A stretch of 32,000 nucleotides of DNA. Source: Wolbachia endosymbiont of Litomosoides sigmodontis. Lineage in GTDB: Bacteria > Pseudomonadota > Alphaproteobacteria > Rickettsiales > Anaplasmataceae. Of the stretch, positions 1 through 32,000 are shown piece by piece; within the stretch, counting starts at the first letter, position 1; each line of letters starts with the position of its first letter. The notes under the pieces are model-generated. The model made no database searches. It was not told the DNA's origin and saw only the letters and a program-made list of their open reading frames with translations. Made by a program: the position numbers and the translations under genes. The stretch spans positions 360,001-392,000 of the forward strand of contig NZ_CP046577.1 of the NCBI RefSeq assembly GCF_013365435.1, read 5' to 3'.

Positions 1-1
1 A

Positions 2-811
2 AATTACCACAATACTATCAGGAAAGGCCTAAGCTGTCGGGTGATAAAGAAAGAAAAAATATTAAGGGAAATTAAAGAGATTGCAGAAAAAATCCTTCCA
101 TATAGGAAGCCAGTTTGGAAAATATTAGGTAATCTTGTGAAAGAAGGTAAGAAAATAATATTTGAAGGAGCCCAAGGGACTTTTTTAGACATTGATCATG
201 GAACCTATCCTTTTGTTACTTCAAGTAATACCATAGTATCACAAGCAATGACAGGCTCCGGATTATCCTCTAATGCTTATGTTATTGGTGTAGTAAAAGC
301 TTACACAACAAGAGTAGGCAATGGCCCATTTCCTACTGAGCAAAAAAATGAAATAGGAAATAGCTTATTCACTATAGGCAAGGAGCTTGGAACAGTAAGC
401 AATAGAAAAAGGCGCTGTGGATGGCTTGATGCAGTTTTAGTACGACAAGCAGTACAACTTTCTGGAGTTTCAGGCATTGTATTAACTAAATTAGATGTCC
501 TTGATTCTCTTGATAAAATTAAGATATGTACTGGTTATCAGTACAGTGGAAAAATGTATGATTATTTGTCTGCATCACATTCAATTCAAGAAGAATTAGA
601 GCCAATATATGAAGAATTTCCTGGTTGGAAAAAAAGTACTAGAGGTGAAAAATTAGCTGAGAAATTGCCTATTAACTTGGTGAAATATATAAGAAGAGTG
701 GAAGAATTAGTAGGTATACCGATTCATCTAATTTCGACCGGTCCAAAACGAGAGGATATTATTAAGCTTAAAGATTTTGAATTTTCTGAGGGTGTTTTTG
801 TATCTTATTAA
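2..811 (+). CDS. purA: adenylosuccinate synthetase, C-terminal ~270 aa (5' end lies upstream of the window)
   Basis: The frame is open from base 2 with no upstream stop. GAQGTFLDIDHGTYPFVTSSNT and VKAYTTRVGNGPFPTE...KRRCGWLD are PurA hallmark motifs. Stop codon at 809-811. Confidence 0.9.
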   Translation, partial: NYHNTIRKGLSCRVIKKEKILREIKEIAEKILPYRKPVWKILGNLVKEGKKIIFEGAQGTFLDIDHGTYPFVTSSNTIVSQAMTGSGLSSNAYVIGVVKAYTTRVGNGPFPTEQKNEIGNSLFTIGKELGTVSNRKRRCGWLDAVLVRQAVQLSGVSGIVLTKLDVLDSLDKIKICTGYQYSGKMYDYLSASHSIQEELEPIYEEFPGWKKSTRGEKLAEKLPINLVKYIRRVEELVGIPIHLISTGPKREDIIKLKDFEFSEGVFVSY

Positions 812-1629
812 CTATTACCTAAATAAAAAGATACTTAATTTACAAAAAACACTTACATAGCTTTATATTAGGAAAGCAAAAAAGTTAAATTTAATTCCAA
901 TGCTTGTAATTACTTTCAGTATTTCATTATTAAAGTTAATATAAGGCAAGGCTTTAATAGCCTGGTTGCTCTTAAAGTGGAGTATGTTTTTTAGAGTAAT
1001 GTATAGATGTGATGTATTGAATGCAATTACTAGTTATTTTAAGGATTTTTTTGAAAAAGCAAAGCAACGAAAGCAGAAAAAATAACAATCAAACTATGGA
1101 TAATGGATGGGCTTATGAACTAGTAAAGAACATGTCTTTACAGATATCTGTTCTTTGATAGATAATTTATATATATTGCAGGATTTTATTTTTCGTGATG
1201 AGGAAGAACTAAAGGAGTATATCAGTTCTATGTACTGCCTGCTTTTATACGTCTCGAAGAAAAGATCAAAAAATGAAAGAAAGTTCTTCAGTAAAAACTT
1301 TACTGGCCAATCATATAAAATAACGCTTTATATAAAAATTAAATAATCTCGTTAAAAGTTTTAGCAAAATACTGATTATATCTGTTCTTAATCAAGAAAA
1401 TGGTGATAGGTTCTAGATTAGAAAATCTAGGCACAAAGTATGTTTTTTGGAATTTTTTAAAGGAAAACGAGCTTTAATACTATGTTGTCGAATTAAAAAA
1501 ACTCTAGGTGCCATATTTATGGCCTAATAACTGATACGGACTTTAAACAAATTCATTAAGAGTCAATGGTATTTCACAGAAGAGAAAAATGTTAATGAGT
1601 TGAAAATCTATTACAATAAAAAGTATGAT

Positions 1630-2715
1630 ATATACTCTCGTCGAGAAGGTAAAAAAGATATTATGGATTTTAAGATGGTGTATGTTATAAAGTAATAAGT
1701 AAGTGACTCATAAAAGATGAGTCTGGTTTTCATTGTTAATAAGTCAATAAATAGCATTGCAGAGCTGTTTCATTGCGGAGTGAGAATTAAAGAGGTAATA
1801 AATTTGCACGAAGCGCTCTCAAGTAAGGTAATCTATCGTAGACTTTATTGTGCAAAATGTTCTGTTTTATATAGAACTAAAGTCTCTCAATAGGATTGAG
1901 CTCAGGTGAGTGTGGCAGTATGTATATAATCTCTATGTTTTTAGATGCCTTTAAATTTTTCGACTTATGCTAATCTTGTTCTTAAATATTGTGACATTTG
2001 TTCAAGAAATATATTCATACAATCAGTGTTAACATTAGATATAAATAAGCTAGAACTCTCCGTTTCTAAGATAACCGCACTGTATAGATAAAAATTTTTT
2101 CTACTTAATTTTACTTTAACCTGCGTTCTAATGCTCTTTTTCAATTACCCATTTCTAACTTTTGAATGTGGGTAAACCACAATTTCATCAAGGATGAATA
2201 ACTCTTGTTTATGATATTTATCAATAGTCTAATTAAGTTTTTTCACTTTTCTTGTCTATATTTTATTTTGCCAATTGTGAATTGGTCTTGAAGTAATATA
2301 CGAAGACTTCATTTTTGCATATTGTGGTGTGTTGTAAACTTGCTAACATTAGCTAAATTTTCCCTGGATTCTTATCCTCGTTTCTTTGATGGTAATATTA
2401 GTTTTTTTTGTGTCTATATTTTAAATTAATCTAGATTAAATCTAGTTTTCTACGATGTTGAAGATGTTGATAAACAAATTTTTTTCTCTTTCAAATTTTA
2501 GGTGCTTTATCCATATGGTTAGTACTATTCTTGAAATGCAACATATTTTTGCTTATGCATTATTTTGCACTTCCTTTAACATTTCTTTTGCTGATTCTAC
2601 GACTTTCTCATTCAATAATTTTGATTTCAATGCTATTAAAATCTCCTATTTTACTTACTTCAGCATGGCTTCTTTTTCATTATTGCTTATCTGTTCTTAT
2701 ACAGTGGGAATTGAT
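1630..2715 (-). mobile_element. Decayed IS630/Tc1-like insertion sequence, copy R1. Near full length (~1.08 kb) with both terminal inverted repeats recognisable and the transposase frame destroyed. Boundaries approximate.
   Basis: Aligns by eye along its length with the copies at 14231, 15896, 19217, 20981 and 26530. The end at 2672-2715 (cttctttttcattattgcttatctgttcttatacagtgggaattga) is the reverse complement of the 5' ends of the other copies. A weaker mirror of it lies at ~1637-1700. The terminus is flanked by TA. No intact ORF. Confidence 0.75.
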
Positions 2716-2780
2716 ATAAGCTTAATTATACCAGTTGAATTAATACTAGCTGTGTTGAATCTATATCTGGTAGTTAGAGT

Positions 2781-3509
2781 TTATATTAAATTTTCCATCT
2801 TGTATTGAGGGTCAGATGCAATGCCATATACTCTGTTTGGCGGGGCAATTTTGTTTCCTATTCCAAAAGTAATACCTTCAATTATTGCTGTGATCACTTT
2901 TTCAAGTTTACAATCTGCCCCAGGAACACGGTGTTCTAGACGGCACTTACTACCGAGACAGGGAATTCTTATTGCAGCAGTTCTATTGTTCACGCCCCAA
3001 CTAATTGTAGTTGGCGTGTGAATATCTGGATATTGAAACCTTAAATATGAATCATTGCTTGGAGCGAAAAATGGCATGTGTTCTTTCATCATAGCGCATA
3101 ACCCACCAATACCATGAATTAAGTAATCACTGTACTTTTTTTCATTACAGTTAAATAAATTACTGTTGGTTGAATCTACCAAATTAACATGCACGTTTAA
3201 TGCACTGCCTGCTCTATCCAAATATGGCTTTGCTTTAAAAGAAATATTCCCGCCAAGTTTTTGTGCTGTTTCGGTAAGTAATTCTTTTGCTAACTCAAAA
3301 TGCTTAATTAGGTTATTAGAATCATTATAACAGCCACTTTTTATCTCATATTGATGTATAGAACTCTCTTTCTCGCAAGAAAACCCAAGCAAAGCTATTT
3401 TACTTTTAACGCTATTAAGAAATAAATGCTCTCTCTCTATTCCTTCAATATAGAATTCTAATTCAATGCCAAATTCAATGCAACAATTCAAATTGCTTAA
3501 TATAATCAT
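2781..3509 (-). CDS. glutamine synthetase catalytic-domain-only protein (GlnA-like). Lacks the N-terminal beta-grasp domain and the extreme C-terminus, so it may be a relic.
   Basis: 242-aa ORF. GIELEFYI, ISFKAKPYLDRAGSALNVHVNL, NNRTAAIRIP and RLEHRVPGADC match conserved GS catalytic-domain motifs. The ORF starts only 13 aa before the first catalytic motif and ends ~65 bp from IS copy R1. Confidence 0.65.
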   Translation of the reverse strand: MIILSNLNCCIEFGIELEFYIEGIEREHLFLNSVKSKIALLGFSCEKESSIHQYEIKSGCYNDSNNLIKHFELAKELLTETAQKLGGNISFKAKPYLDRAGSALNVHVNLVDSTNSNLFNCNEKKYSDYLIHGIGGLCAMMKEHMPFFAPSNDSYLRFQYPDIHTPTTISWGVNNRTAAIRIPCLGSKCRLEHRVPGADCKLEKVITAIIEGITFGIGNKIAPPNRVYGIASDPQYKMENLI

Positions 3510-3819
3510 AGACTTGTTTCAGTAAATTCACGTTAGGTTAGTCTTACTTATATAAGTGCTTTACTTTTTTACCAACAGGTTTAATATCTTTTTTACGTAT
3601 CAATGTATCATTACTTTTTTAATATACTGCTAATCCTTGACACAAGCGATGTTTCATTTATTGAAATAAAAATGATCAATTTTAGTGCTTTTATACCCTT
3701 TACAACGCATTAAAAATCGCCATAATTTTAAGTGTGTATTAAGTAGTATTAGTTTTTTGCAGCAAGCTGTTAATTATCTTATTACTTTTCTAATTATTGC
3801 TTTTGTCTTGGTGTAGTGT

Positions 3820-5202
3820 ATGAGCTTAATTAAGCCTGAGGTTTCTGCTATGTTTTTCGATCAAATTGTTACAGTAACGGATCATAATATTGCTTGGGAA
3901 AAAATCCAAAATCTTCTTTATAACTTTTATGGAGAAGCAACATATAACAGCTGGTTAAGTTCACTTAAATTTGTTAGTAGTAGTAATGGAGAAGTTTTGT
4001 TATCTGCACCAACGAAATTCATAAAAGAGTGGATTATAGTTCACTACATGAAAAAGATATTATTATTATGGCAAAATGAAGATAAAAATATATGTTCTAT
4101 TGATATTCAAGTAACCGAAGAAAAGAATTCAAGCCCTGGCATCATATTAAAAAGCAAGGAGGAAAGTATTAATAATCTTGGTTCACCACTAGATCCGAGA
4201 TTTACTTTTGATAATTTCGTGGTAGGAAAGCCAAATGAATTAGCATTTACGGCTGCAAGGCGTGTGGCAGAGTCCATAGATCCGATATCAGGGAGTAATC
4301 CTCTGTTTTTGTATGGCGGAGTTGGACTCGGTAAAACACACTTAATGCATGCTATAGCTTGGCACATAGTTAATTCTCCATCAGCAAAAAGAAAGGTAGT
4401 ATATTTGTCGGCAGAGAAGTTCATGTATCAATATATTACAGCACTACGGAGCAAAGACATTATGTTATTTAAAGAGCAGTTTAGATCGGTAGATGTATTG
4501 ATGGTAGATGATGTACAATTTATCAGTGGTAAAGATAGCACACAAGAAGAATTCTTTCACACTTTTAATGCATTGATAGATCAAAACAAACAATTGGTTA
4601 TATCAGCTGATAGGTCTCCTAGTGATCTTGATGGAGTAGAAGAAAGAATAAAGTCACGGCTAGGCTGGGGGTTGGTGGCAGACATTAATGAAACGACTTT
4701 CGAATTAAGACTTGGTATACTGCAAGCCAAAGTGGAGCAAATGAATATTTATGTTTCACAGGATGTCCTAGAGTTTTTGGCAAAGAATATAAAATCTAAC
4801 ATAAGAGAATTAGAAGGCGCATTAAACAAAGTTGCCCATACTTCATTGATTGGAAGGAGTGTGACAGTGGAATCAGCTAGTGAAACTCTGATAGACCTTC
4901 TTAGGTCAAATCATAGATCAATTACAATAGCAGAAATACAAAAGAAGATAGCTGAATTTTTTAATATAAAGGTTACAGATATGCATTCTAATAGAAGGCT
5001 CCGCGGTCTTGTAAGACCAAGGCAAATAGCTATGTATTTTGCTAAGAAATTTACACACAAAAGCCTGCCAGACATTGGAAGAAGCTTTGGTGGCAGAGAT
5101 CATGCTACTGTTATACATGCAGTGAAACAAATAGAAAACTTTATAAAAACTGATTCAGAATTTGCTGATGAAATCAATCAGTTAAGGAAAATGTTTAAGT
5201 AG
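3820..5202 (+). CDS. dnaA: chromosomal replication initiator protein DnaA
   Basis: 460 aa. Walker [11 protein letters not shown], Walker [11 protein letters not shown], and C-terminal DNA-binding helix-turn-helix [36 protein letters not shown]. Confidence 0.97.
4100..4160 (+). repeat. Possible shortened third copy of the in-frame mini-repeat, within the variable domain II linker of DnaA
   Basis: attcaagta...gaattcaagccctggcatcatattaaaaagc resembles ccmF atccaagta...cggtcaagctctggtataataccaaagaac. In the same frame the peptide [20 protein letters not shown] resembles VIQVAD...SSSGIIPK (ccmF) and VIQVADTE (metG). Confidence 0.35.
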
Positions 5203-5221
5203 AGTTCTTAAAGTTATAGCT

Positions 5222-6475
5222 TTAATCTATCTTAAGCTTAAAGTCTTTCGTTAGCTTTGCAGAATATATTTCCTCATTATTTTGATCATAGAAAGTAAAT
5301 TTATGATCATCTAAGTTTAATATTGAAAAACCGAAGCCAAAAAAGTTTTTAACTTCATGTGCTAAGTAATTTTTGCCATTTGAGCAGCTAAACTCTATGT
5401 TTTGGTAAACAGGATCTTGGTCTTGAGCGTGTAATAATGCACCACCATTTCCAACTATAATCTGGTCTGGTACATTATTCATTAATAAAATTTGAGCTAT
5501 ATGAATATGTCCAGAAACTATAGTAGTAACATTGTTTGGAAATTTATCACTAAAAGCTTCAATTTGTGTAAGGTTGCCATGACTTTTTAATATCAGAAAT
5601 TCCTTTTTTGGAGATCTCCAAAGTGGTCTGTGAGTTAAAAACCACGTGGGCTTGCTAGAACTATCTTGTGTTAATTTATTAAACTGTTCTTTAAAAGAAT
5701 CAATTTTACTTTGAGTTGTAAAAATATCCTCACCATAAGAAGAGTCAAAAACAAAAAATTTCATCGGTCCGATATCTAAAAACCAGCTAGGAACAAAGTT
5801 TTTACATTTTTCAGGCGAAAAAGAGTATGAATCCAGATATCTAAACCATCCTTCATAAGCTCTATCGCAATTTTCATGGTTTCCTCTAATAAAAAGAAAG
5901 GAAGATTGTAATAAAATATCTTTTGCAGGCTCAAACCAATCAGAGTACCAAGCTTCTTTGTTGTACCCATAAATGTTGCCACACTTTTGTGCATTTCTAC
6001 ATTTAGTTTTTCTATAATGGTAATCGCCAACGTGGATAATTAAGTCTGGTTCATGAAGAGCAATAGAATCTAAATTTTTTTTTAAGGGCCAATTATCTAC
6101 TGAATTACATTCTTGTTGAAATAATGTATTTATTCTGCAGCCTGTATCACCAATAAAAGCGATTCTACTAATCTTTTCTGGTAATATAGGAATTTGTATT
6201 CCATCAATGCTAATGTTTTGAGCACCAGTTTCTACTGTTAGTTCACAAATTGTTTCAATGTGATCGTCATTGTTAATTGAGCTGCGGTTTAACATCTCTA
6301 CTTTTTTATTATCAACATGAGCAACAGGACAGGTGTTATTGTCTATAATTGCACGTATGCTTAATTCATTATTTGGAATAACCTGAGACCAGGTGTATAA
6401 TATTTGTGCTTGAATGGAGTGAAAGCTAATTACAAAAGATAAAGCTAAAAAAATAAGGATGTTAGCTATATTCAT
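5222..6475 (-). CDS. calcineurin-like metallophosphoesterase with N-terminal signal peptide
   Basis: 417 aa. Signal-like N-terminus MNIANILIFLALSFVISFHSIQA. Metallophosphoesterase motifs IGDTGC, HVGDYHY, IRGNHE and SGHIH occur in canonical order. Confidence 0.8.
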   Translation of the reverse strand: MNIANILIFLALSFVISFHSIQAQILYTWSQVIPNNELSIRAIIDNNTCPVAHVDNKKVEMLNRSSINNDDHIETICELTVETGAQNISIDGIQIPILPEKISRIAFIGDTGCRINTLFQQECNSVDNWPLKKNLDSIALHEPDLIIHVGDYHYRKTKCRNAQKCGNIYGYNKEAWYSDWFEPAKDILLQSSFLFIRGNHENCDRAYEGWFRYLDSYSFSPEKCKNFVPSWFLDIGPMKFFVFDSSYGEDIFTTQSKIDSFKEQFNKLTQDSSSKPTWFLTHRPLWRSPKKEFLILKSHGNLTQIEAFSDKFPNNVTTIVSGHIHIAQILLMNNVPDQIIVGNGGALLHAQDQDPVYQNIEFSCSNGKNYLAHEVKNFFGFGFSILNLDDHKFTFYDQNNEEIYSAKLTKDFKLKID

Positions 6476-6592
6476 TTGTATAGAAATTTAAGTTAAAGGT
6501 TAGTAGTAGAATCATCTTAAATAATTGGAATTTATGATCTGAAGTTCATAACTGGATGATACAGGTAGTTCTTAAATTATTCTAGTATTAGA

Positions 6593-6621
6593 TTGACACT
6601 TTAGATAAAAAATTCTAAAAT
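6593..6621 (+). promoter_or_regulatory. Candidate sigma-70 promoter for tRNA-Leu, and possibly for ribA and the T4SS operon downstream
   Basis: Perfect -35 TTGACA (6593-6598), 17-bp spacer, then -10 TAAAAT (6616-6621), ~43 bp upstream of the tRNA 5' end. AT-rich background raises the chance of a spurious -10 match. Confidence 0.4.
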
Positions 6622-6664
6622 GATTAAGTAATTTAAAGTAGTTGTATAAAAGCTAGAATAAAGT

Positions 6665-6752
6665 GCGGCCGTGGTGGAATTGGTAGACACACAGCGTTGA
6701 GGTCGCTGTGGCCCATAAGGCCTTGGAAGTTCAAGTCTTCTCGGCCGCACCA
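6665..6752 (+). tRNA. tRNA-Leu, anticodon GAG, class II with long variable arm, CCA encoded
   Basis: Manual fold: acceptor GCGGCCG/CGGCCGC; D arm GTG-GAATTGGTAGA-CAC; anticodon stem CAGCG/CGCTG with loop TTGAGGT; 16-nt variable arm; T arm GGAAG-TTCAAGT-CTTCT; discriminator A plus CCA. Confidence 0.93.
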
Positions 6753-6780
6753 TATTTTTTTGTTGTTTAATGTAGGCGAA

Positions 6781-7863
6781 ATGTTTATAGGGAATCGAAG
6801 TAGAAATAAAGTGGAGAGGGCTATCAGCGAAGTTAGGCGTGGTATGCCAATTATAATATATGATAAAAGTAATTATCTATTGGTCACTGCTGCCGAGATT
6901 TTAGAAAGAGACTTGTTTAATCAGTATAAGCTTATCTCAGATAAGATATATGTTACTCTGCCTTCAAGTAAGGTAACGTGTATATCTCAAAACGTAGAGC
7001 ATGGCAACAAACGCTTATTGATAAACAATTTTAATGAACTATTTCAGTTAATAAGCTGTCCAAAAGAAGATTATACAAAAGAATTAAAACATTCAAAAAC
7101 AATAGATGAATGCGCTATTGCTTTGCTAAAAGCTTCAGAATTATTGCCATATGCATTAGTGATTGACATGAATTTCAAATATAAACATGAAATGCGAGGT
7201 TGGTGTGAGAAAAATGACGTTATTGCACTAGACATGCTATTTATAAATAACTTTCAACAAAATCAGGATGTATATGAAGTGTGCAGAACATCATTATTTT
7301 TAAAACAGACTCAAAGAGTAAATATCATATCTTATAGAACCTATAATGGCAGAAAGGAGCATTACGCAATTGTTATTAATAATCCAGGTGAAAATAGTGA
7401 ACCATTAGTAAGAATTCATTCTTCATGCTATACAGGTGACTTATTAGATAGCTTGTCATGCGATTGCAGAAGCCAGTTACATCAAGCAATTCAAATAATG
7501 ACTGATTCTGGAAATGGCATTATACTATACTTGATGCAAGATGGTAGGGGTATTGGATTAACTAATAAATTAAGGGCATATGATATGCAAAGGAAATATC
7601 ACCTCGATACTGTAGATGCAAATAGAATATTGGGTTTTGAAGATGATGAGAGAAGTTTTGTTGTTGCAGCTAAAATGCTCAAGAAATTAAGCATCAAAAA
7701 AATCCAGCTACTTACAAATAATGGCAGAAAGCTATCAGAGTTAAAAGATAATGATATAGAGGTTACAAAGTGTTTACCACTTATTATGGAGCGTAATATA
7801 TATAACAATTCGTATATGGAAACAAAATTTAGCAGACTAGGTCATGAATTAAGGGTTCTTTAG
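6781..7863 (+). CDS. ribA: GTP cyclohydrolase II (riboflavin biosynthesis), long alphaproteobacterial form with an N-terminal extension
   Basis: The C-terminal half has RIHSSCYTGDLLDSLSCDCRSQL (zinc-binding Cys cluster) and LYLMQDGRGIGLTNKLRAYDMQ. Start moved to ATG 6781 because the tracked ORF start at 6697 lies inside the tRNA-Leu gene. Confidence 0.88.
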   Translation: MFIGNRSRNKVERAISEVRRGMPIIIYDKSNYLLVTAAEILERDLFNQYKLISDKIYVTLPSSKVTCISQNVEHGNKRLLINNFNELFQLISCPKEDYTKELKHSKTIDECAIALLKASELLPYALVIDMNFKYKHEMRGWCEKNDVIALDMLFINNFQQNQDVYEVCRTSLFLKQTQRVNIISYRTYNGRKEHYAIVINNPGENSEPLVRIHSSCYTGDLLDSLSCDCRSQLHQAIQIMTDSGNGIILYLMQDGRGIGLTNKLRAYDMQRKYHLDTVDANRILGFEDDERSFVVAAKMLKKLSIKKIQLLTNNGRKLSELKDNDIEVTKCLPLIMERNIYNNSYMETKFSRLGHELRVL

Positions 7864-7937
7864 CTTTTTTATTATAACTACCTTGTTAATTTACTATGTT
7901 TGTTAATATAGGTTGAGGTTTTTTAAGGATATTTAAG

Positions 7938-8621
7938 GTGCTGAGATTTTTTAAACGCGAGAAAAGTAGTGAATTATTAGATAAGGATATGGATTGGAAT
8001 TTCAGTCGCTACAGCACAGTTATTGTTCAGAGAAATATTTTGCTTCTATTTACATTAGTATTATTAGTAGCAATTCTTGTAGCTATATTAGCTATATTTA
8101 AGATTAGTACTAGCAGCACTATTGAACCATTCATTATAGAAATTGAAAAAAAATCAGGAATAGTGCGATTGGTTGACCCTGTCACAGTAAAACAATATTC
8201 TGCGGATGAAGTGCTAAATAATCATTTTATTGCAGAGTACATAAGAGCAAGGGAAGTTTTTGATCCATATAGCTACAATTATAACTATTATACAAAAATT
8301 AGATTATTTTCCTCACCTAATGTATATAATGAATTTAAAAATTATATAGGATCACAAAATATGGATGACCTTTTTAACTTATATTCAGGCTTTGTCAAAA
8401 ATGATTTTAAGATTCGCTCAACTCAGAAATTGGATGATGATACCTTTCAGGTAAGGTTTACTGTGGAATTTACACAAAAAGGTGGAAGTTCTATAAGAAA
8501 AAACAAAATAGTTATCATGTCGTACAGGTATGCACCGCTTGAAATGAATGATCAGCAAAGATATGTTAACCCGTTAGGGTTTCAAGTTACTTCTTATAGA
8601 GTAGATGATGAATATGTATAA
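7938..8621 (+). CDS. virB8: type IV secretion system protein VirB8 (rvhB8)
   Basis: 227 aa. Short cytoplasmic N-terminus, single TM helix ILLLFTLVLLVAILVAILAIF and periplasmic domain, in the position immediately 5' of virB9/B10/B11/D4. Start uncertain: GTG 7938 or ATG 7989. Confidence 0.85.
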   Translation: MLRFFKREKSSELLDKDMDWNFSRYSTVIVQRNILLLFTLVLLVAILVAILAIFKISTSSTIEPFIIEIEKKSGIVRLVDPVTVKQYSADEVLNNHFIAEYIRAREVFDPYSYNYNYYTKIRLFSSPNVYNEFKNYIGSQNMDDLFNLYSGFVKNDFKIRSTQKLDDDTFQVRFTVEFTQKGGSSIRKNKIVIMSYRYAPLEMNDQQRYVNPLGFQVTSYRVDDEYV

Positions 8622-9414
8622 AATATTATTAATTTTAGCTTTATTGGTAAGTAGCAACTTAAATGCATTAATCAGTTACAGTAAGCCCATTTCCATAGAC
8701 AGTAGAATAAAAACTTTTGTGTACAGCCCTAACGAAGTATTCACGGTTATTTTTAGTCAAGGTTACTATTCTTATATTGAATTTGCAGAAGGAGAGAAAG
8801 TTAAAAATATTGCTGTTGGCGACGCATCGAGTTGGAGAATTAGCCCTTATGACAATAAGTTGCTTATTATGCCGTTTGAAGTTAGTGGCCGTACTAATAT
8901 GATCATTACGACAACTAAAAAGAGGAATTATATTTTTGATTTGATCTCAAGGCCAAATTATGATAAACGTCCTGGTACTGATGCTGAGAAAGTAAGTCGT
9001 GATTATTCTACTGAAAAGGATATATCTTATGTAGTACGTTTTTATTACCCTCAAGAAGAAGATGAATTTGATATTGATTCAGATGAAATGTCCTCACTTA
9101 CTCAAATGCAATATGTTGTAGATAAGCCAGAAAAGATAATACAGGAAAATGACACGAAGTATAATTATACATATATTGATGGAGGTGGCAATGCGGATAT
9201 GATACCGATTGAATTATTTGATGATGGCTATTTAACCTATTTTAAATTTAGAGATAGTAGTAAGATACCTCAGATTTTTGCAGCAGAGGGTAAAACTAGA
9301 CTACCTTGTAAAAGGTTATTGTTCGATGGTTATGTTATAATAAAAGGAGTATATAAGAAGTTGTTCATGCGTTATGAGAACGATGAAGTTGAAATCATGA
9401 ATAAGTCACTTTAG
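8605..9414 (+). CDS. virB9: type IV secretion system protein VirB9 (rvhB9)
   Basis: 269 aa. Signal peptide MYKILLILALLVSSNLNA. The VirB9/CagX/TrbG-like segment GDASSWRISPYDNKLLIMPFE...TNMIITTTKRNYIFDL is typical. Overlaps virB8 by 17 nt. Confidence 0.88.
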   Translation: MMNMYKILLILALLVSSNLNALISYSKPISIDSRIKTFVYSPNEVFTVIFSQGYYSYIEFAEGEKVKNIAVGDASSWRISPYDNKLLIMPFEVSGRTNMIITTTKKRNYIFDLISRPNYDKRPGTDAEKVSRDYSTEKDISYVVRFYYPQEEDEFDIDSDEMSSLTQMQYVVDKPEKIIQENDTKYNYTYIDGGGNADMIPIELFDDGYLTYFKFRDSSKIPQIFAAEGKTRLPCKRLLFDGYVIIKGVYKKLFMRYENDEVEIMNKSL

Positions 9415-9430
9415 TTGTGGTACATGTAAT

Positions 9431-10930
9431 ATGAATAAAGAATGGCGCGGTAATCCAGAAAATGAATCAGAAATAGAGAGCAAGGTAGTAACAGTTGGTT
9501 CTAATCAAGGTCATAGAGTATTAATGGTTATTATTTTAGTGACTCTAGTTATTGGAGTATATTATCTCTATTTTAGACCTTCTTCCAACAAAGAGAATGT
9601 AGAGATCATTAAAAAAGAAGAAACAAAGCAAAATGTTCAAGAATTAAAAGAAAAGTTAGAACAAGTTCCAGAAAATATAATAGTTCATGAAAGAGCAATC
9701 ATTGATTCTTTGCCGCCTTTGCCTCCTCTTACTGTGCCACAAGTTATACCAGAAGTAAAGCAGACTAAAAGAGAAAAAGTAGTAAAAAAAGAAGAAGAAA
9801 AGCCAAAAGAAATCCCTATATCCAATATACCTGTATTATCAAAGCAAAATTTTCCTTATAGCAATATTACTAGCAACTTACCTACCACGTTTCCTACAAT
9901 AGGGAGCGGTGGTTATCCTAAAGATAGGCGTGGCGCGCAAATGTTAGCAATTTCAGCTAATAATAATAAGGAGAACAAGACTGTTGATGCTATTTTATCT
10001 GATTCTTCAGTACAGTCAAGCATAGCTACCAGAGTGGGAAAACTCGGGTTCATGATCACTCAAGGCAAGATTATCGATGCTGTTCTTGAAACTGCGATAG
10101 ATTCTGATTTACAAGGAATGCTGCGTGCCGTAGTTAGTAGCAACGTTTATGCAGAAACTGGTGATACAGTTTTAATACCTAAAGGTTCAAGATTAATAGG
10201 CAGTTATTCATTTGATTCAAATGTTACGAGAGCTCGCATAAACATAAACTGGAATAGGATCATTCTTCCTCATGGAATAGATATTGCTATTTCATCACCT
10301 GGTACTGATGAACTTGGTAGAGCAGGGATAGCTGGAATAGTTGATAACAAAATAGCAAGTGCATTATTCTCTTCAATATTGCTTGCAGGTGTCTCAATTG
10401 GTTCATCTATTATAGGGCAAAAGGCCTATAATCTGATCGATACGTTAACTGCCATAGATGCAATACAGTCCATCACTGCAACTGAAATAGATACTTTTCC
10501 ACTCAAAGGTACTATTATCAAGGGGCTACAGAACGATGGTGCAGCTAAAAGTGCAGTTGAGAATGTAGTAAGAGAAAAGTGGAAATTGGACCTTGGGGCT
10601 ATTGGAAGAATTCGTAATGCTCAAAACGAGCAAGATTTGCTGAGAATATTGAAAAAGGAAATGGCAGAATCACTAGAAATTGGGGAAGACAAAGTAAACA
10701 TAGGCCTAGAAGATGTAAACCAACTGTTAAGACCTATTCAGAGAAAAAACAAGTCTGTTTATAAAGAGGCGATTGGAAAATCAACCGATGATTTCTCTAA
10801 AGATATGCGGGATATAGTTAACAGATCTACAGACAAGAACCCAACTGTTTACGTTGATCAAGGTACCACATTGAAGGTATTTGTTAACCAAGATATAGTA
10901 TTTCCTCCACAAGCAATATTAAATCAATGA
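9431..10930 (+). CDS. virB10: type IV secretion system protein VirB10 (rvhB10)
   Basis: 499 aa. N-terminal TM helix, proline-rich region LPPLPPLTVPQVIPE, C-terminal TrbI/VirB10 barrel (GKIIDAVLETAIDSDLQGMLRAVVSSNVY, IPKGSRLIGSY, YVDQGTTLKVFVNQDIVF). Confidence 0.92.
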   Translation: MNKEWRGNPENESEIESKVVTVGSNQGHRVLMVIILVTLVIGVYYLYFRPSSNKENVEIIKKEETKQNVQELKEKLEQVPENIIVHERAIIDSLPPLPPLTVPQVIPEVKQTKREKVVKKEEEKPKEIPISNIPVLSKQNFPYSNITSNLPTTFPTIGSGGYPKDRRGAQMLAISANNNKENKTVDAILSDSSVQSSIATRVGKLGFMITQGKIIDAVLETAIDSDLQGMLRAVVSSNVYAETGDTVLIPKGSRLIGSYSFDSNVTRARININWNRIILPHGIDIAISSPGTDELGRAGIAGIVDNKIASALFSSILLAGVSIGSSIIGQKAYNLIDTLTAIDAIQSITATEIDTFPLKGTIIKGLQNDGAAKSAVENVVREKWKLDLGAIGRIRNAQNEQDLLRILKKEMAESLEIGEDKVNIGLEDVNQLLRPIQRKNKSVYKEAIGKSTDDFSKDMRDIVNRSTDKNPTVYVDQGTTLKVFVNQDIVFPPQAILNQ

Positions 10931-10931
10931 A

Positions 10932-11924
10932 ATGAACTATGCTGCACTTGACACGTATTTGGAGCCATTACAAGGCATATTTCAAGAGGAAGGCGTAAAC
11001 GAAATATCAATAAATAAGCCAAAGGAAGTCTGGATTGAAAGTTGCGGTAAAACAAGATGTGAAAAATTAGAAATATTCGATCTTAACCATCTAAAATCTC
11101 TTAGCAGACTGATCGCTCAAGCTACAGAGCAAAAACTTAGCGAAGAAGCGCCTTTACTTTCAGCTACACTACCGAATGGTTATCGTATACAGATAGTATT
11201 TCCGCCGGCGTGTGAGTCTGATAAAGTCGTCATGTCAATTCGCAAGCCCTCTGGTCTACAATTAGCGTTGGACGATTATGAAAAAATGGGAGCTTTTTCT
11301 GAAACTGCTATAGAAGCAGTCGATAATCCAGTGAATCTTCATCTAGATTCACTGTTAAAGCAAAAGAAAATAAAAGAATTTTTAGAATACGCTGTAGTAA
11401 ACAAGAAAAACATCATAATTAGTGGTGGAACTTCTACCGGTAAAACCACTTTTACTAATGCTACTTTGCGTGCCATTCCAACTGAAGAAAGGATTATTAC
11501 TGTTGAGGATGCAAGAGAAATTGTTTTAAATGATCATCCAAACAGGGTGCACCTTATTGCCTCAAAAGGAGGGCAGGGTAGGGCAAAAGTGATCACTCAA
11601 GACTTGATAGAAGCGTGCTTGCGTTTAAGGCCAGATAGAATAATAGTTGGTGAGCTCCGTGGAGCAGAAGCTTTCAGTTTTCTTAGGGCAATAAATACTG
11701 GTCATCCTGGGTCAATATCAACTCTTCATGCAGATAGTCCAGCAATGGCTCTCGAGCAAATAAAATTGATGGTTATGCAAGCAAACCTTGGTATTCCTCC
11801 GAATCAGATTATACCATATATTAGAAATGTAATTGATGTTGTTGTCCAGCTAAAGAGAACTAGTGGAGGAAAAAGAAATATTTCTGAAATATTATTTACT
11901 AGATCTTTTAATGAAAATGCTTAA
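10932..11924 (+). CDS. virB11: type IV secretion ATPase VirB11 (rvhB11)
   Basis: 330 aa. Walker A GGTSTGKTT, RPDRIIVGELRG and NTGHPGSISTLHA motifs of the VirB11/GspE ATPase family. Starts 1 nt after the virB10 stop. Confidence 0.95.
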   Translation: MNYAALDTYLEPLQGIFQEEGVNEISINKPKEVWIESCGKTRCEKLEIFDLNHLKSLSRLIAQATEQKLSEEAPLLSATLPNGYRIQIVFPPACESDKVVMSIRKPSGLQLALDDYEKMGAFSETAIEAVDNPVNLHLDSLLKQKKIKEFLEYAVVNKKNIIISGGTSTGKTTFTNATLRAIPTEERIITVEDAREIVLNDHPNRVHLIASKGGQGRAKVITQDLIEACLRLRPDRIIVGELRGAEAFSFLRAINTGHPGSISTLHADSPAMALEQIKLMVMQANLGIPPNQIIPYIRNVIDVVVQLKRTSGGKRNISEILFTRSFNENA

Positions 11925-11953
11925 ATTTATACATAATTAAGAAAAAGTAGTTT

Positions 11954-14200
11954 ATGAGTCATAGTGGTAACCATCTACGTAATATTTTGATAGGTGGTGT
12001 TGTGGCTTTTAGTATACTAGAGTTTTGTTTCTATTTGTCTGGTATACTATTTTATCTATTTGTTGATGGTCCAGATGGTGTGAACTTTAAGGCAATCAAC
12101 CCTAGCTTGACGCCTTTCCCTCAAGCTCTTTGGCCAACAATTTTTGATCATATACAAAATTGTTGGCATCATCCATGGTTATATAATTTAGAGCTTAAGA
12201 TAAAATTAATTATATCTTTTGCATTACCTGTTGTTGTTTTAATGATTATTTTATGGAATTTAAGAGAAAGAATAATTGAGTGGCGGCCATTTAGAAAAAA
12301 AGAATCGCTCCACGGAGATTCGAAATGGGCATCAGAGAAAGAGATACGAAAGGCAGGCTTAAGAAGCAAAAAGGGACTATTGCTTGGTAAGGATAAAAGA
12401 GGTTACTTCATTGCTGATGGATATCAACATGCATTGCTATTTGCACCTACAGGTTCTGGTAAAGGTGTTGGTTTTGTGATTCCCAATTTGTTATTTTGGA
12501 CTGACTCAGTAATTGTACACGATATAAAATTGGAAAATTATGAAATAACAAGTGGCTGGCGGGAGCGACAAGGGCAAAAAGTGTATGTATGGAATCCAGC
12601 ACAGCCAGATGGAATAAGCCACTGCTATAATCCATTAGAATGGATTAGTGAAAAACCTGGTCAAATGGTTGACGATGTGCAAAAAATAGCTAACTTAATT
12701 ATGCCTGAACAAGACTTTTGGCAGAACGAAGCAAGAAGCTTGTTTGTTGGAGTAGTATTATATCTACTTGCTGCGTCAGAAAAAGTTAAATCTTTTGGTG
12801 AAGTTGTGCGTACGATGCGTAGTGATGATGTAGTTTACAATCTTGCTGTTGTTTTGGACACAATGGGCAAAATAATACATCCTGTAGCATATATGAACAT
12901 CGCTGCTTTTTTGCAAAAGGCTGACAAAGAAAGGTCGGGCGTTGTTTCAACCATGAACTCATCTCTTGAGTTGTGGGCAAATCCATTAATTGATACTGCA
13001 ACTGCATCAAGTGACTTTAATATTCTAGATTTTAAGAGGAAAAAAGTTACAGTTTATGTTGGTTTAACTCCAGATAACTTAAACAGGTTAAGGCCTTTAA
13101 TGCAAGTTTTTTACCAGCAAGCAACTGAATTTTTATGTAGAAAATTGCCGTCGGATGATGAGCCTTATGGTGTGTTGTTTTTGATGGATGAATTTCCAAC
13201 ACTTGGAAAAATGGAACAATTTCAAACTGGTATTGCATATTTTCGTGGCTATAGAGTTAGATTATTCCTAATTGTTCAAGATACTGAGCAACTGAAAGGA
13301 ATATACGAAGAAGCGGGAATGAACTCCTTTTTGTCAAACTCAACTTATAGAATAACTTTTGCAGCTAATAACATTGAGACAGCTAACTTGATATCGCAAC
13401 TTATAGGGAACAAAACTGTACAACAAGAATCGTTGAACAGACCTAAATTTTTAGACTTAAATCCTGCATCAAGATCGTTGCATATCTCTGAAACGCAGAG
13501 AGCATTGCTGTTACCTCAAGAAATTATTATGTTACCACGTGATGAACAGATAATTTTGATAGAGTCGACTTATCCAATTAAATCAAAGAAAATCTTATAT
13601 TATAGTGATAGCGCCTTCATAAAAAAGCTACTTAAGAAGACTCATGTGCCTACACAGGAGCCATATGATCCAAACAAAGTTTTTTCTGATATTAGTAAAG
13701 GTAAGATCAATAACGAAGAAAACAACCCTATTGAAGGGCCTAATACTGCTAATTATCCTATTGAGGCTCAAACTAAAAATGCGGTATACGATGAATCAGA
13801 GCTCGATAATGAGCTTAAAGAGGAAGAGATCGATGATGAAGATGTTGACGATAAATTTAATAAAGGAGGTGATAACAGATTTGATGATGAAGATGATGTC
13901 AAATTTAAAGACGATGATGAATATAAAGAGGAAAAATATGATGATGTATTCGATGATGAAGATGACAAATTTGAAGAAGATGATGGGCTTAAAGAAGAAA
14001 AATATGATGATGTATTCGATGATGAAGATGACAAATTTGAAGAAGATGATGGGCTTAAAGAAGAAAAATATGATGATGTATTCGATGATGAAGATGACAA
14101 ATTTGAAGAAGATGATGGGCTTAAAGAAGAAAAATATGATGATGTATTCGATGATGAATTTGAAGATGATAACGATAAGCCAAAAAGTAATGGGAAGTAA
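11954..14200 (+). CDS. virD4: type IV secretion coupling protein VirD4 (rvhD4) with an unusually long acidic, repeat-containing C-terminal tail
   Basis: 748 aa. Two N-terminal TM helices, Walker A APTGSGKGVGFVIPN, Walker B-like LFLMDEFPTLG. The TraG/VirD4 core ends near aa ~555. The remaining ~190 aa are D/E/K-rich with tandem repeats. Confidence 0.93.
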   Translation: MSHSGNHLRNILIGGVVAFSILEFCFYLSGILFYLFVDGPDGVNFKAINPSLTPFPQALWPTIFDHIQNCWHHPWLYNLELKIKLIISFALPVVVLMIILWNLRERIIEWRPFRKKESLHGDSKWASEKEIRKAGLRSKKGLLLGKDKRGYFIADGYQHALLFAPTGSGKGVGFVIPNLLFWTDSVIVHDIKLENYEITSGWRERQGQKVYVWNPAQPDGISHCYNPLEWISEKPGQMVDDVQKIANLIMPEQDFWQNEARSLFVGVVLYLLAASEKVKSFGEVVRTMRSDDVVYNLAVVLDTMGKIIHPVAYMNIAAFLQKADKERSGVVSTMNSSLELWANPLIDTATASSDFNILDFKRKKVTVYVGLTPDNLNRLRPLMQVFYQQATEFLCRKLPSDDEPYGVLFLMDEFPTLGKMEQFQTGIAYFRGYRVRLFLIVQDTEQLKGIYEEAGMNSFLSNSTYRITFAANNIETANLISQLIGNKTVQQESLNRPKFLDLNPASRSLHISETQRALLLPQEIIMLPRDEQIILIESTYPIKSKKILYYSDSAFIKKLLKKTHVPTQEPYDPNKVFSDISKGKINNEENNPIEGPNTANYPIEAQTKNAVYDESELDNELKEEEIDDEDVDDKFNKGGDNRFDDEDDVKFKDDDEYKEEKYDDVFDDEDDKFEEDDGLKEEKYDDVFDDEDDKFEEDDGLKEEKYDDVFDDEDDKFEEDDGLKEEKYDDVFDDEFEDDNDKPKSNGK
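13931..14173 (+). repeat. 66-bp tandem repeat: three perfect units plus a truncated fourth, encoding EKYDDVFDDEDDKFEEDDGLKE inside the virD4 3' end
   Basis: Units 13931-13996, 13997-14062 and 14063-14128 are identical base for base. 14129-14173 is a partial unit with a 9-nt deletion. 13865-13930 is a diverged older unit. Confidence 0.95.
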
Positions 14201-14230
14201 AGTCAACTTTGTCTGCTTTTTTAGCTCATG

Positions 14231-14760
14231 CCAATTTCTACTGTAAAAAAACTAAATGTTGTAATGGGTGGCAAAAGGGCATAGTATAACAGCCGTAGCA
14301 CAAAAATATGTTGTATTTAAAGAGTTATACACTAGCTGTATGGATAAAGCATCTAAAATTTGGAAGGGAAGAGAATTTGTTTATCTACATTCGCAATGTT
14401 ATTGAAAATTAGATTGAATCTAGATCGATTTGCAATATGAATGCAAGAAAATCATAATATTACCATTAAAGAAATGAGAATAGAATCTAGGAGAAACTGA
14501 GCTTAAATGTCAACAAGTCTAAGGAACTACCTTATTTTTATCTCTACAGTGCAGTTAATTTTAGAAATGAAGAGAATTCTAGCTTATTGAGCGACTTTGA
14601 TTCTATATAAAATAGAACATTTTACATAATAAAGTCTATAATACAATTGTTTTGCTTGAGATTGCTTTGTGCAAATTTATTATCTTTCTTTTTCACTCCG
14701 TAATTAAGCATCTCTACAATGTTATTTGTTTGACTATTAATAATGAGAATTGGTGCAACC
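14231..14760 (+). mobile_element. Decayed IS630/Tc1-like insertion sequence, copy R2, internally deleted (boundaries approximate)
   Basis: Starts with the family terminus ccaatttctactgta. The rest aligns with R3 and R4, for example gtataacagccgtagcacaaaaatat and cataataaagtctataatacaattg...cttgag. No intact ORF. Confidence 0.7.
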
Positions 14761-14860
14761 TTGATTTGACACTAAGATTTAATACAGTTACTCTAATCTT
14801 AAATTTTATACTTCCCATAGGGTGTCATCCTATGATTAGAAAGGTCAAATTTTGAGAAAA

Positions 14861-15700
14861 ATGAAAACAATCAGCACTTTAATTCAAGAAGGATCAAAGC
14901 TATTATCATCGTATAAAGTTGAATCACCATATTTGGACTGTGAAATCATCATGCAACATGTTCTTGGCGTAGAAAGATCTTTCATAATTATGAACTACGC
15001 TGATCAAGTATCGATAGAGAAAGAACAGCTGTTTTGGAAATTAACGAAGAAAAGAGTAAAAAGATACCCAATATCGCAAATAATAGGCAAACGTGAATTC
15101 TGGAGTAAAAATTTTATAGTTAATCGGCATGTTTTTGACCCAAGAGCAGATAGTGAAATACTAGTCTCGGCAGTGTTAAAATATTATCCAAACAAGAAAC
15201 AGAAAATGAAAATTGCAGATTTTGGTACAGGCACAGGTTGTTTATTGATATCCATACTTAGTGAATATGAACATGCTGTTGGTATAGGTTTTGAAAAAAG
15301 CTTGAAAGCATGTAGAGTTGCCTATCAGAACATAAAAAAACATAATCTACTTGATAGAGCTAAAGTATTTCCAAATTTGTGGACAGAGTGCAGAGGCTTA
15401 TTCGATCTTATAATCAGCAATCCTCCGTACATTAGAAGAAGCAGATTAAAAGACCTGCAAGCTGAAGTGCAAAAAGAGCCGAAAATTGCTCTTGATGGTG
15501 GAATTGATGGCTTAAGCTGTTACCTGAGTATTTTTCCAATATTAAGAAGGTGCCTTAAGAAAAATGGGTTTGCTATATTGGAAATAGGTGAAGATCAAAG
15601 TGATATTGACAAAATGGTTCCATCGTACGAGCTAACTTTCTGTGAATACATGTATGATTTAGCAGGGATGAGAAGGTGCATTGTTGTGAAAAGAACATAG
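14861..15700 (+). CDS. prmC: peptide chain release factor N5-glutamine methyltransferase (PrmC/HemK)
   Basis: SAM-binding DFGTGTGC, catalytic IISNPPYI (NPPY) and PKIALDGGIDGL motifs. ATG 14861 preferred over the tracked TTG at 14852. Confidence 0.88.
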   Translation: MKTISTLIQEGSKLLSSYKVESPYLDCEIIMQHVLGVERSFIIMNYADQVSIEKEQLFWKLTKKRVKRYPISQIIGKREFWSKNFIVNRHVFDPRADSEILVSAVLKYYPNKKQKMKIADFGTGTGCLLISILSEYEHAVGIGFEKSLKACRVAYQNIKKHNLLDRAKVFPNLWTECRGLFDLIISNPPYIRRSRLKDLQAEVQKEPKIALDGGIDGLSCYLSIFPILRRCLKKNGFAILEIGEDQSDIDKMVPSYELTFCEYMYDLAGMRRCIVVKRT

Positions 15701-15895
15701 CTAATGTTTTTTGTATTGCCTCACCCTATGTCACATTTCCTTTTACTCTGTGATATCAATGCTTTACACTGGCATTCATATTTCTTTTTTTTTAGATTTT
15801 AGTGTTTAGCTACGTATTCGTTTAGTTGAGCGGTGTGATGAATGATAAATAGGAGATTGTGGAAGAATTTTGTCTCCTTTTATTTCTATGTTGAT

Positions 15896-16806
15896 ACTAA
15901 TTTCTACTGTATAAGGAACAGATATATAGTAATGGAAAAGAAGACATGCTGAAGTAGTAAAATAATAAGGTTTAAATGGCTTTAAAGGCGAAATTTTTGG
16001 ATAAAAAAGTCGTAGAATTAGTGAAAGAAATGCTAAAGAAAGTGCTAAATGATCCATATATGGATAAAGCACTAAAATTTGAAAGAGAAGAAAAATTATT
16101 TACTTTTCCTGACACCGTAGAAAAACTAGATTAAATTAGAGTTGATTTGAATAATTAAAATATGGATATAAAAAAACACTAATATTACCATTGAAAAAAT
16201 AAGAATAAGAATTAGGAAAAATTTGTTTTAGATGTCAGTCTACAGTATACTTAATGTGCAAAAAGTGAAGTTTTTATATATTATGTCAAGACTAATTCAT
16301 AATGAATAAGGTAAGGGTAAGCAGAAAGAGTTAAAAAGAACTTAATGAGACTTGGTAAATATCCCGAATGAGAGTTATTTATCTTTGATGTATTGTAATT
16401 TAGTACACATTCGAAAATTGGACGCGGGTAGTTTAAAAAAGGCGTTAGAACATAGATTAAAGTAAAATTAGGTAGAAAAATTTTTGTTTCTATAGTGTAG
16501 TTAATTCTAGAAATGAAGCTTTTCTTATTGTGGATTGTGCTAGTTGTAATAAGTCGAAAAATTTAAAAGTAAAAGTACATAAAAATATTGAGGTTATATA
16601 CCTACCATCATACTTACCTAAGCTCAATTATATTAAGGGACTTTGCTTGTAATAAAATAGAAAATTTTACATAATAAAGTCTATAATACAATTGCTTTTC
16701 TTGAGAGTGCTTTGTACAAATTTGTTACCCTTTTTCTTACTCCATTATTAAATAACTCTGCAATATCACTTATTTGACCTACTAACAATGATAATTGGTA
16801 TTAATA
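15896..16806 (+). mobile_element. Decayed IS630/Tc1-like insertion sequence, copy R3; left terminal repeat present, right terminus lost (boundaries approximate)
   Basis: TA followed by ctaatttctactgtataaggaacagatatatagtaatggaaaagaag. The broken frame still reads ...YLPKLNYIKG..., resembling the YSPELNPIE motif of IS630-family transposases. Collinear with R1, R2 and R4. Confidence 0.72.
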
Positions 16807-17230
16807 TTTAGTTTTACTTTCTATTAATAGACTTTTTGTACAACTTAACTAAATAAAAAACATGGCAAATTAATATTTTAGAAGTTTTAAATGCCAGATA
16901 CTTTTAAATTGCTTTAGCTATGAATACTTAAGAAATTTATTAAGGAGGAAAAAGGCAAAAGAAACCTCGTTAGCTAGTTATTCAGTATCTATTTTATAGC
17001 GTTTTTCAATGTTTTTAAAATGCTTAGCAGATGTGATTTACAGCACTAGCTGACAGTATAGAAGACATGAAGGTGCATATAATTGCGAAAAATTAGATAC
17101 GATGCATCAATACTGCGATAAGAAGGCTGGCAAAGTTATCAAGGAAATTTTTTCATATTTTATTTCTATATTAAGACTTTAATTTATAGCTCGTTATTAG
17201 TAATATTATTTATACAAATAACTATGATTT

Positions 17231-19231
17231 ATGCCTGAGTTTGGGAATATATTACTACTATTATCCTGCTTATTATCCTTAACGTATCTATTTCTGCCAC
17301 TTAATTCTTACCTATTTATTACTACTGCCATATTCTTCTGTGTATCAGCGTCAATGGCTATTTTGATTTACTGCCACATTACAAATGATTTCTCACTCGA
17401 AAACGCATATTACCACTCTCATACGACAAAACCTTTGATCTATAAAATCTGTGGCGTTTGGGGAAATAAAGAAGGGTCCATGTTGCTTTGGACTTTAGTG
17501 CTTACTTTTTACCTATTTCTGATGAATATTTTTATTGGTGATAGTAGTGAATTGAAGAAGGTATCCTTAATCACTCAAGGCTTGATCTGCTTTTGTTTTT
17601 TGCTATTTACTTCACTTAAGTCCAATCCTTTTACTAAAATGCCAAGCATGGAAATAGATGGCCTTGGTTTTAATCCAATATTGCAGGATATAGGTCTTGC
17701 CATTCACCCACCAATATTATATTTGGGGTACCTTGGATTTAGTGTTCCCTTTTCGCTCTCTATGGCCGGGTTAATTATAAACATCGAAGGAAATATTTGG
17801 GCTAGAATTATTAGACCTTGGGTACTTATTTCTTGGTCACTGCTTACCTTAGGCATTAGTCTTGGCAGTTGGTGGGCATACCGCGAATTTGGTTGGGGTG
17901 GATTTTGGTTTTGGGATCCAGTAGAAAACGTTTCTTTAATGCCATGGTTAATTGCAGTAGCGTTGACACATCTGTTACTTGTGGTACGAAATTTCAATGT
18001 TTTAAGGAATTTTGCTATTTTACTTACGCTCACAACTTTTATATTGAGTGTAACTGGAACATTTTTAGTCCGTTCTGGAATACTCGTTTCAGTTCACACG
18101 TTTGCAAATGATCCAGAATATGGACTGTATATACTAGGTTTACTTGGCGTCATTACAGCCAGTAGCTTAGCAATATTTATAGCATTTACGAAAAAGGGTG
18201 GATCTCTTATGTTGCCACCCGTCATCCAAGTAGCTGATATTGGGATCAAGGGAAGGAATGTACGGTCAAGCTCTGGTATAATACCAAAGAACACACCAAG
18301 GCAAAACTTTCCTATTTTCTCCCGCTTTACGATGGTACTGATGAATAATTTGTTATTGATTACTGCCTTTTTCATCGTGTTTGTTGGCACTTTATATCCT
18401 ATAATGCTTAAATATTTAACTGGTGAACTCATTTCAGTTGGAGCACCATATTACAATTCTTTATTTAACCCTATTGCACTGGCTATTCTAGTGCTCACTA
18501 TGATAGGGCAATACTGCCGTTGGCAGGGAAATAATCTGTTGCCAATATTCCATGAGTATAGAATCTCATTCTGTAGTGCTGCAGCGAGCTTACCATTTAT
18601 CTTTCATATGGATCTAATAATTGTACTATCAATTACCATCTCCATGGCACTATTAGTCTTTGTTTTGGAAGCGTACGGCAAAAGAATCCACTTGTTTGAA
18701 GTGGAAATTGGTAAATCAATTTCATTAGCAAGAAGAATTTCCAAGTCTTACTATGCTATGATGTTAGCTCATGCTGGAATAGCAATTCTAGTACTTGGTA
18801 TAGCCTATTCAATTGGTTGGCAAGAAAAAAAAGAAGATTACCTTAGAATAGGGGATAGCATAACAGTCAATAAATTCAAAGTTACTTTACGAAATACTGA
18901 ATTTATAAGAAAGAAGAATTTTCATGCAGTGAGATGCATAATGGATATTAGAAATATGTTGAACAACAAGATACTAGGTGAAGTAACTCCTGAATATAGA
19001 TTTTATCTTGTGGAGGGTCAGAAAAATATTGAAAGCAGTATTTACCACAATTTATTTTCTGATATTTATGTTGTAATTGGAGAGATTGATAAAAATAAGA
19101 GCAGAATCGCCACTAAAGTACATTATAAGCCTGGAATGCCTATAATTTGGGTTGGGTCTTTTCTCATTGCTTTTGGTTCACTTTTTGCTGCTTTGCCCTT
19201 ATTGAGAAGATCTTGTACCAATTTGCACTGA
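17231..19231 (+). CDS. ccmF: cytochrome c-type biogenesis heme lyase CcmF
   Basis: 666 aa polytopic membrane protein. WWD/heme-handling motif WGGFWFWDPVEN and conserved His-containing loops. Contains an in-frame insert at 18205-18305. The last 4 codons and stop lie inside IS copy R4. Confidence 0.93.
   Translation: MPEFGNILLLLSCLLSLTYLFLPLNSYLFITTAIFFCVSASMAILIYCHITNDFSLENAYYHSHTTKPLIYKICGVWGNKEGSMLLWTLVLTFYLFLMNIFIGDSSELKKVSLITQGLICFCFLLFTSLKSNPFTKMPSMEIDGLGFNPILQDIGLAIHPPILYLGYLGFSVPFSLSMAGLIINIEGNIWARIIRPWVLISWSLLTLGISLGSWWAYREFGWGGFWFWDPVENVSLMPWLIAVALTHLLLVVRNFNVLRNFAILLTLTTFILSVTGTFLVRSGILVSVHTFANDPEYGLYILGLLGVITASSLAIFIAFTKKGGSLMLPPVIQVADIGIKGRNVRSSSGIIPKNTPRQNFPIFSRFTMVLMNNLLLITAFFIVFVGTLYPIMLKYLTGELISVGAPYYNSLFNPIALAILVLTMIGQYCRWQGNNLLPIFHEYRISFCSAAASLPFIFHMDLIIVLSITISMALLVFVLEAYGKRIHLFEVEIGKSISLARRISKSYYAMMLAHAGIAILVLGIAYSIGWQEKKEDYLRIGDSITVNKFKVTLRNTEFIRKKNFHAVRCIMDIRNMLNNKILGEVTPEYRFYLVEGQKNIESSIYHNLFSDIYVVIGEIDKNKSRIATKVHYKPGMPIIWVGSFLIAFGSLFAALPLLRRSCTNLH
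18205..18305 (+). repeat. In-frame ~100-nt mini-repeat element, copy in ccmF
   Basis: gtcatccaagtagctgatattgggatcaagggaagg...tcaagctctggtataataccaaag aligns with metG 31845-31925. Encodes LMLPPVIQVADIGIKGRNVRSSSGIIPKNTPRQ between a TM helix and the conserved FSRFTMVLMNNLLL segment. Locally GC-richer than the flanks. Confidence 0.6.
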
Positions 19232-19980
19232 ATAAGAAACGGATAGACAATAATGGAAAAAGTGATTTCAATGGTATTGAAATCAAAATTATTGGGTAAA
19301 AGATTGTGGAATCAGCAAAAGAAACGCTGAAGAAAGTACAAAATGATGCATACGTATAAAAAAATTAAATGCTGTAATTGTAGCAAAAAGTATAGTATAA
19401 CAGCTTTAGCAAAAATATATTGCATTTCAAGAACAGCATTTACTGCATGGATAAAGTACCTAAAATTTGAAAGAGAAGAAAAATTATTTGTCTTCAAACA
19501 TCGTAGAAAAACTAAATTGAATTGTGGTAAATTTAAGCAAGTTGAAGTATGAATACAAGAAAACCTTGGAAAATTTGCCTTGAATGTTAGCAAGTTTACA
19601 GTATACTGTAATATGTAAAAAATGAGATTTTTGTATATTACGCCAAGATTGATTCACAATGAGTAAGATAAATGTAGGTAGGGAAGAGTTTAAAAAAACT
19701 TAATGATATTATTGGTAAGTGTCATAGACAAGATTGTTCATCTTTGATGAATCTCGCTTGACATACATTCGAAAGTTGAGCACGGGTATTTTTAAAAGGG
19801 CGTTGGAATACAGGTAAAAGTAAAATTGGGCAGACAAAATTTTTATTTCTACAGTGCACTACAGTTGCTTTACTTAAGAACGTGTTTTGGCAAATTTATT
19901 ACTTTCTCTTTCTTACTTCGCGATTAAACGACTCTGCAATGCTACTTATTTGACTAATTAGCAATGGGGGATTGATATCA
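19217..19980 (+). mobile_element. Decayed IS630/Tc1-like insertion sequence, copy R4, internally deleted (boundaries approximate)
   Basis: TA followed by ccaatttgcactgaataagaaacggatagacaataatgg. The residual frame KKYSITALAKIYCISRTAFTAWIKYLKFEREEK looks like the N-terminal helix-turn-helix of IS630-family transposases. The tail aligns with the R2 and R3 3' parts. Confidence 0.72.
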
Positions 19981-20114
19981 GGTTTATATCAACTGATAAA
20001 ATTGTATAACTTGAGGTGTTTAACTGTAAAAAAACAAAATTTAGTATGCGAAACTACATAATATATTAGTGAATCTTTTTAAAAGTGTATAAAATTCAAT
20101 TTTGAGTAAGGAAC

Positions 20115-21017
20115 ATGGCAGTTAGGTTCACTCCAAGTAATTTCAATATTAAGTTCAGTAAGTATAGAAAATTGACTACATTAATTAGTGTTATTCTTGT
20201 CATTTTTTCGCTTTTTATTGTTGTGTTACGTGGAGTAAATTTAGGCATAGACTTTACAGGTGGAATTTTGATGGAAATAAAATCTTCAAGTGAAGATCAT
20301 ACTATTTTAAATATATTAAAAGAAAGTGGTTTTACGGTGCAGAGTTTAAAAGCTGGTAGTAATTTAGTCATGCGTTTTAAAGAAGAAGGAAATGAGAATA
20401 AAATTAAAAAGATCAAAGATATACTAAAAGAAAAGCTGGGTGACTCAATAAACTATCGTAAAACAGACTACGTTGGCCCACAAATAAGTTCAACGCAGAT
20501 ACTTGAAGGGATTTTGTCTATATTTATTGCAGTTATTGGAATATTTTTTTACGTTTGGTTTAGGTTTAATTGGCAATGTGGATTTGGTGGAACAATAGCA
20601 CTGATTCATGACGTGATTTTAACTGTTGGTTTTATCAGCCTGACTGATATTGAATTTAATATTTCATTAGTTGCAGCTCTCCTTACTGTGATTGGTTATT
20701 CAATCAATAATTCAGTAGTTATATATGATCGGATTCGAGAATGTCAAAAAAGTGATAAAAATAGGCAGATGAGTGATATAGTAGATGCGAGTATTAATGC
20801 TACATTATTTCGCACTGTTTTAACTTCAGGTACAACTCTTCTTGCTGCTATCCCTTTGATATTAATTTGTACAGATGCGGTCAGAGATTTTAGTTTGATT
20901 GTCTTTTTTGGTGTTTTAATTGGCACTTGTTCTGCAATGTTTATCTCTGCTCCTATATTAACTTGTAGAGTCTTAACAAGACTAATTCCCACTGTACAAG
21001 AGACAGATAGACAATAA
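20115..21017 (+). CDS. secF: protein-export membrane protein SecF; the last ~12 codons are supplied by IS copy R5
   Basis: 300 aa. GIDFTGG motif and six-TM SecF topology, with [19 protein letters not shown] typical of SecD/F. No adjacent secD. Confidence 0.9.
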
Positions 21018-21675
21018 TGAAAAAGAAGCCGTGCTGAAATAATACTAATTCTCAAGCAAAGCAATTGTATTACAGACTTTATTACGCAAAATGTTCTATT
21101 TTATATATAGAATCAAAGTCGCTTAATACACTAGAACTCTCTCTATTTCTAGGGTTAACTGCACTGTAAAAATAAAAATTTTGTCTGCCTAATTTTACTA
21201 ACCTTTGTTTTAACGTCTTTTCTAAAAAATATGGTCCAACTTTTAAATGTGTGTCAATTTTGCATATTGCAGTGTACTATAGACTTGCTGACATTTAAGC
21301 TAAGTTTTTCTTGGGTTCTTATTCTCATTTCTTTTATGGTAATATTAATTTTTTATATCCATGCTTCAACTTGTTAAACCTGATTCAATCTAATTTTTCT
21401 GCGACGTTGAAGGTAAACAATTTTACTTCTCTTCTAAATTCTAGGTGCTTTATTTATGTAGTCAATGCTATTTTAAAAATGCAACATATTTTTGTTACAG
21501 CTGTTATACTATGCTTTTTGCTGCAGTTACAGCATTTAGTTTTTTTGCACATATGCATATTTTGCACTTTCTTCAGCATTTCTTTTAATGATTTCACAAC
21601 TTTTTTATCTAATGATTTTGATGTCAATGTCATTTAAACCTTGCTATTTTACCATACTTCAGTGTAGCTCTCCCC
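20981..21675 (-). mobile_element. Decayed IS630/Tc1-like insertion sequence, copy R5, internally deleted and truncated at the far end (boundaries approximate)
   Basis: Begins actaattcccactgtacaagagacagatagacaataatgaaaaagaagccgtgctgaa (terminal repeat), then continues as the reverse complement of the R2/R3 3' parts (ctcaagcaaagcaattgtattacagactttatta...). Confidence 0.72.
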
Positions 21676-21862
21676 CGTTTAGTGAAGAATTACTATTAGT
21701 AGCAAATTGGATGATAAAAAGTGGCTTACTGTTAAAATTTGAGACCATTAAAATAAATTTTAAAGATTAGCATTAAAGGTTATTATTGAAAATAAGTAAA
21801 TTTTATTGTCTTGGTACAATATTTAGTATACTATTTAAGGAGATACATTTAGCTTAAGTTTT

Positions 21863-23581
21863 ATGTCAGAAACAAGAAATCTAGTTTTGGCAGCTATACT
21901 TTCCATGTTGATTATGATATCTTGGCGCATTATTTACGATAACTTTTTCAACGAAGCTCAAAATTATTCATCAATTGAAAACATTGAACACATAGAGTCT
22001 TTTAACGATCTTGCTCCCATAATACATCAAAGCCGTTACGAAATTATTAATTCCACTCGAGAACAAAGAATTAATTTAACCAATAATATGCTCAAAGGGT
22101 CAATTTCTTTAAAAGGTGCAAGGTTTGATGACTTAATTTTAACTAATTACCACTTAGAACCAGATCTTTCTTCCCCACAGGTAGTATTGCTATCACCTGC
22201 AGAATCGAAAGATGTATATTTTGCAGAATTTGGATGGCTCGATCCAAGTGGTAAGGTAAAAGTTCCAGATTCCAAGACAGTCTGGCAAGCAGATAAAACT
22301 GAACTTACTAACCAAAAGGCAATCAATTTATTTTGGAATAATGAAAATGGCATTGTGTTTAAGATGAGGGTTAGCCTTGATAATAACTACATGTTTAAAG
22401 TTGAGCAAGTTGTTGAAAATAATACAAATGGTGATATAGTTTTGGTTCCTTATGGTAAAATTAATCGTAAACGTGATAGTATTAATGAGTCTTATTGGAT
22501 ATCACATGAAGGTGTGCTAGGTGCATTTGATAATAAACTAGAAGAGTGGACATATAAAAATATTGCCAAGAAACATTTAATAAAAACAAGCACAAGTAAA
22601 AAAAACTGGTTTGGTTTTGCTGATAAATACTGGCTTACAGCTATCATACCTGAAGGGTCTGACAAAACAAATGTAAGCATTAAACATACGAGTGCTAACG
22701 GTATTGATAAATTTCAAGTGGATTTTGCTAAACCTCGCAAGAACATACTTTCCGGTACTAGTGCTTCTAATGTGAATTACTTTTTTGCTGGAGCAAAAAA
22801 GCTGAATTTGCTGGATTACTATAAAAGTATTCTCAACATACCTTTATTTGATAAAGCTGTGGATTTTGGTGTTCTTTACTTTATAACCAAGCCGGTGTTT
22901 TTACTGCTTGAATATTTTAACTTTGTTTTAAGGAATTTTGGCCTAGCAATATTGTTACTGACTTTAGTAATTAAGCTTTTTATGCTTCCTTTATCCAATA
23001 AATCACATATTTCAGTGTTTAAAATGAAAAGCTTGCAACCTGAAATAGCTCGTATAAAAGAGTTATATAAAAATGATAGCTTAAAGCAACATAAGGAAAC
23101 AATTGCATTGTTCAAAAGAAACAATGTGAATCCAATATCAAGCATTCTTCCTATAATAATACAAATACCAGTATTTTTTGCTTTATATAAAGTATTATTT
23201 GTTACTATAGAAATGAGGCATGCTCCTTTTTGTTTGTGGATTAAGGATCTTTCAGCCCCTGATCCAACGAACATTTTTACATTATTTGGGTTATTTAATT
23301 ATAACTTTCCTATTTCTATAGGTATCTTGCCTATAATTTTAGGTATTACCATAATGATTCAGCAAAAGATCGGTAAAAGAGATCAGACCAACAAGGATGA
23401 TATTCAAGCCAGTGTTATGAAAATTTTTCCTTACATTTCTATCTTCATTTTCTCTTCTTTTCCTGCCGGTTTGATAACATATTGGATATTTAGTAATATC
23501 ATAACTTTAATTCAGCAATCATTAATAAAATTGTTTTTAGCAAGAAAGGCGGAAATAAATGTTGAAAATACTAATAGTTAA
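21863..23581 (+). CDS. yidC: membrane protein insertase YidC
   Basis: 572 aa. N-terminal TM helix, large periplasmic P1 domain, and C-terminal 60-kDa IMP core ([62 protein letters not shown]). Confidence 0.93.
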
Positions 23582-23987
23582 CTCAATTTATTATACTGAA
23601 GTAGCAAACCTTTTGCTTGAAGGTGCAACAGATAAATTAAAAGGCAGTAATGCTAGTTATAATGTAATTAAAGTTCCTGGTACATTTGAAATACCGGCAG
23701 CAATTCTTTTTGCACTCAAGAGTAAGCATGTTAACTATGATGGTTATTTAGCTCTTGGGTGTATAATTCGTGGTGAGACAGATCATTATCAATACGTTTG
23801 TAAAGGAGTGATCGAAGGCTTGAATGAAGTTGTTATGCATAATATAGTACCTCTTGGTATGGGTATAATCACCGCTGATAGTGAAGATAAGGCTCTAGTA
23901 AGGGCTGATAAAGATAAAAAGAATGTTGGTGGTCACGCAGCCTCAGCTGTTTTACATATGGTAGATTTATATAATAAATTAAGGTAA
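23559..23987 (+). CDS. ribH: 6,7-dimethyl-8-ribityllumazine synthase
   Basis: 142 aa. [27 protein letters not shown] and [14 protein letters not shown] match lumazine synthase. Overlaps the yidC 3' end by 23 nt and shares a TAATG junction with nusB. Confidence 0.9.
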
Positions 23988-24469
23988 TGGAGAAAGAGCC
24001 TATAGAAAAAAAGTGGCGTACAAAAAGAAGTGCAGCAAGATTTCTTGCTGTGCAAGTTGCTTACTCAAATATTTTTATAGGTTATGACGAAAGCACTTTT
24101 GGGTTGGAGAACTGTGAGCTTAAAAACTATGTAAGTAAGTTAGCAGATATTTTTGAATGCGAAGAATTTGATCATCAATTTTTAGAAAAACTGTTATATA
24201 AAGTTATAAGGAACAGTGAAGAATATGATAAAATAATAGAGTATTATTTACATCCAAGTTGGTCTCTTTCACGGTTAAATCTCATAAGCTTATCTATTTT
24301 GCGTGTTGCAATATGTGAATTAGCCAATTGTGATACGCCAGCTCCAATTGTTATCAATGAGTATACTAACATTGCTTCCGATTTACTTGATAAACTAAGC
24401 GAAATTGGTTTCATTAATGGGTTGTTGGATAGAGCAAAATGTTCAGTTAAGCTAAGTAAAAATTCTTGA
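23987..24469 (+). CDS. nusB: transcription antitermination factor NusB
   Basis: 160 aa. [15 protein letters not shown]-terminal signature, classic ribH-nusB adjacency, and C-terminal [13 protein letters not shown] helix. Confidence 0.85.
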
Positions 24470-24602
24470 TAATGTGTTAGTACTTGAGCACTAGTAGCAA
24501 AAAGAAAAAAACTTAAATGATAGAAGAATAGTCCAAAAGGACTTTTATCTTCTTTAAGATCTATGATAGACTGATATGAATTGTTGAACTATAATGTAAT
24601 AA

Positions 24603-24866
24603 ATGGTAAAAGACGGAAAATTGAAAACACTTTTTGAAGTAGAAGGAGTAGTAACTGCTTTATTACCCTCAGCAGAATTTAAAGTGAAGTTGAATAACGG
24701 GCATGAGATCATTTGTCATGTATCAGGGAAAGTAAGAAGAAGTAAAGTACGCATCTTTATTGGAGATAGAGTGTTAGTAGAGATGAGCATTTATGATAGG
24801 AATGCAAAAAATGGTAGGATAACTAGAAGGCTTAAAGGTACAGGTGATAGAACAATCTCTAAATAA
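24603..24866 (+). CDS. infA: translation initiation factor IF-1, slightly extended at both ends
   Basis: 87 aa. S1-like core EGVVTALLPSAEFKVKLNNGHEIICHVSGKVRRSKVRIFIGDRVLVEMSIYD. The 3' end overlaps maf by 23 nt. Confidence 0.9.
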   Translation: MVKDGKLKTLFEVEGVVTALLPSAEFKVKLNNGHEIICHVSGKVRRSKVRIFIGDRVLVEMSIYDRNAKNGRITRRLKGTGDRTISK

Positions 24867-25440
24867 CCTTATTCTTGCTTCATCATCAGAAAGGCGTATA
24901 GCTTTACTAAAACAAATAAATATTGAGCCAGGTTTAACTTTGCCAGCAGATATAGATGAAACTCCTTTAAAAAGGGAACTTCCAAAGAATTACTCAATCC
25001 GCATGGCAAAAAGCAAAGCTGAAAAAATACAAAATTCAAATCCAAATTATTTTGTGCTCGGTGTTGATACAGTAGTTGCTTGTGGTAGAAGAATCTTGCT
25101 TAAAGCTAAAAATATTGAGCAAGCAGAAAGATGTATCCGTTTGTTATCTGGACGAAGGCATAGGGTGTATACTAGTGTATGTTTATTAACTCCTGATCGA
25201 TCCAAAGAACATATCAGAACTGTAGTTACAATAGTAAAATTTAAACGTCTAAGTGAACAAGAAATTAAGTACTATTTAGCGTCAGAAGAATGGAAAAATA
25301 GGGCAGGGGGGTGCAACATGCAAGGCTTAGCTGGAATATTCGTGTTGTTTCTACGTGGCTCCTATTCATCTATTATAGGATTACCATTATATGAAACCTA
25401 TTGTTTGCTAAGTAATTACTTTAACCTTAATTTATATTGA
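24844..25440 (+). CDS. maf: Maf-like nucleoside triphosphate pyrophosphatase / septum formation inhibitor
   Basis: 198 aa with a GTG start. LILASSSERRIALLKQ, GVDTVV, AGGCNMQGLAG and IIGLPLYE are Maf family motifs. Confidence 0.88.
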   Translation: MIEQSLNNLILASSSERRIALLKQINIEPGLTLPADIDETPLKRELPKNYSIRMAKSKAEKIQNSNPNYFVLGVDTVVACGRRILLKAKNIEQAERCIRLLSGRRHRVYTSVCLLTPDRSKEHIRTVVTIVKFKRLSEQEIKYYLASEEWKNRAGGCNMQGLAGIFVLFLRGSYSSIIGLPLYETYCLLSNYFNLNLY

Positions 25441-26400
25441 CATACCTTATATCTTTTTCTTGTCATTTCTTAATGTGTTTAGTCCAAGGCAATTCTCTGT
25501 TTTTGTTGGCTAATGCGATTCTATTTCGATTATAAATATCAGTATATTCTGCTGAAGTACCTTCTACTATTTCTTCTATTACTCCACAACTTCCAGTTGG
25601 GCTTTATCTTTTTCTAGCAATTTGTATAGCTCTTTATTTTTATTTTATCTATAGTCGGACTAATGTTGGCATTCTTACTGGCAGATTCTGTAAGTAGAGC
25701 GTTATAGTGGTTAATATAAGTTGAAGATAAATAGTCAGAATCTTTTACATTTTTGGCGAATAAGTAGAAAGTGGCTGTACGCTAGTGGCAGCTTCTGCCA
25801 TTGTTTTCACACTGTTAAAAACAGTCTTTCAGGGTCCAGCTTCTATTGGGTATTTTTTAGTTTGTGAATTAGCGTAGCGTGCCTTAGAGCTGATTTGTTT
25901 TAACTTATAATTCTTTTGACTTAGTCTTTGCTCAAGCTCCTTGAATAAGGTTAGGTTATTTACATTATTTCTATTGTGCTAACTGAAGATAGAAGCTTGT
26001 CAATAGAAATACTTCTTTGCTTTTAATGGATCTTTTAACTGCTCTTGAGTCATATTACTTTCAAAAAATTTTATGCCTTTGGCATCAATATTAATCTTGA
26101 TAATACACTTCCTTCCTATTGTACTAATTCAAAGTCATTTCATATCAATCATCAATTACGACATAATACCTTACTTTTTTCTTATCTTTCCCTTTTCCTT
26201 TCTCAGCAATAAAACCGTGCATTTCGCTCTTTTTATCGCCATGCAACGTTGAAAATTAAGAATCCCATTCTTTCTATTAAAGACTTTACTATATTAAAAT
26301 CAACCATAGCATTATAAATAGGATCACGTTCCTTTTTTATTTTATCAAATAAAGAAAAAAATTCTTGCTGTATATTTTCAATGTTCATATTCTTCCTCAC
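25441..26400 (-). pseudogene. Eroded gene remnant(s) of unknown family
   Basis: ~1 kb with no ORF of 60 aa or more on either strand, next to compact operons. Minus-strand reading gives protein-like stretches (MNIENIQQEFFSLFDKIKKERDPIYNAMVDFNIVKSLIERMGF; GDKKSEMHGFIAEKGKGKDKKKVRYYVVIDD; INIDAKGIKFFESNMTQEQLKDPLKAKKYF; IEEIVEGTSAEYTDIYNRNRIALANKNRELPW) separated by stops and frameshifts. Confidence 0.4.
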
Positions 26401-26529
26401 TAATAATCCTCTGTTTTTAGCTTTATCTGGTATAATTATTACAGGAATTAGTTGAATTTTTGTTAAAAGAGGTTGTATTGCAGATATTATGGCATGAATT
26501 ATCTTATGCCAATTCTTGTTCTTGGGGAT

Positions 26530-27035
26530 GTAACATTTAAGATAGAACTCTCTCCATTTCTAAGATTAACTGCACACTATAGAAATAGAAATTTTGTCTA
26601 CTTCTAAATGTGTGTAAACTGTGATTCATTAAAGGAAAATAACTCTAATAGTCTCATTAAAATTTTTTAAAACTCTTTCTGTTTACCTTTTCATTGTAAA
26701 TTAGTCTTGGTATAGTATAAGGAAACTTCATTTTTTGCATATTACGTTGTACTGTAAATTTTCTGACATTTAAGCTAAAAATTTCCCTTAGATTCTTATT
26801 TTCATTTCTTCAATGGTAATATTAAGGTTTCTTGTATCAATACTTCAACTTGTTCAAATTGACTCTGATTTAATCTGGTTTTTCTATGATGTTGATGAGG
26901 AATAATAATTTTTCTTTATTTTCTAAATTTTAGGTGCTTTATCTATATAGTCAATGTTATTCTTAAAATGCAGCATATTTTTGTTACAGCTATTATACTA
27001 TTATTATCTATCCGTTTCTTATTCGGTAGGAATAA
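26530..27035 (-). mobile_element. Decayed IS630/Tc1-like insertion sequence, copy R6, 5'-truncated fragment (boundaries approximate)
   Basis: gaactctctccatttctaagattaactgcaca... aligns with R1 and R5. It ends ttattatctatccgtttcttattcggtagg, the reverse complement of the R4 terminus gaataagaaacggatagacaataa. Confidence 0.7.
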
Positions 27036-27396
27036 GTATTAGAATCTGTACATGATTTTATAGATTACGTTAACAAGTAGCGGAATGATGTTTTTTACTT
27101 AGTTGTAAATTTTAAAGAAATTTACTTAATAAAAAGGTAAGCGCTATAGTAATTTGCTGACACTTAGTTTAAGCGTGATTTAGTTAAACATAAAAGAATT
27201 TAAAAGGCATGCAGCCACCATAATTTGGTGTAATTTGCTAAAAAATTTCTTGGTAACAAAGTTGTTGAAATTTGTCGAGTTAGTTTTTTTTCATTTTTAT
27301 GAAATGCTTGAATGACTGATAACAGTCAAAAAGTCTATTATTTTATGCTTGCATAGAAAGCAACAAAAATGACAAATAATCTAAAAATATAGCAAT

Positions 27397-29157
27397 TTAT
27401 TTTTGAATAAACTCCATTTGCATTTCTCGTATATTACTTTCTATTTGCTCTATTTGTTCTATCAGTCTTTCCTCTAAGTCAAAATCACCTCCTAGCCTTG
27501 CTTCGATTCTTTCTTTTTGTAATGTATTTAATACTTTCTGTAACACTATGTTATTCCATACAATTTTCGCAGATTGTTCTGTGTTCAATTGATTATTGAG
27601 TACGCTAGTCTTTTTAAATATAAACTTTATGGTTTCATCAATGTTAAACTGTTCTAGCTCTTGTAATAAAACCTTTTTGTTGAGCTCACGTCCACTATTT
27701 GCTACGTTAATTATGTGCTGTTGCAATCTTTTTATTTTAGCATTAGTAAATTTAAAATGGGAAAATTGCTCAAAATATATAGGTTGATTCAAGATGTCAG
27801 GAAATTCTAGGATTATACGTAGAATTATGGCTTGATTTTGTTCTGCTTCAATTAATTCTGGAGATTTGTTATAAAGATATTCACTTTTTCTTACTCTTGT
27901 TTTATTATTAAAAATCTTCTTTTTGAAATTGTTTCTTAGCTCACTAGTCTTATTATAAAAGTAATCTCTATAATACCTTCTAATACTGCTGTTACTGATA
28001 GCATTGACATATTGCATGAACTTGTGTTCAAGAATTGAATATTTTTCTGGGACAAGTTTCTCATAGTTTTGCAAATTGCTATCGATTATGTGATGCCATA
28101 AATATTCAGAATGAAGTTTTGTTGAATAGTTAAGCGCAGAGAGTATGGTTTCTTTCTTATATTTTAGCTCATTACATACATCATATGGATCTTTATCGGT
28201 CGGCAAAGTCACAAATTTTAACGTATACCCAAGCTCTAATATTGGCAGAGCAAGTTTTGCAACTCTGATTGCGGCATTACGTCCAGCACTATCACCGTCC
28301 ATACAGATGGAGATTTCTTTAGCAAATCTCCATAGATTTTTTATTTGTTCTGCAGAAATTATAGTACCTAGTGGAGCAACTGTATTGCTAATTCCTGTTT
28401 GATGCAGTGCTATCACATCCATATATCCTTCAACAACAAATACATGCTGTTTTTTGCGTATTTCACTTAAAGCAAAATTTAACCCGTATAGGTTTTCTCT
28501 TTTCTTGAATAGCTGGCTTTCTGGGCTGTTTAAATATTTTGGCTGTTGTTCAGAACTCAGCGTGCGTCCTCCAAAACCGATAACTTTTCCTGCGATGTTG
28601 CATATAGGAAATATCAGCCGATTACTAAAATAATCACGAGAATTCTTATTTATTAATCCAACATCAATTAGAATTTTGTCCTCAATATCCAAGGAATTTA
28701 AATATTCTTTCAAACCAGAACTTGGTGCATAGCCTACTTTAAATTTATCTATGATTTCAGGCAAGATCTTGCGCTGCTTTAGATAAACTATAACACCTTT
28801 ATTTTTTTGTATAAACCAACTTGTAGCTAAATTTAGCGTTGAAAGAAATTTACTGTTCTTTTCAGTGACATTACGATTTTTAGGTAACTCAACACCTACA
28901 ACTGATGCCAGCTTTTCTAGTGCTTCTTTAAAACTCAGCCCCTCAGTTTGTGAAATGAAATTGAATATATCACCATGAGCAGAACAACCAAAGCAGTAAT
29001 ACGATCCTTTAGTATTACTCACCGAAAAAGATGGTGTTTTTTCATTATGAAATGGACAGAGTCCAATAAAATTATTTCCTCTTTTTGTTAACTTGACTTT
29101 CTTGCATACTATATCGGATAATAATAACCTTGATTTTATAACATCTATATAGCCCAT
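27397..29157 (-). CDS. dnaG: DNA primase DnaG
   Basis: 586 aa. Zinc-ribbon CPFHNEKTPSFSVSNTKGSYYCFGCSAHGD and TOPRIM domain VVEGYMDVIALHQTG ... DGDSAGRNA. Confidence 0.95.
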   Translation of the reverse strand: MGYIDVIKSRLLLSDIVCKKVKLTKRGNNFIGLCPFHNEKTPSFSVSNTKGSYYCFGCSAHGDIFNFISQTEGLSFKEALEKLASVVGVELPKNRNVTEKNSKFLSTLNLATSWFIQKNKGVIVYLKQRKILPEIIDKFKVGYAPSSGLKEYLNSLDIEDKILIDVGLINKNSRDYFSNRLIFPICNIAGKVIGFGGRTLSSEQQPKYLNSPESQLFKKRENLYGLNFALSEIRKKQHVFVVEGYMDVIALHQTGISNTVAPLGTIISAEQIKNLWRFAKEISICMDGDSAGRNAAIRVAKLALPILELGYTLKFVTLPTDKDPYDVCNELKYKKETILSALNYSTKLHSEYLWHHIIDSNLQNYEKLVPEKYSILEHKFMQYVNAISNSSIRRYYRDYFYNKTSELRNNFKKKIFNNKTRVRKSEYLYNKSPELIEAEQNQAIILRIILEFPDILNQPIYFEQFSHFKFTNAKIKRLQQHIINVANSGRELNKKVLLQELEQFNIDETIKFIFKKTSVLNNQLNTEQSAKIVWNNIVLQKVLNTLQKERIEARLGGDFDLEERLIEQIEQIESNIREMQMEFIQK

Positions 29158-29333
29158 CTTATTGAATTAGTAATAGGACAAAAATTATACAGAATTTATT
29201 TATATCTGGCTTAAAATTTATTTTAAGCTTCAGAATTTCAAAAAGATTAAGAGTATTTGGTGGCTTGACAGAAAGCTTAAAATGAATTATCCATATTTAG
29301 ATGTCTTTAAGCCATGCAAGATCATTTTCTTAT

Positions 29334-32000: not shown

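Follow-up and report, generated by a model that had tools for sequence, protein, structure and literature searches.

A type IV coupling protein that ends in a long acidic tail, part of which is a single module copied base for base, raises the question of what such a tail does and whether the number of modules in it matters. The gene lies in the window, by which we mean the whole 32,000-nucleotide stretch that was analyzed (G+C ~32%), and belongs to wLsig, the supergroup-D Wolbachia of Litomosoides sigmodontis. The published wLsig genome is a Canu assembly of 180,870 PacBio circular consensus reads from a capture-enriched, PCR-amplified library (PMC8116671). With moderate confidence we favor a joint explanation, in which the VirD4 tail would be a disordered polyanionic domain lengthened by a young slippage expansion, with its charge under selection, its role that of a docking arm, and its length nearly neutral.

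The open reading frame at 11954-14200 encodes a VirD4/TraG type IV coupling protein (T4CP), as the initial annotation had recognized and as its profile, its Walker motifs, and its virB neighbors all indicate. The Pfam family T4SS-DNA_transf (PF02534) covers aa 124-567 with an E value of 1.9e-156, TraG-D_C (PF12696, E 1.5e-25) and TrwB_AAD_bind (PF10412, E 2.6e-24) also match, and the closest homologues among the matches listed are Wolbachia VirD4 proteins at 87-92% identity; an exact-protein look-up, among the records open to it, gave no second assembly with this protein. The 676-aa VirD4 of wBm, with the C terminus ...EEKYDDEFDNEFEDEDDGDKPKSNGK, is clearly orthologous. In the window, virD4 is the last gene of a virB8-virB9-virB10-virB11-virD4 cluster on the + strand, with VirB10 (TrbI) and VirB11 (T2SSE) placed directly upstream on the same strand by Pfam and prmC following the cluster. 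Both nucleotide-binding motifs are intact (Walker A, APTGSGKG, aa 164-171; Walker B, LFLMDEF, aa 408-414), and all 28 aligned homologues agree at residues G167, S168, G169, K170, G171, D412, and E413. The gene is divided as follows.

11954-14200, + strand: virD4 (type IV coupling protein), 748 aa plus stop (open reading frame; Pfam PF02534, PF12696, PF10412).
11954-13654, + strand: conserved core, aa 1-567, with N-terminal hydrophobic helices followed by the nucleotide-binding and all-alpha domains (Pfam span; alignment).
13655-13798, + strand: proximal part of the tail, or linker, aa 568-615 (QEPYDPNKVFS...YPIEAQTKNAVYDES), with moderate conservation among Wolbachia in tail alignments.
13799-14197, + strand: polyanionic region, aa 616-748, closing with the short basic patch DKPKSNGK (composition).
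13865-13930, + strand: older unit (GGDNRFDDEDDVKFKDDDEYKE), diverged from the perfect one (41/66 nt identical), with a homologous unit in the related genomes G054 and G045.
13931-14128, + strand: three base-perfect 66-bp units, each encoding EKYDDVFDDEDDKFEEDDGLKE with a net charge of -10 per unit (TRF; base comparison).
14129-14197, + strand: terminal ancestral partial unit, of which 14129-14158 (30 bp) is identical to the unit and is followed by FEDDNDKPKSNGK (base comparison).

The core can be said to end at ~aa 567-573, because the Pfam span closes at the first of these positions, the last invariant column of the 28-sequence alignment is P573, and the match to Helicobacter Cag5 (structure 8dol, E 8e-29), the sole solved relative found by sequence, stops at residue 563 of the query. 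This places the boundary beyond the ~aa 555 first proposed and shortens the tail from ~190 aa to the last 181 residues. Its acidic character is as originally described, with 81 Asp/Glu and a net charge of -57. Over the whole tail, 58% of residues are charged, the net charge per residue is -0.31, hydropathy is low, and the pI is 4.05 as against 8.7 for the core, so that the tail is disordered by the charge-hydropathy criterion. The linker (net charge -5) is likewise predicted to be disordered, and the polyanionic region has 72 Asp/Glu and 20 Lys/Arg per 133 residues, a charged fraction of 0.69, and a net charge per residue of -0.39. Aromatic-acidic motifs of the FDDE type are present in each unit and occur six times in the window VirD4, four times in G054, and three times in G045. 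An AlphaFold2 model computed from the 28-sequence alignment has a mean pLDDT of 38; confidence is poor throughout, the core included, and the model is therefore not usable as evidence of disorder. Within it, helices 5-38 and 79-108 reach a pLDDT of ~70-80; in the sequence, hydrophobic stretches, a candidate N-terminal membrane anchor, lie at ~aa 11-37 and 85-101.

In the assembled sequence the array can be followed base by base. Every position from 13931 to 14092 is identical to the position 66 nt further on, giving perfect 66-bp periodicity over 13931-14158 (228 bp), and the units 13931-13996, 13997-14062, and 14063-14128 match one another at 66/66 positions. The three perfect units that had been annotated, together with one truncated and one older unit, are thus confirmed. 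TRF reports an array at 13879-14158 with a period of 66, 4.2 copies, and 94% matches. The repeat is head-to-tail and in frame, 66 bp being 22 codons, and the 22-aa module can be read in another register as FDDEDDKFEEDDGLKEEKYDDV; the stop codon follows directly after FEDDNDKPKSNGK. The array is not a product of chance, because it is the top-scoring tandem repeat in the genome (one contig of 1,045,802 bp), in which only two tandem arrays score above 150. Of the two largest arrays, one is that of VirD4 and the other falls within a Wbm0076-like candidate effector. Overlapping open reading frames in other frames and on the minus strand (13644-14246, 13768-14100, and 13796-14206) were considered and rejected as stop-free by-products of the GAT/GAA-rich repeat. 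An Rfam search across the repeat region gave no match, and promoter-like and terminator-like sites across the repeat occur at background level only.

The related genomes indicate how the array may have arisen. In a tree of the last 400 core residues of VirD4, G054 is sister to the genome of the window (G000) with support of 99/91, and the core DNA of the two is 93.9% identical. The unit is present in ~3.5 copies in the assembled sequence of G000, in 1 copy in the sister G054, and in 0 copies in the wBm-like G045, a difference between related genomes, the comparison that the initial annotation had called for. The G054 tail consists of the old unit, one new unit, and the terminal partial unit (131 aa, net charge -40, ending in EKYDDEYDDEFEDEGDNDKPKSNGK), and the G045 tail has the old unit and terminal part only (109 aa, net charge -28, ending in EKYDDEFDNEFEDEDDGDKPKSNGK). 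Compared with G054, the window VirD4 has 44 more residues, two more FDDE motifs, and ~-17 to -20 additional net charge; on these sequences, either the window lineage gained two full units or its sister lost them. The G054 unit is identical to the window unit over 64 nt, the longest identical run in the gene. We considered this as a sign of special constraint or transfer and rejected it, because identical runs of 62 and 56 nt also occur in the core and an identity of this length is unremarkable.

The perfect identity of the copies marks the expansion as young, given that gene conversion is unlikely to have homogenized them. As the copies show no differences and each lineage has diverged by ~3%, the gain would fall roughly in the last half of the time since the G054 split, a weak bound that any constraint on the unit would loosen further. 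The route can be narrowed from the recombination genes of the Wolbachia genome. recA is decayed, with PF00154 matches at G000:59402-60161 split over frames and containing at least 12 stops, and 5-9 homologous-recombination genes have been lost in wLsig and wLbra (PMC8116671). With recA decayed, RecA-mediated unequal crossing-over was set aside as the route, and RecA-independent replication slippage is likely the mechanism. A substrate for slipped-strand mispairing pre-exists, since G054 already has two EKY(D/N)D..(F/Y)DDE segments at a distance of 66 bp. The 22-aa module would accordingly have been amplified in frame, from one to ~3.5 copies in the window lineage, by slippage between these older imperfect direct repeats. 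Of the origin first suggested, a recent expansion by slippage or recombination, the recency stands on the identical copies and within the weak age bound, slippage stands as the likely process, and recombination through RecA is set aside.

Neither the tail nor its variability is peculiar to wLsig. Tails were taken from the conserved QEPYDP motif onward in 57 Wolbachia genomes, where they range from 84 to 181 aa with net charges of -27 to -86, the window tail being the longest. All but one of the 57 have an acidic tail; in the remaining genome, a draft of 67% completeness, the copy is frameshifted. In Ehrlichia, Anaplasma, Neorickettsia, and Mesenet the tails of VirD4 are again long and acidic, with unrelated sequence, and the more distant Rickettsiales and alphaproteobacterial VirD4 proteins of 590-600 aa among the 119 nearest cluster representatives have short neutral ones. 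The acidic tail is not special to the window gene, and in this respect the initial annotation overstated its case. From these comparisons, a long polyanionic tail is a trait of the Anaplasmataceae and a few neighbor lineages, kept by composition and not by sequence, which is poorly conserved in other respects. Asp/Glu-rich C-terminal domains of VirD4-type coupling proteins, implicated in substrate handling, have already been described (PMC7434980), so that the tail itself is both known and general, and the part that appears lineage-specific is the copy number. Our survey of the literature on VirD4 acidic tails, Wolbachia, and Ehrlichia, the scope of which did not include the primary paper on Wolbachia/Anaplasma VirD4 chimeras, gave no account of repeats in VirD4 tails.

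Comparable expansions are found elsewhere in the family. One well-supported Wolbachia clade has tails of 146 and 92 aa on core branch lengths of 0.03 or less; its 146-aa tail has a homologous 22-aa unit (FDDEEDEFESGDEFKEERDDDG) in three imperfect copies, and across the clade this unit is present about one to three times. Two further Wolbachia genomes, whose placement on the tree is not fixed, have tails of 124 aa with two copies (G064) and 102 aa with one (G019). Exact tandem repeats were present in 3/119 of the nearest VirD4 cluster representatives and are thus rare but recurrent. P0044 (908 aa) has an in-frame array of 138 bp x 5.1 at 100%, and P0061 (1147 aa) has in-frame arrays of 87 bp x 11 at 100% and 99 bp x 4.5 at 99%, all at the DNA level; in P0045 a 13-aa unit is repeated 4.4 times at the protein level. 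These three Rickettsiales VirD4 proteins resemble the window VirD4 in family, tail position, and acidic composition. The arrays of P0044 and P0061 differ from that of the window in being much larger, in consisting of unrelated units with periods of 138, 87, and 99 bp, and in coming from unannotated metagenome assemblies.

What selection acts on can be judged from what is kept. The tails keep a net charge of -27 to -86, the acidic frame is retained in 41/42 distinct Wolbachia tails although the +1 frame is also stop-free, and length varies, which together fit selection on composition and not on length. In the mechanism that we propose, the chromosomal VirD4 of this supergroup-D filarial Wolbachia, as that of all Anaplasmataceae, would end in an intrinsically disordered polyanionic domain whose negative charge, but not exact length, is maintained. 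Because tail length covers so wide a range (84-181 aa) on a conserved core, copy number appears to be loosely constrained rather than tuned, and with so little constraint on module number the expansion would most likely be a change of length close to neutral.

The tail is probably a flexible arm on which secretion signals or adaptors of positive charge dock electrostatically, and a role in effector recruitment is plausible. We infer the docking arm from other systems, because the C-terminal domains of other coupling proteins bind partners and because rickettsial signals are positively charged; in Rickettsia, effectors bind the coupling protein RvhD4 via positively charged C-terminal signals (PMC4546372). 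In Xanthomonas and pKM101, according to work cited in PMC13463995, substrates are bound by the all-alpha domain and not by the C-terminal tail, an observation that counts against the docking-arm reading.

It might be supposed instead that the valency or reach of the tail depends on how many acidic modules it has, and with it the choice or amount of effectors, the expansion having been selected in the host lineage. The C-terminal domain of F-like TraD does set substrate specificity (PMC13463995), that of DotL takes part in adaptor and effector reception (PMC7434980), independent expansions recur in several Rickettsiales VirD4 tails, and it is in VirD4 and a candidate effector that the two largest arrays of the genome reside. 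Yet tail length and charge vary widely among close relatives with near-identical cores, as relaxed length constraint predicts, and perfect copies hold no selection signal, so that we regard such adaptive tuning as unlikely.

Similarly improbable, in our judgment, is a regulatory or autoinhibitory tail that folds onto the basic nucleotide-binding core or mimics DNA, gating the ATPase or access to the channel without serving as a substrate receptor, in which case extra modules would only strengthen the contact. The opposed isoelectric points of core and tail speak for this proposal; in work cited in PMC7434980, other proteins have acidic tails that modulate how they bind DNA, and the C-terminal domain of TraD in the F system is required for regulation of pilus production (PMC13463995). 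The functions known for coupling-protein tails, on the other hand, consist in the binding of partners such as TraM and IcmSW.

A bolder proposal, which we consider quite doubtful, extends adaptive change to the whole group: the VirD4 tail of Anaplasmataceae and related Rickettsiales would be a modular, fast-evolving device for substrate capture, in which gains and losses of aromatic-acidic modules by slippage shift effector valency or selectivity and are selected during host adaptation, the window expansion being one recent adaptive change.

The opposite extreme, that the tail is functionless low-complexity sequence tolerated in an AT-rich, repair-poor genome, with composition and length both irrelevant, accords with the loss of recombination and repair genes and with how little of the tail sequence is conserved beyond its composition. 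We hold it to be highly improbable, since the tails of Wolbachia, Ehrlichia, Anaplasma, and Neorickettsia have stayed strongly negative while their sequences turned over and since the acidic frame persists in Wolbachia where a frameshift would create no stop. Least probable of all is that the true unit count is lower or higher and that the three units stem from consensus error or from PCR slippage in the enriched and amplified PacBio libraries of the published genome (PMC8116671), because the 228-bp array is far shorter than the multi-kb circular consensus reads used, the independently assembled sister G054 has the unit at the equivalent place, and arrays of homologous 66-bp units are found in other Wolbachia assemblies.

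Taken by itself, the finding is a confirmed, lineage-specific length variant of a known domain type. It also exemplifies a wider pattern, of possible interest to workers on secretion systems, in which a highly conserved motor carries a tail constrained in composition and free in length, and in which perfect tandem arrays arise in that tail time and again. Filarial Wolbachia are targets for drugs. Their type IV secretion system is believed to supply the effectors on which the symbiosis depends, and VirD4 is the component that picks these out; should the tail contribute to recognition, the natural one-, two-, and three-module variants would be ready reagents for the established E. coli chimera assay. 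As a typing marker the array has small value, L. sigmodontis being a laboratory model.

Among characterized systems, the nearest are VirD4-type proteins with acidic C-terminal domains, such as VirD4 of Agrobacterium tumefaciens (Alvarez-Martinez & Christie 2009; Whitaker et al. 2016), which have been proposed to broaden the range of effectors and to control when these are presented, as summarized in PMC7434980. From that summary, these tails and the window VirD4 have in common an Asp/Glu-rich extension after the nucleotide-binding domain in an effector-translocating system of the VirB/VirD4 type; the window tail, known from its sequence, differs from them as they are summarized there in that part of it is a base-perfect tandem array, with unequal copy numbers in the two sister genomes. 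The DotL tail of Legionella receives IcmSW-bound effectors, and its C-terminal extension, which binds DotN, IcmS, IcmW, and LvgA, offers a precedent for a coupling-protein tail devoted to the reception of adaptors and effectors (PMC7434980). Unlike Wolbachia VirD4, DotL belongs to a type IVB system, and its tail is structured once adaptors bind.

The C-terminal domain of F-plasmid TraD has 148 residues, the last 8 of which bind TraM, and the domain as a whole sets plasmid specificity, so that here a coupling-protein extension is a specificity determinant through an acidic, Phe-containing terminal motif (PMC13463995). TraD recruits the relaxosome for DNA transfer, whereas Wolbachia VirD4 is part of an effector system, and the window tail ends in the basic patch DKPKSNGK in place of an acidic-Phe terminus. 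To our knowledge, no TraM partner is known for Wolbachia VirD4.

Coding and other repeats that are variable or used for typing are familiar in the Anaplasmataceae, including those of the Ehrlichia TRP proteins, Anaplasma marginale Msp1a, the tandem repeats of Ehrlichia ruminantium, and VNTR-141, VNTR-105, and the ank genes of Wolbachia. They share with the window array in-frame, often acidic units that vary in number in obligate intracellular alphaproteobacteria. Those repeats belong to secreted proteins, surface proteins, or intergenic DNA, whereas the array described here is situated in the cytoplasmic tail of the secretion machinery, and its copy number differs between Wolbachia genomes.

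A whole-genome scan of wLsig (genome G000, contig C1) placed the second-largest tandem array within an open reading frame on the plus strand (L064:74-1297, on a stretch cut from this genome) that is the orthologue of Wbm0076, a WAS-family protein and candidate type IV effector.

L064:618-867 (G000:C1:102217-102466), tandem array of 132 bp x 1.9, 96% matches, inside the plus-strand ORF

The array doubles the WH2 actin-binding motif (AILEQIRQGTKLL). The two largest tandem repeats of the genome thus lie one in the coupling protein VirD4 and the other in a candidate substrate, the Wbm0076 orthologue. Because the orthologue in the sister genome G054 is equal in length (408 aa, 88% identity), the duplication of the WH2 motif is probably common to both genomes.

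Immediately 3' of virD4, a stretch of ~58 bp (window 14242-14300) is a dispersed repeat with several further copies in G000 and many in other Wolbachia genomes (77-86% identity), and it is probably the end of a decayed IS or palindromic element. The outer-membrane protein gene wspB is absent after virD4 (window 14198-14851), and the first intact gene is prmC, from window 14852.

Very large in-frame arrays, base-perfect or nearly so, were also found in the acidic tails of two VirD4 proteins from Rickettsiales metagenome assemblies, P0044 (908 aa, tail net charge -145) and P0061 (1147 aa, -295).

L061:4897-5595, 138 bp x 5.1, base-perfect, in P0044
L062:4981-5940, 87 bp x 11, base-perfect, in P0061
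L062:5937-6380, 99 bp x 4.5, 99% matches, in P0061

Within Wolbachia, the virD4 tail on contig C73 (L022, L039) of G013, a draft genome that is 67% complete, is shifted into a Met/Lys-rich +1 frame with a net charge of +12, reflecting either a sequencing error or genuine loss of the acidic tail.

The recA gene of wLsig is a decayed pseudogene.

L063:354-1400 (G000:C1:59153-60199), minus strand, recA pseudogene with broken RecA profile matches

In a profile search these matches fell in different frames, interrupted by 12 or more stop codons, and the longest stop-free stretch of the remnant is 167 aa. This decay is consistent with the genome paper on wLsig and wLbra (PMC8116671), in which several homologous-recombination genes are reported to be gone from both.

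What the first reader, a model, noticed from the sequence alone, without database searches (positions are those of the whole stretch)
18205..18305. In-frame ~100-nt repeat element interrupting CcmF (one member of a protein-coding mini-repeat family)
About 33 extra residues (LMLPPVIQVADIGIKGRNVRSSSGIIPKNTPRQ) sit in CcmF. They lie between a TM helix (...AIFIAFTKKGGS) and the conserved FSRFTMVLMNNLLL segment, which in other CcmF proteins follows the helix after a short loop. The DNA is visibly GC-richer than the flanks. It aligns at roughly two-thirds identity by eye with an insert in the unrelated gene metG (31831-31940). Both are read in the same frame and start with an identical VIQVAD hexapeptide. 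Homologous, frame-preserving inserts in two unrelated essential genes are the signature of the selfish protein-coding repeats described in Rickettsia (RPEs) and later in Wolbachia. I cannot tell whether this element belongs to a described family or is new.
Basis: partly seen in the sequence, partly recalled or inferred. Interest (0 to 1): 0.7.

Follow-up and report, generated by a model that had tools for sequence, protein, structure and literature searches.

The report
Decayed Wolbachia palindromic element in CcmF
The extra 31 amino acids in the CcmF protein of this nematode Wolbachia are the worn-out remnant of a known selfish DNA repeat, the Wolbachia palindromic element, which entered the gene before the genus diversified; this is an ordinary case of a known phenomenon.

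Summary
The window comes from the Wolbachia endosymbiont of Litomosoides sigmodontis (wLs, supergroup D). CcmF carries about 31 extra residues (nt 18206-18298) that are absent from Neoehrlichia, Anaplasma, other alphaproteobacteria and the Thermus CcmF structure. MetRS carries a related insert of about 30 residues (nt 31834-31923).

The ccmF-versus-metG DNA similarity is not above background on its own. However, a profile of 152 terminal inverted repeats taken from other Wolbachia genomes picks exactly these two sites as its top hits in the window (E 1.4e-7 and 0.013).

The family is already described: the Wolbachia palindromic element (WPE; Ogata et al. 2005; NCBIfam TIGR02697). Here both copies are the short form, with two 31-nt inverted repeats and a short spacer.

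Both wLs copies are decayed:
- They no longer fold as hairpins.
- They miss the TIGR02697 and Rfam cut-offs.
- The ccmF insert evolves two to four times faster at non-synonymous sites than the rest of the gene.

The CcmF insert occurs in all 119 of 120 Wolbachia CcmF clusters that could be scored, but it is read in two different frames. The metG insert is shared by supergroups D and A and absent from B, C, E, F and J.

Side result: canonical WPE copies match the Rfam family WsnRNA46. Verdict: a real feature, a new member of a known kind, of low interest.

The parts
17231..19231 (+). ccmF (heme lyase CcmF/NrfE family subunit), 666 aa, host gene of the insert
   Evidence: ORF list and translation. 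100% identical to the wLs protein. NCBIfam TIGR00353 E 1e-146.
18206..18298 (+). The insert in ccmF relative to non-Wolbachia CcmF: 31 codons (L326-P356) in the loop after the helix that follows the conserved SVHTF histidine. The loop is inferred to be cytoplasmic.
   Evidence: 31-column gap in Neoehrlichia, Anaplasma and other outgroups. About 31 extra residues against 6zmq_A. The cytoplasmic location is inferred from the known periplasmic position of the WWD domain and of the conserved histidine that follows it; it was not tested.
18220..18250 (+). Left terminal inverted repeat of the WPE relic (CGTCATCCAAGTAGCTGATATTGGGATCAAG), read as VIQVADIGIK
   Evidence: nhmmer with an HMM of 152 WPE ends from other Wolbachia: E 1.4e-7, 26.5 bits; the best of 30 shuffled windows scores 7.7. 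Three mismatches to a real copy, L002 18917-18946.
18251..18261 (+). Short spacer between the two ends. The internal region of about 48-90 nt found in long-form WPEs is absent.
   Evidence: Comparison with canonical copies.
18262..18285 (+). Decayed remnant of the right inverted repeat (ACGGTCAAGCTCTGGTATAATACC), read as RSSSGII
   Evidence: 18 of 24 identical to the consensus AGTGTCAAGCACTGGGATGACACC by hand count; 4 mismatches in the 18-nt core. Not significant alone (E 9.3; no hit). Supported by orthology: the wLbra copy is closer to consensus, and the P0004 copy reads WIPASRAGMT and scores 12.9 bits against TIGR02697.
31078..32000 (+). metG (methionine--tRNA ligase), N-terminal 307 codons; the gene runs off the end of the window
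   Evidence: Translation. NCBIfam NF008900 E 5e-119.
31834..31923 (+). The insert in metG relative to empty-site orthologues: about 30 codons (ESQSVIQVADTEVKKEIKISTSRAGMTSNL)
   Evidence: Protein and DNA alignments with filled and empty sites. About 34 extra residues against MetRS 4dlp_A.
31845..31875 (+). Left terminal inverted repeat of the metG WPE relic (TGTTATTCAAGTGGCCGACACTGAGGTCAAG)
   Evidence: nhmmer with the TIR HMM: E 0.013, 10.7 bits, above all 30 shuffles. E 0.016 with the independent 4-copy HMM.
31885..31914 (+). Right terminal inverted repeat of the metG relic (AAGATTTCAACATCGCGCGCTGGGATGACA), read as STSRAGMT
   Evidence: nhmmer minus-strand hit at 31916-31904, E 0.14, 7.5 bits. 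The orthologous supergroup A copy is near-canonical, CAGATTCCAGTGTCAAGCACTGGAATGAC.

Best explanation
[quoted passage not shown] WPE is a non-autonomous, MITE-like repeat. It has two 31-nt terminal inverted repeats (consensus TGTCATCCCAGTGCTTGACACTGGGATCCAG) that stay open in four of six reading frames.

Inferred history: a copy inserted into a tolerant loop-coding part of ccmF before the radiation of the sampled Wolbachia supergroups, and another inserted into metG in an ancestor shared with (or exchanged with) supergroup A. Because the insert kept the frame and lay in a surface or cytoplasmic loop, the host protein still worked and the insert was fixed.

Since then the insert has drifted under weak constraint. 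In wLs the hairpin is lost, so the copies can no longer act as a mobile element or as a hairpin RNA. They now serve only as extra loop residues.

Shown: homology to WPE ends, absence from outgroups, loss of hairpin potential, faster non-synonymous change, and different reading frames in different strains. Inferred: the timing, the neutrality, and the cytoplasmic location.
For: Family homology:
- A 4-copy WPE HMM and a 152-copy TIR HMM, both built without wLs sequence, rank the two sites first and second in the window. E values are 0.0018 and 0.016, and 1.4e-7 and 0.013.
- The metG right end is hit in inverted orientation.
- The variant end CCAAGTAGCTGAC, which encodes VIQVAD, makes up about one fifth of the ends in other Wolbachia.

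The short form is real elsewhere:
- L008 3340-3405 and L040 7749-7814 fold as near-perfect hairpins, z -7.6 and -13.5.
- In-frame copies encode VIQVADTGIQMQIPASRVGMT and similar peptides.
- An intact short-form peptide scores 30.9 bits against TIGR02697, above its 27.55 cut-off.

Insertion status:
- Outgroup CcmF proteins lack the segment.
- All 119 scorable Wolbachia CcmF clusters have a 19-46 aa loop at the site, against about 12-13 aa in outgroups.
- metG shows filled and empty sites.

Decay:
- The wLs copies fold no better than shuffles, z -0.22 and -0.82.
- Insert dN/dS is 0.34-0.70 against 0.16-0.18 for the rest of ccmF.
- The same DNA is read as VIxVxD in 18 clusters and as SFQC in 93 clusters, with compensating indels.
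- TIR density is low in the filarial loci: 2-4 weak hits per 12-32 kb, against 11-14 per 22 kb in the two arthropod strains.
Against: - The wLs peptides do not hit TIGR02697 even at E 10.
- The wLs DNA does not reach the Rfam WsnRNA46 score: 14.2 bits for metG and no hit for ccmF.
- The right end in ccmF is not significant by itself.
- The direct ccmF/metG similarity is not above background.
- Each insert is about 20 nt longer than the end-to-end element, and that extra flank is unexplained.
- The dN/dS estimates rest on only 4.5-6.5 synonymous and 8.5-12 non-synonymous differences.
- The full wLs genome could not be scanned, because it is not in genome contigs. The copy number in this genome is therefore unknown.
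- The defining paper (Ogata et al. 2005) is not held in the library.
Confidence: 0.87

Rival explanations
1. Exaptation. The insert began as a WPE but is now kept by selection because the longer loop, or its RNA, does something for CcmF, MetRS or the symbiosis. Possible roles are an interaction surface or an embedded regulatory RNA of the WsnRNA46 kind.
For: The ccmF site is occupied in all 119 scorable Wolbachia CcmF clusters, and the reading frame is always restored. Insert dN/dS stays below 1, at 0.34-0.70. Canonical copies of the same repeat match Rfam WsnRNA46, a family reported as a functional sRNA (PMC12796755).
Against: The peptide differs completely between strains because the frame differs, VIQVADIGIK against SFQCLTLESR. 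The extra length beyond outgroups varies from about 7 to 34 residues, including a nearly deleted form in P0043. The wLs copies have lost the hairpin and miss WsnRNA46. metG orthologues without the insert are common. With so few substitutions, the dN/dS values may not differ from neutrality.
Confidence: 0.08
2. No mobile element. Both segments are ordinary lineage-specific loop expansions, and the shared VIQVAD and the DNA similarity are coincidence or compositional convergence.
For: The pairwise local alignment score of 25 is matched or beaten by unrelated window tiles scoring 26-29. The protein-domain and RNA models give no significant hit.
Against: External HMMs pick exactly these two sites out of 64 kb of search space. 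Orthologous copies carry near-canonical WPE ends. The metG site has left and right ends in inverted orientation. Intact copies elsewhere encode the same peptide.
Confidence: 0.03
3. An active or recently active element. The copies belong to a WPE subfamily that is still transposing or spreading by gene conversion in wLs, and the shared VIQVAD variant reflects a recent common source.
For: The two copies share three derived substitutions relative to the main consensus: CCA to CAA, CTT to GCY, and CAG to AAG.
Against: The VIQVAD end variant is old and widespread, about one fifth of ends in other supergroups. The ccmF copy is orthologous across supergroup D, and the insert itself is present across the genus. 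The two wLs copies differ at 7 of 30 core positions. Neither folds as a hairpin. No intact copy occurs in 32 kb of wLs, or in 34 kb of wLbra and wWb.
Confidence: 0.02

Closest known systems
Wolbachia palindromic element (WPE; Ogata, Suhre & Claverie 2005, Trends Microbiol 13:253; NCBIfam TIGR02697 WPE_wolbac)
   Same: The terminal inverted-repeat sequence, including the GTCAT/ATGAC ends that PMC3767692 notes as frequent in WPEs. Restriction to Wolbachia. In-frame insertion into housekeeping genes. Comparable WPE-like in-frame inserts are reported in addA, addB and priA (PMC4224334).
   Different: The wLs copies are the short form, with a spacer of about 10 nt in place of the 48-90 nt internal region. 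They lie in the opposite orientation to the frame modelled by TIGR02697. They are too decayed to reach the TIGR02697 cut-off or to fold as a hairpin.
Rickettsia palindromic elements (RPE-1 to RPE-7 and later families; Ogata et al. 2000, 2002)
   Same: They work alike: selfish palindromic repeats that insert in frame into surface loops of essential proteins and are then tolerated.
   Different: No sequence relationship was detected: no RPE model appears in the NCBIfam scans. The host genus differs. [quoted passage not shown]
Rfam RF02625 WsnRNA46 (Wolbachia sRNA 46)
   Same: Canonical WPE copies score 68-110 bits against a gathering score of 65.3, including a copy inside ccmF of another strain. 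The Rfam family and WPE therefore describe the same DNA repeat.
   Different: The wLs relics do not match: 14.2 bits with E 4.4 for metG, and nothing for ccmF. No hairpin RNA is expected from them.
Bacterial MITEs and palindromic repeats (for example Correia, ERIC and REP elements; coding palindromes of Methanocaldococcus jannaschii)
   Same: A short non-autonomous element with terminal inverted repeats and variable internal sequence. Wolbachia is reported to have the highest MITE density among prokaryotes (PMC11602168).
   Different: Most MITEs are intergenic. Here 38% of the sampled ends lie in stop-free stretches of at least 150 codons. No partner transposase or target-site duplication was identified.

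Membership tests
WPE (Wolbachia palindromic element) | Sequence homology to the element's terminal inverted repeats | tested here: met
   An HMM of 152 WPE ends from other Wolbachia gives E 1.4e-7 for the ccmF left end, E 0.013 for the metG left end and E 0.14 for the metG right end in inverted orientation. An independent 4-copy HMM gives E 0.0018 and 0.016. The ccmF right end is not significant alone.
WPE (Wolbachia palindromic element) | Palindromic (hairpin-forming) structure of the copy | tested here: not met
   The wLs copies give z -0.22 and -0.82 against shuffles, whereas canonical copies give z -7.6 to -13.6. I read this as decay of a former member, since less decayed orthologues keep the ends.
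WPE (Wolbachia palindromic element) | Multi-copy repeat restricted to Wolbachia | tested here: met
Almost all were Wolbachia or Rickettsiales MAGs. The copy number in wLs itself could not be measured, because that genome is not in the collection.
WPE (Wolbachia palindromic element) | In-frame insertion in a protein-coding gene, absent from orthologues of related genera | tested here: met
   CcmF. MetRS.
WPE (Wolbachia palindromic element) | Protein-domain model TIGR02697 WPE_wolbac at or above 27.55 bits | tested here: not met
   No hit at E up to 10 for the wLs CcmF, the wLs MetRS or their insert peptides. There is a graded series: a canonical copy scores 70.1 bits, intact short forms 30.9 and 20 bits, and the orthologous P0004 ccmF copy 12.9 bits. 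The model covers the opposite orientation and the long form.
WPE (Wolbachia palindromic element) | Match to the consensus and gene list published by Ogata et al. 2005 | not testable with these tools
   The paper is not held. Secondary sources were used instead (PMC4224334, PMC3767692, PMC3733652).
Rfam RF02625 WsnRNA46 | Covariance-model score at or above 65.3 bits | tested here: not met
   No window hit at the gathering score. The metG element scores 14.2 bits with E 4.4, and ccmF gives nothing. Canonical WPEs score 68-110 bits.
RPE (Rickettsia palindromic elements) | Sequence match to an RPE domain family | tested here: not met
   No RPE model appears among the NCBIfam hits at E up to 10. 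The resemblance is one of mechanism only.

The most novel reading that the evidence does not exclude
The relic may not be mere junk. An insert has occupied the same CcmF loop in every sampled Wolbachia lineage and has been re-framed repeatedly, with frame A in 18 clusters and frame B in 93. This could mean selection for an extended loop in the heme lyase of a symbiont whose heme metabolism matters to its hosts. Separately, the metG insert is shared with identical flanks by supergroups D and A only. That would imply either repeated precise in-frame excision or recombination between supergroups.
Probability: 0.12. Interest if true: 0.45.

Novelty: new member of a known kind. Interest (0 to 1): 0.25.

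Why it matters
This mainly matters for annotation and alignment.
- The odd loops in wLs CcmF and MetRS are relics of a known selfish repeat. They should be masked in phylogenetic or selection analyses, as was done for WPE-like regions in addA, addB and priA (PMC4224334).
- The case shows how long such inserts can persist: genus-wide in CcmF. They can also be re-read in another frame without loss of the host gene.
- The side result has some practical value. The NCBIfam WPE protein domain and the Rfam WsnRNA46 sRNA family hit the same repeat, so reported WsnRNA-46-like small RNAs may arise from many repeat copies, including copies inside coding genes.

Tried and rejected
- **Pairwise test.** ccmF against metG with shuffles and window tiles was not significant on its own, so I moved to external profiles.
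- **Repeat search within the window.** Neither repeat finder nor a search for the canonical palindrome with up to 3 mismatches found the pair or any further copy. My first degenerate pattern was mistyped and found nothing.
- **Folding the broad regions as RNA.** No significant structure: z -1.27 and -0.68 on the + strand.
- **First genome-contig scan.** A VIQVAD-specific 30-nt pattern found nothing. This shows only that the wLs genome is not in that collection.
- **Possible third copy at 15749-15778.** It matched 22 of 30 positions and gave E 0.26 with the 4-copy HMM. It was not reproduced with the 152-copy HMM, so I dropped it.
- **AlphaFold2 model of CcmF.** Built from the 20-sequence alignment, it was unusable (mean pLDDT 35). 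I ran no fold search. The loop position was taken from sequence alignment to 6zmq_A and from known CcmF topology.
- **Target-site duplication at metG.** GAATC / GAATC in P0121 and GAACC / GAACC in supergroup A are suggestive but too short to call.
- **Third homologue search.** I ran no further search on the insert peptides. E-values for a 30-residue query against 5.8 billion proteins would be uninformative, and the result would not change the verdict.
Full report
**Source and observation.** The window comes from the Wolbachia endosymbiont of Litomosoides sigmodontis (wLs, supergroup D). The ORF at 17231-19231 translates to a CcmF that is 100% identical to the NCBI protein of that organism, on a 1,045,802-bp contig.

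It is extra sequence by three independent comparisons.
- Against the solved Thermus thermophilus CcmF (6zmq_A), query residues 314-369 correspond to chain residues 342-366, so wLs has about 31 more.
- In a search of 1.84 billion representative proteins, nearly every non-Wolbachia CcmF splits into two aligned stretches, the first ending at query residue about 316-322.
- In an alignment with Candidatus Neoehrlichia (P0242), the Anaplasma platys cluster (P0250), a Rickettsiales MAG and 17 further representatives, all outgroups have a 31-column gap at this point.

This places the insert at residues 326-356, nt 18206-18298. GC content is only mildly raised, 0.45 against 0.33-0.40 in the flanks, and a similar peak occurs elsewhere in the gene.

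**The metG copy.** metG starts at 31078 and runs off the end of the window. Its segment ESQSVIQVADTEVKKEIKISTSRAGMTSNL is absent from MetRS of Wolbachia supergroups B, C, E, F and J and from all non-Wolbachia homologues. It is present in a close relative (P0121, 89% identical) and partly present in supergroup A. In the Brucella MetRS structure 4dlp_A the flanking motifs are only two residues apart. The insert is best placed at 31834-31923.

**Is the similarity between the two inserts real?** Taken alone, it is not convincing. A strict local alignment finds a 38-nt core with a score of 25. Only 2 of 2000 shuffles reach that score, but unrelated tiles of the same window score 26-29. A degenerate 30-nt pattern derived from the two copies matches only those copies, which is circular. 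I therefore looked for external evidence.

**Identifying the family.**
- Aligning 20 Wolbachia CcmF proteins showed that all of them carry an insert at this site, with two unrelated peptide types: VIQVAD/VIPVLGTGIQ or SFQCLTLESR.
- DNA from wAlbB, wOo and a 697-residue variant (P0009) showed that both types are the same DNA read in different frames. Its core is GTCATCCCAGTGCTTG[A/G]CACTGGGATCCAG.
- The repeat starts in codon phase 0 in wLs and P0009 and in phase 2 in wAlbB and wOo. A 7-nt indel upstream and a compensating length change downstream restore the frame.
- P0009 carries a second, longer insert near its N-terminus. That insert scores 70 bits against NCBIfam TIGR02697, "WPE palindromic element domain".
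- The reverse complement of that insert begins GTCATTCCAGTGCTTGACACTGGAATCCAG and ends GTCAAGCACTGGGATGAC. These are the two motifs seen, in decayed form, at the two ends of both wLs inserts.

WPE is the protein-coding palindromic repeat of Wolbachia described by Ogata, Suhre and Claverie in 2005. That paper is not held in the library. [quoted passage not shown] One source attributes the original discovery to the Brugia malayi Wolbachia, a close relative of wLs (PMC3733652).

**Statistical support for membership.**
- An nhmmer profile of four canonical WPE copies from two arthropod strains ranked 18221-18250 (E 0.0018) and 31845-31873 (E 0.016) as the top two hits in the window.
Nearly all were Wolbachia or Rickettsiales MAGs.
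- From these, 152 distinct ends defined a 31-nt terminal inverted repeat, TGTCATCCCAGTGCTTGACACTGGGATCCAG. About one fifth carry the variant CCAAGTAGCTGAC, which encodes VIQVAD.
- An HMM of these ends gave E 1.4e-7 (26.5 bits) for the ccmF left end, E 0.013 (10.7 bits) for the metG left end and E 0.14 (7.5 bits) for the metG right end on the opposite strand. The best score in 30 shuffled windows was 7.7.
- The ccmF right end is not significant by itself. By orthology it corresponds to WIPASRAGMT in strain P0004, which scores 12.9 bits against TIGR02697, and the wLbra copy is closer to consensus.

**Short form.** Canonical copies have 48-90 nt between the two ends. Short copies with a spacer of only 14-20 nt also exist, at L008 3340-3405 and L040 7749-7814. 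In-frame short copies inside long ORFs of other Wolbachia encode VIQVADTGIQMQIPASRVGMT, VIQVADTGIQTQIPASRAGMT and VIPVLDTGIQEKEEWIPVSATRMT. These are the undecayed counterparts of the wLs metG and ccmF peptides. One of them passes the TIGR02697 cut-off at 30.9 bits. Across the sample, 57 of 149 ends lie in stop-free stretches of at least 150 codons, against 75% of random positions.

**State of the wLs copies.** They are relics.
- Folded as DNA, canonical copies give z-scores of -7.6 to -13.6. The wLs copies give -0.22 and -0.82.
- Their peptides do not hit TIGR02697 even at E 10.
- Among wLs, wLbra and wWb, dN/dS of the insert is 0.34-0.70, against 0.16-0.18 for the rest of ccmF. The insert values rest on few substitutions.
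- TIR-like hits are sparse and weak in the filarial loci, 2-4 per 12-32 kb. In the two arthropod strains there are 11-14 per 22 kb, scoring up to 44 bits.

**History.** 119 of the 120 Wolbachia CcmF clusters could be scored. All 119 have a loop of 19-46 residues here, against about 12-13 in outgroups. Frame A (VIxVxD) occurs in 18 clusters, frame B (SFQC) in 93, and 8 have other or partly deleted forms. The ccmF insertion therefore predates the divergence of the sampled supergroups. The metG insert has the same flanks in supergroups D and A, where only the right end survives in near-canonical form. It is absent from the other supergroups. That pattern implies either several in-frame losses or exchange by recombination; I did not resolve which.

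**Mechanism.** Established knowledge places the WWD domain and the conserved histidine that follows it (SVHTF here) in the periplasm. The ccmF insert lies one helix after that histidine, so it should sit in a cytoplasmic loop. This is inference: the AlphaFold2 model was unusable (pLDDT 35). The most likely account is a selfish repeat that inserted in frame into a tolerant loop, was fixed, and has since drifted. Different strains read it in different frames, which argues against a conserved peptide function.

**Side result.** Canonical WPE copies match Rfam RF02625 (WsnRNA46) above its gathering score, at 68-110 bits. One of these is the copy inside ccmF of P0009, which also hits TIGR02697. The wLs relics do not match: 14.2 bits with E 4.4 for metG and nothing for ccmF.

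**Verdict.** The family is the known WPE. The wLs copies are old, decayed short-form members. Interest is low.

Noticed in passing
L001 16825-16966; L002 15811-15952; L002 10297-10433; L040 7731-7834; L091 6268-6445; L103 7153-7294; L041 7289-7477: Canonical WPE copies match Rfam RF02625 WsnRNA46 (Wolbachia sRNA 46) above its gathering score. One of them lies inside ccmF and also hits the NCBIfam WPE protein domain TIGR02697. The sRNA family and the protein-coding palindrome are therefore the same multi-copy repeat. I found no paper in the library that states this link.
   Followed up: partly
window 18220-18298 and the orthologous ccmF sites in L001, L002, L003, L123, L124: Different Wolbachia read the ccmF element in two different frames. 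Frame A gives VIxVxD in 18 clusters and frame B gives SFQC in 93 of 120 clusters. A 7-nt indel upstream and a compensating change downstream restore the frame. A supergroup E protein switches frame inside the element.
   Followed up: partly
window 31834-31923; L127, L128 (filled sites); L125, L126 (empty sites): The metG insert has the same flanks in supergroups D and A and is absent from B, C, E, F and J. This implies repeated in-frame loss or recombination between supergroups. A possible 5-nt direct repeat flanks the insert (GAATC or GAACC) but is too short to judge.
   Followed up: partly
L002 10301-10438 (P0009, residues 105-140); also P0074, P0076, P0085, P0094: Some arthropod Wolbachia carry a second, long-form WPE in the N-terminal part of CcmF. 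In P0076 it appears with a short tandem SVIPV duplication. wLs lacks this insert.
   Followed up: no
window 13879-14158: There is a 66-nt tandem repeat of 4.2 copies with 94% matches. It encodes an acidic 22-residue unit at the 3' end of the T4SS coupling-protein gene virD4 (11954-14200). wLs VirD4 is 748 aa, against 698 aa in wLbra and 676 aa in wWb.
   Followed up: no
window about 2077-2700, 14240-14750, 15900-16800, 19210-19860, 20980-21650, 26540-27040: Dispersed intergenic repeat blocks of 50-160 nt pieces (75-95% identity) occur in both orientations and flank ccmF on both sides. ORFs inside them (2455-2808 and 21311-21637) have no Pfam hit. They are unrelated to WPE.
   Followed up: no
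window 15749-15778: GTGATATCAATGCTTTACACTGGCATTCAT matches the WPE end at 22 of 30 positions. It gave E 0.26 with the 4-copy HMM but no hit with the 152-copy HMM. It is probably chance, or a very decayed intergenic copy.
   Followed up: yes
Genome-contig collection: A pattern that matches both window copies exactly found nothing in the collection. The wLs genome is therefore not among the species representatives, and its WPE copy number could not be measured.
   Followed up: yes
window 3820-5202: dnaA lies in the window, next to one of the dispersed repeat blocks.
   Followed up: no
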